Assembly: GCA_017513085.1 (NCBI GenBank)
Contig: JAFWDK010000009.1
Location: 32,001 to 96,000 of the forward strand
Direction of reading: 5' to 3'
From: Clostridiales bacterium
Lineage (GTDB): Bacteria; Bacillota; Clostridia; Saccharofermentanales; Saccharofermentanaceae
DNA length: 64,000 nt
Part shown: positions 1 through 64,000 of the stretch, piece by piece
Layout of the letters: the number at the start of each line of letters is the position of its first letter
Numbering within the stretch: the stretch's first letter is position 1
Position numbers and translations under genes: made by a program
The notes under the pieces: generated by a model
Seen by the model: the letters and a program-made list of their open reading frames with translations, nothing else
The model's database searches: none
Told to the model about the DNA's origin: nothing

Positions 1-1392
1 GAGAACGTTCGTGGACGTATGGAAGCTTGCGGTTTCCAGACACTCCTTGTTGAAGATGGTAATGATGTGGATGCTATTGCTAAGGCTATCGAGCTGGCTA
101 AGGCAGAGAAGACGAAGCCTTCCTTTATCGAAGTAAGAACGATCATCGGTTATGGTTGTGAAGCCAAGCAGGGTACACCGTCTGCTCACGGTGAGCCGTT
201 GGGTGAAGAGAATATCGCTAAGATGCGTGAGACACTGGGCTGGCCTTGTGCAGAGTCCTTCGTGGTACCTCAGGAGATCTACGATCATTATGCAGAGCTC
301 GGTGCGAAGGGTACTGAAGCACATGCGAAGTGGGATGCCCTTTTCGCAGAGTATGCGAAGGCTTATCCGGATCTCAAGGCACTTTGGGACAAATACTTCA
401 GCAATGATTATTCCGCTCTTCTTAACGATGAAGATCTGTGGACAGTAGACGATAAGCCGCAGGCTTCACGTGCTCTTGGCGGTAAGGTCCTTAACAAGCT
501 GGCTGACCGTATCCCGAACCTCATCGGTGGTTCTGCCGACCTGGCTCCGTCCAACAAGTCCTACATGAACGGCAAGGGCGATTTCAGCAAGGCTGACCGT
601 GCCGGAAGAAACATGCACTTTGGTGTACGTGAACTGGCTATGGCCGGTATCTCCAATGGTATCCTGCTCCATGGCGGTCTGCGTTCCTATTGCGCGACAT
701 TCTTCGTATTCAGTGATTACACCAAGCCGATGGCTCGTCTGTCCGCTTTGATGAATATCCCGCAGATCTTCATGTTCACACACGATAGTATCGGTGTTGG
801 TGAAGACGGTCCGACACATGAGCCGGTCGAGCAGTTGACCATGCTCCGTTCTATGCCGAACTTCAACGTATGGCGTCCGTGCGATGCAACCGAGACAGTT
901 GCATCCTGGGTAGCTGCAATCTCTTCCGAGAAGACACCATCTGCGCTGGTTCTTTCCAGACAGAATCTTATGCCGCTGACCACTTCCTCGAAGGAAGCGC
1001 TTAAGGGTGCTTACATCGTAGCGAAGGAGTCCAAGGAGACACCGGATGTGATCATCCTGGCTTCCGGGTCCGAAGTTGAACTCGGTATCAAGGCGAAAGA
1101 TGTTCTTGCCGGCGAAGGTATTGATGCACGCGTAGTCAGCGTTCCGTGTCTGGATGTATTCCTTGCACAGGATAAAGCATACCGCGATTCCATCGTATTG
1201 CCTTCTGTTACGGCAAGAGTTGCTATTGAAGCCGGTTCTTCCTACTCTTGGGGCAAGCTTGTCGGCCTTGATGGTGCTTACATTACTATGGACACGTTCG
1301 GCGCCAGCGGTAAGCCGTCCATGCTCATGGAGAAGTACGGTTTCACAGTTGACAACGTGGTAAAGGCTTGCAAAGAAGTTGCTGCAAAGTGA
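1..1392 (+). CDS. tkt: Transketolase, 5'-truncated by window edge
   Basis: Frame is open from base 1 (ENVRGRMEACGF...). Motifs GSADLAPSN, HFGVRE, THDSIGVGEDGPTHEP and FGASG are present. Confidence 0.97.
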   Translation, partial: ENVRGRMEACGFQTLLVEDGNDVDAIAKAIELAKAEKTKPSFIEVRTIIGYGCEAKQGTPSAHGEPLGEENIAKMRETLGWPCAESFVVPQEIYDHYAELGAKGTEAHAKWDALFAEYAKAYPDLKALWDKYFSNDYSALLNDEDLWTVDDKPQASRALGGKVLNKLADRIPNLIGGSADLAPSNKSYMNGKGDFSKADRAGRNMHFGVRELAMAGISNGILLHGGLRSYCATFFVFSDYTKPMARLSALMNIPQIFMFTHDSIGVGEDGPTHEPVEQLTMLRSMPNFNVWRPCDATETVASWVAAISSEKTPSALVLSRQNLMPLTTSSKEALKGAYIVAKESKETPDVIILASGSEVELGIKAKDVLAGEGIDARVVSVPCLDVFLAQDKAYRDSIVLPSVTARVAIEAGSSYSWGKLVGLDGAYITMDTFGASGKPSMLMEKYGFTVDNVVKACKEVAAK

Positions 1393-1463
1393 TCCGCTGA
1401 CCGGTCCTTTGCCAAGCGAAGAAAAACATTTGAATAGTTAACGATTAGACTTAAGGAGAGACA

Positions 1464-2480
1464 ATGGCAACGATCTATGACATAGCGAAGGCCTGCGGGC
1501 TTTCACCGGCTACAGTATCCAAAGCATTGTCCAATGCCAGCGACGTAAGTGCGGCGACACGGGAGCGTGTCCGTCGCACTGCTTCGGAGCTGGATTATGT
1601 GCCCAATGCCGGTGCGCGTGCACTGAGCCAGAGCCGTACCTGGTCGATCGGAGTATTGTGCCAGGATGCATCTCAGATGGGTCTCTGGCATTATCTTTTT
1701 GCCCAGGTCATCGAGAGCTTCAAGGATTATGTGGAACAGCACGGATACGATATCGTTTTTATCTCGAACAAAGTAGGTAATCTCGGACTGTCTTATCTCG
1801 GACACTGCCGTTACCGCCGTGTGGATGGAATTTTTATCGTGAATGCGGATCATGCGCAGAAGGATACCCGTGAGCTTATGGAGAGCTCGCTTCCGAAGAT
1901 CGCCATCGATTTTGAGGATGACAATATCGGTTGTGTGAAGACCGATCCGGATGAAAGCATGCGCATGATCTACGATCATCTTTATAAGCTGGGACACAGA
2001 AATATCGTTTATTTGCATGGCGAAAGAGGAAAGTATATTACCGAATCCCGTATCCGTGCTTTGGAAAAAGCAGCTGCGGATATCGGGGATAAAGATGCAA
2101 TGTTCCGCCTTTTCCCATCCCATTACTATTCGATCGAGGGTGGATATGATTCCATGAAGCACCTGCTTGTAGCGACTGAGGAAAGCCGTCCGACTGCTGT
2201 TATCGCAAGTGACGATTATTCCGCGATCGGTGTGATCGAGGCCATCCGTGATGCAGGACTTTCTTGCCCGAAAGACATCTCCGTCGTCGGTTTTGATGGC
2301 ATTGAGATCACCCAGCGCACGAATCCGAAGCTGACTACGATCCGTCAGGATACGAAGGCGATCGGTGAAGCGGCAGCCAAGAATATCCTTGCCCAGATCA
2401 ATGGCGAGAAAGTGGAGAAGACGATCGCGCTTTCTCCACAGCTGATCCTTGGAGAAAGCTGCATGGATCTGAATAAATAA
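1464..2480 (+). CDS. LacI-family transcriptional regulator
   Basis: N-terminal HTH TIYDIAKACGLSPATVSKAL, hinge YVPNAGARAL, and C-terminal sugar-binding domain (DISVVGFDG, LTTIRQD). RBS AAGGAG. Confidence 0.95.
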   Translation: MATIYDIAKACGLSPATVSKALSNASDVSAATRERVRRTASELDYVPNAGARALSQSRTWSIGVLCQDASQMGLWHYLFAQVIESFKDYVEQHGYDIVFISNKVGNLGLSYLGHCRYRRVDGIFIVNADHAQKDTRELMESSLPKIAIDFEDDNIGCVKTDPDESMRMIYDHLYKLGHRNIVYLHGERGKYITESRIRALEKAAADIGDKDAMFRLFPSHYYSIEGGYDSMKHLLVATEESRPTAVIASDDYSAIGVIEAIRDAGLSCPKDISVVGFDGIEITQRTNPKLTTIRQDTKAIGEAAAKNILAQINGEKVEKTIALSPQLILGESCMDLNK

Positions 2481-2537
2481 ATCACGCTTTTGGCTCGCGA
2501 GTGCTTTTGACAAATATTGATGAAATGAGGTACTGAT

Positions 2538-4634
2538 ATGGAAAAATATCTCAACCCGGATCTTTCGTTTCAAGAACGTGCGGAAGATCTGGCGGACAAG
2601 ATGACTTTTGAAGAGCAGGTTCCGCAGTTGAGCTACGGTGCTCCGGCGATCGACCGTTTGGGTGTGCCGGCATATAACTGGTGGAACGAAGGTCTTCATG
2701 GTGTTGCCCGTTCCGGAACCGCGACGATGTTCCCGCAGGCAATTGGACTGGCGGCGATGTTCGATGATAAACTGCTGAATAAGGTGGCGAAGATCATTGC
2801 GACAGAGGCGCGTGCCAAGTATAACGCTTCAGCGAAGAAAGGCGATCGCGATATTTATAAGGGACTGACGCTTTGGAGCCCGAACATTAATATCTTCCGT
2901 GACCCGAGATGGGGAAGAGGTCATGAGACCTACGGTGAGGATCCGTATCTGACATCACGTCTGGGCGTGTCTTTTGTAAAAGGACTGCAGGGCGATGGTA
3001 AGTTTATGCTGGCGGCCGGTTGCGCGAAGCATTTTGCGGCGCATAGTGGTCCTGAGGCACTCCGCCATGAGTTTAATACCGTGGCTTCGAAAAAAGATCT
3101 GGCCGAGACTTATCTTCCGGCTTTCGAAGCTTTGATCAAGGAAGCGAAAGTCGAGGGCGTCATGGGTGCTTACACCCGGTTAAACGGCGAACCGACCTGC
3201 GCAAGCACATTCCTTATGGGCAAGCTGAAAGAGTGGGGCTTTAATGGCTATTTCGTTTCAGACTGCTGGGCGATCCGTGATTTTCATGAATCCCATCACA
3301 TTACTAAAACTCCGACAGAATCCGCGGCAATGGCGATCAATGCCGGTTGCGATCTGAATTGCGGAAATACGTACATTCATATGCTTGAGGCAGAGAAGGA
3401 AGGCCTTGTTTCAAAAGAAACGATCCGCAATGCGGTGGTCCGTCTGATGCGTACCCGTATGCGTCTCGGTCTTTTCGAAGAGCATACTGAATTTGACGAT
3501 ATTCCTTACGATGTCGTAGCTTGCGATGCACACCGAAAAGTTTCCAAAGAGTGCGCGGAGAAGTCGATGGTGCTTCTGAAAAACGAAGGAATCCTGCCTC
3601 TTAAGAAAGACAACATCAAGTCGATCGCGGTCATCGGACCGAACAGTGACAGTATCGATGCGCTTCGTGGAAATTACTATGGTACTTCCGAGGCGCCTGT
3701 AACATTCCTGGAAGGCATCCGCAAAGAGGCGGGCGAGGGCATCCGTGTGTACTACGCGGAAGGCGCGAGCTTGAGTAAAGACCGTATCCAACCGCTGGCC
3801 CAGGCGGGCGATGGCCTGGCGGAAGCACAGATCCTGGCAGAGATGGCGGATGTGGTCGTGCTTTGCGTCGGCCTCGATGCAACACTCGAGGGTGAGCAGG
3901 GTGATACAGGTAATGCTTTTGATTCCGGCGACAAGAGAGATCTTCTCCTTCCGGAAGGCCAGCGTGCCCTGATCGAGAAGGTTCTGGCTGTCGGAAAACC
4001 GACGATCGTCGTACTTTCTGCCGGTAGCTCGATCAATCCTTTGTGTGAAAAAGCACAGGCTCTGATCCAGTCCTGGTATCCGGGTGAACTCGGTGGTGAA
4101 GCGCTGGGTGAGATCCTGTTCGGTAAAGTTTCTCCGTCCGGCAAGCTTCCGGTGACATTCTATGATAGTATCGAGGGAATTCCGGAATTTGCCGATTATT
4201 CCATGAAGAACAGAACCTACCGCTATACACGCGAAAATATTCTTTATCCGTTTGGATTCGGTCTCACATATTCCAATGTCGTCGCAACGGATGCTGTATA
4301 TGACGCTTCAGAAGAAGAAGTCTCTGTGACAGTACAGAATAAGGGCAATGTAGATACAGAGGATGTCGTTCAGATTTATATCCGGAATACATCGTCTTCG
4401 CACGCTACACCTTATCCGAAGCTTTGCGGATTCGCACGCGTAGCGCTGGCGGTCGGAAGTGAGGAAACGATCCGCATCAAGATCAGCGACAGTGCTTTTA
4501 CTGTAGTGGATGACGAAGGAAATGTAATCTCGGATGGTAACACATTTGATCTGTTTGCCGGAATAAGTCAGCCGGATCCGCTTAGCGAAAAGCTGACAGG
4601 TTCTTCCTGCATTCACGTTTCCGTAGTAAAATAA
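2538..4634 (+). CDS. GH3 beta-xylosidase (cytoplasmic)
   Basis: WWNEGLHGV, WSPNINIFRDPRWGRGHETYGEDP, KHFAAH, nucleophile motif SDCWAI and an Fn3-like C-terminus. No signal peptide. Lies next to xylB. Confidence 0.9.
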   Translation: MEKYLNPDLSFQERAEDLADKMTFEEQVPQLSYGAPAIDRLGVPAYNWWNEGLHGVARSGTATMFPQAIGLAAMFDDKLLNKVAKIIATEARAKYNASAKKGDRDIYKGLTLWSPNINIFRDPRWGRGHETYGEDPYLTSRLGVSFVKGLQGDGKFMLAAGCAKHFAAHSGPEALRHEFNTVASKKDLAETYLPAFEALIKEAKVEGVMGAYTRLNGEPTCASTFLMGKLKEWGFNGYFVSDCWAIRDFHESHHITKTPTESAAMAINAGCDLNCGNTYIHMLEAEKEGLVSKETIRNAVVRLMRTRMRLGLFEEHTEFDDIPYDVVACDAHRKVSKECAEKSMVLLKNEGILPLKKDNIKSIAVIGPNSDSIDALRGNYYGTSEAPVTFLEGIRKEAGEGIRVYYAEGASLSKDRIQPLAQAGDGLAEAQILAEMADVVVLCVGLDATLEGEQGDTGNAFDSGDKRDLLLPEGQRALIEKVLAVGKPTIVVLSAGSSINPLCEKAQALIQSWYPGELGGEALGEILFGKVSPSGKLPVTFYDSIEGIPEFADYSMKNRTYRYTRENILYPFGFGLTYSNVVATDAVYDASEEEVSVTVQNKGNVDTEDVVQIYIRNTSSSHATPYPKLCGFARVALAVGSEETIRIKISDSAFTVVDDEGNVISDGNTFDLFAGISQPDPLSEKLTGSSCIHVSVVK

Positions 4635-4713
4635 ATGTTGTGCAAAGAGCACTCCATAAGTGGTTCATTAGGGTGAAAGACCCGAGAAAATAAATATTTA
4701 AGGAGATTCAATT

Positions 4714-6237
4714 ATGAAATATCTTATCGGTATCGACATCGGAACATCCGGTACAAAGACCGCTTTGTTCTCTCAGGATGGAAAACTGGTAGCGGCACAT
4801 ACAGTGGAGTATCCGCTTTATCAGCCACAGAACGGCTATGCAGAGCAGGAGCCGGACGATTGGTGGAATGCAGCCAAGGAAGGCCTGAAGAAGGTTGTTG
4901 CGGATAGTGGCGTGAATAAAGATGATATCGCGGGTATCGGCCTTTCCGGTCAGATGCATGGTCTGGTCATGCTCGACAAGGACTGCAAGGTACTCCGTAA
5001 GTCCATCATCTGGTGCGACCAGAGAACTGCAAAAGAGTGCGAAGAGATCACTGAGAAAGTCGGCCTGGATAAGCTCATGGCAATCACGGCAAGCCCGGCT
5101 TTGACAGGTTTTACTGCTTCCAAGATCCTCTGGGTAAGAAACAATGAGCCGGAGATCTATGCACAGTGCGCACACATCCTCCTGCCGAAGGACTATGTAC
5201 GCTTCAAGCTCACAGGCGAGTTCGCAACTGACGTTTCCGATGCTTCCGGTATGCAGCTTCTCGACATCAAGAACCGTAACTGGTCCGATGAAGTACTCGA
5301 GCTTCTCGACATCAAGAAGGAGTGGCTCGCAAAGGTTTACGAGTCCGTAGAAGTAAGTGGCCGTGTTACAGAAGAAATCGCTGCTGAAACAGGTCTTCCG
5401 GCTGGCATTCCGGTTGCTGCCGGTGCCGGTGACAATGCGGCTGCAGCTATCGGATGCGGTGTCGTAAAAGAGGGAACTGCTTTTGCTACACTTGGTACTT
5501 CCGGCGTTGTATTTGCTCATACAGATGATATGCAGGTCGATCCGAAGGGTCGTGTGCACACATTCTGTTCTGCTGTTCCGGGTGCTTGGCACGTAATGGG
5601 TGTTCATCAGGCTGCATGTCTGTCCCTGAAGTGGTTTAAGAATACTTGCTGTGATGCGGAAGTTATCGAGGCCGACAAGCGTGGCATCGATGTTTACCAG
5701 CTCCTTGACGAAATCGCAGCAGAGGTACCGATCGGTGCAAACCGTCTCTTGTATCTGCCTTACCTGATGGGTGAGAGAACACCTCATCTGGATCCGAATG
5801 CCCGTGGCGTATTCTTCGGTCTGTCCGCAATGCATGAGAGAAAAGATATGCTTCGTGCCGTTATGGAAGGCGTTGTATATGCACTCCGCGATTCTATCGA
5901 TATCTTCAACAACCTCGGCGTCAAGATCGATTCCATGTATGCTTGCGGCGGCGGTTCCAAGAGTAAGTTCTGGAGACAGATGCTTGCAGACGTATTTGAC
6001 TGCACAGTCAATACCTGCGCTTCCGACCAAGGCGGTGCGCTCGGCGCAGCACTTCTTGCTTCTGTAGCAGCTGGTGTATATCCGACGATCCAGGAAGCTT
6101 GCGGCGCGACGATCTTCTCCGCTTCCTCTATGGATGCCAGAGCAGACGTACATGCACAGTACGAGCCGTTCTACCAGATCTATAAGGATCTTTACGCTCC
6201 GATGGCTGAGAACTTTAAGAGACTGGCTAACGTATAA
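4714..6237 (+). CDS. xylB: Xylulokinase (FGGY kinase)
   Basis: GIDIGTSGTK, GLSGQMHG, TDVSDASG, GAGDNAAAA, LPYLMGERTPH; pentose gene context. Confidence 0.92.
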   Translation: MKYLIGIDIGTSGTKTALFSQDGKLVAAHTVEYPLYQPQNGYAEQEPDDWWNAAKEGLKKVVADSGVNKDDIAGIGLSGQMHGLVMLDKDCKVLRKSIIWCDQRTAKECEEITEKVGLDKLMAITASPALTGFTASKILWVRNNEPEIYAQCAHILLPKDYVRFKLTGEFATDVSDASGMQLLDIKNRNWSDEVLELLDIKKEWLAKVYESVEVSGRVTEEIAAETGLPAGIPVAAGAGDNAAAAIGCGVVKEGTAFATLGTSGVVFAHTDDMQVDPKGRVHTFCSAVPGAWHVMGVHQAACLSLKWFKNTCCDAEVIEADKRGIDVYQLLDEIAAEVPIGANRLLYLPYLMGERTPHLDPNARGVFFGLSAMHERKDMLRAVMEGVVYALRDSIDIFNNLGVKIDSMYACGGGSKSKFWRQMLADVFDCTVNTCASDQGGALGAALLASVAAGVYPTIQEACGATIFSASSMDARADVHAQYEPFYQIYKDLYAPMAENFKRLANV

Positions 6238-6304
6238 CTATAGAGCTAATGAAGTTCCTGAAGTTATGCTAAACTAGAGACAGCTAAATATACCAAAGTT
6301 TATG

Positions 6305-6349
6305 ATCGAGGATCTTCGTTCAAACGAAGATCCTCGATTTTTGTTTTTT
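6305..6349 (+). terminator. Intrinsic terminator after xylB
   Basis: ATCGAGGATCTTCGTT / AACGAAGATCCTCGAT inverted repeat followed by TTTTGTTTTTT. Confidence 0.9.
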
Positions 6350-6468
6350 CGTTGAATGAGGGCGATAGCAATTTCGCTTTGGCATATGGCCATGTTTTTT
6401 TTCTTCGTTGCCTGTTTTGGGTACGAATGTTAAGATTGATTTATAGAAAATTGATCGGAGGAAAGATT

Positions 6469-7149
6469 ATGCAATATGAGATCAAGGGAGATCAACTTCC
6501 CGTAGTAGTTTGTACTTTGGAAGCCGGGGAGTCTATGATTACTGAGCGTGGAGCGATGAGCTGGATGACCTCCAATATGAGAATGGAAACACAGGCTACC
6601 GGCGGTTTTGGAAAGGCTTTCGGACGTATGTTTTCCGGCGAGTCTATGTTTCAGAATAAGTACACGGCAGAGGGCGGTACAGGATTGATTGCTTTTGCAT
6701 CCAGTTTCCCTGGCGAGATCCGTGCATTGCAGATCGCTCCCGGCAATAATATCGTATGTCAGAAGAGTGCATTTTTGGCTGCTGAGCCGGGCGTGGAACT
6801 CTCGATTCATTTTAAGAAAAAACTTGGCGCCGGCTTCTTTGGTGGTGAAGGATTTATCATGCAGAAATTATCCGGTCAGGGACTTGCTTTTGTAGAGATT
6901 GACGGATCGTTGGTTGAGTACCAGCTTGAACCGGGTCAGACTATGCTTCTGGATACTGGTTATCTTGCCATGATGGATGAGTCAGTTCAGATGGATATCG
7001 AGATGGTGCATGGCATGAAGAATATTTTCCTCGGCGGTGAGGGTCTTTTCAATACGAAGGTGACCGGCCCCGGCCGTGTGTGGATCCAGACGATGCCACT
7101 TAGTGCCGTTGCAGGAATCATCGGTGCACGTCTTCCGGGACATGGCTGA
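6469..7149 (+). CDS. TIGR00266/AIM24-family protein
   Basis: Start MQYEIKG after GGAGG (the ORF-track start at 6352 is too far upstream). GAMSWM, GESMFQN, FFGGEGFIMQKL and GPGRVWIQTMP repeats. Confidence 0.88.
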   Translation: MQYEIKGDQLPVVVCTLEAGESMITERGAMSWMTSNMRMETQATGGFGKAFGRMFSGESMFQNKYTAEGGTGLIAFASSFPGEIRALQIAPGNNIVCQKSAFLAAEPGVELSIHFKKKLGAGFFGGEGFIMQKLSGQGLAFVEIDGSLVEYQLEPGQTMLLDTGYLAMMDESVQMDIEMVHGMKNIFLGGEGLFNTKVTGPGRVWIQTMPLSAVAGIIGARLPGHG

Positions 7150-7273
7150 TCGGTCGGAAAGACTAGCCGGATATAGCGCGGAAGCTGTTCCAGGAAAAAC
7201 AAAGATATACTTTTCAGAGAAAGCCTCAGGTCGACAGGATCGGAGGTTTTCTTTTGCGGTAGAAGTACTACGG

Positions 7274-7301
7274 TTGACTATTTAATCGGAAATGCTATAA
7301 T
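7274..7301 (+). promoter_or_regulatory. sigma70/sigmaA promoter
   Basis: TTGACT-N16-TATAAT with an extended TG, upstream of the permease. Confidence 0.7.
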
Positions 7302-7368
7302 ATCGCGGGCGCGCGAAAAATCGTGCCTCTAATGTGGCCTGATTCAGATAAGGATTTGTGGAGTTGAA

Positions 7369-8505
7369 ATGGAGAGGACAGAGCCTTCAAAATCAATAGC
7401 AGGATGGTGTCTTGCGTTCTTTAAGAAGAATACGGTGGTTTGTATTGCCGCGCTTCTGGCCATCGTTACATCCTTTTTCGTTCCGCCGGATAAAGCGTAT
7501 CTCGGGTATTTCGATCTTCGCACATTGACGTGCCTGTTTCTGACACTTGCCGTGATCTGCGCGCTCAAAGATATCAGTTTCTTCAGTATCGTTGCGCAAA
7601 GGATCGTCGTGACAACGGGAAACCTGAGGATATTGGCTTTAGCCTTAGTCTATATCACATTTATCGGCTCGATGCTGATCGCAAACGATATGGCCTTGAT
7701 CACGTTCTTGCCGCTTGGTTATTTCGCTCTTTCTGTAACCAAAAATGAAGAGAAGATGGCGTACATCTTTATCCTTCAGAATATATCCGCCAATCTCGGC
7801 GGCATGCTGACACCGTTCGGAAACCCGCAGAATCTTTTCTTATACTCTTATTTCGGCATCCCGACGGGAGAGTTCACAAAGATCATGTTTCCTCCGTTTC
7901 TTCTGGCTATCGCGATGCTCACTGCGGCCTGCTTCCTGATCCCGCGGACCCCGCTGGTGATCAAGGACGATTCCGGCCGGACGCTGAATAAGAAGCGCAC
8001 GACACTGTATCTGGTGCTTTTCGCGTTCTCGCTGCTGATCGTATTCAGACTGATTCCGTACTGGGTAGGTCTTCTGATCATACCGGTCATTCTTTTCTTC
8101 GCAGACAAAAAAGTCTTTGGCGAGATCGACTGGGGACTTCTGGCAACATTTTCATTGTTCTTTGTTTTTTCCGGAAATATGGCGAGGATCCCGGCTGTGC
8201 AGAACTTTGTCAGCCATCTCCTTGGCCGTAGCACTCTCCTCGTGAGTATTGCTTCTTGTCAGGTGATCAGTAATGTTCCTTCTGCGATCCTGCTTTCCAG
8301 ATTTACGAATAACTATCACGCGTTGCTTCTGGGCGTGAATATCGGTGGTACAGGAACGCTGATATCCTCTTTGGCAAGTCTTATTACCTTTAGCCACTAC
8401 CGTAACCTGCGCCCCGGACATACGAAACAGTATCTGTTGCTTTTTACACTTATGAATGTGATCTTTCTGGCCGTTATGGCAACAGCGGCGTGGTTCTTCT
8501 TTTAA
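7369..8505 (+). CDS. CitMHS/ArsB-NhaD (SLC13-like) anion permease
   Basis: Polytopic membrane protein with ANDMALITF, ANLGGMLTPFGNPQN, SQVISNVP-like and GGTGTLISSLAS motifs. Confidence 0.85.
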   Translation: MERTEPSKSIAGWCLAFFKKNTVVCIAALLAIVTSFFVPPDKAYLGYFDLRTLTCLFLTLAVICALKDISFFSIVAQRIVVTTGNLRILALALVYITFIGSMLIANDMALITFLPLGYFALSVTKNEEKMAYIFILQNISANLGGMLTPFGNPQNLFLYSYFGIPTGEFTKIMFPPFLLAIAMLTAACFLIPRTPLVIKDDSGRTLNKKRTTLYLVLFAFSLLIVFRLIPYWVGLLIIPVILFFADKKVFGEIDWGLLATFSLFFVFSGNMARIPAVQNFVSHLLGRSTLLVSIASCQVISNVPSAILLSRFTNNYHALLLGVNIGGTGTLISSLASLITFSHYRNLRPGHTKQYLLLFTLMNVIFLAVMATAAWFFF

Positions 8506-8549
8506 GAACAGATCAGAAAGTGTATAATTTGACGAGGAGGTTCGCCATC

Positions 8550-9161
8550 ATGGACAAGCGCATTATCACAATCGGGCGTGAATTTGGAAGCGGAGGCCGC
8601 GAGATCGGCATCAAGCTTTCCGAGAAACTGGGCATTCCTTTTTATGACAAAGAACTGATTACGTTGGCGGCGAAAGCCGGGGGAATCGATCCTAAACTGA
8701 TCGAACGAAACGAAGAGGGTGCACACCGTATCTCGGACAAGGGAAGAGGCAGAATGTCATTTTTCTCATTGTCTTATACACCGGATTTTTCCGATGCGAT
8801 CTACCTGCAACAGTGCCGTGTGATCAAGGAACTGGCCGAACAGGGTCCTTGTGTGATCGTAGGAAGATGTGCAGATTATGTGTTGCGAAATGAAGGCAGT
8901 ATCAATGTTTTCATCGCGGCCAGCATGCCGTTTAAGATTGCGCGTAAGCGGAAAGTAGCGGTTGAGAAAGCTGATTATACGGATGAGCAGATGGAGCGCT
9001 ACATTAACGATATGAATGCGGCGCGTGCGAACTACTATAATCACTATACGAACCAGAAGTGGGGAAACAGTTCCACCTATCACTTGTGCGTACACTCGGA
9101 TCTGGTGGATGTGGACGGCTCGGTGGAGACGATCCTGACATATTTAAACAGCTTGAAGTAA
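8550..9161 (+). CDS. Cytidylate kinase-like family protein
   Basis: ITIGREFGSGGREIG, GPCVIVGRCADYVL and RANYYNHYT..KWG; RBS GAGGAGG. Confidence 0.88.
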   Translation: MDKRIITIGREFGSGGREIGIKLSEKLGIPFYDKELITLAAKAGGIDPKLIERNEEGAHRISDKGRGRMSFFSLSYTPDFSDAIYLQQCRVIKELAEQGPCVIVGRCADYVLRNEGSINVFIAASMPFKIARKRKVAVEKADYTDEQMERYINDMNAARANYYNHYTNQKWGNSSTYHLCVHSDLVDVDGSVETILTYLNSLK

Positions 9162-9171
9162 AGGAGCACTT

Positions 9172-10125
9172 ATGAAGACGAAAGTATTTATTGACGGAAG
9201 TGAAGGCACAACAGGACTTCGGATTTTTGAAAGATTTCAGGGAAGAGACGATATCGAGATCTTAAAGATCGATCCGGAACTTCGAAAAGATCCGGAGGAA
9301 AGAAGAAAACTGATCAATTCTTCGGACATCACTTTCCTCTGCCTTCCGGATGCAGCGGCAATCGAGGCTGTCAGTCTGGTCGACCCGGATAACGATCATG
9401 TGGTGATCATTGACGCATCGACAGCACACCGCACATTGCCGGAATGGGCTTACGGGTTCCCGGAACTTTCCGATTCCCATCGATCCGCGCTCCTTCACGG
9501 AAACCGCATCGCAGTACCGGGATGCTATGCTTCCGGTTTCGTATCACTTGTGTACCCGATGGTCGTAAGCGGAATACTACCGAAAGATTACCCGGTAAGT
9601 GCTTTTGCATTGTCAGGATACAGTGGTGCAGGCAAAAAGACTATTGCTGTCTATGAGAGCAGCGACCGTCCGAAGGAGTTCTCGTCCGGACGTGAATATG
9701 CGCTTGCACAGCAGCACAAGCATCTTAAGGAGATGCAGGCGGTCACGGGTATTGCACGTACACCTTTGTTTTCTCCGATCATTGACGATTACTATAGCGG
9801 AATGGTCGTTTCCGTGCCGCTTTATACCGATATGCTCGGCGTGATGCAGACACCTTCTGAACTTCTTGCGTTCTTCCGTGAGTACTATAAAGACCAGAAG
9901 TTTATCAAGGTGGCAGAAGACGACGACGAGACGGCGGCAAGCGGTTTCCTCGCGGGCAATCAGCTTTCAGGCTGGGATGGCTTGAAGATCTACGTAACAG
10001 GAAATGAAGACCGCATCGTCGTTTCTTCTCAGTTCGACAATCTGGGCAAGGGTGCTTCCGGAGCGGCAATCGAGTGCATGAATATCCGTCTTGGCTGTGA
10101 TGAGGCTAAAGGATTGAATCTTTGA
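9172..10125 (+). CDS. argC: N-acetyl-gamma-glutamyl-phosphate reductase, type 2 (uncommon form)
   Basis: KVFIDGSEGTTGLRI, DASTAHR, catalytic PGCY, SGYSGAG and DNLGKGASGAA. Confidence 0.93.
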   Translation: MKTKVFIDGSEGTTGLRIFERFQGRDDIEILKIDPELRKDPEERRKLINSSDITFLCLPDAAAIEAVSLVDPDNDHVVIIDASTAHRTLPEWAYGFPELSDSHRSALLHGNRIAVPGCYASGFVSLVYPMVVSGILPKDYPVSAFALSGYSGAGKKTIAVYESSDRPKEFSSGREYALAQQHKHLKEMQAVTGIARTPLFSPIIDDYYSGMVVSVPLYTDMLGVMQTPSELLAFFREYYKDQKFIKVAEDDDETAASGFLAGNQLSGWDGLKIYVTGNEDRIVVSSQFDNLGKGASGAAIECMNIRLGCDEAKGLNL

Positions 10126-10178
10126 TTTCGTCTTTCGTACAAACAGCCCGATGGGAAAATCAGAGTAAAACTATAAAC

Positions 10179-10214
10179 GAGGCGATTCTGCAATTAATGA
10201 ATCGCCTCTTTTTT
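10179..10214 (+). terminator. Intrinsic terminator after argC
   Basis: GAGGCGATTC-N10-GAATCGCCTC followed by TTTTTT. Confidence 0.85.
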
Positions 10215-10349
10215 CGCCACCTCCCCAAAATGAAAAAGAATTTGCTAATCCGCAAATGATATGGTTTTAACGTGCTTTCTTCTATGATATATTCATGATG
10301 GTATATTCGTTTGCTTCTGATATGAAGATAATCGTGTGAGGGTAAGTAT

Positions 10350-13300
10350 ATGAAGAAAAAGGTTGTATCGCTAGTTTGCGGATTGGCTGCCGTTTCGGCT
10401 GCAGTGCTCGTGACATGGAGTGGATCCGGATCGACCGTGCGGGCAGCTGTCAATGCCGACGGCTCGGTAACGATCAATACGGAAAATTTCCCGGATGAAG
10501 TATTTCGGACCAAAGTTTCTGAGTTCAATAAAGACGGGGACAAAGTGCTTTCAAAGACAGAACTCGAATCGGTAACCAGGATCATTATGCCTGAATCGTC
10601 TGTCAGTGATCTTACCGGTATTGAGTATTTTACGGAGTTGCGCACTCTTGATGTAACCGGAAATCAACTTACGAAATTGGATCTTACCAGAAATACAAAA
10701 CTTATCGTTTTGGATTGTGGCGAAAACCAACTGACTGAATTGAACATCACGGGTCTTGCCGGATTGACTTATCTGGAATGTCAGTATAATGAGCTTACAT
10801 CATTAGATGTATCTACAAATACGGATCTGTATAGTATCAATTGTTCGTGTAATCAGTTTGCAACGCTGAAAATTACAAGTGCTCTTCCTAATTTGCACGA
10901 ACTTAATTGTAGTGGTGAACGGACCGGGACGAATTATGCTAAATTATCAGAATTAACGCTGACCGGTGCAACCGAACTTACGGATTTGAAGTGCTCGTAT
11001 AATAACTTAAAAACGTTAACGCTTACCAAAAATACGAAACTTGAGAAACTGGTTTGTGATTCTTTTCAAGGCACGATCCTGTCGATTACAACTAACACTT
11101 CTCTTACAGAACTATCTTGTTCCAATTCAAATTTGATGACGATCAACTTCCCGAAAGACAAAAGCAAATTGAAGACGCTTAATGTTTCCCAAAACAATCT
11201 TTCTGCATTGGATCTATCAGGAGCATCGTCATTAGAAAAGCTGGATTGTTGTAAGAATCCTTCGCTTGCTACTTTGACTCTGACCGGATGTTCCTCTCTT
11301 GCTTATGTAGATGTGCAATCGTGCTTTTTGTCGACATTGGACATTTCTTCATGTGTGAATCTGGAAACACTGTATTGCCAGGACAATGAGATTTCCAAAC
11401 TGGATTTGTCCGGTAAGACCGAACTCACATATTTTCGTTGCTATAATAATCAGATCAAAACACTGAACCTTACATCTTGCTCGAAATTGTATATGATCGA
11501 GTGCGAAAAAAATGAGCTTTCGTCTTTGGATCTTTCAAAATGTGTGAATATTTCGAGTGTAGAGTGCCAACGCAATCAGTTGACTTCACTTAAGCTTCCT
11601 AAGACAGAAAGGCTATACGAAGTCCGTTGCTTTCAAAACAATCTGACCTCGCTGGACGTGTCGAATATGCCTAAGCTGGGCAAACTGGATTGTGACAGTA
11701 ATCAGTTGATTTCGTTGAATGTCAGTGGGAGTGAGATGCTCAAGGAGCTAGATTGCAGCTACAACGATAAGCTTACTTCTCTTGATGTTTCTACTTGCAC
11801 TTCACTACGTGAGCTCTACTGCTTCATGTGCGGATTGACCTCGTTGAAAGTGAAGGGGGCAAATGCTCTTGAAAAAATCAGTTGTGGAAATAACAAACTC
11901 ACACAACTGGATGTATCCGATCTTGCTTCGCTAAAAGAACTGATGTGTGCGCAAAACGATTTGGAAAAACTAACGATTTCCGGTGCAGGTTCACTGCAGA
12001 CGATCTCGTGCTATGAAAACGAGTTGACTTCGTTAGCCGTGTCGAATCATTCTTCGTTGAAAGTAGTGGATTGTTACGATAATTTCATAGAAACACTAAA
12101 TCTGGATGGTTGCCCGATCTTGCTCTCTTGTGCTAAGGGAACGTATAAGCGAGAAAGTATATATGTTTTTAGTCATGGTGATATCCAGGTTAAGAATTAT
12201 ACAACAGATACGACCGGTAATAGTTATCCAAGTGAGAGAATCGTCTGTGATCTTATGACTGACTTGATTTCTTCGGGACTGACGCCTACTCCGGTTCCGG
12301 CGGCGCCTTCTTCTGATGCTGTGCTGATCAACGAAAGGAATTTCCCGGATCCTTGCTTCCGTCTATATATGAAGAAGCAAGTATTCGATAAGAACAAAAA
12401 CGGTGGATTGGAACCGGAGGAAGTACAGGCCGTCACTTCAATCGTGTGTGATATGGAAGGATGGCAATCTTTGAAGGGAATCGAATATTTTCCGAATCTG
12501 AAGATTCTTGATATCTCAAATTGTCAGGTCACCTCTGTCGATATCAGCCATAATACAAAACTCACGAACCTGTATATCTATAGTACTGATATATCTAAGC
12601 TGGATTTGAGTAATAATGGTGAGTTGAGATATCTTGAGTGCGTTAATACTAAGATAGCCAATCTGGATCTGAGTAGGAATCCGAAACTTATCTTTGTGGT
12701 TATGTACGGCAATCTGATGCACGAACTGAATATTTACCATTGTCCTTATCTTGTTGAATTAGTCAATACAACTGAGCGGCAGGAAGATGACGAGTATGGT
12801 GTGGAGATGTATTTCTATTCCGGCCGTACAAGCGGTGGTGAAAGTGAGCTTTCGTATGAGAAGAATTTGCAGATCGTGTTGACCCAACCGACACCGACAC
12901 CGGTTACCCAGAAAACGGTGGAGATCGGTAAGAGCTTCCAGTACCAAGTCTCTGGTGTTTCGGCATCGAACATCAAGTGGTCTGTCGGAAATACATCTGT
13001 CGCCATGGTTGATTCTACTGGTAAAGTAACAGGTAAGAGTTTCGGAAATACATATCTGCACGTGGAACTTCCGAACGGCACGACGATCAAGTGCCTGGTG
13101 AAGGTAGTGTATCCGACTCTCAAGATCAACTATACAGAAAAGACGTTACATATTAACCAGGCATTCCAGTTTGTTGACTCAGGCGCGGCGGGACAGAAGA
13201 TAACCTGGTCGGTGGGTAACACTTCGGTGGCAAGTGTGGATCAGAACGGAAAGGTGACCGGTAAGAAAGCGGCGAATACATACCTCTACGCGAAGAGCGC

Positions 13301-13805
13301 AGACGGGCGCGTGGCCAAGTGTCTTGTTAAGGTCATCGATCCGGGCACGCTGGGCATTAACTATACGGAGAAGACGGTCTACCTGTGTCAGAGCTTCACG
13401 TTTACGGCGAAGAATAAAGGCATTCTTTCGGTGAACTGGTCTGTAGGAAATACTGCGGTTGCGACTGTTGACTCAACAGGTAAGGTGACCGCAAAGAGTG
13501 TAGGTAACACCTACCTGTATGCGAAGACAGAAGACGGGCGTTCGGCAAGATGTCTGGTGAAGGTCGTTGATCCGGGTCCGCTCAGCATTACTTATACGGA
13601 AAAGACGATTAAGGTCGGCGCGACGTTCCAGTTCACGGCGAAGAATCCGGCAGGACAGACAGTTTCCTGGAAAGTCGGGAACACCTCCGTCGCAACTGTC
13701 GACGCTTCCGGCAAAGTTACCGGCAAGAGCGTCGCCAACACCTGGCTGTATGCGAGCACGCCGGACGGTCGCGAAGTGCGCTGCCTATTGAAAATTGTTG
13801 CTTGA
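10350..13805 (+). CDS. Secreted leucine-rich-repeat surface protein with four C-terminal Ig-like (Big_2-type) domains
   Basis: Signal peptide; two INxxNFPD..FR caps with EF-hand-like loops; many ~21-aa LxxLxCxxNxLxxLD repeats; PT linkers; four WxVGNTxVAxVDxxGKVTxK repeats. Confidence 0.88.
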   Translation: MKKKVVSLVCGLAAVSAAVLVTWSGSGSTVRAAVNADGSVTINTENFPDEVFRTKVSEFNKDGDKVLSKTELESVTRIIMPESSVSDLTGIEYFTELRTLDVTGNQLTKLDLTRNTKLIVLDCGENQLTELNITGLAGLTYLECQYNELTSLDVSTNTDLYSINCSCNQFATLKITSALPNLHELNCSGERTGTNYAKLSELTLTGATELTDLKCSYNNLKTLTLTKNTKLEKLVCDSFQGTILSITTNTSLTELSCSNSNLMTINFPKDKSKLKTLNVSQNNLSALDLSGASSLEKLDCCKNPSLATLTLTGCSSLAYVDVQSCFLSTLDISSCVNLETLYCQDNEISKLDLSGKTELTYFRCYNNQIKTLNLTSCSKLYMIECEKNELSSLDLSKCVNISSVECQRNQLTSLKLPKTERLYEVRCFQNNLTSLDVSNMPKLGKLDCDSNQLISLNVSGSEMLKELDCSYNDKLTSLDVSTCTSLRELYCFMCGLTSLKVKGANALEKISCGNNKLTQLDVSDLASLKELMCAQNDLEKLTISGAGSLQTISCYENELTSLAVSNHSSLKVVDCYDNFIETLNLDGCPILLSCAKGTYKRESIYVFSHGDIQVKNYTTDTTGNSYPSERIVCDLMTDLISSGLTPTPVPAAPSSDAVLINERNFPDPCFRLYMKKQVFDKNKNGGLEPEEVQAVTSIVCDMEGWQSLKGIEYFPNLKILDISNCQVTSVDISHNTKLTNLYIYSTDISKLDLSNNGELRYLECVNTKIANLDLSRNPKLIFVVMYGNLMHELNIYHCPYLVELVNTTERQEDDEYGVEMYFYSGRTSGGESELSYEKNLQIVLTQPTPTPVTQKTVEIGKSFQYQVSGVSASNIKWSVGNTSVAMVDSTGKVTGKSFGNTYLHVELPNGTTIKCLVKVVYPTLKINYTEKTLHINQAFQFVDSGAAGQKITWSVGNTSVASVDQNGKVTGKKAANTYLYAKSADGRVAKCLVKVIDPGTLGINYTEKTVYLCQSFTFTAKNKGILSVNWSVGNTAVATVDSTGKVTAKSVGNTYLYAKTEDGRSARCLVKVVDPGPLSITYTEKTIKVGATFQFTAKNPAGQTVSWKVGNTSVATVDASGKVTGKSVANTWLYASTPDGREVRCLLKIVA

Positions 13806-13953
13806 TGGGGAGAGATATGAAAGAGTAGAAAAATTCCGGTAAGAAACAGGCATTAGCGATCACACAGGCGGCGTACTTTCCGTGAAGCGCGATGAGAGAT
13901 TTGGCCGCCGCCTTCTATTAGGAATTATCATCTTTATAATCTTAAACCGTGCC

Positions 13954-13985
13954 AAATCAGGACGCCTAACGTCCTGATTTTTTTG
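13954..13985 (+). terminator. Intrinsic terminator after the LRR gene
   Basis: AAATCAGGACG-CCTAA-CGTCCTGATTTTTTT. Confidence 0.85.
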
Positions 13986-14083
13986 TCACACAAGTCATGA
14001 GAATTTTATACTTTACTCGGAGAATTTCTGCCTCGCGACAGAATCCGGTCACGTTATGGAAATAACGTATCGGAGGTGACTTT

Positions 14084-14599
14084 ATGAGTCGAGCTGTTGA
14101 AAAGAAATGTTTTCAGGCGGAGCAGATGTATTCTGGGGAGCATGATATGATTCAGAAGAATGATTTTGCCAAATATATTCGTGAGAAAAGGCGTGAATAC
14201 AATGAGATGCACCAGCAACAGCTGAGCACACGCAAAATAGCTCATATCCTCGGAATGTGTGAAAGTTCTTTTCCCAAAGTACTGAATCGAGAAAGACCGA
14301 CGAAGCATCGGGATGTGATCATTGCGATCTGCGTCGTGCTGGAACTCCTTCCCGGAGAAGTGTCGGAAGCACTGCGGCTTTATAATATGCCGGAACTGGA
14401 AGACCAGAGAAAGCTGTCCGGCGAAGAGGTCGACCGGGACAGGTTCCTTTCGAGGATCATGATCAGCGGGAATTCGAAGAAACAGGTCGTCTCGGTGCAA
14501 ATTGTGGATGCGCAGCTGAAGGCGGCGGGATTCCGGCCGCTGATGATCGAACCCAAAGCGGAAATGCAGACGGGACAGGATATGTCCCGTTTTTGTTGA
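14084..14599 (+). CDS. XRE/Cro-like helix-turn-helix protein
   Basis: FAKYIREKR...LSTRKIAHILGMCESSFPKVLNRERP..RDVIIAICVVLEL. RBS GGAGGTG precedes 14084; alternative start at ~14147. Confidence 0.6.
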   Translation: MSRAVEKKCFQAEQMYSGEHDMIQKNDFAKYIREKRREYNEMHQQQLSTRKIAHILGMCESSFPKVLNRERPTKHRDVIIAICVVLELLPGEVSEALRLYNMPELEDQRKLSGEEVDRDRFLSRIMISGNSKKQVVSVQIVDAQLKAAGFRPLMIEPKAEMQTGQDMSRFC

Positions 14600-14660
14600 A
14601 TCGGTAAAAATTTCATTCCTATACTCGAATTAGAAGACTGATTCGAAATGGGGTGAGATC

Positions 14661-15761
14661 ATGAAAAAGATGTTGATAATTCTTATGTGTGCTGTGTTGG
14701 TACTGCCTTCCTTTGCTTGTTCCAAGACGAAAGAGACAGAGCATGTTCACCAATGGAGCGAGGCAGATTGTGTTTCCCCGAAAAAATGTGATCTTTGTGG
14801 TGAAACACAGGGAAAAGCACTGGGCCATAAATGGGAAGAGGCAAAATGTGATTCTCCAAAGACGTGTTCAGTTTGCGGAGAAACAGAAGGAGCGGCACTT
14901 GGTCACAAGTGGGATGAAGCAACGTGTACTTCACCGAAAACGTGCTCAGTCTGCGGAGCGACAGAGGGGGATGCTCTCGGTCATAAGTGGGTTGAAGCAA
15001 CATGTGATACGCCTAAGACTTGCTCCGTTTGCGGCGAAACTGAAGGCGAAAAACTGGGACACAAAGTAGATGCCTGGGAACTGGTAAAAGATGCCACGTG
15101 TGCCGAAGAAGGTAGCGAGAAAGGAGTCTGCACGCGGTGCGGAAAGGAACAGACCCGCACGCTTGACTTGCTTGCACATGACTTCGGAGACTGGAAGACG
15201 ACAGAAAAAGCGTCTTGTACTCAAGAAGGAAAAGAAGTTCGCGTTTGCAAAGTTTGCGGTGCTGAAGAAGAATCAAAGATCGACAAACTGGATCATGTTG
15301 AAAGCGATTGGAGTATTGAAGAAGAAGCAACATATACTGATAGCGGAGTGCGAGTCAAGAAATGTAAAGTCTGTGGTGAAGAGTTGGTTCGAGAAACGTA
15401 TTCTTTGGCTAAAGACGAGAAGAGCGAGTGGCTGCGAAGAAACTGTAAGACGGGACTTTACAAGAGCTTGGAGAGAACACCGGACGATTATGAAGGTGAG
15501 TATGTAAAGTTTACCTGCAAAGTGCGTCAGGTTTGTCATGAGGCGACCTCTTCGAGTGAGTATTCTCAGTATCGCATGGCGACATCCGGTAGTTATGACA
15601 ATGTAATCTACGCAGTGATCGATAATTACGGTGCGAAATCCAGAATCCTCGAAGATGATAAAATTACTGTGTATGGTATCTCAGGTGGCCTTTACTCTTA
15701 CACGACAGTTAGAGGAGACAAGGTTACGATTCCGCTGGTATATGTGATTGAGTGGGAATAA
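14661..15761 (+). CDS. Lipoprotein with His/Cys repeat stalk and C-terminal TcdC-like OB-fold domain
   Basis: Lipobox-like SFAC; H-x-W..C..PKxC..CG repeats; C-terminus YKSLERTPDDYEGEYVKFTCKVRQV...RILEDDKITVYG...VTIP. Confidence 0.7.
   Translation: MKKMLIILMCAVLVLPSFACSKTKETEHVHQWSEADCVSPKKCDLCGETQGKALGHKWEEAKCDSPKTCSVCGETEGAALGHKWDEATCTSPKTCSVCGATEGDALGHKWVEATCDTPKTCSVCGETEGEKLGHKVDAWELVKDATCAEEGSEKGVCTRCGKEQTRTLDLLAHDFGDWKTTEKASCTQEGKEVRVCKVCGAEEESKIDKLDHVESDWSIEEEATYTDSGVRVKKCKVCGEELVRETYSLAKDEKSEWLRRNCKTGLYKSLERTPDDYEGEYVKFTCKVRQVCHEATSSSEYSQYRMATSGSYDNVIYAVIDNYGAKSRILEDDKITVYGISGGLYSYTTVRGDKVTIPLVYVIEWE
14748..15410 (+). repeat. Coding tandem repeats: 4 x 78 bp (26 aa), then 3 x 117 bp (39 aa)
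   Basis: Unit-initial His codons at 14748, 14826, 14904, 14982, 15060, 15177 and 15294. Confidence 0.85.
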
Positions 15762-15780
15762 CGGCAGAAGCACTTCATCC

Positions 15781-15809
15781 TTGACTTTTCCATACGGCAA
15801 GCGTACAAT
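15781..15809 (+). promoter_or_regulatory. sigmaA promoter of the pheST leader
   Basis: TTGACT-N17-TACAAT. Confidence 0.8.
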
Positions 15810-15817
15810 CAAAATCT

Positions 15818-16097
15818 GCAATGAAGGTGCGTAAGTAGTTTTTGCCTATACCTGTGAGAAGAGAGTCACGTCACCGGCTGAGAGCGTGATGACAGAGGGA
15901 AAAGATGAATTTCAACACTGGAGCGGTCTGACGAAGGTGAGTTCTCACAGATAAGCAGATGCAGGCGCAGCATTACGGCGCGATAAAGAGCGGGAAGCAT
16001 AGAAACGATGCTTTTTCGAACATGGGTGGTACCGCGAAGGTGCGAAATAAAGCGAATTCGTCCCATGGCAATAGAAATGTTGCCATGGGATTTTTGT
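15818..16097 (+). ncRNA. T-box riboswitch (Phe)
   Basis: AGTAG, AGAGAG and GCTGAGAG stem-I motifs; specifier GAAT-TTC at 15911-15913; T-box AACATGGGTGGTACCGCG at 16019-16036; terminator TCCCATGGCAA/TTGCCATGGGATTTTT at 16061-16096; upstream of pheS. Confidence 0.95.
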
Positions 16098-16145
16098 ATT
16101 CCGGGCAAAGAAAGTTAGTAATAGATAACAAAGCAGGAGGAAAGT

Positions 16146-17189
16146 ATGGCGGAACTGAGTGAATTGAATGAAAAACTGTCGCAGATCCGAAACGAGATCG
16201 AGAGTGATCTTTCCGGCATTACAAGCTCAAAGGGTGTGTATGAATACCGTAAGAGCGTAATGGATGCTAAGGAAGGAAAGATCGGATCCCTCATGAAGGA
16301 AATGGGTAAGATCCCGAAGGAGCAGAAAGCCGATTACGGTAAGATGGTCAACGAGATCAAGAACTGGGCACAGGAGAAGTTTGATGAGCTGGATGCCAAG
16401 TTCAAGGAGCAGGAGAGAAAAGCCCGCTATGAGGCGGAGAGCATCGATATTACACTTCCGGAGAAAAAGCAGAAGAAGGGTAAGCTCCATCCGAATACAC
16501 AGGTCAGAAATCAGATCGTGGATATCTTTGGTTCCATGGGTTTCCAGATCTATGAAGGAAACGAGATCGAGACGGATTACTATAACTTCACGGCTCTCAA
16601 TATTCCGCAGGATCATCCGGCTAGAGATATGCAGGATACATTCTACCTGAGCCCGGAGTTCCTGCTCCGTACGCAGACATCTGCCGGCCAGATCCATGTC
16701 ATGGAATCACAGAAGCCGCCGATCAAGATCATCTCTCCAGGTAAAGTATTCCGCTCCGACGACGATGCGACACACTCTCCGATGTTCTCCCAGATGGAAG
16801 GACTTGTTGTGGATAAAGGCATCACGCTTTGTGATCTGCAGGGTATGCTCGATGTGTTCGTTAAGAAGATCTTCGGCGAGGAGACAAGAACACGTCTTCG
16901 TCCTTCTTACTTCCCGTTTACAGAGCCTTCAGTAGAAGTGGACGTAAGCTGTTTCCAGTGTGGCGGTAAAGGCTGCAAGCTCTGTAAAGGAACAGGCTGG
17001 ATCGAAGTTCTGGGTGCCGGCGTGGTCAATAAGAAAGTGCTTGAGGGCTGCGGCATCGATAGCAATGTCTATAGTGGTCTGGCTTTCGGTATCGGTATTG
17101 ACCGGATCGCGATGCTTAAGTACGGCATTAACAACATCAAGATGCTTTTCGAATCGGACCTTCGCGTCCTCGATCAGATCGACGATTGA
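16146..17189 (+). CDS. pheS: Phenylalanine-tRNA ligase alpha subunit
   Basis: [35 protein letters not shown] and AFGIGIDR. Confidence 0.98.
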
Positions 17190-17206
17190 GATAGGAGGAA
17201 AGAAAT

Positions 17207-19624
17207 ATGTTAGTACCACTTAGTTGGCTTAAAGATTATGTCGATATCGACGTTACCCCGGATGTGCTAGAGGAGAAGCTTTTCTCCTGCGGTTTCGAGG
17301 TGGAAGAAAAATACGAAGTCGGCCATGATATCAGTAATGTTGTGGTAGGCGAAGTCAAGACTTGCGAGGCAATCGAGGGCACACACCTGCATCTTTGTCA
17401 GGTCGATGCCGGAGAACATGGTACTCTGCAGATCTGCTGCGGTGCAGACAATGTAAGAGCCGGCGGCAAGTACCCGCTCGCATTGATTGGCGCACAGGTC
17501 TATGCTACGGCAAAAGATCACGTTACGGTTGAAGGCGTCATGACCATTGGTCAGGGCAAACTCAGAGGATACGATTCCTATGGCATGCTTTGCTCCGGCG
17601 TGGAGATCGGTGTCACCGAGGATATGTTCCCGGGTGCCGGATATAACGGCCTTCTGGTCCTTCCGGAAGATTCTGTTCCGGGTGCGGATGTCAAGCCGAT
17701 CCTGGGTCTGGATGACTATATCTTCGATGTTTCCATCACGGCAAACCGCCCGGATTGTCAGAGCATCTTCGGTATTGCAAGAGAAGTTGCCGCTGTTCTC
17801 GGTAAGCCGATCAAGGAACCGGCTCTCGACTACACGGAGTCCGATGTGACGATTCCTTTCAATATTCGTGTTTCCGCTCCGGACCTTTGTCCGAGATACA
17901 TCGGTCACTATGTTTCCGATGTCAAGATCGAAGAATCTCCGGTCTGGATGAAACGCCGTCTTGCTCTTGTCGGCTGCTCCGCGATCTCTAATGTTGTCGA
18001 CATTACCAATTATGTTCTAAAAGAACTCGGCCAGCCGATGCATGCTTTCGATTTCTCGTATCTCGAGGGTGGTGAGATCCATGTGCGTCGTGCCGAGGAG
18101 GGCGAGAAGATCGTTACTCTGGATGAAAAAGAGTTCGCACTTACTTCGGATAATCTGGTCATTTGTGATGGCAAGAAGCCGGTTGCTTTGGCCGGCATTA
18201 TGGGTGGTCTCAACTCCGAGATACTTGATACGACTTCTGCTGTTATGTTTGAAGCGGCAAAGTTTGCACACGATAACATCCGAAAAAGTTCCAAAGCTTT
18301 GGGTCAGGTTTCGGATTCCAGTATGCGTTTCTCAAAGGGCGTGGATGAGTATACTACCGTTATGGCCATGAAACGTGCACTGCACCTGATGGAAGAACTC
18401 GGTTGCGGTAAGGTAAGCAAGACACACTTCGACATCAACACCGGAAATTCGGTCGAGCCGAAGAAGATGACTGTCAGCGTGAAGCAGGTCAATGGTGTTT
18501 TGGGCATCACGGTACCGGACGAGGAGATCGTACGGATCCTGACGAACCTGAATTTCGCACCGGAACTCAATGGTGATGAATTAACGATCGCCATCCCGGG
18601 ATACCGTGTGGATATGGAATCCTATCAGGATGTAGCCGAAGAAGTGATCCGTATGTATGGCTATGACCATATCGTGCCGACATTTATTCCGACGGCACAG
18701 GTCACCAGTGGCGGAAACAACCTCAAGCAGAGATCCGAACTTAAGATCAAGCAGGCACTTTGTGCTGCCGGTGCATGTGAAGGCGTACATTATTCGTTTT
18801 TCTCACCATCGGATTTCGATCTTCTGAAGCTTCCGGAAGATGCCCCTGAGCGCTTCGCCATTAAGATCCTGAATCCGATCAACATCGATCTTTCCTTGAT
18901 GAGAACAACACTGGTTCCGCAGATGATCACTTCGATGGCCAGAAACCAGAAGAGAGGAATCCTCTCCGGCCGCATCTACGAGATGGGCAACAAGTTCCTG
19001 CCGAAGAGCCTCCCGCTCACAGAGTATCCGGATGAGCGCGAGACGATCTGCATCGGTGTATTCGGTGAGGATGAAGATTTCTATTCGCTCAAAGGAATGG
19101 TTTCCGTGATCGCGGATGCTCTGGATGTGAAGTTTGATTATGAGAAGGATACCAAGACTTTCCTGCATCCGGGAAGAACGGCCAAAGTTCTCTGCGATGG
19201 CGAAGATGTCGGATTCCTTGGTCAGGTCCTCTATGAGATCTGCGATGAACTCGACATGCGTGTACCGGCTTATGTTGCGGAGATCGACCTCAGAAAACTT
19301 TCCAAGTACTACGGAAAAGAGAGAAAATTCATTCCGCTTCCGAAGTTCCTGGAAGAAAAGAGAGACTTCTGCTTCGTAATGGACAAAGCTGTAACCTGTG
19401 CACAAGTGGAGAAGGAAATCGCTTCATCCTGCGAATATATCACCAAGATCGAACTCTTCGACATTTATGAGGGCGCACAGCTTGGCGATAATAAGAAGAG
19501 TCTGGCATTCAGCGTGGTATTCACACCGAAGGAAGAAGAGTTCAAACCAGAGGTGATCGACGGATTCGTGAATACGATCCTTGCTAACCTCAAAGAGAAG
19601 TACGGCATCACGCTTCGCGCATGA
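17207..19624 (+). CDS. pheT: Phenylalanine-tRNA ligase beta subunit
   Basis: MLVPLSWL, ITANRPDC, GQPMHAFD, EEVIRMYGY and a C-terminal FDX-ACB domain. Confidence 0.98.
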   Translation: MLVPLSWLKDYVDIDVTPDVLEEKLFSCGFEVEEKYEVGHDISNVVVGEVKTCEAIEGTHLHLCQVDAGEHGTLQICCGADNVRAGGKYPLALIGAQVYATAKDHVTVEGVMTIGQGKLRGYDSYGMLCSGVEIGVTEDMFPGAGYNGLLVLPEDSVPGADVKPILGLDDYIFDVSITANRPDCQSIFGIAREVAAVLGKPIKEPALDYTESDVTIPFNIRVSAPDLCPRYIGHYVSDVKIEESPVWMKRRLALVGCSAISNVVDITNYVLKELGQPMHAFDFSYLEGGEIHVRRAEEGEKIVTLDEKEFALTSDNLVICDGKKPVALAGIMGGLNSEILDTTSAVMFEAAKFAHDNIRKSSKALGQVSDSSMRFSKGVDEYTTVMAMKRALHLMEELGCGKVSKTHFDINTGNSVEPKKMTVSVKQVNGVLGITVPDEEIVRILTNLNFAPELNGDELTIAIPGYRVDMESYQDVAEEVIRMYGYDHIVPTFIPTAQVTSGGNNLKQRSELKIKQALCAAGACEGVHYSFFSPSDFDLLKLPEDAPERFAIKILNPINIDLSLMRTTLVPQMITSMARNQKRGILSGRIYEMGNKFLPKSLPLTEYPDERETICIGVFGEDEDFYSLKGMVSVIADALDVKFDYEKDTKTFLHPGRTAKVLCDGEDVGFLGQVLYEICDELDMRVPAYVAEIDLRKLSKYYGKERKFIPLPKFLEEKRDFCFVMDKAVTCAQVEKEIASSCEYITKIELFDIYEGAQLGDNKKSLAFSVVFTPKEEEFKPEVIDGFVNTILANLKEKYGITLRA

Positions 19625-20288
19625 TCCGTATGGCGCGGTCGAGTTTCTTTATATAATACTCGCGCTCCCATTCATATTGAAAACCTTGGAAGTCGAGGAT
19701 GTGTCGGCGACATGACGCCAGCGCTTCTTCGGCTTCTTCATTTTGAGTAAGGAGAAGGATCTTAGCCTGCGTGATCTCAAGGAGCAGACGGTTTTTCGGG
19801 AAGATGTCGCACCACTCGCGTAATCTTTTTATATAGATATCCTCGTATTCGGCGTCTTTGGAAAAAGCACACAGCACGGCACTGTTGGAGTAGAAATCTC
19901 CTGAGATCTTGGACCGGACAGGATTTTTCATGAAACGGTCAAGGAATTTCTTGTTTTCGGAATAGATCTCCAGTGCTTTTTGAAACTTGCCCTCTTCCAT
20001 GAACAGCATGATCCTGCAGTGTAGAAGCTGTCCCTTGGTAATGTCGTCGAGGATCGAGCCGGGAGTGATCGGGTCGAGGCACTCTTTTGCTTCCTCGTAT
20101 CTTTCCAGTTCAGTGTAGATCTCGCATAGCGTGAAGAGATTGTCGTTGTTTTTCTTCGGGAATCTCGATGTGAAAGCATCCAGGTATTCCTGACAGTAGC
20201 ATCCCTTGGCCTGATAGATCGAGGACAGACTATTGTCGTCTTCTTTCGTGTTGTTTTCTTTCTTTCGGAACAAGTCAAAAAATGCCAT
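19608..20288 (-). CDS. Hypothetical helical (TPR-like) protein
   Basis: Start MAFFDLFRKK after AGGAG; TPR-like segments (LCEIYTELERYEEAKECL, EEGKFQKALEIY); 3' end overlaps pheT by 17 nt. Confidence 0.65.
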   Translation of the reverse strand: MAFFDLFRKKENNTKEDDNSLSSIYQAKGCYCQEYLDAFTSRFPKKNNDNLFTLCEIYTELERYEEAKECLDPITPGSILDDITKGQLLHCRIMLFMEEGKFQKALEIYSENKKFLDRFMKNPVRSKISGDFYSNSAVLCAFSKDAEYEDIYIKRLREWCDIFPKNRLLLEITQAKILLLTQNEEAEEALASCRRHILDFQGFQYEWEREYYIKKLDRAIRIMREA

Positions 20289-20422
20289 ATCAGAACTCCT
20301 TGCAAGTACTTTTGCGAAAGGGGAAAGATGCCCGCCTCCCATACGCATATCCAGTATAGGCGAAGTTGTGGTTTTGCTCAATATTGGTATATAATACTTG
20401 CGGAAAAGGAGATGGGATTGGC

Positions 20423-22012
20423 ATGAATCACGGAAGAGTTTCAAAGCTGAGAATACTTGCTTTGTTGATCGTCGGCGCTCTTTTGTTGCCGATGGCAGCA
20501 TGCAAAGGAAAAAATAATAGCGAGCTTCGGCGCAAGTGTGAAGGCGCAGTCGAAGATTATTTCGAATATCTTAAGAGAGGAAAGAATGAGAAGCTTTCCA
20601 GGTACATTGATCCTTCCGAGGATAAATTCCAGCAACTGGATGATTCGGAACAAAGCAAAGTCTTTTTGATCTACCAGAAGACGATCACATATGAGATCGA
20701 CACGGTGTCTTTGGATGGAAATGATGCGGTCGTAAAAGTCTATACGACCGTTCGTGATGCAACCGATGTTAACCGGACACTTGGTTCTGCGCCAACGGCA
20801 AGTGATGTGGAAGAAGCGGTCGATAAGATCAGTGCTTCGATCAATAAAACATTGGAGCTGGAATTGACTTATGATAAATCGTCCGAACGGTTTCAACTGC
20901 TTTCTTCCGATGACATCTACAACATGATCGATAAGCAGGCCTCGAAGATCTATGATAAGCTCACCAAAGGGGAGAAGACGGACGGCTCGGATTATGCGGA
21001 TGAATTTGCCAGGGCACTTCAGCAGTTTGATCTGAAGTATATTTCGTCGCATACTGATCTTCAGATCGACGGAGACTATGATACTGATAATCAGCAGGAA
21101 TTCTACAAGATCGAGATGAATACGCTTCAGTATTCTTATACCGTTAACGATTCTTCCGCCGACTATACTGTGGTCACATTTCATTTTTCGAAAAAGAATG
21201 GTGAAGAGGCATTTGAAAGCGTCATGAGTGATAAGTCTGCGATCTGTGAACTGATAACACCATATGTTCAGGCTGTCGTGAAAGGGGAGGATTTCGATAC
21301 ACCGAGATTTAATATATTTTCATATCTGGATGTGAATGCGATTTGCGATAATTTTGCTACGGCGTTGAATTTGACATCTACTGTCAATTGCGATGTTCAA
21401 TGCAAGATTACCTATAATGGTAAAAATGGCGCCAAATATGAATTTGAAGATGATCTGGATGGTGTTCTTCCGGCTAAAGATTGCATGGATTTCATGCCTG
21501 ATTATTCGATAGATGAACAAAATGAAATGTTTCAGGGCGCGTCGAAGAATGCTCTGGAAGCCGGCCTGATCTCTGAGAAAGACTATAATGATCTTGTCAA
21601 AACTTTTTCTGCCTATCCACTTTCGGATGAGCAAGTCCAGGACATCCTTACCAAGCATGGCCTGACCCAGGAGCAGAACACAGTTGTTTCCGATCCGAGT
21701 ATGTACTTCAGCAATGGAGAGGATATTATGGTGAATATTGAGGTATGTGATTCTTTTGAAGACGCGTATGAAAAGATGGTTGAGTATATCGAAGATGCCA
21801 AAAATGATTTTAGAAATGGTGATGCTTCCGGAAAGATAGAAGGCGGCCCGTTAGACTTGGATGTCTTTGCAAATGTAAACGGAGAAGAAGTAAGGATCTT
21901 CGGATGTGTCATCCAAAACAGGGTCTATGTCCTGCAATTGCTTGGCGGACGGACTGGGGAAGAAGTGAATGAATTTGAGGCTCTGCTCGAAGAACTCAAA
22001 CTCGTTGCTTGA
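20423..22012 (+). CDS. Acidic lipoprotein with tandem NTF2-like (DUF4878/DUF5105-like) domains
   Basis: Lipobox MAAC after a hydrophobic segment; two AVEDYFEYLK / ADEFARALQ-type starts, each followed by ITYEI..V..A.V.V-like strands; RBS AAGGAG. Confidence 0.65.
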   Translation: MNHGRVSKLRILALLIVGALLLPMAACKGKNNSELRRKCEGAVEDYFEYLKRGKNEKLSRYIDPSEDKFQQLDDSEQSKVFLIYQKTITYEIDTVSLDGNDAVVKVYTTVRDATDVNRTLGSAPTASDVEEAVDKISASINKTLELELTYDKSSERFQLLSSDDIYNMIDKQASKIYDKLTKGEKTDGSDYADEFARALQQFDLKYISSHTDLQIDGDYDTDNQQEFYKIEMNTLQYSYTVNDSSADYTVVTFHFSKKNGEEAFESVMSDKSAICELITPYVQAVVKGEDFDTPRFNIFSYLDVNAICDNFATALNLTSTVNCDVQCKITYNGKNGAKYEFEDDLDGVLPAKDCMDFMPDYSIDEQNEMFQGASKNALEAGLISEKDYNDLVKTFSAYPLSDEQVQDILTKHGLTQEQNTVVSDPSMYFSNGEDIMVNIEVCDSFEDAYEKMVEYIEDAKNDFRNGDASGKIEGGPLDLDVFANVNGEEVRIFGCVIQNRVYVLQLLGGRTGEEVNEFEALLEELKLVA

Positions 22013-22081
22013 ATTTTTCAGTATGCAAAGATAAACTTTTAAGTAGTAGAACAAATTGCTTTGAAATGAAGGAGGACTCTT

Positions 22082-22879
22082 ATGAATTGTATCAATTGCG
22101 GTAACCCGGTAAGAGAAGGGGACGTTTTTTGCATGAATTGCGGTTTTAAGCTTGCAGATGCAGCTGCGGCGGCACCGGTAGAAACGACACAGGTTCCGGA
22201 AACGCCTGTATATGAAGCACCTGCTGCGCCTGTAGCCGAAGCGCCGGCTTTTGAAGCACCGGTGGCACCTGTAGCGGAGACTCCTGCTTTTGAAGCACCG
22301 GTTGCTCCTGTCGCCGAAGCTCCTGCTTTCGAAGCACCGGTTGCTCCTGTCGCCGAAGCTCCTGCCTTTGAGGCACCTGCTGCACCGGTCGCGGAAGCGC
22401 CTGCTTTTGAAGCACCGGCATATGAGGCACCTGCAGCTCCTGTAGCCGAAGCACCTGCCTCTGAAGCGCCGGCATATGAAGCACCTGCAGCTCCTGTAGC
22501 CGAAGCACCCGCCTTTGAGGCGCCTGTTGCGGAACCAGCATCTGCAAATACTTTTGACGCGGCAGCTGTAGCGGCTCCGGTTGCGGCAGTAGCAGCAGCT
22601 CCGATCGCAGCTATGGAAGATGCTCTTCCTGAACCGCCGCCGTTCCAGCCATCTCAGCCGGTTCAGCCGGAATTTGCAGAAGGCACTGCCTCTACACCTA
22701 TCAATGATGCTTCCGCTTATCCGAATCAGTTCGCAGGCGGAGGAGCCGGCCCGGTACCTGGCGCTGAAGCTCCTTCGGCGGCCAAGAGTGCGGCGGATGA
22801 GCTTTTCACCAGAAAGGAATGGAAAGATTCCCGCGTGAACAATGGTGGCATCGTCAACCAGGGTCCGAAGAAGTTCTGA
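22082..22879 (+). CDS. Zinc-ribbon protein with Glu/Ala/Pro-rich repeats
   Basis: CINCG...FCMNCG N-terminus, strong RBS AAGGAGG and [13 protein letters not shown] repeats. Confidence 0.8.
22199..22537 (+). repeat. ~8 degenerate 39-bp tandem repeats ([13 protein letters not shown]), two with a 15-bp EAPAY insert
   Basis: Units start at 22199, 22238, 22277, 22316, 22355, 22394, 22448 and 22502. Confidence 0.85.
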
Positions 22880-22901
22880 TGAAGGATCAATAAGGAATAC
22901 G

Positions 22902-22938
22902 AGGAACTGTTTTTTGCAAAAGAACAGTTCCTTTTTTT
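22902..22938 (+). terminator. Intrinsic terminator
   Basis: AGGAACTGTT...AACAGTTCCTTTTTTT. Confidence 0.85.
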
Positions 22939-23016
22939 ATTTTATGAAGTGGACATTACCGTCAGAAAATGTATAATTATTGAAAGAGCTTTTATGCGTT
23001 TTTGGAGGATATATAG

Positions 23017-24117
23017 ATGAAAACATGTCCGAGATGTAATCAGACGATGGACGATTCGTTTACATTGTGCGGATCTTGTGGAGCGCCGTTGCTTGATGGA
23101 GAACCTGAGTTTGGGGATGAAACAACAGGGTCAGCAGCGGGAGAGGACAGGGAAGAAATGAGACCTTCTCTTTCGCATTCCGCGTCCGAAGATCACAAAG
23201 AAGAACAACCACCACAACACTTATCACCTTTTGGTTCCGGTACCCGAGCAAAACCTTCGCCTTTCCATAAAAATGGTGAGGAGCTAGGTTCTTTTGAGAG
23301 AACAAGAAGCAGCGAGAGACCGAATCTGCCGAATCTTACTTCGCAGCCGGTTCAGTCCATGCGAAAGAATAAACCGACCGGTTATCCGGATCAGTATGAA
23401 GCGGCTGCGGAAGAGGGCGGTCACGGTGAGGATGATTTTGTACCGATCCCGCCATTTGCTTCACACGAAGCACAGATGGAATCCCCGTTTAAGTCTTCTG
23501 CATTTAAGAGCAATTCCGGTTCGAATGCAAGTGAATCCAGACCGGCCCCGGCTCCGAGAGTCCAGCCGGCGCCTGTTCCGTCTTCTCCGAATTCGATTTT
23601 TGATTCAAATAAGACAGGATATGAACATACCAAGCCTTGTCCTCGTTGCGGCGCAATGACATTCCCGTATGATGAGAAGTGCATCTCCTGCGGTTATCGT
23701 TTGATGAAGATCAGAAGGATCAACGTCGGAGCTGTTATTGCGGCACTTGCCTATGCGGTTTGCGTTCTGCTTCCGTTCATTTCGGCAAAGATTGCCGGTA
23801 CGAGTGAGTCGTTAACTCTTCTGGGTACTACGGAAGGATATCTTGTTTTTGCATTATCCGCCATTGTCTTCGTTATTGCACTGACAGGAAGAAATGCTTT
23901 TATTGTGGCACTGGGAGGTATATCGTTGATGTTATCCTTCTATATATCTTCCGTACGTGTATATCAGATCGCCGAATCCAAGTGGGGCGAAGCAATCTTC
24001 AAAAATGATATCAGTTACTATCTTCTCTATGCAGCGTCCGTTGCGATCCTGATCACCGGATTGGTTGGTCTGGTCAATTCTATTGGCAGAAACAGAGAGA
24101 AGATGAATGAGTATTAA
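23017..24117 (+). CDS. Double zinc-ribbon membrane protein
   Basis: CPRC..CGSCG and CPRCG..CISCG ribbons flank a disordered Pro/Ser linker; four hydrophobic C-terminal helices; RBS GGAGG. Confidence 0.75.
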   Translation: MKTCPRCNQTMDDSFTLCGSCGAPLLDGEPEFGDETTGSAAGEDREEMRPSLSHSASEDHKEEQPPQHLSPFGSGTRAKPSPFHKNGEELGSFERTRSSERPNLPNLTSQPVQSMRKNKPTGYPDQYEAAAEEGGHGEDDFVPIPPFASHEAQMESPFKSSAFKSNSGSNASESRPAPAPRVQPAPVPSSPNSIFDSNKTGYEHTKPCPRCGAMTFPYDEKCISCGYRLMKIRRINVGAVIAALAYAVCVLLPFISAKIAGTSESLTLLGTTEGYLVFALSAIVFVIALTGRNAFIVALGGISLMLSFYISSVRVYQIAESKWGEAIFKNDISYYLLYAASVAILITGLVGLVNSIGRNREKMNEY

Positions 24118-24148
24118 GAGTAGTAAGAGATAATTAAGGAGGCCATGA

Positions 24149-24724
24149 ATGGGACTGTTTGACAATATTTCGAATACTGTTTCCGGAGCAGTGGATCTTG
24201 CCAATTCCGTAGCTTCTCAAGAGACGAAAAAGACCGTGGTTTTTCAGGAGATGCCTGAGAATCTTGCTCAACTGCAGGCGCTTCCGGAGGCTGCAATGAA
24301 GAATCCTCTCGATGTTGCGGCTCTGACTGTAGCAGCGCTTTGTGTCTATCCGTATAATAAAGAAGCTTCGATTGAAATGTTGAACTTCCTGAAGGGACCT
24401 CAGCCATTGTCCAATGCGGAGATCTCGTTTATTGCTGATCGTTTCCGTGATTCCGATTATGTGCCGCGTTCGTATTTGAATGGCGCGACTCCGCAGAATA
24501 ACTATATGCCGCAGCGTCCGTATTCGGTTACAGTATACGAGACACCGCATAGCCGTGATAATCTCAATGAAGGCTATATGACGATCTATATCACCTCCGG
24601 TGGCGCAGATAGCCCGAGATATGTTCGTCTTCGTACTAAGCCGTCTACAGGTGAATGGTTCCTCTGGGAGCAGTTCCTTCTGGTGGGTATTCGCGTGCCG
24701 GACGCGCAGAATCCGTGGGCATAA
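24149..24724 (+). CDS. Conserved hypothetical protein (DUF6935-like)
   Basis: RBS AAGGAGG. The pattern AALTVAALC, LKGPQPLS, RSYLNGATPQNNY, SGGADSPR, WFLWEQ...PWA is recognised from memory. Confidence 0.65.
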   Translation: MGLFDNISNTVSGAVDLANSVASQETKKTVVFQEMPENLAQLQALPEAAMKNPLDVAALTVAALCVYPYNKEASIEMLNFLKGPQPLSNAEISFIADRFRDSDYVPRSYLNGATPQNNYMPQRPYSVTVYETPHSRDNLNEGYMTIYITSGGADSPRYVRLRTKPSTGEWFLWEQFLLVGIRVPDAQNPWA

Positions 24725-24730
24725 GAAGAA

Positions 24731-25408
24731 ATGACATATAAGATCCTGGTAGTGGAAGATGATTTCACGATAGCATCCGAGCTGAAGACTATGATGACGG
24801 GCTGGGGCTATGATGTCAAACTGACGGAAAACTTTGAAGATATCCTCGGTGAGTTCGAGACATTTCAACCGCATCTGGTCCTTATGGATATCGGGCTTCC
24901 ATTCGCAAACGGCTTTATCCGTTGCGGAAAGATCCGTGAGATATCGAAGGTTCCGGTAATTTTCCTGTCGTCTGCGTCTGATAATATCAATCTGGTGACG
25001 GCAATCAATATGGGCGCGGATGATTTTGTAGCCAAGCCTTTTGATTTCAGCGTGCTGACAGCTAAGATCATGGCTGTGCTTCGTCGTGCATATGCTTTTT
25101 CAGAAGAGAAGAGTGATGTGATCGAGTATCGCGGTGCTTCCTATAATGCTTCCGATTCGACGATCACGATCAATGGAAACAAGGTTGAACTGACTAAGAA
25201 TGAGAACCGTATCATGTCGGCACTCCTTTCAGCGAAGGGAAGTATTGTTTCCCGTAATTCATTGATGCAGCAGCTGTGGGATGACGATTGCTTCGTAGAT
25301 GAGAATACGCTGTCCGTGAATATGAACCGCCTTCGTAAGAAACTGGAAGCGGCAGGGCTTGCTGATTTTATCGTGACGAAGAAAGGGCAGGGCTATATCA
25401 TTGAATAA
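24731..25408 (+). CDS. OmpR-family response regulator, BceR/GraR-like
   Basis: KILVVEDD, LMDIGLP, GADDFVAKPF and DENTLSVNMNRLRKKL. Confidence 0.92.
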   Translation: MTYKILVVEDDFTIASELKTMMTGWGYDVKLTENFEDILGEFETFQPHLVLMDIGLPFANGFIRCGKIREISKVPVIFLSSASDNINLVTAINMGADDFVAKPFDFSVLTAKIMAVLRRAYAFSEEKSDVIEYRGASYNASDSTITINGNKVELTKNENRIMSALLSAKGSIVSRNSLMQQLWDDDCFVDENTLSVNMNRLRKKLEAAGLADFIVTKKGQGYIIE

Positions 25409-26417
25409 ACGTGTTTTCCTTGCCTATATTCGAAGCCGCTTCGGTGTGATCGTAAGCGGCATTGCCTGTGTGCTGGTCGTTCTGCTGATATGCTGGATCT
25501 ATGGTTTTTCGCTGATGCCGGCCGTTCTCAGTGCAGCGACACTTCTGCTCCTTGGTGCGATGATCGGTATGGTCGGATACAGAAAGTATGCCAAGAAACA
25601 TGATTCTCTGGAAAAAGGAAAAGCATTTCCGCAGGCGGTGGCCGAGGAATTCAGTGCGTCCGAGGAAGTGCCGGAAAGTGTCGAAGAAAAGGTAGACCTG
25701 ATCGAACAGGATTATCGCGATCTTCTGGTAAATCTTTCCGATGAATTGTCCCGTGTAAAAGAAGAGAATGCGTCGAGCTACAATGCGATGCTGGATTACT
25801 ATACGATGTGGGTGCATCAGATCAAGACACCGATCGCAGCACTGTCTCTGATCATACAGAACATGGAAGACCAGAAGACAGCGAGTCGTCTGCGTTCCCA
25901 GCTTATACATGTCGAGAACTATGCCGATATGGCGCTGAACTATCTGCGTCTGGGCTCGGAGAGTAATGACCTTCAGTTTACCGGTGTCAATGTGGATGAG
26001 GTTGTCCGTGCGGAGATCCGCCGTGCTATGACGATGTTTACGACGAAAGGTCTTTCTGTGGACTTTACTCCTTCCGATCTGGAAGTGAAGACGGATAAAA
26101 AGTGGCTGGGATTCATTATCAGCCAGCTTCTCTCCAATGCGATCAAGTATCAGAAGACCGGTACGATCCATTTTTACGGAGATAAGGATTCGACTTCCTT
26201 CACGATCGAAGATGAAGGTATCGGCATTGCCAAAGAAGACCTGCCTCGTATCTTTGAGAAGGGCTATACGGGATATAACGGGCATAATGAAAAGAAGTCC
26301 ACGGGACTCGGACTATATCTGGTCAAGAAGGCCGCCGACCTGATCTCCGCGCAAGTGCTTTTTGATTCGGAAGTGGGAAAAGGAACGAAAGTGACGATAC
26401 GCTTCGGAAATAAGTGA
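25401..26417 (+). CDS. Intramembrane-sensing histidine kinase, BceS/GraS-like
   Basis: Two close N-terminal TM helices; WVHQIKTP H-box; TDKKWL, SNAIKY, FEKGYTG and STGLGLYL. Confidence 0.92.
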   Translation: MNKRVFLAYIRSRFGVIVSGIACVLVVLLICWIYGFSLMPAVLSAATLLLLGAMIGMVGYRKYAKKHDSLEKGKAFPQAVAEEFSASEEVPESVEEKVDLIEQDYRDLLVNLSDELSRVKEENASSYNAMLDYYTMWVHQIKTPIAALSLIIQNMEDQKTASRLRSQLIHVENYADMALNYLRLGSESNDLQFTGVNVDEVVRAEIRRAMTMFTTKGLSVDFTPSDLEVKTDKKWLGFIISQLLSNAIKYQKTGTIHFYGDKDSTSFTIEDEGIGIAKEDLPRIFEKGYTGYNGHNEKKSTGLGLYLVKKAADLISAQVLFDSEVGKGTKVTIRFGNK

Positions 26418-26432
26418 TTATCTTTCAATCAG

Positions 26433-26517
26433 ATCCCAATCTTACGAAAATGTAAGATTGGGGATTTTTATGTAAGGTAAATCGATGGAACGACAGACTG
26501 CCGGAAGTGTAAGATTG
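26433..26517 (+). promoter_or_regulatory. BceR-type binding site and hairpin upstream of the ABC transporter
   Basis: CTTACG-AAAA-TGTAAG at 26441-26456 resembles TNACA-N4-TGTAA and lies inside a longer inverted repeat followed by a T-run. Further TGTAAG half-sites at 26471 and 26508. Confidence 0.75.
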
Positions 26518-26574
26518 TCATGAAGTACAAGGATGGCGGGTCAAGGGGAGCCGCCAAAAGAGAGGAGACATAGC

Positions 26575-27348
26575 ATGTCAATGTTAGAGGTGAATAACCT
26601 GAAGAAAGTCTACACAACGCGTTTCGGTGGAAACAAAGTGACGGCGCTGCAGAACGTAAATCTCACGGTAGAAAAAGGTGAGTATGTAGCGATCATGGGT
26701 GAATCCGGTTCCGGTAAAACGACGCTCCTGAACATCATTGCGACGTTGGATAAGCCGACCGAGGGCGAAGTGATCCTGGACGGAAAGAAGATGAGTTCCA
26801 TCAAGGAAAAAGCACTGGCGCAGTTCCGGCGTGAACGTCTGGGGTTTGTCTTTCAGGAATTCAATCTTCTTGATAATTTCTCTGTGCGTGACAATATCTA
26901 CCTGCCGCTTGTTTTGGCAGGATTGCATCATTCCGAGATGGAAGAACGCATCAAGCCGATCGCGGAGAAACTGGGCATCACTCCCTTGCTGGAAAAGTTT
27001 CCGTATGAGATCTCCGGCGGACAGAAACAGCGCGTGGCTGTGGCGCGTGCTGTGATCACCAAGCCGGAGCTGGTTTTGGCGGATGAACCGACAGGCGCAC
27101 TGGATTCACGTTCTACTGATGAACTTTTGGAGCAGTTTGCCAACATTAACAAGGAAGGCCAGACGATCCTGATGGTCACCCACTCCATTAAAGCCGCCAG
27201 CACTTCCGGACGAGTGCTTTTCATAAAGGACGGTATCGTTTATCACCAGATCTATCGTGGAAACGAGAGCAACAGCGAGTTCTACAGAAGGATCTCGGAT
27301 TCTCTGACGGCCCTCATGGGCGACGGCGTGCAGACCGTGAAGGATTGA
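26575..27348 (+). CDS. BceA-type ABC transporter ATP-binding protein
   Basis: GESGSGKTT, ISGGQKQR, ADEPTGALD and MVTH; start MSMLEV after AGAGGAG. Confidence 0.92.
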   Translation: MSMLEVNNLKKVYTTRFGGNKVTALQNVNLTVEKGEYVAIMGESGSGKTTLLNIIATLDKPTEGEVILDGKKMSSIKEKALAQFRRERLGFVFQEFNLLDNFSVRDNIYLPLVLAGLHHSEMEERIKPIAEKLGITPLLEKFPYEISGGQKQRVAVARAVITKPELVLADEPTGALDSRSTDELLEQFANINKEGQTILMVTHSIKAASTSGRVLFIKDGIVYHQIYRGNESNSEFYRRISDSLTALMGDGVQTVKD

Positions 27349-27364
27349 GCCGGAGGAGAACACG

Positions 27365-29380
27365 ATGAAAAGCATTTACAAGAATCTTGCGCGCAATGCG
27401 CTCAGCAAGAATAAGATCATATATGTTCCGTATATCATATCGAGTATCATGATGATCACGATTTCATTCATCATCTTTAACCTTGCCGTGGATAAGGTGA
27501 TCGGGGGTATCAACGGTGGTGCTTCTCTTCAGATGATGATGAGATTCGGCATATTCATCATGTACATGATCAGTTTCTTTTTCCTTAACAGCGTCAGCCG
27601 TTTCGTGATCAAACAGAGAAAAAAAGAACTGGGTCTTTATAGTGTTCTCGGCATGCAGAAAAAGCACATCATGCGTGTACAGTTTATCGAGAATCTGTAT
27701 GTGTATATTCTCAGCGCGATCCCAGGTACGATCATCGGTGTGGTGATCTCGAAGATCCTTCAGCTGATGGTCCTGAAGATCTATAACTGTGAAGCCGATT
27801 TCGGATGGGAGATCAATTGGATGCCGATCCTTGTCAACCTCGCTGTTTTCGGTTTCTTCTACCTCCTTTTCTTCCTGGTGAACTGTATCAGTATTCTTCG
27901 TACCAATACGCTGGAGTACATGAAGGAAGAGGCGAAAGGTGAGAAGAGACCGAAGTCAAACTGGCTTTTGGCTATCGCAGGTGTCATTTTCCTTGGCTCC
28001 GGCTACGCATTGGCGATCCGTTCACAGACTGCCATGGATGCATTTTCCTTTTTCTTCTTCGCCGTTTCGCTGGTTATTTTCGGCACGATCTGTCTCTTTA
28101 CTGCGGGGTCGATCACGATCTTGAATACATTAAAGAAAAAGAAGGATTACTATTACAAGACCGGGCATTTCATCTCGGTATCCGGTATGCTCTACAGAAT
28201 GAAAAGAAACGCGTCGACGTTGGCAACGATCTGTATTTTTGCCACAATGGTGCTGGTAACCATCTCTTCGGTTATGACGTTGTACAGCACGATCAGGACA
28301 CGTGCCGAGGAATGGTATCGAGTGGATTTCGATGTCGTTTATGAAACATGCAGTGACGAGCAGATGCAGGAGAACATCGAGAAATTGATAAAAGGCGCGG
28401 AGAAGATCGGAATGAATATCGATCAGATCATTCCGTACAAGTACTACAATGCATACGCAAATTTCAAGGATGGTGTACTTCTTACATATCCTGCTTATCC
28501 GAATACGAGCGTGATCGAAACCTTTACGCTTTCGCTGGATCTATATAATCTCGTAAACAAGAGTGATGTGACTCTTGAGAAGGACCAGATCGGTTACTTT
28601 GTCATGAATGGCCCAAAGATTTCCGGGGAGATCTCGTACCAGACCGTAAATGCGGCGTATGACCAATACTCAGAAAAATCGAAAGCCTTCACGCTTGTGG
28701 AACTCGATGAAGCACCGCAGTTCAGTTATGGTGCCTCCATTACCTTGACAGAAGGGACATATTTCTTCGTTGCTCCAGATCAGGAAACACTCGATTCTCT
28801 CCGTGCTTATTTCAGCCAGTCAATCGTTGAGTACGAAGATGCAAGAATACGTGTTCTTGTGAATACGGATGCTGATGAAGAGACACAGCAGCGCTATTAC
28901 GATGAAATCAATACGAATCAGAAAGACTATGGGTTTATGTATGCCTATAGCCGCCTGGAGGATCTCCACGAAGTGATCGGGATCTATGGTGGTCTGTTCT
29001 TCCTGGGTATATTCCTGAGCATTGCGTTCCTGACGATCACGATCCTGAACATGTACTTCAGCCAGCTTCTGCAGGGATATGAAGATACGAAGCGTTTTGC
29101 GATCATGAGAAAGGTCGGATTGAGCCGGAAAGAAATCAAAAAATCGATCAATTCGCAGATCGTCATTGTTTTCCTTCTGCCGCTAGTTGTCGCGGTGATC
29201 CATACGATGGCTGCCTTCCCGATGGTCAATCGTATCCTGAGTCTCCTGGGAGGATGTAAGCCTGAGCGCTTCCTGCTCGTTCTCGGTGCATGTGTGGCCG
29301 TGTTCGCACTGGTCTACACGATCGCGTACTTCTTCACAAGAAGGACGTATCTGAGACTGGTCAGTGGTGCGAAACAGTGA
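27365..29380 (+). CDS. BceB-type ABC transporter permease (FtsX-like)
   Basis: About 10 TM helices with a large extracellular loop; KQRKKELGLYSVLGM, YRMKRNA and MRKVGL...FLLP. Confidence 0.9.
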   Translation: MKSIYKNLARNALSKNKIIYVPYIISSIMMITISFIIFNLAVDKVIGGINGGASLQMMMRFGIFIMYMISFFFLNSVSRFVIKQRKKELGLYSVLGMQKKHIMRVQFIENLYVYILSAIPGTIIGVVISKILQLMVLKIYNCEADFGWEINWMPILVNLAVFGFFYLLFFLVNCISILRTNTLEYMKEEAKGEKRPKSNWLLAIAGVIFLGSGYALAIRSQTAMDAFSFFFFAVSLVIFGTICLFTAGSITILNTLKKKKDYYYKTGHFISVSGMLYRMKRNASTLATICIFATMVLVTISSVMTLYSTIRTRAEEWYRVDFDVVYETCSDEQMQENIEKLIKGAEKIGMNIDQIIPYKYYNAYANFKDGVLLTYPAYPNTSVIETFTLSLDLYNLVNKSDVTLEKDQIGYFVMNGPKISGEISYQTVNAAYDQYSEKSKAFTLVELDEAPQFSYGASITLTEGTYFFVAPDQETLDSLRAYFSQSIVEYEDARIRVLVNTDADEETQQRYYDEINTNQKDYGFMYAYSRLEDLHEVIGIYGGLFFLGIFLSIAFLTITILNMYFSQLLQGYEDTKRFAIMRKVGLSRKEIKKSINSQIVIVFLLPLVVAVIHTMAAFPMVNRILSLLGGCKPERFLLVLGACVAVFALVYTIAYFFTRRTYLRLVSGAKQ

Positions 29381-29503
29381 CGTTACATCCGGAAGATTTA
29401 TGTAGGACGTAAAACGACACAATACAACACAAAAATGGTACACCACAATACCTCCGGTAAGGTAGAATACTATGTATGAGATTCGACTTGCCGGAGGTTT
29501 TTT

Positions 29504-32284
29504 ATGCCTGAATATATACTAGATTGGAACAAATACACGGACACAGCGATCCAGGTCGCACAGGAAGGTTCGGTGCTTCTGAAAAATGACCGTGAGGCAT
29601 TGCCGTTGACGGAGGGTACAAAAGTTGCCGTTTTTGGCAGAATGCAGAAAAACTACTATAAGAGTGGAACAGGTTCCGGAGGTATGGTGAATGTTAAGCA
29701 TGTCGTGTCGATCCTGGAGGGCCTTCAGCAGGCGGAAAACATCGTTTTGGATCAGGAATTGATCCGTATCTATGAAGAGTGGGAAAACAAGAATCCTGTT
29801 GATCCGGGTGTAGGCTGGGGAAAAGAGAACTGGTCACAGCCGGAGATGGAGTTGTCTGACGAGGTGGTGGAAGCTGCTTCTGAAAGAAACGATGCGGCAG
29901 TTATTATCCTTGCCCGAACTGCCGGCGAGGATCGTGATAATATGGCGCAGAAGGGTTCTTTCTTCTTGAGCGACGGAGAAGAAGCGATGCTCAAGAAAGT
30001 GTGCGCGGCGTTCTCCCGGACGATCGTTCTTCTGAATGTGGGCAATATCATTGATATGTCTTTTGTAGAAAAATATGACCCGGCAGCGGTCATGTATATC
30101 TGGCAGGCCGGCATGATCGGCGGTACAGCGTGCGCGGATCTTCTTACGGGTGCAGCCACTCCGTCAGGATGTCTGACGGATACGATCGCACGGGATCTTT
30201 CCGACTATCCGTCCACACCGAACTTTGGCGGAGAAGATCTGTCCAAGGATTTCTATGCGGAGGATATCTTTGTCGGTTATCGTTATTTTTCCACCTTTGC
30301 ACCGGAGAAGGTCTTATATCCGTTCGGGTTCGGTCTCTCTTACACGACATTTGCAATTTCATTGTCCGGTTTTAAGGCTGAGAAGACGGATGTCAGTGTC
30401 AAAGTTAAAGTGAAAAATACCGGGAACAGGAAAGGAAAGAAGACTGTCATGCTTTTTGCTAAGACGCCTTCCGACCGCCTTGCCGCTTCTGAAAGAGTAT
30501 TGGTGGATTTCGCGAAAACTTCCGAACTTCTTCCGGGACAGGAGCAGGAACTTGTTTTGAAGGCAGACGGTAGCCGTTACGCATCTTTTGACGATGACGG
30601 AAGACTGATGGGAGAGACGGGCTGGGTGCTTCCTAAAGGAACATATTCATTCTATTTCGGAGAAAACGTACAAAAAACTGTATTCGCCGGTGAATTTACT
30701 CTTGATGAGGATACTATGCTTGAAGCTTTGGAGTCTGCCGCAAAACCTGTACAGGCTTTTGAAAGACTGACGATGGGAGGCAAATATGAGCCGGCGCCGC
30801 TTCGTGTCGTAGAGCATATGGATACGCGACTTAAGAGAGTTCCGGAAGAGATCCCTTATACAGGTGATAAGGGTATTAAGCTTTCGGATGTGAAACTCGG
30901 AAAGAATACGATGGAAGAGTTTATTGCCCAGCTTTCGGATGAGGATCTTTCTTTGATCATTCGTGGAGAAGGCATGGGAAGTCCGAAAGTTACAACAGGA
31001 ACGGCGGCTGCTTTTTCCGGTGTGACACGGGAACTTATGGCTAAGGGTATTCCTACGCTGTGCTGTGATGACGGACCTTCCGGTATGCGTATAGACAGCG
31101 GAAAGAAAGCATTTTCTCTGCCGAATGGAACCTGTCTGGCATGTACTTTTAATGAGAAACTGAACGAAGAGCTTTTCGATTGGTTCGGCATAGAAATGAT
31201 CAGCAATGAAGTGGATACGATCCTGGGACCCGGAATCAATATTCACCGTCATCCCTTGAACGGAAGAAACTTCGAGTATTTTTCGGAAGATCCGCTTCTA
31301 ACCGGACGCATGGCATCCGCACAGATCCGTGGTTTGGAGAGGCATGGCGTGACCGGTACGATCAAGCATTTCTGCTGTAATAACAGAGAGACCAAACGTC
31401 GTAATATGGATTCGATCGTTTCCGAGAGAGCCCTTCGTGAGATCTATCTCAAGGGCTTTGAGATAGCGGTGAAAGAAGGAAAAGCGAGAAGCATCATGTC
31501 GGTCTATAACATGATCAACGGCACGTACGGGACTTCGAATTATGAACTGAACACCAAGATCCTTCGTGAGCAGTGGGGGTATACCGGTCTTTTGATGACG
31601 GATTGGTGGGCGTATATCGATGGCGTTCCGGAGAGACCGCACGATCATGCGCTTCGACAGCACTCTGCTATGGCCAGATCCCAGTGTGATGTGTATATGG
31701 TTTGTTCTTCAGTTGAAAAAGAGGATCTCGATATGAGTGATACGTACGATAATCTGAAGAATGATCGGGAAGATCTTATTACGAGAAGAGAGCTGCAGAG
31801 AAATGCGGCCAACATCCTTCGTTTTGCTTTAGATACTCCGGCGATGTCTGCGCTTATGGGTGAACCATGCAAGGTGAAGCACATCGATTGTCCTTTTGCG
31901 GAAGATACGATCGAAGCCAAGGTCGATGTGTACTACGAGATCAATAAAGATCCGGTCATCCAGGTAAACGTGGATACGACGAATGGCGACGATTTCGTTT
32001 TCGGTATCACATGTGACAAGCTTGGCGTATATGAGTGCGAGATGGTGGCTTCTTCAGAGTTGACACCGTTGGCACAGCTTCCGTTCACACTGTACTATAC
32101 CAGTATTCCGATACGTGTCATTACTTTTACCGGTACGGAAGGTGAAGAAGTGAGCCAGAAAATGGAGTGGCCGATTCTGAACAAGCATTCTGTATTCCGG
32201 ATGCATTTCGGGAAAAGAGGACTCGCTCTCAAGCGACTTTCTTTCCGTTACGTAAAGGATCTGGAAGGTTTCAAGTTCGAGTAA
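29504..32284 (+). CDS. GH3 beta-glucosidase with inverted domain order
   Basis: N-terminus carries GSVLLKND, GTGSGG, RTAGEDRD and YPFGFGLSYT; the catalytic barrel follows (DGPSG, GRNFEYFSEDP, KHF, nucleophile MTDWW). Confidence 0.9.
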   Translation: MPEYILDWNKYTDTAIQVAQEGSVLLKNDREALPLTEGTKVAVFGRMQKNYYKSGTGSGGMVNVKHVVSILEGLQQAENIVLDQELIRIYEEWENKNPVDPGVGWGKENWSQPEMELSDEVVEAASERNDAAVIILARTAGEDRDNMAQKGSFFLSDGEEAMLKKVCAAFSRTIVLLNVGNIIDMSFVEKYDPAAVMYIWQAGMIGGTACADLLTGAATPSGCLTDTIARDLSDYPSTPNFGGEDLSKDFYAEDIFVGYRYFSTFAPEKVLYPFGFGLSYTTFAISLSGFKAEKTDVSVKVKVKNTGNRKGKKTVMLFAKTPSDRLAASERVLVDFAKTSELLPGQEQELVLKADGSRYASFDDDGRLMGETGWVLPKGTYSFYFGENVQKTVFAGEFTLDEDTMLEALESAAKPVQAFERLTMGGKYEPAPLRVVEHMDTRLKRVPEEIPYTGDKGIKLSDVKLGKNTMEEFIAQLSDEDLSLIIRGEGMGSPKVTTGTAAAFSGVTRELMAKGIPTLCCDDGPSGMRIDSGKKAFSLPNGTCLACTFNEKLNEELFDWFGIEMISNEVDTILGPGINIHRHPLNGRNFEYFSEDPLLTGRMASAQIRGLERHGVTGTIKHFCCNNRETKRRNMDSIVSERALREIYLKGFEIAVKEGKARSIMSVYNMINGTYGTSNYELNTKILREQWGYTGLLMTDWWAYIDGVPERPHDHALRQHSAMARSQCDVYMVCSSVEKEDLDMSDTYDNLKNDREDLITRRELQRNAANILRFALDTPAMSALMGEPCKVKHIDCPFAEDTIEAKVDVYYEINKDPVIQVNVDTTNGDDFVFGITCDKLGVYECEMVASSELTPLAQLPFTLYYTSIPIRVITFTGTEGEEVSQKMEWPILNKHSVFRMHFGKRGLALKRLSFRYVKDLEGFKFE

Positions 32285-32296
32285 CAGGAAACGGCA

Positions 32297-33562
32297 TTAT
32301 ACGATCTGCAAAAGATAGAATTTCAGATAATCGGTCTCCGGAATCGTCATGGCGACAGGATGGTCCGGGGCGGCACGTCGCTCTTCGATGAGACGCAGGC
32401 TGACTCCTGCGTCTCTTGCGGCCTCAAGGAGCATCTTGCGGAACAGTTCATTCGGCATAAAATGCGAGCAGGAACAAGTGGCCAGATAGCCGCCGCGAGG
32501 AAGCATTTTCATGGCACGATAATTGATCTCTTTATATCCGCGCTTGGCATTCTCTGTCGTCTTGCGGCTTTTGGTAAAAGCCGGAGGATCCAGAATAATG
32601 AAGTTATAGTCTGCATGTTTTTCTGTAAGTTTGGGCAAAAGATCGAAGACGTCGGCACAGAGAAAATCCATTCTGTCAGAAAGACCATTGATCCGTGCAT
32701 TCTCCGCTGCCGTATCTACGGCGAGCTGGGAAATATCGACGGCGGTGACGTGTTCGGCACCGCCTTTGGCGGCATTCATGGCAAAAGAACCGGTGTGGGT
32801 GAAACAGTCGAGGACTTTCATGCCACGGGCTAGTTTGCTGACGGCAAGCCGGTTATATTTCTGATCCAGAAAGAACCCTGTTTTCTGTCCGTTTTCCACA
32901 TCCACGGTGTAGCGGATCCCGTTTTCACAGATCCCGACTTGCGGGGAAGAGGGGATGCCGACGAATCCGGCATGATACCAGCCTTTTTCGAGAGGAAGAC
33001 CTTCCAGTTCACGAATCTTTGCTTCGTTACGCTCAAAGATGCCACGGACAGTAACACCATCATTCTCCAGTTCTTTTACAAGCGCCTGATAAATAATGTC
33101 TTTGACCATTTCCGTGCCATATGACAACACTTCCGTGGAAAGAATATCCTCATAACGGTCGACAGTCAATCCGGGAATACCGTCCGCTTCGCCAAAGATC
33201 AGGCGGCAGCAAGCGTAATCTTCCTGCATGACGGTGCGGCGCATATCCAGTGCATATTTCACACGGCGCTGCCAGAAGGCGGGACCGAAAGTTTCGTTCG
33301 CATTGCTTGAGAGGACGCGGATACGGATCTTGCTGTTTTTACTTAAGAAACCGGTGCCGAGGTAACGGTCTTTTCTGGAAAAGACGTCGACCAACGAGCC
33401 GTTTTCTATAGATTCGGAAGCAATGCCTAAGATGCCGTCTTTGATCTTCTCTCCGGCAAATTCGGTGATTTCCGTGTCATAGACCCATGGATGGCCGCGC
33501 TTCAGAGCGGCTTCGGCTTTTTCCGTAACGGTTGCCCAAGGAAATTGTCTTTCTTGTTTCAT
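32297..33562 (-). CDS. rlmI: RlmI-family SAM-dependent rRNA methyltransferase
   Basis: GHPWVY PUA domain, EADGIPGL, GQKTGFFLDQ, LDPPAF and TCSCS. Confidence 0.88.
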   Translation of the reverse strand: MKQERQFPWATVTEKAEAALKRGHPWVYDTEITEFAGEKIKDGILGIASESIENGSLVDVFSRKDRYLGTGFLSKNSKIRIRVLSSNANETFGPAFWQRRVKYALDMRRTVMQEDYACCRLIFGEADGIPGLTVDRYEDILSTEVLSYGTEMVKDIIYQALVKELENDGVTVRGIFERNEAKIRELEGLPLEKGWYHAGFVGIPSSPQVGICENGIRYTVDVENGQKTGFFLDQKYNRLAVSKLARGMKVLDCFTHTGSFAMNAAKGGAEHVTAVDISQLAVDTAAENARINGLSDRMDFLCADVFDLLPKLTEKHADYNFIILDPPAFTKSRKTTENAKRGYKEINYRAMKMLPRGGYLATCSCSHFMPNELFRKMLLEAARDAGVSLRLIEERRAAPDHPVAMTIPETDYLKFYLLQIV

Positions 33563-33598
33563 GCAGATCCTCTCCTGTTTTCCGATTCTTTCTGTCTT

Positions 33599-35524
33599 TT
33601 AGTCCAGTACGGTGGCCAGCTCGTCCAGGAAAACCTTGGATGCGGCATCGGACGGGAGTTTCAGATCGCCACGCGGGGAGAGGTCGACCGAACCGATCTT
33701 CGGGCCGTCCGGCATGCAGGAACGCTTGAACTGCTGAGCGATAAAACGACGAAGGAAATTCTCTTCCCACTTATAGATCGTCGTATCGTCATATTCGCCG
33801 GCAAAAGCTCTCTTGGCGAGGCGGTAGATCTTCGATGGTGCAAATCCGAGCCGTACGAAGTAATAGAGGAAGAAATCGTGGAGTTCATAGGGTCCGACGA
33901 GATCCTCGGTCTTTTGCGAGATGGTGCCATCTTCCGACGGGGGAAGAAGTTCCGGAGAGACCGGCGTGGCCAGAATATCTTTCAGGACGGAAGAGACATT
34001 CGGATCTTCCTTGGCTATGCGGTCTGCTTCGTAGGCGACGATGTGGCGGATCAATGTCTTCGGAACAGAACCGTTGACGGCATACATGGACATATGGTCG
34101 CCGTTGTATGTGGCCCAGCCCAGCGCGAGTTCGCTAAGATCGCCGGTTCCGACGACCAGTGAGCCTTCGTCATTGCCAAGATCCATCAGAAGCTGTGTGC
34201 GCTCTCTGGCCTGTGCATTTTCATAGGCAACATTATGATTGTCCATATCGTGTCCGATATCCTTAAAATGCTGCGTCACGGAATCTTTGATACTGATCTC
34301 GTCAATCCGCGCTCCATAAGCTTTGGCTAACTCGATCGAATTGTTCTTGGTCCGTGAAGTGGTTCCGAAACAAGGCATCGTAATGGCGTGAATATTGGTA
34401 CGTGGTACGCCCAGGATGTCACAGGCGCGTGCACTGACCAGGAAAGCCAATGTGGAATCAAGACCTCCGGAAAGTCCGATGATCATTTTCTCACAATGAA
34501 TATGACGCAATCTGGTAACGAGTGCCATAGCCTGCATATCGAGGATCTGGGCACAACGGATAGAGATCTCGTTTTCTTCTTCCGGGATGAAAGGATTCTT
34601 CGGAACTGCTCGGATCAGATCCAATTCTTCATTCAGATCCATTTCAAAACTGATCATATCCACATCGCCATCGGCAGTGCTGTTGGCAAAGTCTGTTCTC
34701 CAGGCATCGTCTCTCTGTCTTTCGGAAAACAGAAGCTTCAGGTCGATGTCGGTATATATGGTCCCGCTTTCGAAACGCTTGCTTTCAGAAAGTTTGCGTC
34801 CGTTCTCATAAATGAAGTCTTCACCGGAAAATACCAGGTCAGTGGTGGATTCACCTACGCCTGCATTGGCGTAGATATACGCGGCATGAAGTTTGCGGCT
34901 GGAAGCTTCCAGAATGGAAGATACTTTTCTGGTCGAACTGATGGTAACCGGCGCAGCAGAAGGCACTGCAAGAATGTGGCATCCGTAAAGCGCGGCATCC
35001 ACATCATCGGAGATCGGCGCCAGAAGGTCTTCATGGAAGATAACTGCAAAGGAGAATAGATCATTCTCGCAAAAATACAGAGGCTGTCCGAACGTGATCT
35101 CATCGTCGAAGAACTCATCGTAGAAAGAACCGCCGACTTCATATGGAGAGAAGTAACGGGATTCGGCTTCATTCAGGGTAAGTTTGACGTTGCAGCCCAG
35201 GATGCCGCCCTTATGCATGACAACAGCCATATTCAGAAGCTTTCCTTCGATATAAGCCGGAAGTCCGACGATGAACACGCAAGAGGTATCGGAGGTTTCT
35301 TCGGCGATCCGGTAAAGCGCCTGCCAGGCGGCTTCGACAAAAGCCTCCTGTCGGAAAAGGTCGCCACATGTCGCACCCGTAATACAAAGTTCCGGGAAGA
35401 CGAGAAGTGAACAATCCGGATCGGCATTTTTCACGGAAGTGATGATCTCGCCCGCGTTATAATCGATATCTGCTACACGAAGCTTCGGTGTAACCGCGCC
35501 AACTCGTAAAAATCCATCTTTCAT
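33599..35524 (-). CDS. nadE: Two-domain NAD+ synthetase (CN-hydrolase plus synthetase)
   Basis: Start MKDGFLRV after GGAGG; VFPELCITG; SGGLDST, ENAQARER, GTGDLSELALGW and FKRSCMPDGPK. Confidence 0.93.
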   Translation of the reverse strand: MKDGFLRVGAVTPKLRVADIDYNAGEIITSVKNADPDCSLLVFPELCITGATCGDLFRQEAFVEAAWQALYRIAEETSDTSCVFIVGLPAYIEGKLLNMAVVMHKGGILGCNVKLTLNEAESRYFSPYEVGGSFYDEFFDDEITFGQPLYFCENDLFSFAVIFHEDLLAPISDDVDAALYGCHILAVPSAAPVTISSTRKVSSILEASSRKLHAAYIYANAGVGESTTDLVFSGEDFIYENGRKLSESKRFESGTIYTDIDLKLLFSERQRDDAWRTDFANSTADGDVDMISFEMDLNEELDLIRAVPKNPFIPEEENEISIRCAQILDMQAMALVTRLRHIHCEKMIIGLSGGLDSTLAFLVSARACDILGVPRTNIHAITMPCFGTTSRTKNNSIELAKAYGARIDEISIKDSVTQHFKDIGHDMDNHNVAYENAQARERTQLLMDLGNDEGSLVVGTGDLSELALGWATYNGDHMSMYAVNGSVPKTLIRHIVAYEADRIAKEDPNVSSVLKDILATPVSPELLPPSEDGTISQKTEDLVGPYELHDFFLYYFVRLGFAPSKIYRLAKRAFAGEYDDTTIYKWEENFLRRFIAQQFKRSCMPDGPKIGSVDLSPRGDLKLPSDAASKVFLDELATVLD

Positions 35525-35618
35525 AAATCTGTCCTCCGTTTTTTGGTATCCGCTTTCTGCACGAAAAGAACTTGGCGGATCATTTCTTGGGTTCTGGTTA
35601 TTTGTTTGTTTTGACCGG

Positions 35619-36791
35619 TCAGATTCCCGGACGAAGAATGTCGTTGTTCGGGCTCTCCGGCTGGGACGGTACTTCGGATGGCGCCGCAGAAGGCGGAATG
35701 CCTGCCGCTGAACTTGCATCGTCAGCCTGTGCCGTTGCCTCCTGTTGCTGAGGCTGATTATAGACCCGATCGATGAGCTCATTGAAGTGACTGTAGTACA
35801 TCGTCGAATTCTCTATGACATATCCGTAGAGCGCACGTGGTTGTGCAGAAAGAATGGTTTTGCAGAGCTGCTCCGCCTCGTCCATGGAGTGGACAGGATA
35901 ACGCACGCATTCGTGGTTGCGGGTGTAGGAGATGACAGAATAAGTAACTGCATTTCCGTTGGTGTTTGTCTTTTGCGGATAGAGCCAGACCACGTCGGTC
36001 ATATTGCGTACGGTCGGTGTAAGTGAGGCTTCCACGATATATTTACGCCCGATGAAGAGACGGCTGATCTTGGAAGCACCTTCCATATCAGCATTGAGCT
36101 CGTCCAGTGTTATATTCTTATTCGCAAGATTATTCTTGAATTTCCGCATATAACCGCCGGTAAAAGCAGTGATCGCAACGATCAATGCACTGATAAGCGC
36201 GCCAAGGAGAAGTACGATGCCGAAGATCGCACCCGAACCACTGAAAAGCACTTTGGTCGGAGTGACCATGACAAACATGTAGTCGCTGACGTTTTCACGT
36301 ACTTCATTTGAAGCATTGACCGCTGTGAAGTACTGATCCAGGAAACGGTTTATCTGAGAAGTCGTTTTCGTTGTATATCCTCGACAAGAGAGTGTCTTGG
36401 TGGCGACATCGGGATCGCCGCTCATTTCGAATTCGTATGTCTGTTCTACGAGTTCGTCGGCACGGTCAATGTATTTGTTCGGAACATATACGACGATATA
36501 AGAAGCGTTGCCGTTCGCATCTTCCATCGGGGCAAGGTAGAATCGTCCCTCGCTGTTGTCGGCGAACCATACATACATAAACTGCGTCTCGCCCCGATAA
36601 AACTTTTCTTCGCCAAGGCTGGTGGAGGGTTCGGCAAAAACATTTTTGGTCGCCGTAAAATACTTCGTGGTCTTCGGAATCATAAAAAGAACGATGAAAA
36701 CGGCTGCAATGAGAAGAACAGCGGCGATGAGCAGGCGTGTCCTTATGTTATAGCCCCGTACGGTGGATAGCATTGAATTCTGTTTTGACAT
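35619..36791 (-). CDS. Membrane protein (DUF6709-like)
   Basis: Two TM segments flanking an extracytoplasmic domain, followed by a cytoplasmic domain (DVVWLY..T). Confidence 0.6.
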   Translation of the reverse strand: MSKQNSMLSTVRGYNIRTRLLIAAVLLIAAVFIVLFMIPKTTKYFTATKNVFAEPSTSLGEEKFYRGETQFMYVWFADNSEGRFYLAPMEDANGNASYIVVYVPNKYIDRADELVEQTYEFEMSGDPDVATKTLSCRGYTTKTTSQINRFLDQYFTAVNASNEVRENVSDYMFVMVTPTKVLFSGSGAIFGIVLLLGALISALIVAITAFTGGYMRKFKNNLANKNITLDELNADMEGASKISRLFIGRKYIVEASLTPTVRNMTDVVWLYPQKTNTNGNAVTYSVISYTRNHECVRYPVHSMDEAEQLCKTILSAQPRALYGYVIENSTMYYSHFNELIDRVYNQPQQQEATAQADDASSAAGIPPSAAPSEVPSQPESPNNDILRPGI

Positions 36792-36931
36792 AGTGTTTCT
36801 TCTTCCCCTGAATATGCATAAAATACCGCATACAGTATATAAAGATATAAGTTATTTTTCAAGAATACGAAAGATTGAAGATACTCGAGCTTTGTGGTAA
36901 CTTTAATTCTTAAGAGGTGAGGTGAGAAACT

Positions 36932-37819
36932 ATGGAGACGGCTCCGTTTACAGAACAGGAAATACGTTCTTTCCGACACAAAGCAGAGATGCCGATGTAT
37001 ATCGCGATGGTGATCTTTAACGTCGTGATCGTTATCCTTATAGTAGTTTTCGGCATAATGGGCGTAATGGGTGAAGGTCCGCTGGCCGGTGAATTCGGAG
37101 AGCGTCTAACGGAACTACTGACCGGTGTATCCGATAGCGGCAATAATTCGATCACTTATTTGGTCCTGATCGTCACTCTCCCGTTTCTCCTGATGGCTGT
37201 CGTGTATTTCGCGTATGCTCAGTATCGGGCACGATCCATCCGTATTACCGAGAAGAATTTCCCGGAGGTCTATGCCTTCGTGGAAGAATACTCCCACCGC
37301 CTTGGCTTGAAGAAAGTCCCGAAGGTCTATCTGACACAGGAAAACGGTACACTTAATGCTTTCTCCACATTCATCCTGAGAAGACAATATGTGGTGCTTC
37401 TGGCGGATCTTTTCGAGGTCGCTTATCGTGAACACCACGACCTGGAGAGCATCAAGTTTATTGTAGCGCATGAACTCTCGCATATCCGTCTTCGTCATGC
37501 GACCTTTCTGTACCAGATCAGTATTCTTTTTGCCAACTATATACCGATCATGTCTACCGCTCTTTCCCGTGCCCGTGAATACAGCTGTGACCGGGTAGCC
37601 CAGCATCTCGTCGGTACGAGCGGTGTAGAGCCGATGATGGCACTTCTTGTCGGCAAGCATCTTTACAAGAGAGTCGATGTGGAGGACTACGTTCAGCATT
37701 GTCATGAGACACGCGGTTTTTTCGTGTTCCTTTATAACCTCATGAGCACCCATCCGATCATGCCGAAGCGCATCCAGGCGCTCCTGAAGGATCAGGGAAG
37801 CGGCAGACTGTTCTTCTGA
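36932..37819 (+). CDS. M48 (HtpX/Ste24-like) zinc metallopeptidase
   Basis: NAF, HELSH, SRAREYSCD and STHP...RI; N-terminal TM helices. Confidence 0.9.
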   Translation: METAPFTEQEIRSFRHKAEMPMYIAMVIFNVVIVILIVVFGIMGVMGEGPLAGEFGERLTELLTGVSDSGNNSITYLVLIVTLPFLLMAVVYFAYAQYRARSIRITEKNFPEVYAFVEEYSHRLGLKKVPKVYLTQENGTLNAFSTFILRRQYVVLLADLFEVAYREHHDLESIKFIVAHELSHIRLRHATFLYQISILFANYIPIMSTALSRAREYSCDRVAQHLVGTSGVEPMMALLVGKHLYKRVDVEDYVQHCHETRGFFVFLYNLMSTHPIMPKRIQALLKDQGSGRLFF

Positions 37820-38013
37820 TCAACGACAATAACGGTAAGTGCTTTTTCTAAATGAAAAGCACTTGTTCATGCAACTTGGCCAAATAAATCTTGCAAAATC
37901 TGCGGAACGAATTGAAAAAGTAGAAAAATCGTTTTTGGCGTTGACAAGCGGTTCTGAAACGATTTTACTATATAGGTACAAATAGTGAATTTTGCAAGCA
38001 GGAGGAATATCAC

Positions 38014-39411
38014 ATGAAAAATATCACGTTAAGCGACAAGAGTAATCTTCTCGAGCAGGATCCGTATCAGTATGCACTGCAGGATGTGGAGAAGCCGGAG
38101 CTTTTCCGTGAGATGTTCCCGTACGCTGAAGTTCCGAAAATTGCGTACAACTACCGTAAAGTGCCGATGAATATGCCGGAGAATATCTATATCACGGATA
38201 CGACGTTCCGTGATGGACAGCAGTCCCGTGCGCCGTATACTACGGAGCAGATGGTGGAGATCTATAAGATGCTGCACCGCCTGGGCGGACCGAAGGGTAT
38301 TATCCGTCAGACAGAGTTTTTCGTTTATTCCGAGAAGGATCGTCAGGCACTGGAACAGTGTATGGCGCTTGGATATAAATTCCCGGAGATCACGACATGG
38401 ATCCGTGCAACCAAGTCTGACTTTGCGCTGGTCCGCAATATCGGTATCAAGGAAACCGGTATTCTGGTAAGCTGCTCGGATTATCACATTTTCAATAAGA
38501 TGGGTCTGACACGTAAACAGGCGCTGGATAAATATATCGGGATCGTAACCGATGCGATCGATGCCGGACTTCGTCCGCGTTGCCATTTTGAAGATATCAC
38601 ACGTGCGGATTTCTACGGATTCGTCGTTCCTTTTGCAAGCGCGCTGATGCGTCTTTCCGAGGAGAGCGGCATCCCGGTCAAGATCCGTGCCTGCGATACC
38701 ATGGGTTACGGCGTACCATTCCCGGGTGTTGCGCTTCCGCGTTCTGTATCCGGTATCATTTACGGCTTACAGCACTATGCCGGTGTTCCGTCAGAAATGC
38801 TCGAGTGGCATGGACATAATGATTTTTACAAGGGTGTCGTAAATGCTTCGACTGCCTGGCTTTATGGTGCACAGGCAGTAAACTGCTCGCTCCTCGGCAT
38901 CGGTGAGCGCACAGGTAATGTTCCGCTTGAGGCGATGGTATTTGAGTATGCTCAGCTTCGTGGCACGCTTGATGGCATGGATTCCCGTGTGATCACAGAG
39001 ATCGCGGATTATATTTCCCGCGAGACCAACTATGAACTGCCTCCGATGACACCTTTTGTCGGCAAGAACTTCAATGTAACCAAAGCCGGTATTCACGCGG
39101 ACGGACTTCTGAAAGATCCGGAGATCTACAATATCTTCGATACGGAAGCTTTGCTGGATCGTCCGCCGATGGTTGCCGTAAGTAATGTTTCCGGTCTGGC
39201 CGGTATTGCATGCTGGATCAATAATTACTATCGTCTGGCAGGCGAAAGCGTCGTCAGCAAGAAGGATCCGTTCATTGCCAAAATGAAGGAATGGATCGAT
39301 AAGCAGTATGACGAAGGCCGTATCACGGTGATCTCCGACGAAGAAATGGTGAAGCTTTTCGAGTCCTGCGGCGGAGATGTCTATAAGAGAGTCGCCAGAC
39401 CGAAGTCATAA
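38014..39411 (+). CDS. Re-citrate synthase (isopropylmalate/homocitrate synthase DRE-TIM family)
   Basis: DTTFRDGQQ, CSDYHIF, CHFEDITRAD, HGHNDF and GERTGN; lacks the LeuA regulatory C-terminal domain. Confidence 0.75.
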   Translation: MKNITLSDKSNLLEQDPYQYALQDVEKPELFREMFPYAEVPKIAYNYRKVPMNMPENIYITDTTFRDGQQSRAPYTTEQMVEIYKMLHRLGGPKGIIRQTEFFVYSEKDRQALEQCMALGYKFPEITTWIRATKSDFALVRNIGIKETGILVSCSDYHIFNKMGLTRKQALDKYIGIVTDAIDAGLRPRCHFEDITRADFYGFVVPFASALMRLSEESGIPVKIRACDTMGYGVPFPGVALPRSVSGIIYGLQHYAGVPSEMLEWHGHNDFYKGVVNASTAWLYGAQAVNCSLLGIGERTGNVPLEAMVFEYAQLRGTLDGMDSRVITEIADYISRETNYELPPMTPFVGKNFNVTKAGIHADGLLKDPEIYNIFDTEALLDRPPMVAVSNVSGLAGIACWINNYYRLAGESVVSKKDPFIAKMKEWIDKQYDEGRITVISDEEMVKLFESCGGDVYKRVARPKS

Positions 39412-39446
39412 TTCTTCGCGCCAAAGCTTTTACACTAAGAAATACA

Positions 39447-39501
39447 AAAGTCTCCCGTTCAGCGATCCGCGTCATCCGCGTGATAGTGTCCGGGAGACTT
39501 T
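39447..39501. terminator. Hairpin between convergent genes
   Basis: AAAGTCTCCCG...CGGGAGACTTT with a long loop. Confidence 0.55.
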
Positions 39502-39502
39502 C

Positions 39503-40921
39503 TTATGTTGCGCTTGTGGCCAGGACTCCCGGCAGTACTTCGTCACCGACTTGTACCGGTGCATCGAGGATCGTGTGATGGATCTTTGCTGCCAGTTCGA
39601 AGAGTTTCTCTTTCGGGATCTCGCCTTTGGATTTTACACTGATACGTCCGATATGTCCGTCTTCATAACGGACACGGATCGTCGTGGTAAGCGTGCGCAT
39701 GGGGTGCGTAACTTCGGCAATCGCATATTCTTCACCACGCGGACAGGAGTTTCCGGAGACGACCGGCGGATCGCTTAAAACAACACTCAGCTGACAGCCG
39801 CGCGGACAGATGATACAGGTCATTCTTCGTACGCCGTAAGCGCCATCGTCGGAAGTTTCCGGTTTTGTTTCTTCGACAGGTTTAACGACTTTTCGAGGGA
39901 AAACCTTCGGGTTGTCGATCGCTTCTTTTGATGTTGTTTTTTTCTCTCCACCAACGAAAAGCGCTGCGGCTCTGCCGGCTTCAATCGCTTCTTTGGTAAC
40001 GTTGTCGGCGAGGTCATGCACATGGAGAACATTTCCGCAGGCAAAGATGCCGGGTACAGAAGTTTCCAGTGATCCGGAGGCGAAAGGACCGCCGGTTTTC
40101 GGATCGATCACAAGTCCGGCTTTTCTGGATAACTCGTTTTCCGGGATCAAACCACAGGAGAGAAGAAGTGTATCACATTCGATCTCGCGTTCTGTACCGG
40201 GGATCGGTGTATAGTTTTCATCCACTTCGGAAACAGTAATCCCGGTTAGCCGCTCCTTACCATGAATAGCCGTAACCGTCTGACGAAGATAAAGCGGAAT
40301 ACCATAGTCTTCCAGACACTGTGTGATATTACGGGCAAGACCGCCGGGCTGTGGAGCGATCTCAATACAAGCCAGAACTCTCGCACCTTCTAAGACCATA
40401 CGTCTTGCCATGATAAGTCCGATATCGCCGGACCCTAAGATCACGACTTTGCGGCCAACCATGTAGCCATCGATATTCACATAGTGCTGAGCCAGACCTG
40501 CAGTCATGACACCGGCGGGACGGGTACCCGGGATGGCCAGTGCGCCGCGTGCTTTTTCACGGCAGCCCATCGCGAGTATGATCGCCTTGGCAGAGATTTC
40601 AAAATAGCCATCTTTTTTGTTCATGGCGTAGATCGTCTTATCCGGCGTGATCTCCATGACAAATGTATCGAGAAGTATTTCGACGCCGGAAGCGGTCTCT
40701 TGCAGTTCAACCATGGCGCGGTATGCGTATTCCGGACCGGTCAGTTCTTCGCCGAAATGCGCCAGCCCGAATCCGTTGTGGATGCACTGATTGAGGATGC
40801 CTCCAAGTCTGGTTTCACGTTCGATAAGAAGTACGGAATGACAGCCGTTTTCGTAAGCACTCTTGGCAGCCGCGAGGCCGGCCGGGCCTCCGCCGATTAC
40901 AACGATATCGTAAGATCTCAT
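39503..40921 (-). CDS. FAD/NAD oxidoreductase fused to a C-terminal DUF1667 (CxxC) domain
   Basis: GGGPAG, GGILNQCIHNGFG, GSGDIG and CGNVLHVHD; C-terminus MTCIICPRGC..GNSCPRG..HPMRTLTTT. Confidence 0.85.
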   Translation of the reverse strand: MRSYDIVVIGGGPAGLAAAKSAYENGCHSVLLIERETRLGGILNQCIHNGFGLAHFGEELTGPEYAYRAMVELQETASGVEILLDTFVMEITPDKTIYAMNKKDGYFEISAKAIILAMGCREKARGALAIPGTRPAGVMTAGLAQHYVNIDGYMVGRKVVILGSGDIGLIMARRMVLEGARVLACIEIAPQPGGLARNITQCLEDYGIPLYLRQTVTAIHGKERLTGITVSEVDENYTPIPGTEREIECDTLLLSCGLIPENELSRKAGLVIDPKTGGPFASGSLETSVPGIFACGNVLHVHDLADNVTKEAIEAGRAAALFVGGEKKTTSKEAIDNPKVFPRKVVKPVEETKPETSDDGAYGVRRMTCIICPRGCQLSVVLSDPPVVSGNSCPRGEEYAIAEVTHPMRTLTTTIRVRYEDGHIGRISVKSKGEIPKEKLFELAAKIHHTILDAPVQVGDEVLPGVLATSAT

Positions 40922-42402
40922 GATTCCACCTCCGTTTGGCGAGTGAAGAACAGGTTTGAACCCTCAGCATCCTGTAAGATGGACAGATATGTGGGGGGCA
41001 GCTTTTTGCTTCCGCAGGGGCAGGCGGATGACTCTGATTGAGCAATCATCATTTCCACGATCCTGGGTCCGCAGAAACCACCCTGACAGCGTCCCATGCC
41101 GGTGCCGGCACGACGTTTCACGGCGTCAAGAGAACAAGGCGGAATCGGACTTTCCAGCGCATCACGGATCTCGCCTTCGGTCACTCCCTCACAGCGGCAC
41201 ACGATACGGCCATATGCAGGATCGGATGCCACAAGTTTTGCTCGTTCTTCGTTGCTCATGTCACGGAAATGGATCTTCTTTCTGGTCATGTCATAGCCAA
41301 CTTTCTTTTCAGTAAGCACGACACCATTTGATTTAAGGAGTTCGACCATATACGGCCCGATCGCGGGACTGCTGGCAAGCCCCGGAGATTTGATTCCCGC
41401 TGCTTCGAAGATGCCTTTGTTTCCCGGGATCTCACGAATGATGAAATCATCGGCTGTGGAGTTGGCGCGTATGCCCGAGAAGTTTCGGACATTGTCCCGC
41501 CAGGAGATATTGCCGACCGAACGGGCAGCCTTGGATTTGATTTCAGCAAGCTTAGCCGAAGTGGTTGCCGTATCTTCAATGTCTTCTTTCAGCACCTCGG
41601 AAGTCGGACCGCAGATCATGTTTCCGTGAACAGTCGGTGCGACGAGTACGCCTTTTCCGAGTTCGTTCGGACACTGGAAAATGACATGACTGACTTTGCC
41701 GCCTTCAGACTTATCGAGGAGGAAATACTCGCCACGTGTCGGTACGATCTGAAAATCAGGCTTGGCGATAAGCCCGTGTACGGTGTCGGCCTGGATTCCG
41801 CAGGCGAGGATCACGATGGATGCTTCGAACGTACCTTTCGAAGTTTCGATGATGTAAGTATCCTTTTCTTGAACAATGCCGGTGACTTCGGCATTGCTTT
41901 CAAAAATTCCGCCGTTTCTCACAAAAACTTCCGCCTGGGCGAGACAGAGTTCCCAAGGGTTAACAATGCCGGCAGAAGGAGCGTACAGCGCAGCGACTGC
42001 TTCCTCGCCGATCTCTGGCTCTAGTTTGCGCAGTTCAGCCGCATCAAGAATACGAAGATCCGGCACGCCATTTTTCACGCCACGTTCAAAAAGCTCCTGA
42101 AGCGTCGACTTCTCCTCCTCGGAAAATGCAAGAACGAGGGATCCGCAGCGCTTGAAAGGTACGGAAAGATCTGAGCAAAGCTTTTCGCAAAGACGGTTGC
42201 CCTCGACGTTGAGTCTAGCCATGAGGGTGCCCGGCCTGGGATCATAGCCGGCGTGTATGATGGCGCTGTTGGCGCGTGTAGCGCCCATAGCCACATCGTT
42301 ATTCTTATCAAGCAAAAGAACAGAAACATCGTAGGGAATAAGGCTGTAGGCAATCGATGTGCCTACAACTCCGGCACCAACGATAACGATATCGTATTTC
42401 AT
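40918..42402 (-). CDS. GlpA/LhgO-like FAD-dependent oxidoreductase with a BFD-like [2Fe-2S] domain
   Basis: GAGVVG, ANSAIIHAGYD, GIKSPGL and CRCEGVTEGE...GMGRCQGGFC; RBS GAGGTG. Confidence 0.88.
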   Translation of the reverse strand: MKYDIVIVGAGVVGTSIAYSLIPYDVSVLLLDKNNDVAMGATRANSAIIHAGYDPRPGTLMARLNVEGNRLCEKLCSDLSVPFKRCGSLVLAFSEEEKSTLQELFERGVKNGVPDLRILDAAELRKLEPEIGEEAVAALYAPSAGIVNPWELCLAQAEVFVRNGGIFESNAEVTGIVQEKDTYIIETSKGTFEASIVILACGIQADTVHGLIAKPDFQIVPTRGEYFLLDKSEGGKVSHVIFQCPNELGKGVLVAPTVHGNMICGPTSEVLKEDIEDTATTSAKLAEIKSKAARSVGNISWRDNVRNFSGIRANSTADDFIIREIPGNKGIFEAAGIKSPGLASSPAIGPYMVELLKSNGVVLTEKKVGYDMTRKKIHFRDMSNEERAKLVASDPAYGRIVCRCEGVTEGEIRDALESPIPPCSLDAVKRRAGTGMGRCQGGFCGPRIVEMMIAQSESSACPCGSKKLPPTYLSILQDAEGSNLFFTRQTEVES

Positions 42403-42512
42403 AAGCCACCTCTTTCTCGAGCTATGGTACGGCTTGTGGTGGAAATCGTACGGCTCGGAATGTCTTAGTTCTATTTTACTATACATTTGCCGTCCCGTAT
42501 AAGACGGGGAAA

Positions 42513-42541
42513 TTGACATATCAGGGGCAATTCATTATACT
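42513..42541 (+). promoter_or_regulatory. sigmaA promoter of proS
   Basis: TTGACA-N17-TATACT. Confidence 0.75.
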
Positions 42542-42597
42542 TTTGTGTGCTATATATTTATATTGCGCGCGTGTGCGTGCTGAGAGAGGAATCTATC

Positions 42598-44310
42598 ATG
42601 CGAGTATCTAAGCTTTTCATGTCAACACAAAGAGAAGTACCTTCTGATGCCGAGATCGTGAGCCATCAGCTCATGCTTCGTGCAGGCCTGATGCGTAAGG
42701 CCGCTGCCGGTATCTATTCATATATGCCGATGGGCTATCGTGCATACCGTAAAGTTGAGGCCATTGTCCGTGAGGAGATGGACCGTGCTGGTGCTCAGGA
42801 GCTTATCATGCCGGCGATTCTTCCGGCTGAGACCTACATGGCTTCCGGCCGCTGGGAAAAGTTCGGTCCGGAAATGTTCCGTCTGAAGGATCGCGGCGGA
42901 CGCCAGTTCTGCCTGGGTCCGACGCATGAAGAGCCTTTCACAGAAGCAGTCAGAGATACGATCCGTTCCTATCGTAACCTGCCGGTGACACTTTATCAGA
43001 TCCAGCACAAGTATCGTGACGAGAAACGCCCGAGATTCGGTGTTGTCCGTTCCCGTGAGTTTGTCATGAAGGATGCATACAGCTTCGATGTTGACGAGGC
43101 AGGTCTCGATAAGTCCTACCTCATCATGAAGGATGCATACTGCAAGATCTTTGACCGTTGTAACCTCGACTACATCCTCGTTGATGCCGATTCCGGCGCG
43201 ATGGGTGGTTCCGGTTCCCAGGAATTCATGGTAAAGTCCGCTGTCGGTGAAGATGCGATCGCATACTGCCCGGATTGTGATTATGCCGCAAACGAGGAGA
43301 AAGCACCGTGCCCGGAACTTCCGAAGGCCGAGGGATTTGAGATGCTTCCGATCGAGAAGATCGAGACACCTCATGTAAAGACCATCGAAGAACTCATGGA
43401 GTTCATGCACTCCGAGCCGACTGCTTTTGCCAAGACGATTCTTTACAATATCGATGGCAAGATCGTTGCCGTTATGGTCAGAGGTGACCGTGAGATCAAT
43501 GAGACCAAGCTGGGTAACCTCTTTGACGCCACCGAGATGAACCTCGCTTCTTTTGAAGAAGTTGAGCGTGTGACCGGTGCAGCGGTTGGCTTTGCCGGCC
43601 CTGTCGGTCTGAAAGAAAAGGTTGAAGTGATCGCAGACTATGAAGTTGCTGCAATGCAGAACTTTATTGTTGGTGCGAATGAGACAGACTACCACTTTAA
43701 GAATGTCAACTTCGGCCGTGACTTTACTCCGGATCGTGTTGTGGATGTCCGCTGTGCGGTAGAAGGTGATCCGTGTCCGAAGTGCGGAAAACCTTTGGCA
43801 ATGTGCAGAGGTATTGAAGTTGGTCATATCTTCAAGCTCGGCACCAAGTATTCCGACGCACTCCACTGTATCTATCTCGACAAGGACGGCAAAGAGAACT
43901 CCATGATCATGGGCTGCTATGGTATCGGTGTTTCCAGAACTCTGGCAGCAATTATCGAACAGCACTACGATGAGAATGGTATCATCTGGCCGATGTCGGT
44001 GGCTCCGTATCAGGTCATCATTGTTCCGACAACCTCGCAGGATGAGACTGTCGTGAAGATGGCGGAAGAGATCCACGATGCACTCGAAAAAGCCGGTGCA
44101 GAGGTGCTGATCGATGACAGAGAAGAGCGCGCCGGTGTCAAGTTTAAGGATGCGGACCTTATCGGAATTCCGGTCCGTATTACGGTTGGACGTAAGGCAG
44201 CAGAAGGCAAAGTCGAGTATAAACTCCGTGCCGGTTCTGAAGTCGTGGAGATGACTGCGGACGAAGCGATCGCCGCTGCACTCAAAGAGATTGAGACTGC
44301 AAAGGCTTGA
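42598..44310 (+). CDS. proS: Proline-tRNA ligase (bacterial type, with editing insertion)
   Basis: [36 protein letters not shown] and MGCYGIG. Confidence 0.98.
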
Positions 44311-44343
44311 TTTTATATCGTTTAACATATGAGTTCACAGGAG

Positions 44344-44374
44344 GGGGCGTCTTACAAAATAGGACGTCCCTTTC
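44344..44374 (+). terminator. Terminator after proS
   Basis: GGGGCGTCTTA/TAGGACGTCCC followed by TTTCT. Confidence 0.6.
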
Positions 44375-44458
44375 TGATTCTTGAAATTTTTTTGGAAAAT
44401 CTTGTAACGAATCTGTTTTTTTCTGCATACACATACGAGAAGCAAAGGAGGTGAGAAG

Positions 44459-44735
44459 TTGCAGTCTTTTGATGAAATCTATCAGCAATACGCACAGACC
44501 GTGTACAAATATCTTTTGTCACTGACCTATCAGAGCGATCTTTCTGAGGAACTAATACAGGAGACGTTCTATCAGGCGCTAAGAACAATTGACCGTTACG
44601 ACGGGAAATGCAGGATCTCTACATGGCTTTGCGGGATTGCCAAGAATGTGCTTCTTACCTACAGGCGCAAGCATCCGCAACACGAGGATATCGATGACCT
44701 GGCCATCCCCGTGGAATCTTCGGAACAGGATCTGG
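44459..44735 (+). pseudogene. ECF sigma factor, region 2 only (truncated)
   Basis: RBS AAGGAGG with TTG start; FDEIYQQY..VYKYLL..SEELIQETFYQA..ISTWLCGIAKN. Similarity ends at ESSEQD; no region 4 HTH. Confidence 0.8.
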
Positions 44736-45200
44736 CTGATCACGGCAGGAGAGACAGGAAGGATCGTCTGGATGGAAGACGAGCCAATCTACGATCGTAC
44801 CTGGGATGTGTGGTCAACGAAGCACATGTACGTTGGTGATATGTCTGCGAATTCCCGTACGGCAAAAGCACTTCTGCTGTCTGAGAAGATAGGCCTTTTT
44901 ACAAATGAACTGCAAACAGAGGAAGAGCCCTATGGCTGGACGATCCTTTTCAGCGAGCCTTTGGATGCAAGTTACGAGAAGTATTATCTTTCCGAAATGA
45001 GAAAGGCGGGCTATGAAATGATTGCGCTGGTCCAAAATCTGGATCATGTGACTTTCCGATACACGATCGATGGCGAGGAATTAGAAGACACATACTTCGC
45101 AGAGGATGCATCGAAGGGATTCGGCCAGGATGTGAAGAACTGCTGGACTAGCGTGAAACTCTTCCAGAATTATGTGCACTGGCTCGATACATCAGATTAA
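44727..45200 (+). pseudogene. C-terminal fragment of a DUF4825-like anti-sigma extracellular domain
   Basis: In the +1 frame: RIVW..HMYVGDMSA..FTNELQTEEEPYGWT..IALVQNLDHVTF. No own start, zinc finger or TM helix. Confidence 0.65.
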
Positions 45201-45323
45201 AGCGTTCCCTATTGGAGTCGGTTACAGATCTGTCATCCGATCCTGCCCGAGACGATATATAATGTTTATGGTGGATGAAGGGGAGGAGATGGCTGCCTTC
45301 CCGAATAAAGGGTGGAGTAGGAA

Positions 45324-46031
45324 ATGAATACGAGAAACAAATTGTTGTCGGTGTTTGTCGCCGTTATGGTATTGGGGAGCATGGCTTTGAGCGGATGCTC
45401 GATCTTTTCGAAGAAACCGTCATATTCCGTAAAAGACGCGATTGCATATATGGAAGACCGGTATGACGATAAGTTTACCTATTTTGAGGATTACGATGAT
45501 CACCAACCGACGGGAGCTTCGTACGATCTGTACCTGAAAAGCAGGAAGTACCCGGATGAGAAAGTCTATCTTCGTATCATAAGAAACGGGAACGGATTCC
45601 GCTATGTGGACAACTATATATCCGTAAAGTTTTATGACGAGACACGTGAAGCGATCGAAGACATCGCCGCTGCCGTCTATGGAAGCGAATTCAACCTGAT
45701 CTATGATCCGGGAATATCTTCTGCGATGAGTTCTACATGCGATCCGAATATGTCTTTGGAAGAATTCTGGCTGGAAAGAGAGGCAGATCTTTCTTGCTGT
45801 TTGAAGATTGATCCGGATCATGGTGAAGCAAACTCGGAAGCCGAACTCGACCGGATAGAAGAACTGATCAAAGAAAAGAAGATCAGTATCCGATTCTCGA
45901 TCTACTATACGGTAGATCAGGATTTCTATGAAGATACGAAAAACAGCACTGCGAAATGGAATGAATACAGCACGCACATGATTATCGGGATCGGCCCGGA
46001 TATGAAAACAGAAATAAAGAAGCGGAGTTGA
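45324..46031 (+). CDS. Hypothetical lipoprotein
   Basis: Lipobox LSGC; YMEDRYDDKF and YVDNY motifs. Confidence 0.75.
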   Translation: MNTRNKLLSVFVAVMVLGSMALSGCSIFSKKPSYSVKDAIAYMEDRYDDKFTYFEDYDDHQPTGASYDLYLKSRKYPDEKVYLRIIRNGNGFRYVDNYISVKFYDETREAIEDIAAAVYGSEFNLIYDPGISSAMSSTCDPNMSLEEFWLEREADLSCCLKIDPDHGEANSEAELDRIEELIKEKKISIRFSIYYTVDQDFYEDTKNSTAKWNEYSTHMIIGIGPDMKTEIKKRS

Positions 46032-46048
46032 CTCCGCTTCTTTTTTCT
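46016..46048. terminator. Bidirectional terminator
   Basis: AAAGAAGCGGAG-TTGA-CTCCGCTTCTTTTTT between convergent genes. Confidence 0.85.
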
Positions 46049-46072
46049 GGTGTTCGGTTGTAGAGGGAGCAC

Positions 46073-46951
46073 TCAGTTTTCTTCGTGCGGAAGACGTGTC
46101 GGGGAGGCAAGATTCTTGTTTTTGGCTTCCTCGAGAAGACGGGCGAGTTCTTCTTCAGTATGCTCGATAGGAAGAGAAGAGCCCTGCTTGGTCTTAACGT
46201 CCTTCGGAAATGCCTTGTGGAAGTTTTCTTTTCTGTATTCTTCCGGCGTTTGTCCGGTCTGCTTCTTGAATGCCTGGATGAAGTGGCTCTGTGTCGAGAA
46301 GGAAAGGAACTGGGAGATGCTCAGGCAGGAATAATCGGAATGCTTGAGCATGTGCTTGGCCGCATCGATCTTTTTGATTCGGATAAAATCACTGACGGAT
46401 ACGCCGGTCTCTTTTTTGAAAAGCTTGGAAAAGTAAGCATCGTTTAAGCCAAGATATTCGGACAGATCCGGTACGAGGATACGATCCTGCAAGTGGCTGT
46501 AAATGTACTCAATGGCGCGCACGACATGCTTACTGAAGATGTTATCGAGTCGAAGCGCACGCATGCGTGTGCAATAATCCTGGATGCACTGCTGCTGGAT
46601 CTCATCAAGCTGGTTGGTGTTGGTGGCAGCATCACACTTTTGGATGTAGATATCACTTAAAGAATATGAGGTTTCCACATCCATACCATAGTTGATGCAG
46701 TAACGTGAGATCATGGCAATGGATATGATCAAGTGATACCGCACGTTACGCAATCTGTCAGGAGAGAGTGTGCCGACACCGCGAAGTTCGGAGATATGGT
46801 ACTCGCGAACCTGTCTCATAACTTCTTCCACCTCGCCGGTAGCTACAAGATCGTAAAAGTCAAATTCGTGTTCATAGGAGGAGCGTACCATCAGGCGCTC
46901 ACGTTGCATAAAAAGCAGCCGCTGCAGTTCTTTGTTTACATCATTATCCAT
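46073..46951 (-). CDS. AraC-family transcriptional regulator
   Basis: N-domain LSPDRLRNVRYH..ISRYC..SYSLSDIYI; double HTH YFSKLFKKETG...FSTQSHFIQAFKKQTGQTP; start MDNDV after GAGGG. Confidence 0.92.
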   Translation of the reverse strand: MDNDVNKELQRLLFMQRERLMVRSSYEHEFDFYDLVATGEVEEVMRQVREYHISELRGVGTLSPDRLRNVRYHLIISIAMISRYCINYGMDVETSYSLSDIYIQKCDAATNTNQLDEIQQQCIQDYCTRMRALRLDNIFSKHVVRAIEYIYSHLQDRILVPDLSEYLGLNDAYFSKLFKKETGVSVSDFIRIKKIDAAKHMLKHSDYSCLSISQFLSFSTQSHFIQAFKKQTGQTPEEYRKENFHKAFPKDVKTKQGSSLPIEHTEEELARLLEEAKNKNLASPTRLPHEEN

Positions 46952-47077
46952 GTTCAGACCCTCACTTTGACATAGATTCATCCCCGTAGTACGTTTTGAA
47001 ACAAACTTACGTCATTATTATGACATAAAGTGCAAAAATTTGGTATCGTTATTTCTGAAATAGTATAGAATATACTC

Positions 47078-47262
47078 AAGTGGGGGATGTGTGAATAGAC
47101 AACCCCAATGCCTCCGTTAGTGAAAGTTTGCCATCTTTCAGACGCACACTACCCTAACCCCCACGCTGACAACATCTTGCACTTCCACATGACACACAGA
47201 TTTAGTTGCAAGAACCTACTCGATGGAAACCCCGCTATCCTGATGGTGGGGTCCATTTTTTG
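47078..47262 (+). ncRNA. Candidate trans-acting small RNA (~185 nt)
   Basis: -10 TAGAAT at 47066-47071; nested stems; terminator with plus-strand G-U pairs and a U-run at 47223-47262; no credible ORF or RBS. Confidence 0.6.
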
Positions 47263-47357
47263 TCCGGAGCTTCTCAAATATTGTTTTGTTAAACAAAATT
47301 ATAAACTTGAATTAAGCAATTGATTAATAGCAGACAATAATTTCGACATGAAATCGA

Positions 47358-49754
47358 TTATTTGATACCAAATGCCATTCCGATCAGTTGTACGGCATAT
47401 GCAGCAACCCAAGCGATCACACACTGGAAGACGACCATAATAGTTGCCCATTTAGCACCCAGCTCACGCTTTACTGAGGCGACTGCTGCGACACATGGCG
47501 TGTAGAGCAGGCAGAATACCAGAAGAGAGAACGCTGACAAGGGTGACATAGAGGCCAGAACGGCTTCTGTATTTCCAATCAGGACTGTCAGAGTGGACAC
47601 GACGCTCTCTTTGGCAAGGAAACCGGAGATCAGCGCAGTCGAGAATCTCCAATCGCCAAAACCGAGAGGAGAGAAGACAGGTGCGACAAAGCCTGCTATT
47701 ACAGCCAGAATGCTGGCGGCAGAATCTTCAGTCAGAGACAGGCTGGTATCGAAGGATTGCAGGAACCAGATCACGATCGAGGCTATAAAGATGATCGTAA
47801 ATGCACGCTGCAGGAAATCTTTGGCTTTTTCCCAGAGAAGCTGGGTAACATTTTTAAGTCCCGGCATACGGTAATTCGGAAGCTCCATGACAAAAGGAAC
47901 CGCTTTGCCCCGGAATAGAGTGCTTTTGAAAAGGAAGGCAACGAGAATGCCCACAAAGATACCGATGAAATAGAGCGCTACCATGATCAGGCCGCTGTAC
48001 TTTGGGAAGAATGTCGAGCAGAAAAAGCCGTAGATCGGAAGTTTGGCAGAACAGCTCATGAACGGTGTGAGAAGGATCGTCATCTTACGGTCGCGCTCGG
48101 ATGGTAATGTGCGGCTGGCCATAACGCCCGGAACCGTGCAGCCGAAACCTATCAGCATCGGAACGATGCTTCGTCCGGAAAGGCCGATCTTACGAAGAAA
48201 TTTGTCCATGACAAAAGCAACTCTGGCCATATAGCCTGTATCTTCCAGAAGTGAGAGAAAGAAGAACAATGTCACGATGACAGGGAGAAAACTCAGCACG
48301 CTGCCGACACCCGTAAAGATACCGTCGACGACAAGCGAGTGGATGACTTCGTTGACATTCCAGGAAGTAAGCGCACGCGCAGTGACCGAGGTAAGCGAAG
48401 AAATGCCGGATTCCAGAAGTCCTTGGAAAAAAGCGCCGATGACGTTAAACGTCAGAAAGAATATGGAGGCCATGATCAGGATAAAGGCCGGGATTGCTGT
48501 GAATTTTCCGGTCAGTATGCGGTCGATCTTGCGGCTTCTGTGATGCTCTTTGCTTTCTTTCGGCTTGATGACGGTGCGGTCCACGAGCTTTTGGATGAAC
48601 GTGAAACGCATGTCGGCGATGGCGGCGCTCCGGTCCATCCCGGACTCGTCTTCCATCTGTGTGATGATGTGCTCCAAGGTTTCTTTTTCGTTTTGATCCA
48701 ACTCAAGTTTTTCAAGAATGCGCGGATCACCTTCGACAAGTTTGGTGGCGGCAAAGCGCACCGGAATACCTGCTGATTTTGCATGGTCATCGATCAGGAT
48801 CATGATACTGTGAAGACATCTGTGAATAGCGCCGCCTTTGTCGTTTTCGTCGCAGAAATCCAGACGTCCCGGACGTTCCTGATATTTCGCGATATGCAGA
48901 GCATGCGCGACAAGCTCTTCGGTACCTTCGTTCTTAGCTGCTGAGATCGGAACGACAGGAATTCCCAGTTCGTACTCCATCTGATTTACGAGGATCGAAC
49001 CGCCGTTTCCGCGGACTTCGTCCATCATGTTGAGTGCCACGACCATCGGTACATCCAGCTCCATAAGCTGCATGGTGAGGTAAAGATTACGCTCGATGTT
49101 GGTGGCATCCACGATGTTGATGATGCCGCAAGGCTTCTCGTCAAGAATAAACTGACGGGATACGATCTCTTCCGCTGTATACGGAGACATGGAATAAATG
49201 CCGGGAAGATCAGTGATCTCCGTGTTCGGATTGCCTTTGATAACGCCGCTCTTGCGGTCGACCGTAACGCCGGGAAAATTACCGACGTGCTGGTTGGAGC
49301 CGGTAAGCTGGTTAAAAAGTGTTGTTTTACCGGAGTTCTGATTTCCGGCAAGAGCGAAGGTCAGCTTGGTGCCTTCGGGAAGGGGATTCTCATCGGCTTT
49401 GACATGGTAACGTCCGCCTTCGCCGAGACCAGGATGTGCGATGATGATACGGCGGGCTTTCTTTTCTTTCTTTTCTGCCTTCGGGTCAGCAGGTTGAGAA
49501 GACGAATCGGATTTTTGGGAAACGGTTTCTTCGGCCTTTTCCACATCGATCAGTCTGGCATCTTCAAGACGAAGAGTCAATTCGTATCCATGAATACGAA
49601 GTTCCATCGGATCGCCGAGTGGTGCGAGCTGCACCAGTGTTATGGAGGCACCGGGTATAACGCCCATGTCCAAAAAGTGTTGTCTGAGTGCGCCTTCACC
49701 GCCTACATGAAGGATACGGGCGCTTTCGCCTATCTTTAAATCTGCTAATGTCAT
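47358..49754 (-). CDS. feoB: Fused FeoA-FeoB ferrous iron transporter
   Basis: FeoA domain (LDMGVIPG..APLGDP); GNQNSGKT, VGNFPGVTV, DLPGIYS, GFGCTVP, MSCSAKL and LYTPC. Confidence 0.95.
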   Translation of the reverse strand: MTLADLKIGESARILHVGGEGALRQHFLDMGVIPGASITLVQLAPLGDPMELRIHGYELTLRLEDARLIDVEKAEETVSQKSDSSSQPADPKAEKKEKKARRIIIAHPGLGEGGRYHVKADENPLPEGTKLTFALAGNQNSGKTTLFNQLTGSNQHVGNFPGVTVDRKSGVIKGNPNTEITDLPGIYSMSPYTAEEIVSRQFILDEKPCGIINIVDATNIERNLYLTMQLMELDVPMVVALNMMDEVRGNGGSILVNQMEYELGIPVVPISAAKNEGTEELVAHALHIAKYQERPGRLDFCDENDKGGAIHRCLHSIMILIDDHAKSAGIPVRFAATKLVEGDPRILEKLELDQNEKETLEHIITQMEDESGMDRSAAIADMRFTFIQKLVDRTVIKPKESKEHHRSRKIDRILTGKFTAIPAFILIMASIFFLTFNVIGAFFQGLLESGISSLTSVTARALTSWNVNEVIHSLVVDGIFTGVGSVLSFLPVIVTLFFFLSLLEDTGYMARVAFVMDKFLRKIGLSGRSIVPMLIGFGCTVPGVMASRTLPSERDRKMTILLTPFMSCSAKLPIYGFFCSTFFPKYSGLIMVALYFIGIFVGILVAFLFKSTLFRGKAVPFVMELPNYRMPGLKNVTQLLWEKAKDFLQRAFTIIFIASIVIWFLQSFDTSLSLTEDSAASILAVIAGFVAPVFSPLGFGDWRFSTALISGFLAKESVVSTLTVLIGNTEAVLASMSPLSAFSLLVFCLLYTPCVAAVASVKRELGAKWATIMVVFQCVIAWVAAYAVQLIGMAFGIK

Positions 49755-49849
49755 TCAGAATATCCCCTATTTATCTGAAAAGCAGTCTTATGACCAAGAA
49801 CCTGCTTGTATTGGTTTTTGAAATTGCCGGTATACCGGGTTTTGCGGAA

Positions 49850-50518
49850 TCAGTCGATTACACGTACTTCCTTAATGCGCGGCTGATCGTCTGTCGCAAT
49901 GGAACCGTTATCGTCGTAGGCAGGAACTTCTGCGATCTTGTCTACTACGTCGATACCGGACGTTACATGTCCGAAAGCTGCATACTGTCCGTCCAGACTC
50001 GGATAATCCACCTGGCAGATGAAGAACTGGCTTGTGGCAGAGTTCATGTCAGGGGTTCTGGCCATGGAGATAACGCCGCGCGTGTGCTTGAGAGGGTTCT
50101 CCACACCGTTTGCAGAGAATTCTCCTTTGATCGGAGTCAGCGACGAGCCATCATAAGACTTGGAAGCGGTTCCGCCCTGGATCATGAAGTTCTTGATGAT
50201 ACGATGGAATGTCGAGCCGTTATACACACCTGCCTTGGCACAGTTGATAAAATTCTCGACGGTGATCGGTGCGATGGAACTGTCAAGTTCAACAGCAATG
50301 ACACCATAGTTCTCGACTTCGATCTCAACGTGATGCAGGGAAGCATTGTCTGAGTTTTCTCCGGCCGGTGTGGTCGGTACCGGCGGTCTTGTGGTCGTGG
50401 CCTTGGTACCGTTCTGGTATCTGGTGCTGCTACAACCGCAAATGCCGAAGAGCAAGCCGAATGCAAGCACCAGGCAGAGAAGAGTTTTCTTGATCGATTT
50501 GTTTTGTTCCTTGTTCAT
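49850..50518 (-). CDS. Cyclophilin-type peptidyl-prolyl isomerase (lipoprotein)
   Basis: Lipobox-like ICGC; APITVENF, FHRIIKNFMIQGG, SATSQFFI and LDGQYAAFG. Confidence 0.92.
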   Translation of the reverse strand: MNKEQNKSIKKTLLCLVLAFGLLFGICGCSSTRYQNGTKATTTRPPVPTTPAGENSDNASLHHVEIEVENYGVIAVELDSSIAPITVENFINCAKAGVYNGSTFHRIIKNFMIQGGTASKSYDGSSLTPIKGEFSANGVENPLKHTRGVISMARTPDMNSATSQFFICQVDYPSLDGQYAAFGHVTSGIDVVDKIAEVPAYDDNGSIATDDQPRIKEVRVID

Positions 50519-50593
50519 GTTCCTGATTCCTCTTTGTTCATTATTTGTTCCGTCTCCGGCTACCTTCGGGGACGGATGGTTTCCTTGTAAAAA

Positions 50594-51574
50594 CTACCTG
50601 CCCAATTGTACATCATAAAGCGGCTCTATGGAGAACTTTCTTCCGCTTAATTTGTGATGAACATTCTCTTTCGGGATCTTTCCGAAAAGTAGAGTGGTGG
50701 CGAATAACTGCTGGTAGCGGACTTTTCCGCCACGCAGATTCGAAAAATGCAGGTTATACTGGTTTCTGCCGTAATTACCGTCTCCCAGTATCGGATGCCC
50801 CAGATGCGCAAACTGGGCGCGGATCTGATGAGTCCTTCCGGTCACCAGTTCCACTTCCACGTCGGAAACATCTTCGCCGTCCGGACCAATGCCTTTATAG
50901 ACCTCTAACACACGGTAGCGGGAAGTGATCGGCAGATCGCCCGGCTTCTCTATGTCGTGAATGAAGACGTTGCCTTTGACCGGTTTTTCGAGAAAAGCAC
51001 TGACTTCTTTCATGATCGCTTCGTCCTGGCAGATCACCGTGGTCCCCACAGATGGCACGCCGCGTAGAAGACAGCGGTACCGCTTCGTGATCAGATCATT
51101 TTTGAACAGAAAGATCGCATCTTCGAGACTTTTCTTATCTTTGGCAGTCAGGACCAGCCCGCCGGTATTCATGTCGATACGATGGCACAGGTCAAGATTC
51201 TTGTTATGGTAATCGCGACGCAGGATGTCGATCAGACAGTTGCCTGTTGTACCACGTCCGGAATGCACGGCGATGCCCTGGCGCTTGTTGACCAGCAGGA
51301 GTTCATCGGACTCAAAAACGACCTTGTAGTTATCCAGGGGATCCGAAGAAGCCTTGGATGCAGTCCCTTCAAAAAGAGCGTCCGGGATCCAGATCTCGAC
51401 AACGTCACCTTCGCTGACGAGGGTGTCGGAAGAGATACGCTTGCCGTTGATACGGATATCTTTATGCTTCAGTGCTCTTTGCAAAACAGCGGGCGTCAGA
51501 TTCGGGAACTCCAGGATCGCCGCGCGGATCACTTTTTTGCCTGCACTTTTGGCAGAAACGGTAAAGTCTTTCAT
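50594..51574 (-). CDS. RluA/RluC-family pseudouridine synthase
   Basis: S4-like N-terminus; VNKRQG, CHRIDMNTGG, TGRTHQIR and PILGD..YG; start MKDF after GAGGAG. Confidence 0.92.
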   Translation of the reverse strand: MKDFTVSAKSAGKKVIRAAILEFPNLTPAVLQRALKHKDIRINGKRISSDTLVSEGDVVEIWIPDALFEGTASKASSDPLDNYKVVFESDELLLVNKRQGIAVHSGRGTTGNCLIDILRRDYHNKNLDLCHRIDMNTGGLVLTAKDKKSLEDAIFLFKNDLITKRYRCLLRGVPSVGTTVICQDEAIMKEVSAFLEKPVKGNVFIHDIEKPGDLPITSRYRVLEVYKGIGPDGEDVSDVEVELVTGRTHQIRAQFAHLGHPILGDGNYGRNQYNLHFSNLRGGKVRYQQLFATTLLFGKIPKENVHHKLSGRKFSIEPLYDVQLGR

Positions 51575-51822
51575 GGTGTTTCTCCTCAAATAATATAAGA
51601 ACATGCTTATTATTCTATATATCCTATTAAATCTCAATAGACAAAATAACGAAATCAAAAAACGCATGAAGGAAACGTCAGATTGCCGCGGGTGTGGTAA
51701 GCATTCACAGGATTTCAAGAATCTCCGGGCATCGTTTGGTCTGTAATTTCGACGGGAAGGTTGAGAATCCACGTGCTTTTTCCTATAATAGTGCTTATCC
51801 GAAAAGAGCAAGGGAGTACGAA

Positions 51823-52287
51823 ATGGAGAAAACGCCGTGTCTGGTAAGTGTGGTGAGTGCTTTTGCAGAGGCAAAAGCACTTTACGAGGGGACGTTCGAG
51901 GAGGACGGGGAGCGCGTGCGTGTTTCCTGGGTCCAGCCTGAGGAAGAAAAAGGCGAGGGCGACAGCCGGTTCCTTCTGAGTTACCGGGTGCGCGAGAAAG
52001 TCCTGCGTATGACCAGAAGAGGCGCAACCGAATCGGAGATGACTTTCCAGGCGGGGGAGAAGACCGAGGGGATCATGCGGACGGCACATGGCGATTTCGA
52101 TCTTCAGATGGAAACATCCTTGATCTCGTTCTTTGAAGAAGAGGAGAAAACTATTGAGGAGAATGGAGAAAGCTATCTTCTTAGAAGGGCTTTTTTGAAC
52201 TACGAGATGTGTTTTCCGAACCAGGATCCGATGCCAAATAATATGATTTTTGAAATACGTATTGCCAAAAACAAGAATTATGTATAA
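51823..52287 (+). CDS. DUF1934 (YwiB-like) protein
   Basis: MTRRG..SEMTF..G..T....RTAHG.F.L...T beta-barrel pattern; RBS GGGAG. Confidence 0.65.
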   Translation: MEKTPCLVSVVSAFAEAKALYEGTFEEDGERVRVSWVQPEEEKGEGDSRFLLSYRVREKVLRMTRRGATESEMTFQAGEKTEGIMRTAHGDFDLQMETSLISFFEEEEKTIEENGESYLLRRAFLNYEMCFPNQDPMPNNMIFEIRIAKNKNYV

Positions 52288-52314
52288 AATCTATCGGTAA
52301 ACCACGAAAGTTGC

Positions 52315-52343
52315 TTGACAAAGCACTTTCATTAGTGCATAAT
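52315..52343 (+). promoter_or_regulatory. sigmaA promoter of rpmF
   Basis: TTGACA-N17-CATAAT. Confidence 0.7.
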
Positions 52344-52421
52344 ATCATTCGCGCCTCAAGGTATTAGTGTGGCTGCGAAGAGAATTAGAGAGATCTAAGA
52401 TAAGTATTGGAGGTGGATGCG

Positions 52422-52610
52422 ATGGCTCATCCGAAGCGTAAATGGTCGAAAGCTAGAACTTCTCGTCATAGAAGTGCCTGGAAGCTTGTTTTGCCAGGAT
52501 TGGTAGAGTGCCCCAATTGCCACACTAAGATGTTGCGCCATAAGGTTTGTAAGACCTGCGGTTATCTTGATGGCAAGGAGATCATCAACAAAGCTGACGA
52601 GATTGCTTGA
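52422..52610 (+). CDS. rpmF: 50S ribosomal protein L32 (Zn-binding form)
   Basis: MAHPKRKWSKAR...CPNC...HKVCKTCGY; RBS GGAGGTG. Confidence 0.96.
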   Translation: MAHPKRKWSKARTSRHRSAWKLVLPGLVECPNCHTKMLRHKVCKTCGYLDGKEIINKADEIA

Positions 52611-52771
52611 TAGCTGATCTAAGTACGACTACGAATAATTGGCAGTGTTTCGAATAAAATTGAATCACTGCTTTTTTTCTGCCTGTTTCGCATTTTGCCG
52701 TGGATGATGAAGAGCGGTCGGATCGATGACCGGATGCCCACGGAAATGGTTCGTGATAAGGAGTTTTGCCG

Positions 52772-54160
52772 GTGGCAAATAAAAGAGAAGAGTTCCGACG
52801 TATCAAGGAAGTAGTACCGGGAAGCATCGCCGAAGAGATCGGCGTGGAGCCGGGTTATATCCTTGTGTCCATTGACGGAGTCGAGGTGAGGGATGTTTTT
52901 GATTACCGTATCCGTGAGAGAGCCTCGGAGATGCTCCTGGCTTTCCGTCTTCCCGATGGGCAGATCGCAGAGGTCGATCTCGAGAAAGATGAGGATGAGG
53001 AGCTTGGTCTGGTCTTTGAAGATCCGATCATGTGCAACTGCACTTCCTGCGCCAACCGGTGTATCTTCTGTTTCATCGATCAGAATCCGAAGGGTATGCG
53101 TGAGACCTTGTATTTTAAGGATGACGATATGCGAATGTCCTTTTTGACAGGTAACTACGTCACGCTGACGAATCTTTCGGACAAAGAATTCGAGCGCATC
53201 ATCGGATACCATCTTTCGCCGATCAACGTTTCCGTCCATGCGACCGATCCGGTGGTCCGTGAGAAGATGATCAACAACAAATTCGCTTATAAGCTGATGC
53301 CCCGACTGAAAAAGATGATCGAAAACGGCATTTCGATCAATTGTCAGATCGTCTGCTGCCCCGGATATAACAACGGAGCGGTTCTGGATCAGACGATCCA
53401 TGATCTGGCGCAGCTTGGAGAGGGTGTTCTTTCCATAGCGGTGGTTCCGGTCGGTGTAACGAAATTCCGTGAAGAGAACGGACTTGTGAAACTGGAGCTT
53501 TTCAATAAGAAAACAGCAGGTGAGCTTCTCGACCAGGTAGCTTATTGGCAGGATTATTTCATGAAGACACGAGGACAGAGGATCTTCTTTGCGGCCGATG
53601 AGTTCTATGTCCGGGCAGAACGCCCGATCCCGAGTGCCGAGGAGTATGAAGGATATCCGCAGCTGGAAAACGGTGTCGGCATGCTTTCAGAAAGAGACGC
53701 GGCTATGACCAAGGGAATCGCGCTCCGCAAGAAACATCTTCCGAAGAATATCTCCCATCCTTACGCAGGAAAGCGTTTTACCATGATCTCCGGTACTGAT
53801 GCAGCGCCTTATACGGAAAAGTTTGCTAAAGACATTTCCTTATTATATAATATCGATTTGGTCGTTTTGGCTGTGCTCAATGAGTTCTTCGGGCACACGA
53901 TCACGGTGTCGGGTCTTTTGACCGGCGGAGACATCTCGAACGCCGTGCTTGCGGAAAGAGAAGCAGGCCGCGGTCCGGATGTAGTGATACTGACGGCTAA
54001 CATGATGAAAGCGGATGAGGATATCTTCCTGGATGATATGACCTTGACGCAATTTAAAGAGAAAGTAGGCATTCCGGTCATAGTGGCCGAGTGCGAAGGT
54101 TCCGGTGCGCTCAAAGCACTGGATACGTTCCTTGATATGTACAAGGGCGTGGAAGATTGA
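52772..54160 (+). CDS. DUF512 / TIGR03279-like putative radical SAM protein with PDZ-like N-terminus
   Basis: CANRCIFCFIDQ, LYFKDDD.R.SF, VVPVG.T and YPQLENGVG; typical position upstream of der. Start is GTG at 52772 or TTG at 52766. Confidence 0.9.
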   Translation: MANKREEFRRIKEVVPGSIAEEIGVEPGYILVSIDGVEVRDVFDYRIRERASEMLLAFRLPDGQIAEVDLEKDEDEELGLVFEDPIMCNCTSCANRCIFCFIDQNPKGMRETLYFKDDDMRMSFLTGNYVTLTNLSDKEFERIIGYHLSPINVSVHATDPVVREKMINNKFAYKLMPRLKKMIENGISINCQIVCCPGYNNGAVLDQTIHDLAQLGEGVLSIAVVPVGVTKFREENGLVKLELFNKKTAGELLDQVAYWQDYFMKTRGQRIFFAADEFYVRAERPIPSAEEYEGYPQLENGVGMLSERDAAMTKGIALRKKHLPKNISHPYAGKRFTMISGTDAAPYTEKFAKDISLLYNIDLVVLAVLNEFFGHTITVSGLLTGGDISNAVLAEREAGRGPDVVILTANMMKADEDIFLDDMTLTQFKEKVGIPVIVAECEGSGALKALDTFLDMYKGVED

Positions 54161-54185
54161 TAACGAAGGAAAGGATGACAAAAGC

Positions 54186-55553
54186 ATGAGCAAACCGGTT
54201 GTAGCCATCGTAGGACGCCCGAACGTGGGAAAATCCTCGCTTTTCAATGCGCTTTACGGCGAACGGATCTCGATCGTGCACGATGAGCCGGGTGTTACCC
54301 GTGACCGTATCTATGCCGAGACGGTCTGGCGTGAGCGTGAGTTCGTCATGATCGATACCGGTGGTATTGAGCCGGAATCCGATGACGTGATCAACAAGGG
54401 CATGCGTCTTCAGGCAGAGATCGCTATCGAGACTGCGGATGTTATTCTTTTCATGTGTGATATCCAATCCGGATTAACATCCGCGGATGAAGAAATCGCT
54501 ACGATGCTTCGGAAGGCGAACCGTCCGGTAGTTCTGGTCGTCAACAAAGTGGACCATGTCGGTGAGCCGCCGGCGGAGCTTTATGAGTTCTATAATCTCG
54601 GACTGGGTGATGTGTATCCGATCTCTTCTTCCCATAGACTGGGTATCGGTGAGATGCTGGATGCTATCTATGAGCATTTCCCGGAACAGAAGAGTGAAGA
54701 GGAGGAGAATGAGACGATCCGCGTTGCTCTGATCGGTAAACCGAATGCCGGAAAGTCTTCTCTTTCTAACTATATGACAGGTCAGGAGCGTTCCATTGTT
54801 TCCGATATTCCCGGAACGACGCGTGACGCGATCGACTCTCTGGTTGAAAACAAGCACGGAAAATTCACGATCGTTGATACAGCCGGTCTTCGGAAGAAAG
54901 GCCGTATTGAAGATGCAGTCGAAAAATACAGCATGATCCGTTCTCTCTCGGCAATCGAGAAAGCAAATGTTTGTGTTATCCTGATCGATGCTGTCGAAGG
55001 CGTGACCGAACAGGATACGAAAGTGGCCGGCTATGCCCACAATGCCGGTAAGGCCTGTATTTTTGCGGTGAATAAGTGGGATCTGATCGAAAAAGAGACC
55101 GGCACGCTGGAGGCGATGGAGAAACAGCTCAAAGACCGTTTCGCATTCATGAGCTATGCGCCGGTCGTCTTTATTTCCGCCAAGACCGGACAACGTGTGG
55201 ATAAGCTTTTCGAGCAGATCAAGCGAGTCTATGAGAATGCGGGCAAGCGCTTAAAGACAGGTGTTTTGAACGACCTTCTTACCGAGTGCGTGGCGATGGT
55301 TCCGACTCCGCAGGACAAGGGCAAGCATCTCAAGATCTACTACGGCACACAGGTGGCAGTCTATCCGCCGCAGTTTGTGCTTTTTGTGAATGACAGTAAT
55401 CTTATGCATTTTTCTTATGAACGGTATCTGGAGAACCAGTTCCGTAAGAACTTCGATTTCGTCGGTACGCCGATACGAATATATATGAGAGAAAAAGACA
55501 AGAAAAAGGATCTAAAACCAGAAGGGAATGACAATAAGTATGACAAAGATTGA
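54186..55553 (+). CDS. der: Ribosome biogenesis GTPase Der
   Basis: Two G-domains (GRPNVGKS, GKPNAGKS, GTTRDAID, NKWD) and a KH-like C-terminus. Confidence 0.98.
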   Translation: MSKPVVAIVGRPNVGKSSLFNALYGERISIVHDEPGVTRDRIYAETVWREREFVMIDTGGIEPESDDVINKGMRLQAEIAIETADVILFMCDIQSGLTSADEEIATMLRKANRPVVLVVNKVDHVGEPPAELYEFYNLGLGDVYPISSSHRLGIGEMLDAIYEHFPEQKSEEEENETIRVALIGKPNAGKSSLSNYMTGQERSIVSDIPGTTRDAIDSLVENKHGKFTIVDTAGLRKKGRIEDAVEKYSMIRSLSAIEKANVCVILIDAVEGVTEQDTKVAGYAHNAGKACIFAVNKWDLIEKETGTLEAMEKQLKDRFAFMSYAPVVFISAKTGQRVDKLFEQIKRVYENAGKRLKTGVLNDLLTECVAMVPTPQDKGKHLKIYYGTQVAVYPPQFVLFVNDSNLMHFSYERYLENQFRKNFDFVGTPIRIYMREKDKKKDLKPEGNDNKYDKD

Positions 55554-57381
55554 GAACTTGAGAAACATCGCTATTATTGCTCACGTTGACCATGGTAAGA
55601 CGACGATCGTTGACTCCATGCTCAAGCAGGCGGGCATTTACCGTGAGAACGAGCAGATCGTCGAGCAGGTCATGGACAGTAACGACCTCGAACGAGAGCG
55701 TGGTATCACGATCCTGGCGAAAAATACGGCGATTTCTTATAAGAATTACAGGATCAACGTTGTGGATACTCCCGGCCATGCGGATTTCGGTGGTGAGGTG
55801 GAACGTGTCCTGAAGATGGTGGATGGTGTTCTTCTTGTTGTCGATGCATATGACGGACCGATGCCGCAGACACGTTTTGTTTTGCGCAAAGCACTGGAGA
55901 TGGGCCTGAAGCCGATCGTCTGCATCAATAAGATCGACCGTCCGGACGAGCGTGCGATCGAGGTCGTGGATATGGTTCTCGAACTGTTCATTGAGCTGGG
56001 CGCGGATGATGACCAGATCGATTTCCCGATCATTTATACATCCGGTAAGGTTGGTATTGCCACTACGGATCTTCAGGAATACATCGATGGCAAGAAACTG
56101 GATTTCTGCCCGCTCCTGGATGCGATCATTGAAAATATTCCTTGCCCGGAAGGCGATACAGAAGGACCTTTGCAGCTTCTGGTAAGTAATATCGACTCCG
56201 ACCCGTACATCGGCCGTATTGCGATCGGCCGTATCGAGCGTGGTTCCATCAAGCAGAACCAGCCGGTCGTTGTCTGCACCTATGACGACAATGCCACCAA
56301 GAACGCACGTATCGTAAAACTTCTCCGTTTCCAGGGATTGGGACGTCAGGAAATTCAGGAGGCGAGCGTAGGTGAGATCGTCTGCGTAGCCGGTATTCCG
56401 GAGATCAACATCGGTGATACCATTTGTGCGCAGGATTGTCCGGAACCGATGCCTTTTGTGGACATCGATGAGCCGACCATCGCCATGACGTTCTCCGTCA
56501 ACGATAGTCCTTTTGCCGGACAAGACGGTAAATTCGTTACTTCACGTCACTTGCGTGACCGTCTTTTCAAGGAAATGGAGACCAATGTTTCCATGCGACT
56601 CGAAGAAACAGATACGACAGAAGCTTTTGTAGTCAAGGGAAGAGGTGAACTCCATCTTTCCATCCTGATCGAGACCATGCGTCGTGAAGGCTATGAATTC
56701 CAGGTTTCCCGTCCGCAGGTCATCCTTAAGGAAGTCGACGGTGTTCTCTGTGAACCTGTCGAGATGCTTCTGATCGATGTCCCGGAGGATTATGTGGGTG
56801 CTGTCATTGAGAAGCTTGGCGCCAGAAAAGCAGAGATGGTCAACATGTTCCCACCGGAGAAAGGTTATACCCGTCTTGAGTTCAAAGTTCCTTCGCGTGG
56901 TATCCTCGGCTACCGTACCGAGTTTTTGACCGACACTAAGGGCAATGGTATAATGAACAGCGTAATCAGCGGATTTGAGCCATTTGCCGGCGAGATCGAG
57001 ACGCGTTCCCACGGTGTGCTGGTAGCGTTCGAGAGCGGCGAGGCAATGACTTATGGTCTTTATAACGCACAGGAAAGAGGACAGCTTTTCATTGGTGCCG
57101 GAACACCGGTCTATGAGGGCATGATCGTAGGTATCAACCCGAAGAATGAGGATATCACGGTCAATGTCTGCAAGAAGAAGCACGTTACCAATATGCGTGC
57201 GGCAGGTTCTGACGATGCGCTTCGTCTGACACCGCCTCTGAACTACAGTCTGGAGCAGTGCCTCGAGTTTGTAGGAGACGATGAGCTTTGTGAGGTGACA
57301 CCGAAGAACATCCGTCTTCGTAAGAAGATCCTTTCTACCGAATTGCGTGCCAAGGACCGCGCTGCGAAGAAAAACAGCTGA
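55540..57381 (+). CDS. typA: Translational GTPase TypA/BipA
   Basis: [39 protein letters not shown] and [11 protein letters not shown]. Confidence 0.98.
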
Positions 57382-57446
57382 CAGGCAAGTGCTTTTGCCA
57401 TATGTGAAAGTGGCACGCTACTTGCGAAAAAGGAGATACAAGCGTC

Positions 57447-58637
57447 ATGTTTTCGAGAAAGGTATCGATAGCATTACGAATTCTGATCATATTCGCCTGC
57501 GTTGTCGTAAGTGCATTTCTAGGCGTCTTTCTGGGATATAACTATGTCATTTCCCAGAATGCGCGCTTCACGAAGCTGGAAAGACAGATCAAGAACGGAG
57601 AACTGGTGATCAACCAGAATACTCCGGGCGCGGTCATGATCGTTATCCGTTCCGGTGATACGACCGGCGATATTGCCGAGCAGTTGAAAAAAGAAGGTCT
57701 GATCAAGAATACTTCGACTTTTTCTCTCATGAGCAAGTTTAACGGTTTCGATGGCGGATATCTGGCCGGTACCCATTTTCTGACGCCGGATCTGACATAC
57801 GATGAGATGATGTATCTTCTTTGCCAGGAGCCGGAAGTGGTTCGTATTACGTTCCCGGAAGGTTTTACTTATAAGCAGATCAAAGACAGATTGAAGGATA
57901 AAGGCCTGGCTTTCAGCGAGGCACGTCTGGACGAGTGCATGAACAGTCCGGACCTTTTCGTAAACTATCCTTTCGTTTCTTCCATCAAGCAGAACGATGA
58001 CCGTGATTTTATCCTGAGCGGGTATCTGTTCCCGGATACTTACGATTTCGACATGAACGCCAGTGAAGAGGAGATCATCTCCACATTCCTGCGTAATATG
58101 AATGTGAAACTTTATGACGAGTTCTATGAGCGTGCCGATAAACTCGGAATGTCCATGGATGAGGTATTGACGCTGGCTTCTCTTATTCAGATGGAGACGA
58201 CAGATAAGACGGACATGCTCTATGTTTCCGCTGTTTTCCATAACCGTCTGAATTCAGAGGATCCGGATATGCACTTCCTGGGTTCCTGTGCTTCGATCAA
58301 CTATCTTCGTGAGAAAGCCGGCATGCAGCATGTCTGGGCAGCTACTGCTTCGGATCTGGAGTGGGATAGCCCGTATAACACCTATAAGTTCCCTGGACTT
58401 CCGCCGGGACCGATCTGTATGCCGAGTCTGGATGCGATCCAGGCGGCTTTGTATCCGGAACCGAACTGCAATTTCTTCTATTTCTGCGCGAAGGGAAATG
58501 GCAGAACTGCTTTTGCCGTGACTAAAGAAGAGCATGAAGCTAACGTAGCGAAGTATAAAGATAACTGGACCGATGATCCGTCTGATTCCGGATCGGATGT
58601 ATACGATGTGGACACGGAGGGCTACGATGAGGGCTGA
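57447..58637 (+). CDS. mltG: Endolytic transglycosylase MltG
   Basis: N-terminal TM helix; FPEG, GYLFPDTY, ASLIQME, VFHNRL and SPYNTY..GLPPGPI. Confidence 0.93.
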   Translation: MFSRKVSIALRILIIFACVVVSAFLGVFLGYNYVISQNARFTKLERQIKNGELVINQNTPGAVMIVIRSGDTTGDIAEQLKKEGLIKNTSTFSLMSKFNGFDGGYLAGTHFLTPDLTYDEMMYLLCQEPEVVRITFPEGFTYKQIKDRLKDKGLAFSEARLDECMNSPDLFVNYPFVSSIKQNDDRDFILSGYLFPDTYDFDMNASEEEIISTFLRNMNVKLYDEFYERADKLGMSMDEVLTLASLIQMETTDKTDMLYVSAVFHNRLNSEDPDMHFLGSCASINYLREKAGMQHVWAATASDLEWDSPYNTYKFPGLPPGPICMPSLDAIQAALYPEPNCNFFYFCAKGNGRTAFAVTKEEHEANVAKYKDNWTDDPSDSGSDVYDVDTEGYDEG

Positions 58638-59916
58638 TGCTTTTTCTAAGCCGGAAGTACTTGCTCCTGCCGGGAATCTGGAAAAACTGAAGACTGCAAT
58701 CGCTTATGGCGCGGATGCGGTCTACATGTCCGGCAAACAATTCGGTCTTCGTACTTTCAGTGACAATTTTACGCATGAAGAGATGGAAGAGGGAGTGCGC
58801 TATGCGCATGATCGTGGTGTAAAGTGCTATTGCACGGTCAATGTTATGGCTCATGAGGATGATATTTCCCGTCTTGACGAGGAGATATTGTTCCTTCAGA
58901 AGATCGGGATGGATGCCTTGATCGTTTCGGATGCCGGCATCTTCCGCAAAGTCCGTCGTCTTACTCCTGATATGGAGATCCATATCAGTACCCAGGCCAG
59001 CGTGACCAACAGTGAAGGTTGCATGTTCTGGTATGAACAGGGCGCCAGACGTGTTGTGCTTGCCCGCGAACTGACACTTGATGAGATCCGGAAGATCCGT
59101 CAGTCGATCCCTGCTGATCTTGAACTTGAATGCTTCGTGCATGGCGCTATGTGTGTATCCTACTCCGGCCGTTGTCTGCTGTCGAATTACTTCACCGGCC
59201 GTTCTGCGAATAGTGGAAGCTGTGCGCAACCGTGCCGCTGGGGGTACTATGTCGTAGAGGAGAAGCGGTTGGAAGCGCCGCTGCCGATCCAGGAAGATGA
59301 ACGGGGCACTTACATTTTTAATTCTAAAGATATCTGCATGATCGGACATATTCCGGAACTGATCGCTGCCGGGATCACCAGTTTCAAGATCGAAGGCCGC
59401 ATCAAGGGTGCTTTTTACGCGGCTTCGGTAACCAAGGCATATCGCGAAGCCGTGGATCTTTATATGACAGATCCCGCGCATTACGAAGAGGATCCGAGAT
59501 GGCAGGCAATGTTGGACCGTACGGTACATCGTGATTTTGCAACAGGCTTTTTCTACGATAAGCCCGGCGAGAATGCCCAGATCTTCCCGGATAAGACTTA
59601 TAACCGTCCGGCATTTGTCGTGGGAGTGGTAACGGGGTATGACGAAGAGAGAGGCTGTGCTATCGTAAGCCAGAGAAATAAGATCTTTAAAGGCGATACT
59701 CTCCATCTTCTGATGCCGCAAGGATATAGCGAGCCGATCGTTGCTTCGGAGATCTTTGATGAGGATATGAATCCGATCGAATCCACGCCGCATGCGGAAA
59801 TGAAGTATTATCTGAAAGTGGACCAAAAAATCCCTGAGTATTCCTTCTTGAGCAGAGACGGAGATAAAGATGAGGGCATCTTCCGTAACGACGCATCGAC
59901 GAAGGAGAAGAAGTGA
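58627..59916 (+). CDS. Peptidase U32-family protein (TrhP-like tRNA hydroxylation)
   Basis: PEVLAPAG, GADAVY, HISTQ, HGAMCVSYSGRC..CAQPCR and KIEGR. Confidence 0.9.
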   Translation: MRADAFSKPEVLAPAGNLEKLKTAIAYGADAVYMSGKQFGLRTFSDNFTHEEMEEGVRYAHDRGVKCYCTVNVMAHEDDISRLDEEILFLQKIGMDALIVSDAGIFRKVRRLTPDMEIHISTQASVTNSEGCMFWYEQGARRVVLARELTLDEIRKIRQSIPADLELECFVHGAMCVSYSGRCLLSNYFTGRSANSGSCAQPCRWGYYVVEEKRLEAPLPIQEDERGTYIFNSKDICMIGHIPELIAAGITSFKIEGRIKGAFYAASVTKAYREAVDLYMTDPAHYEEDPRWQAMLDRTVHRDFATGFFYDKPGENAQIFPDKTYNRPAFVVGVVTGYDEERGCAIVSQRNKIFKGDTLHLLMPQGYSEPIVASEIFDEDMNPIESTPHAEMKYYLKVDQKIPEYSFLSRDGDKDEGIFRNDASTKEKK

Positions 59917-61637
59917 GCATGATCCTCTATCTTGTTTCCATTGTATTGGGAATCCTGATGCTTGGCATGGTCATGCATCTTGGATATAAAAACCGAAAAG
60001 AAGCCGCGCTTGGCCCGGGAGATCTGAAGCTTTCTTCCTGTATGTCCTTTATAGAGAAGCATTATGCTGTGTTCGGGCTTGCTCTTTTCGGATTATTTCT
60101 GCTGACCAGACTGGCCTATCTTGGCTTTATTCCGAAAGGCATGCATATCGATGAGATCGGTATGTCTTACGATGCATACTCGCTTTCACACTATGGCATG
60201 GATCGGCATCAGGTGCACTATCCGGTCTATCTTGAGAATTTCGGCGGCGGACAGTCGGCACTTTATGCCTATGCAACCTCTTTGCTTTTGAAGTTTTTTC
60301 CATATTCGACTACCTTGATCCGGCTTCCGGCCGTGATCTTTGGCATGTTCTGCTTCCTTGCGTCATTTTTTCTGATCAAAGATATAGCAGAAGACCTTTA
60401 CGAAAAGTCGGAAAAGAAATGTGAATATCTTCATGCGGTTGCTCTGTCCGGCCCTTTGTTCGTTACGGTAACACCGTATTTTCTGATGTCGGAAAGATGG
60501 GCGTTGGACTGCAATCTTTTCTTGAGTATGGGTACCGTAAGCCTGTGTTTTATTGTGAAAGCCATTCGTTCCAGGAAGAAAACGATGTGCCTGATTGCCG
60601 GTATTTCCTGCGGCGTGACTCTATATACCTATGCCATTTCGTATCTGGTATTGCCGTTATTCTTTCTCATGCTCTTTTTCTATCTTGTGTATTTGCGGAA
60701 AAAGAAACTGTCCATCCCGTGCCTGCTTGTTTTTTGCATTCCGGTAGGCATACTCGGGCTTCCTCTCGTTGTCTTTCAATTGGTCAACATGGGGAAAATA
60801 CCGGAATTCACGCTTTTCGGGATCCAATTCAAAAGACTGTACAGCTATCGGATCAGTGAATTGAGCTTCAGTAGAGCCATACCGAAACTTCTTTATGTCG
60901 TAAAAGGCATGATCGGCGCGGATGAGCTCTCATATAACGCTTTCCATGAATTCGGCCCGTTCTATCTTTGCACGGTGCCACTGGTCATATACGGAGCTTT
61001 CATGGCTATACGGGATATGGTGATCTCCATAAAGAGAAGAGCTTCTCAAGCGGTGGCGGTAGTTGTTTTCTACTTTTTTTCATGCTGGGCGGTCATGCTT
61101 CTCCATGGATTCTGCTATAACGCGATCAATCACATCTATATCACGTTCCTGGTCTTTGCCGTTTACGGATTGATCTATCTGGGAAGATTCTCCGGTAGAA
61201 GCATTCTTATCAGTATGAGCTGCATCGGATTGTCATTTGTGCTGTTTTCCTATGTCTATTTTATCAAGCAGAATGACATGATCCCGAAACATGATTTCTT
61301 CTACGATATGACACAGGGTGAAGTAGTGGAATATGCCGAAAAGCACTATGATCCGGAGGAAGATAAAACGGTTTACATCTCATATGATCCGGAAGAGCAG
61401 GATCAGCAGAATCTGATCGCGTCACTCTATGGTAAGGTACCGGCACCAATCTGGGGGCAGATCACCAAAAACCTGGGAAGGTTCCACATGACTGTTCCGG
61501 AAACGATCGATCCTTCTGAAAATGCCATCTATATTATCGGCCGTTCGCAACAAGATGTGATCGACCTTCTCCTGTCGCAGGGGTACAAAAAAGATGATAC
61601 CTATGAAAAAGATATCATCCTCTATAAAGACGCCTGA
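59913..61637 (+). CDS. GT-C fold glycosyltransferase (ArnT/PMT-like)
   Basis: Polytopic membrane protein with a HIDE loop motif, GQSALYAY, RLPAV and SERWALD; GTGA overlap with the U32 gene. Confidence 0.8.
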   Translation: MSMILYLVSIVLGILMLGMVMHLGYKNRKEAALGPGDLKLSSCMSFIEKHYAVFGLALFGLFLLTRLAYLGFIPKGMHIDEIGMSYDAYSLSHYGMDRHQVHYPVYLENFGGGQSALYAYATSLLLKFFPYSTTLIRLPAVIFGMFCFLASFFLIKDIAEDLYEKSEKKCEYLHAVALSGPLFVTVTPYFLMSERWALDCNLFLSMGTVSLCFIVKAIRSRKKTMCLIAGISCGVTLYTYAISYLVLPLFFLMLFFYLVYLRKKKLSIPCLLVFCIPVGILGLPLVVFQLVNMGKIPEFTLFGIQFKRLYSYRISELSFSRAIPKLLYVVKGMIGADELSYNAFHEFGPFYLCTVPLVIYGAFMAIRDMVISIKRRASQAVAVVVFYFFSCWAVMLLHGFCYNAINHIYITFLVFAVYGLIYLGRFSGRSILISMSCIGLSFVLFSYVYFIKQNDMIPKHDFFYDMTQGEVVEYAEKHYDPEEDKTVYISYDPEEQDQQNLIASLYGKVPAPIWGQITKNLGRFHMTVPETIDPSENAIYIIGRSQQDVIDLLLSQGYKKDDTYEKDIILYKDA

Positions 61638-61649
61638 TCTTTTGCACAC

Positions 61650-62660
61650 TTACGCACGAAGCCAGCAAAGAACAATAAATGCAATGCCGAAAAAGAAGCC
61701 GATCCGAAAATGCTCGGAGACCGGGATCGATAGTGGTCTGGCTTCTTCCGTATTGCAGTGAAGATCCTCGTTTCTTTGTAAATATCTGTAGAAGCGGAGC
61801 TGACGGAAAAGCACCAGCATCATGACGATTCCGATCACCAAAGAGATGTAGGAAGCATAAAGCACGGTACGGCTGTAATCAATGGAATTCTGAACTGTTG
61901 CCGGATCCTGGACAGAAATGACACGCTCGAGAAGTGTCGAAGCACAGGCAATGCCAAGACGCATCGCACAGGAACATAGAACATTTCCCGTGAAATAGCG
62001 GATCGAAGAAGCAAATAGACCGATCACCAGGAACATCAGAAACTCCAGACGATTGGTGGCGAAAAGCGTGCTGAGGAGCGCGGGAACAGGGATCCTGATC
62101 CACCACTTGTCCGGTAATGATGCAAAGAGAAGACCGCGGAAAAAGAGTTCTTCTACGATGGCCGGCAGAAGTATGGTGATGATGAAGATCAAGGCTAAGC
62201 CGAAGATCGAGGATTCAGTCGTCACATAGTAATAGAGCCTGCCGGGGATCGGGTTTTCAAGCTGCAGTTCCAGAAAGATGAACAGGTTGTGGATGCTGGT
62301 CGAGATCAGCATTGCCGGAACGCCGGCCATAATGCTCATAAAGAAAGCGCCCAGGCCAGGATTTCTGCCCCAGAGATGGTGTTCTTTGATCTTGAAATGC
62401 TCGGATGTGAAAACGAAAATGGCAAGAAGCGCCATCAGCCGGATCAGCGTAATGATCGAATAGCCGATCAGAGAGGTCTTGGAGAAGAACAGTTTCTCAT
62501 CGGGGATGTCCTGCCATATGACTTGAATGAGAAATGAAAAGCCAAATGCCGTCATCAAAAGAAGTCCCAGATCAGGATACTTCGGGAGACGGATAAAAGG
62601 ATAGATGTAGTTTTTCCAGATGGATTTGATTACGGATAAAAAGTCTCTTTGCTGTGCCAT
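61650..62660 (-). CDS. CPBP/Abi-family intramembrane protein (degenerate active site)
   Basis: PAIVEELFFRG motif and multiple TM helices; the His motifs are absent. Confidence 0.75.
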   Translation of the reverse strand: MAQQRDFLSVIKSIWKNYIYPFIRLPKYPDLGLLLMTAFGFSFLIQVIWQDIPDEKLFFSKTSLIGYSIITLIRLMALLAIFVFTSEHFKIKEHHLWGRNPGLGAFFMSIMAGVPAMLISTSIHNLFIFLELQLENPIPGRLYYYVTTESSIFGLALIFIITILLPAIVEELFFRGLLFASLPDKWWIRIPVPALLSTLFATNRLEFLMFLVIGLFASSIRYFTGNVLCSCAMRLGIACASTLLERVISVQDPATVQNSIDYSRTVLYASYISLVIGIVMMLVLFRQLRFYRYLQRNEDLHCNTEEARPLSIPVSEHFRIGFFFGIAFIVLCWLRA

Positions 62661-62669
62661 TCATATCTC

Positions 62670-63551
62670 CTACAGCAAGTCCGCGAGCGGCGCCACATGA
62701 CGTGTGAACAGCTCCAGGAAATATGGTTCGTAAAGAAGAAACAAGACTGTTCCCAATACGATAAAAGGTCCGAAGGCCAGGTAATCCGGATCATCTGCGA
62801 AATGCATCTCACGCTTTTTCTTCATCAGGATCTTGCGTGCTTTGGCCGGATCGGGACTCTCACGGATCTCTTTTTCTTCCTTGGCAATACGCATGCGCTT
62901 GCGGACAAGAAGAGGAATCGCTACGATTGCAGCTGAGATAAAAGCAATGAAGATCACGAACAGAAGTCCGCGCACTCCGCTTAAAAGACCACACATAAAC
63001 AGGAGCTTGACGTCGCCCATGCCCATGGCTTCAGTCTTGGCGATCATGCTCGAAATAAATCCGATGAGAAAGAGGATGCCGGAACCGATAAGCGCGGCCA
63101 GAACTCTGTTGCCGATAAAGTGATACCAAGGTTTTGAGGCTTCGATCCAGATGTTTCCGTCCACAAAATCGGAAACGAAGTAAAAAACGGAAAGCGCAAT
63201 ACTCAGGACGATGATGTGGTCAGGAATAATGCGGTTCAATATGTCGGACATGACGATCACGGTAAATCCCGGAAGAAGTACGAACAGAGCGATGACACGC
63301 AGGATATTCGAGAAATTCAGAAAATCCGGGTAAAGATATGCGGAAATGAATACGACTACCGCGTAGATCACTGCAAATACGGCGATATGGTAAGGTTTTA
63401 ACCTCTTCGATAAACGGACGTTTTCCGCATTCGGGTCAAAACCATAGTCTTGCAGCCACGCTTCAGGCATCTTATTGAAAATAAAAAATGCCGGTACGGC
63501 CATGACTGCCGCAATCAGCGCGAGAACAAGGGCTTTTGTGATAAGGGTCAT
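62670..63551 (-). CDS. Prepilin peptidase (A24 family)
   Basis: SDILNRIIPD, AMGMGDVKL and AFGPFI; start MTLIT after GGAGG. Confidence 0.85.
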   Translation of the reverse strand: MTLITKALVLALIAAVMAVPAFFIFNKMPEAWLQDYGFDPNAENVRLSKRLKPYHIAVFAVIYAVVVFISAYLYPDFLNFSNILRVIALFVLLPGFTVIVMSDILNRIIPDHIIVLSIALSVFYFVSDFVDGNIWIEASKPWYHFIGNRVLAALIGSGILFLIGFISSMIAKTEAMGMGDVKLLFMCGLLSGVRGLLFVIFIAFISAAIVAIPLLVRKRMRIAKEEKEIRESPDPAKARKILMKKKREMHFADDPDYLAFGPFIVLGTVLFLLYEPYFLELFTRHVAPLADLL

Positions 63552-63663
63552 GCTTTCGCCTCCAAAGAAATCATATATATAAGAATACATTGATTTGCAG
63601 AAATTGTGAAGTCTGCTACAATAACAAATGGTTTATACCATGGGGAAAAGGAGGTGCTACGTT

Positions 63664-64000
63664 ATGAGTGAACGTGCACAAAAGAAAGAATCTACTAAGA
63701 AGGTAGTAAAGAAATCCACAGCAAAGACTACTGCAAAGACAGCTGCTGCAAAGACTTCGGCCAAAACGGTTGTGAAGAAGGCTCCTGCAAAAGCTTCTCC
63801 GAAAGCAGAAGTGAAGACTGCTAAAGCTTCTTCCAAGGCTTCTGTAAAGAAGAGCGTAGCGAAGAGACCGGCGGTAAAGAAGACGGAAAGCGTGAAAAAA
63901 CCTGCCGTTTCCGGAAAGACTCTGACTGTGGATCCGGCTAAAGTACATAACATTTCTGCCCAGGAACTTCATGATATGGTTGCTTTCCAGGTGAAGGCAT
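63664..64000 (+). CDS. 3'-truncated protein with a Lys/Ala-rich histone-H1-like N-terminal extension
   Basis: RBS GGAGGT; MSERAQKKESTKKVVKKSTAKTTAK...; frame open to the window end. Missing from the ORF track because it has no stop. Confidence 0.8.
   Translation, partial: MSERAQKKESTKKVVKKSTAKTTAKTAAAKTSAKTVVKKAPAKASPKAEVKTAKASSKASVKKSVAKRPAVKKTESVKKPAVSGKTLTVDPAKVHNISAQELHDMVAFQVKA

Follow-up and report, generated by a model that had tools for sequence, protein, structure and literature searches.

The region under study is the gap between two minus-strand genes in a 64-kb window (the whole stretch of DNA analysed) from one uncultured gut/rumen genus of Clostridia, a member of which is named Candidatus Scatonaster, in the family Saccharofermentanaceae. 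On one side lies a gene for a 292-aa AraC/XylS-family regulator (46073..46951, minus strand), with a C-terminal HTH domain and an all-helical N-terminal domain, and on the other a feoA-feoB fusion gene (47358..49754, minus strand; Pfam FeoA, FeoB_N, Gate and FeoB_C) directed into the gap. An earlier note, made from the DNA letters of this stretch, had described the regulator as devoid of a divergent protein-coding partner and feoB as pointing inward, which the coordinates and strands of both genes confirm. The gap itself accommodates a conserved promoter/operator block (46997..47049, unstranded) and a plus-strand small RNA gene of ~185 nt (47079..47262), supported by a covariance model, covariation and RNA-library contigs. 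This unit has its own promoter and its own intrinsic terminator, with a predicted transcription start, and no same-strand gene follows it. Gene order is generally maintained within the genus; the regulator orthologues are 88-99% identical across 23 other loci, and a convergent gene neighbors the RNA in all 23 genus loci long enough to include it.

The RNA would be transcribed from a good -10 hexamer, TAGAAT (47066..47071), assigned by sequence reading and its conserved spacing, with a start predicted near 47078-47080, and would end at its intrinsic terminator. In the closing stem, GTGGGGG..GTGTG (47080-47093) pairs with CACAC..CCCCCAC (47145-47164). Its outer helix P1 (47080-47086 with 47158-47164) carries compensatory changes, from G-C to A-U or C-G, in three of the four modelled pairs, and the pairs of P1b (47089-47093 with 47145-47149) are invariant. 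Enclosed by this stem is a C-rich segment containing AACCCCAAUGCCUC (47094..47114), unpaired in both the minimum-energy and the consensus folds, with a CCUCC motif at 47111-47115. The alignment of genus sequences further delineates an inner hairpin at 47115..47144, made up of CGUU/GACG plus UGAAAG/CUUUCA with the loop UUUGCCAU, of which TGAAAG-TTTGCCAT-CTTTCA spans 47121-47140; nine of its ten pairs are invariant, one pair changes from A-U to U-A, and its U-G pair is kept in 22/22 distinct rows. Downstream, stem 2 (47175..47213) is formed by UCUUGCA/UGCAAGA (47175-47181 with 47207-47213) around a variable loop, with double changes in two of its seven pairs and U-G at one pair in six sequences. 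The terminator (47229..47261), uncovered by a terminator scan, consists of a 10-bp stem (47229-47252) with two wobble pairs followed by T6, and six of the ten pairs covary. All the elements that the earlier note had named, i.e., the -10, closing stem, hairpin, C-rich stretch, second stem and terminator, lie where it had placed them.

To what extent this fold is conserved was inferred from 23 orthologous sequences, in which 98.4% of 789 structure cells are base-paired. None of 500 shuffles matched this level, and slid controls were only 39-53% paired. Of the 36 pairs in the RNAalifold consensus, 12 have compensatory (double) changes, revealing the covariation that had been proposed as a check beside the AraC orthologues. 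The strand is evident from several features. Canonical cells amount to 776/789 on the plus strand vs. 740/789 on the minus strand, and the fold z-score is -2.48 and +1.17, respectively. The alignment contains 43 G-U cells, with one U-G pair invariant, and the terminator scan found the terminator with its T-run on the plus strand only. As had been anticipated, folding of both strands showed the two terminator wobble pairs in the plus-strand fold and loss of the helix in that of the minus strand. G-U pairs and the U-tract thus place the RNA on the plus strand. Together, these comparisons support a discrete plus-strand non-coding gene with conserved, covarying structure, and we consider with high confidence that 47079-47262 (+) is a real gene for a structured RNA.

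It is correspondingly most improbable that the region holds no RNA gene at all and serves only to terminate feoB, forms the leader of the regulator mRNA or encodes a small protein. A hairpin is indeed located downstream of feoB, and an ATG-initiated ORF of 71 aa (47108-47323) does exist. However, this ORF ranges from 21 to >53 codons across 23 species, with the frame lost after ~15 codons; no Shine-Dalgarno sequence precedes its ATG, its conserved part shows no synonymous variation and it has no Pfam match. A function limited to feoB termination is at odds with a terminator that is plus-strand specific and with a unit that persists where feoB is absent, and the unit is placed upstream of the regulator promoter region on the opposite strand, unlike a regulator leader. 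The concern raised earlier, that the hairpins might serve only as feoB terminator or AraC leader, is therefore not borne out.

Transcripts of the unit were searched for in RNA-library data. Three contigs of a sheep-gut metatranscriptome library cover 47092-47194, with word depths of 119, 524 and 218 that convey neither strand nor transcript ends nor a reliable level; the RNA is probably abundant in this library. In RNA-library run X2, neither the regulator gene nor the promoter block was covered by contigs, and poly(A) run X1 gave a depth of ~2 over 47129-47279. Since contigs break where species differ, missing cover and contig ends prove nothing.

The gap was matched in 23/23 same-genus genomes, out of 60 related genomes searched, at 79-92% DNA identity over ~46997-47218, a conservation equal to that of the flanking genes. 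The covariance model rendered one match per genome in 24/24 genus genomes (166.7-230.4 bits), and a 21-base core pattern retrieved 23 contigs among 185,579 species genomes, all of them gut or rumen MAGs. No Rfam 15 family overlaps 46951-47357 at E<=10 and no gathering-level match occurs in the window, which agrees with the earlier impression of an RNA outside known families, for which a cmscan had been suggested. Weak matches to STnc40, mir-5391 and isrK all fall on a terminator at 46016-46043, outside the RNA. A 29-bit model match in a third genus aligns the terminator only, with 7 nt in place of 75 core positions, and was discarded as a homologue. The main texts of the literature yielded no published description of this RNA. 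We thus regard it as a new sRNA family, of a kind already known, i.e., a C-rich firmicute-type riboregulator with a putative dedicated activator nearby. The ~185-nt form is restricted to the one uncultured gut/rumen genus, and a shortened relative occurs in one neighboring genus.

In this second genus, represented by a single RNA sequence from one genome, the regulator has a syntenic orthologue (53% identical; ProRS ... AraC-type ... cyclophilin) and feoB is absent from the locus. A ~120-nt RNA with its own terminator is encoded divergently from the regulator, along with CATTATTATGACA-N12-ATTTGGTAT, as in the first genus, and a -10-like hexamer. It scores 18.9 bits against the model (E = 0.0012), with a fold z of -5.94. 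The entire inner hairpin is missing, with 63 model positions absent, and the ACCCC loop and CCUCC are retained; in the predicted fold, CCUCC is buried in a stem and only ACCCC is exposed. Stem 2 is a different helix, whose loop likewise ends in CACACUUU. The covariation described above was computed within the first genus. Because RNA and boxes accompany the regulator orthologue where feoB is absent, the RNA is tied to the regulator and not to feoB, and feoA-feoB is probably context only rather than part of the RNA module. The conservation beside AraC orthologues that the earlier note had proposed to check hence extends to a genus without feoB at this site, although one genus plus one outgroup genome make this linkage phylogenetically thin.

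This comparison also bears on a cis role, in which minus-strand transcription running on from feoB (or, in the other genus, cyclophilin) into the regulator gene would meet the RNA as its antisense or collision partner. The terminator scan detected no minus-strand terminator in the interval from the feoB stop codon to the start of the RNA unit, and the RNA terminator hairpin is weakened on the minus strand, where it lacks a proper U-tract; read-through across the RNA gene is thus plausible. However, in the second genus a hairpin plus T-run, on the strand of the convergent cyclophilin gene, lies after that gene, and read-through is therefore not a conserved feature. Moreover, covarying helices and an invariant single-stranded stretch evidence selection on the RNA fold, which a pure antisense transcript does not need. 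We deem such a role very unlikely.

Concerning the RNA promoter, no TTGACA-like hexamer is found 17-18 nt upstream of TAGAAT. The block directly upstream, nearly invariant in 24 intergenic regions, contains box 1, CATTATTATGACA (47013-47025), and, 12 nt from it, box 2, ATTTGGTAT (47038-47046). A TA[G/A]AAT hexamer follows 19 nt downstream of box 2, at fixed spacing in 24/24 loci and within a spacer that otherwise varies. The position weight matrix of the block scores 119.8 at the locus vs. -59.8 for the next best site in the genome, and the box pattern occurs exactly once per genome in 24/24 genomes of the genus and 1/1 of the second genus. Elsewhere, another genus showed it in 1/100 genomes, a chance-like occurrence with one mismatch, and five further genera in 0/17. 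A metagenome scan for the pattern returned 14 stretches, i.e., five of the genus type, one identical to the second-genus locus and eight unrelated, with no additional lineage. The most likely ligand of this two-box block is the AraC/XylS-family protein encoded divergently from the RNA, which would then activate the RNA promoter and possibly control its own. For such a putative module of the SgrR-SgrS type, the conserved boxes at and upstream of the missing -35, unique in the genome, and the joint occurrence of regulator, boxes and RNA in two genera provide indirect support at most.

These boxes can also be read otherwise. Box 1 taken on the minus strand is TGTCATAAT, which could serve the regulator gene as an extended -10, and a promoter scan picks up ATGACA-N18-TATCGT, with TG ahead of it, as a plus-strand promoter of the sigma-70 type, so that conservation could reflect core promoter elements rather than an operator. 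The RNA would then be a trans-acting sRNA under another regulator or none, adjacent to the AraC/XylS-family gene by inherited order, as the general maintenance of gene order within the genus would allow. Against this, both genera combine RNA, boxes and orthologous regulator, a combination absent from all others of 142 family genomes, with feoB not kept, and the homologous regulators are all encoded head-to-head with a single target gene. The position of TA[G/A]AAT past box 2, in a variable spacer, is what would be expected if box 2 were an activator-occupied -35. The lack of a second block copy in the genome further speaks against Fur or another global regulator, a candidate that we rejected; the similarity of the block to a Fur-box consensus is weak. 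Regulation by another factor, or by none, is hence rather unlikely in our view, and for control by the neighboring regulator we see about an even chance.

With regard to RNA function, the most likely partners of the invariant unpaired AACCCCAAUGCCUC are G-rich ribosome-binding regions of mRNAs, and pairing with them would block translation, as C-rich RNAs of other Firmicutes do. The unpaired C-rich segment is thus the candidate pairing (seed) region, and CCCCAATGCCTCCGTT (positions 33-48 of the first sequence) is invariant among 23 sequences. This pairing mechanism is, on balance, slightly favored. Targets were sought by computing how stably the 31-nt seed region would form duplexes with each of 2920 start regions from crude gene calling, which follows the RBS-target prediction proposed earlier. 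This gene set contains no call at the position of the paralogue-linked GH16 gene. The best duplex reached -26.6 kcal/mol, and five shuffled seeds, each run against 1500 regions, gave -26.1 to -30.9; the scan delivered neither an outlier over the shuffled seeds nor a conserved site. Stretches of 10-11 contiguous complementary bases occur at the starts of unrelated genes, namely those for flavodoxin, KDPG aldolase, FtsZ, ABC-2, MFS, an LRR surface protein and HU, the first two of which were checked genus-wide. Both were rejected: the flavodoxin gene is present in 7/24 genus genomes with only CGGAGG kept, and the KDPG aldolase site is inside the coding frame and not kept in 22 orthologues. ACG before GGAGG was not enriched (5/871 start regions), and the neighboring genes ranked an unremarkable 807-2469 of 2920.

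This outcome is also what one would expect of an RNA working as a folded particle, which binds or sequesters a protein, or binds a small ligand, without RBS pairing. Across 23 sequences, the whole core (~47089-47149, P1b through its closing strand) shows no change, the loop UUUGCCAU and the unvarying helices included. These ~60 contiguous bases, unchanged across species whose proteins are 10-20% divergent, exceed the need of a seed and hint at a protein or ligand partner. However, among the invariant unpaired stretches the longest one is rich in C and contains CCUCC, as is classic for firmicute seeds according to excerpts of PMC4409812, and no Rfam protein-binding or riboswitch family matches the site. 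Besides, the second-genus relative has lost the inner hairpin and keeps the C-rich loop and CCUCC, so the shared part is the C-rich sequence and not the fold. We consider the folded particle unlikely. The composite model of an independent gene for a trans-acting, regulator-activated sRNA of ~185 nt that acts by C-rich pairing is held with middling confidence.

RsaE/RoxS (RF01820), from Bacillales, is another small RNA of Firmicutes that exposes C-rich stretches (CCCC, CCUCC). As described in the excerpted parts of PMC4409812, its C-rich regions pair with Shine-Dalgarno sequences, and it has its own promoter, an intrinsic terminator and a conserved sequence upstream of the promoter that points to a transcription factor. 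RF01820 has no match at the present site at E<=10 and none genome-wide at E<=1, with a gathering score of 79 bits. The two RNAs also differ in architecture: RsaE/RoxS has several C-rich loops and a 112-position model, whereas the ~185-nt RNA presents one long unpaired C-rich bulge (CCCC, CCUC) within the closing stem. RoxS/RsaE depends on ResDE/SrrAB; here, the adjoining regulator is of the AraC/XylS type and the host class is Clostridia.

SgrR-SgrS, OxyR-OxyS and GcvA-GcvB are enterobacterial, Hfq-dependent systems in which regulator and sRNA genes diverge from a shared control region, making the sRNA the local output of its regulator. The layout is the same here, but those regulators belong to other families (SgrR, LysR). 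A peptide, SgrT, is moreover translated from SgrS; the ORF of the present RNA is not conserved. AraC/XylS-family activators of sRNA genes are documented as well. Excerpts of PMC10335731 report that the AraC-like ToxT drives the TarA/TarB sRNA genes and that TarA targets the mRNA of the sugar transporter ptsG, those of PMC11925239 that the AraC-like HilD drives InvR, and the title of PDB entry 7w5w describes SoxS in an activation complex at the micF promoter. By analogy with these pairs, activation of the present RNA by its neighbor may be envisaged. TarA/TarB, InvR and MicF are, however, Hfq-dependent proteobacterial sRNAs in large virulence or stress regulons, and unlike ToxT, HilD and SoxS the present regulator apparently has a single genome site and is encoded head-to-head with the RNA. 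Nothing established is thereby overturned, as C-rich sRNAs and AraC-like sRNA activators are both already known.

The regulator itself carries at its C-terminus the double helix-turn-helix DNA-binding domain of the AraC/XylS family, as revealed by Pfam (HTH_18, 5.4e-19; HTH_AraC, 1e-13) and by Foldseek matches to the DNA-binding domains of YesN, AraT, MarA, SoxS and AraC, which reach a target-normalised TM-score of 0.92. Its N-terminal 136 residues are all-helical in the AlphaFold model, with no Pfam domain and no Foldseek fold match in the PDB; a search of the ESM Atlas with the N-terminal 140 residues hit unnamed clusters only. The best NCBIfam match, TIGR04094, stays below its cut-off, and the NCBIfam AraC model scores 55.6 bits vs. 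a cut-off of 208. The label AraC used previously thus holds at the level of the AraC/XylS family (HTH_18/HTH_AraC) but not for AraC proper, the arabinose regulator, whose N-terminal part is a cupin-type domain for sugar binding and dimerisation.

In the same bacterial family, homologues of the regulator at 38-45% identity, nearly full length, are encoded divergently from GH5 cellulase (four loci) or GH16 glucanase (three loci) genes. These pairs share the head-to-head layout of the RNA locus, which indicates that control of a head-to-head target is a habit of the family; at the present locus and its second-genus counterpart, it is an RNA gene that stands where the target would be. Enzyme genes and an RNA gene are alternative partners within this regulator family. 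Paralogous regulators beside GH5/GH16 genes are the sole basis on which the sugar-preference role put forward in the earlier note may be proposed by analogy. More tentatively still, a carbohydrate-sensing regulator of a glycanase-switching family might have had its protein target replaced by an sRNA gene, the riboregulator being its only direct output and relaying the signal to many mRNAs, a scenario we find possible but doubtful. If true, it would constitute a dedicated sensor-to-sRNA relay by which uncultured Clostridia abundant in the rumen govern their use of polysaccharides. The regulatory RNAs known so far from the uncultured Clostridia that predominate in rumen and hindgut fibre breakdown are very few, and the strongly conserved RNA with its candidate regulator and compact control region offers a good entry point to post-transcriptional control in these bacteria. 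In the intergenic regions of the GH5 and GH16 pairs, a box of the ATG[T/A]CA[T/C]AAA type precedes a G[A/G]TATC box, and one of the three GH16-paired loci is found in the present genome.

The small RNA gene (window 47079-47262, plus strand, ~185 nt) lies in an intergenic gap (46952-47357). Two minus-strand genes flank this gap, an AraC/XylS-family regulator gene at 46073-46951 and, at 47358-49754, a feoA-feoB fusion gene. The latter encodes a single 798-aa FeoA-FeoB fusion with the FeoA domain N-terminal and is transcribed towards the gap; gene positions and strands thus bear out an earlier note in that no protein-coding gene stands divergent to the regulator. All the motifs listed there were recovered in place, namely a -10 TAGAAT (47066-47071) that lacks any -35-like hexamer 17-18 nt before it, a closing stem (47080-47093 with 47145-47164), an unpaired C-rich stretch (47094-47114) with CCUCC at 47111-47115, an inner hairpin (47121-47140), stem 2 (47175-47181 with 47207-47213), and a terminator (47229-47252) followed by six T, which a terminator scan called on the plus strand only.

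To follow the gap across relatives, we compared it by blastn with 60 related genomes. All 23 same-genus genomes matched at 79-92% identity over ~46997-47218, and in three further genomes the match was confined to 20-39 bases of the AT-rich flank on the 3' side. The regulator is present in 24/24 loci (88-100% protein identity) and FeoB in 23/24, the remaining locus stopping at a contig edge. Alignment of the 24 gaps revealed an unalignable segment of variable length from the regulator start codon to ~46997, from where a ~50-nt block, the -10 hexamer and the RNA core show almost no variation. A covariance model built from the RNA alignment found exactly one copy per genome in 24/24 genomes of the genus (166.7-230.4 bits) and nothing credible in 118 genomes from seven other genera of the family; a single 29-bit match outside the genus was rejected, as it aligns the terminator only. 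A 21-base core pattern, run against 185,579 species represented by one genome apiece, matched 23 contigs, all of them, by their titles, from metagenome-assembled genomes of ruminant forestomachs or horse faeces; one is Candidatus Scatonaster coprocaballi, assigned by the NCBI taxonomy to the Saccharofermentanaceae (Clostridia). In one species of the genus (L002) the gap reaches ~1390 nt, with ~1 kb more DNA beyond the RNA gene, between its terminator and feoB; the remaining 22 complete gaps measure roughly 350-590 nt. At another locus of the genus (L007), the stretch from the regulator start to the promoter block carries an insertion of ~200 nt.

The plus-strand fold of the RNA is better than that of shuffles (z = -2.48) and the minus-strand fold is not (z = +1.17). 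On the minus strand the terminator helix is lost because two G-U pairs turn into mismatches, so the claim that its wobble pairs form on the plus strand only stood. RNAalifold on 23 sequences, leaving out one cut by a contig end, yielded 36 pairs in five helices, 12 pairs with compensatory changes. Counted on the consensus structure of these sequences, 98.4% of 789 cells are paired and 55 carry double changes, values reached by 0/500 shuffles; slid controls were only 39-53% paired. The covariation test on orthologous upstream regions proposed in the earlier note was therefore positive, the covarying helices being the outer stem, stem 2 and the terminator, while the two inner helices are uninformative either way because they are invariant. 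Canonical pairs occupy 776/789 cells on the plus versus 740/789 on the minus strand, and 43 cells are G-U, with one U-G pair invariant; this excess, the G-U cells and the T-run together assign the RNA to the plus strand.

A leader or riboswitch is discarded since the next gene is always convergent. The terminator on the plus strand only speaks against the RNA being just a feoB terminator or AraC leader. A small-protein gene was likewise rejected: the ORF from 47108 ranges from 21 to >53 codons among species, keeps its frame for only ~15 codons and lacks a Shine-Dalgarno sequence. Rfam returned no family at the RNA site at E<=10, in agreement with the suspicion that this is not a known family, and full-text literature searches found no description of the RNA. 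Collectively, these data indicate that the RNA is solidly real and a new sRNA family of a known kind.

Two RNA libraries contain part of the stretch. Three contigs of a sheep-gut metatranscriptome cover 47092-47194 with word depths of 119, 524 and 218, consistent with an abundant RNA; these depths derive from assembled contigs summed over related species and carry no strand, ends or reliable level, and the contig ends coincide with positions where species differ. Two contigs of the sheep-gut run X2 bear adapter-like loose ends, of different sequences, directly before ~47090 and ~48021 (one contig each). Compared with Illumina adapters, the two ends would point to the RNA and feoB being transcribed from opposite strands, a hint at most.

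We then searched the regulator protein in ten genomes of ten other genera, six of which encode nearly full-length homologues. The closest (53% identity) shares the gene order prolyl-tRNA synthetase, regulator, cyclophilin, at a syntenic locus of a second genus lacking the FeoA-FeoB fusion gene that stands between RNA and cyclophilin in the first. Divergent from this orthologue is a ~120-nt unit that keeps the two boxes of the first genus (CATTATTATGACA-N12-ATTTGGTAT) and has a hexamer resembling a -10. Its first hairpin shows ACCCC in the loop and is followed by CCUCC, its stem 2 is a different helix whose loop likewise ends in CACACUUU, and a terminator of its own completes it. The unit scored 18.9 bits (E = 0.0012) against the covariance model with filters off, and its fold z-score is -5.94. 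Because this unit adjoins the orthologue at a feoB-less locus, the RNA travels with the regulator, not with feoB, and is conserved beside AraC-type orthologues, as anticipated. With one mismatch allowed, the box pattern (box 1, 47013-47025; box 2, 47038-47046) occurs exactly once per genome in 24/24 genomes of the genus and also in the one second-genus genome, and is absent from 17 genomes of five other genera; a third genus gave one match in 100 genomes (one mismatch), the reversed control pattern giving three. In the window's genome, a weight matrix of the block scored 119.8 at the locus versus -59.8 for the next best, with no second good site.

Box 2 occupies the -35 place of the TAGAAT promoter, an arrangement that fits an activator-dependent promoter. 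Read on the minus strand, however, box 1 matches an extended -10 of the regulator gene. On the plus strand, ATGACA-N18-TATCGT preceded by TG is also called as a promoter by the scan, and from it the RNA would start ~22 nt earlier; operator and core promoter cannot be told apart by sequence alone.

Homologues at 38-45% identity each lie head-to-head with a single gene, a GH5 cellulase at four loci, a GH16 glucanase at three (one in the window's genome) and a hexapeptide transferase at one, and related boxes occur in the intergenic regions of the four GH5-linked loci. The family therefore appears habitually to control one divergent neighbour, which in two genera is an RNA gene. The RNA is plausibly controlled by its AraC-type neighbour. 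This wiring resembles that of divergent regulator-sRNA pairs and of AraC-like activators of sRNA genes, such as ToxT on TarA/TarB (PMC10335731), HilD on InvR (PMC11925239) and, by the title of PDB 7w5w, SoxS on micF. Where paralogous AraC-type genes adjoin glycanase genes, the gaps carry direct repeats ~21 bp apart, upstream of a GH16 gene (L097, where ACGAAAACG occurs twice) and of GH5 genes (L094, L095, L102, L103); read by eye, they look like typical AraC-family half-sites.

By its predicted mode of action, the RNA comes closest to the C-rich riboregulators of Firmicutes. Its AACCCCAAUGCCUC is invariant and unpaired, the same kind of C-rich region through which RsaE/RoxS pair with Shine-Dalgarno sequences (PMC4409812). 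It fails the RsaE membership test, RF01820 having no match in the whole genome. The target prediction suggested earlier yielded none: duplex energies against 2920 start regions gave no outlier relative to shuffled seeds, the start regions offering 10-11 contiguous complementary bases are those of unrelated genes, and neighbouring genes are not targets. Two of these candidates were followed through the genus and both failed: flavodoxin as its gene occurs in only 7/24 genomes, and aldolase as its site lies within the coding frame and is not kept. A role in binding a protein or ligand is a less probable rival, for which the extreme conservation of the whole RNA core speaks.

The regulator combines an AraC/XylS DNA-binding domain with an all-helical N-terminal domain that has no Pfam or PDB relative. 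It measures ~290 aa in the genus versus ~251 aa for homologues in other genera, and the extra C-terminal ~40 aa (46073-46200) were modelled with low confidence except for one helix. Two genes (44589-46031) separate it from prolyl-tRNA synthetase, a DUF4825 gene (44589-45200) and a plus-strand ORF of 235 aa without Pfam or NCBIfam match (45324-46031). Across the 64-kb window no Rfam family reached its gathering score, and weak matches to STnc40, mir-5391 and isrK all fell on a perfect 12-bp hairpin with flanking A-runs and T-runs (46016-46043). This hairpin lies between the convergent ORF and the regulator's 3' end and scans as a terminator on both strands.
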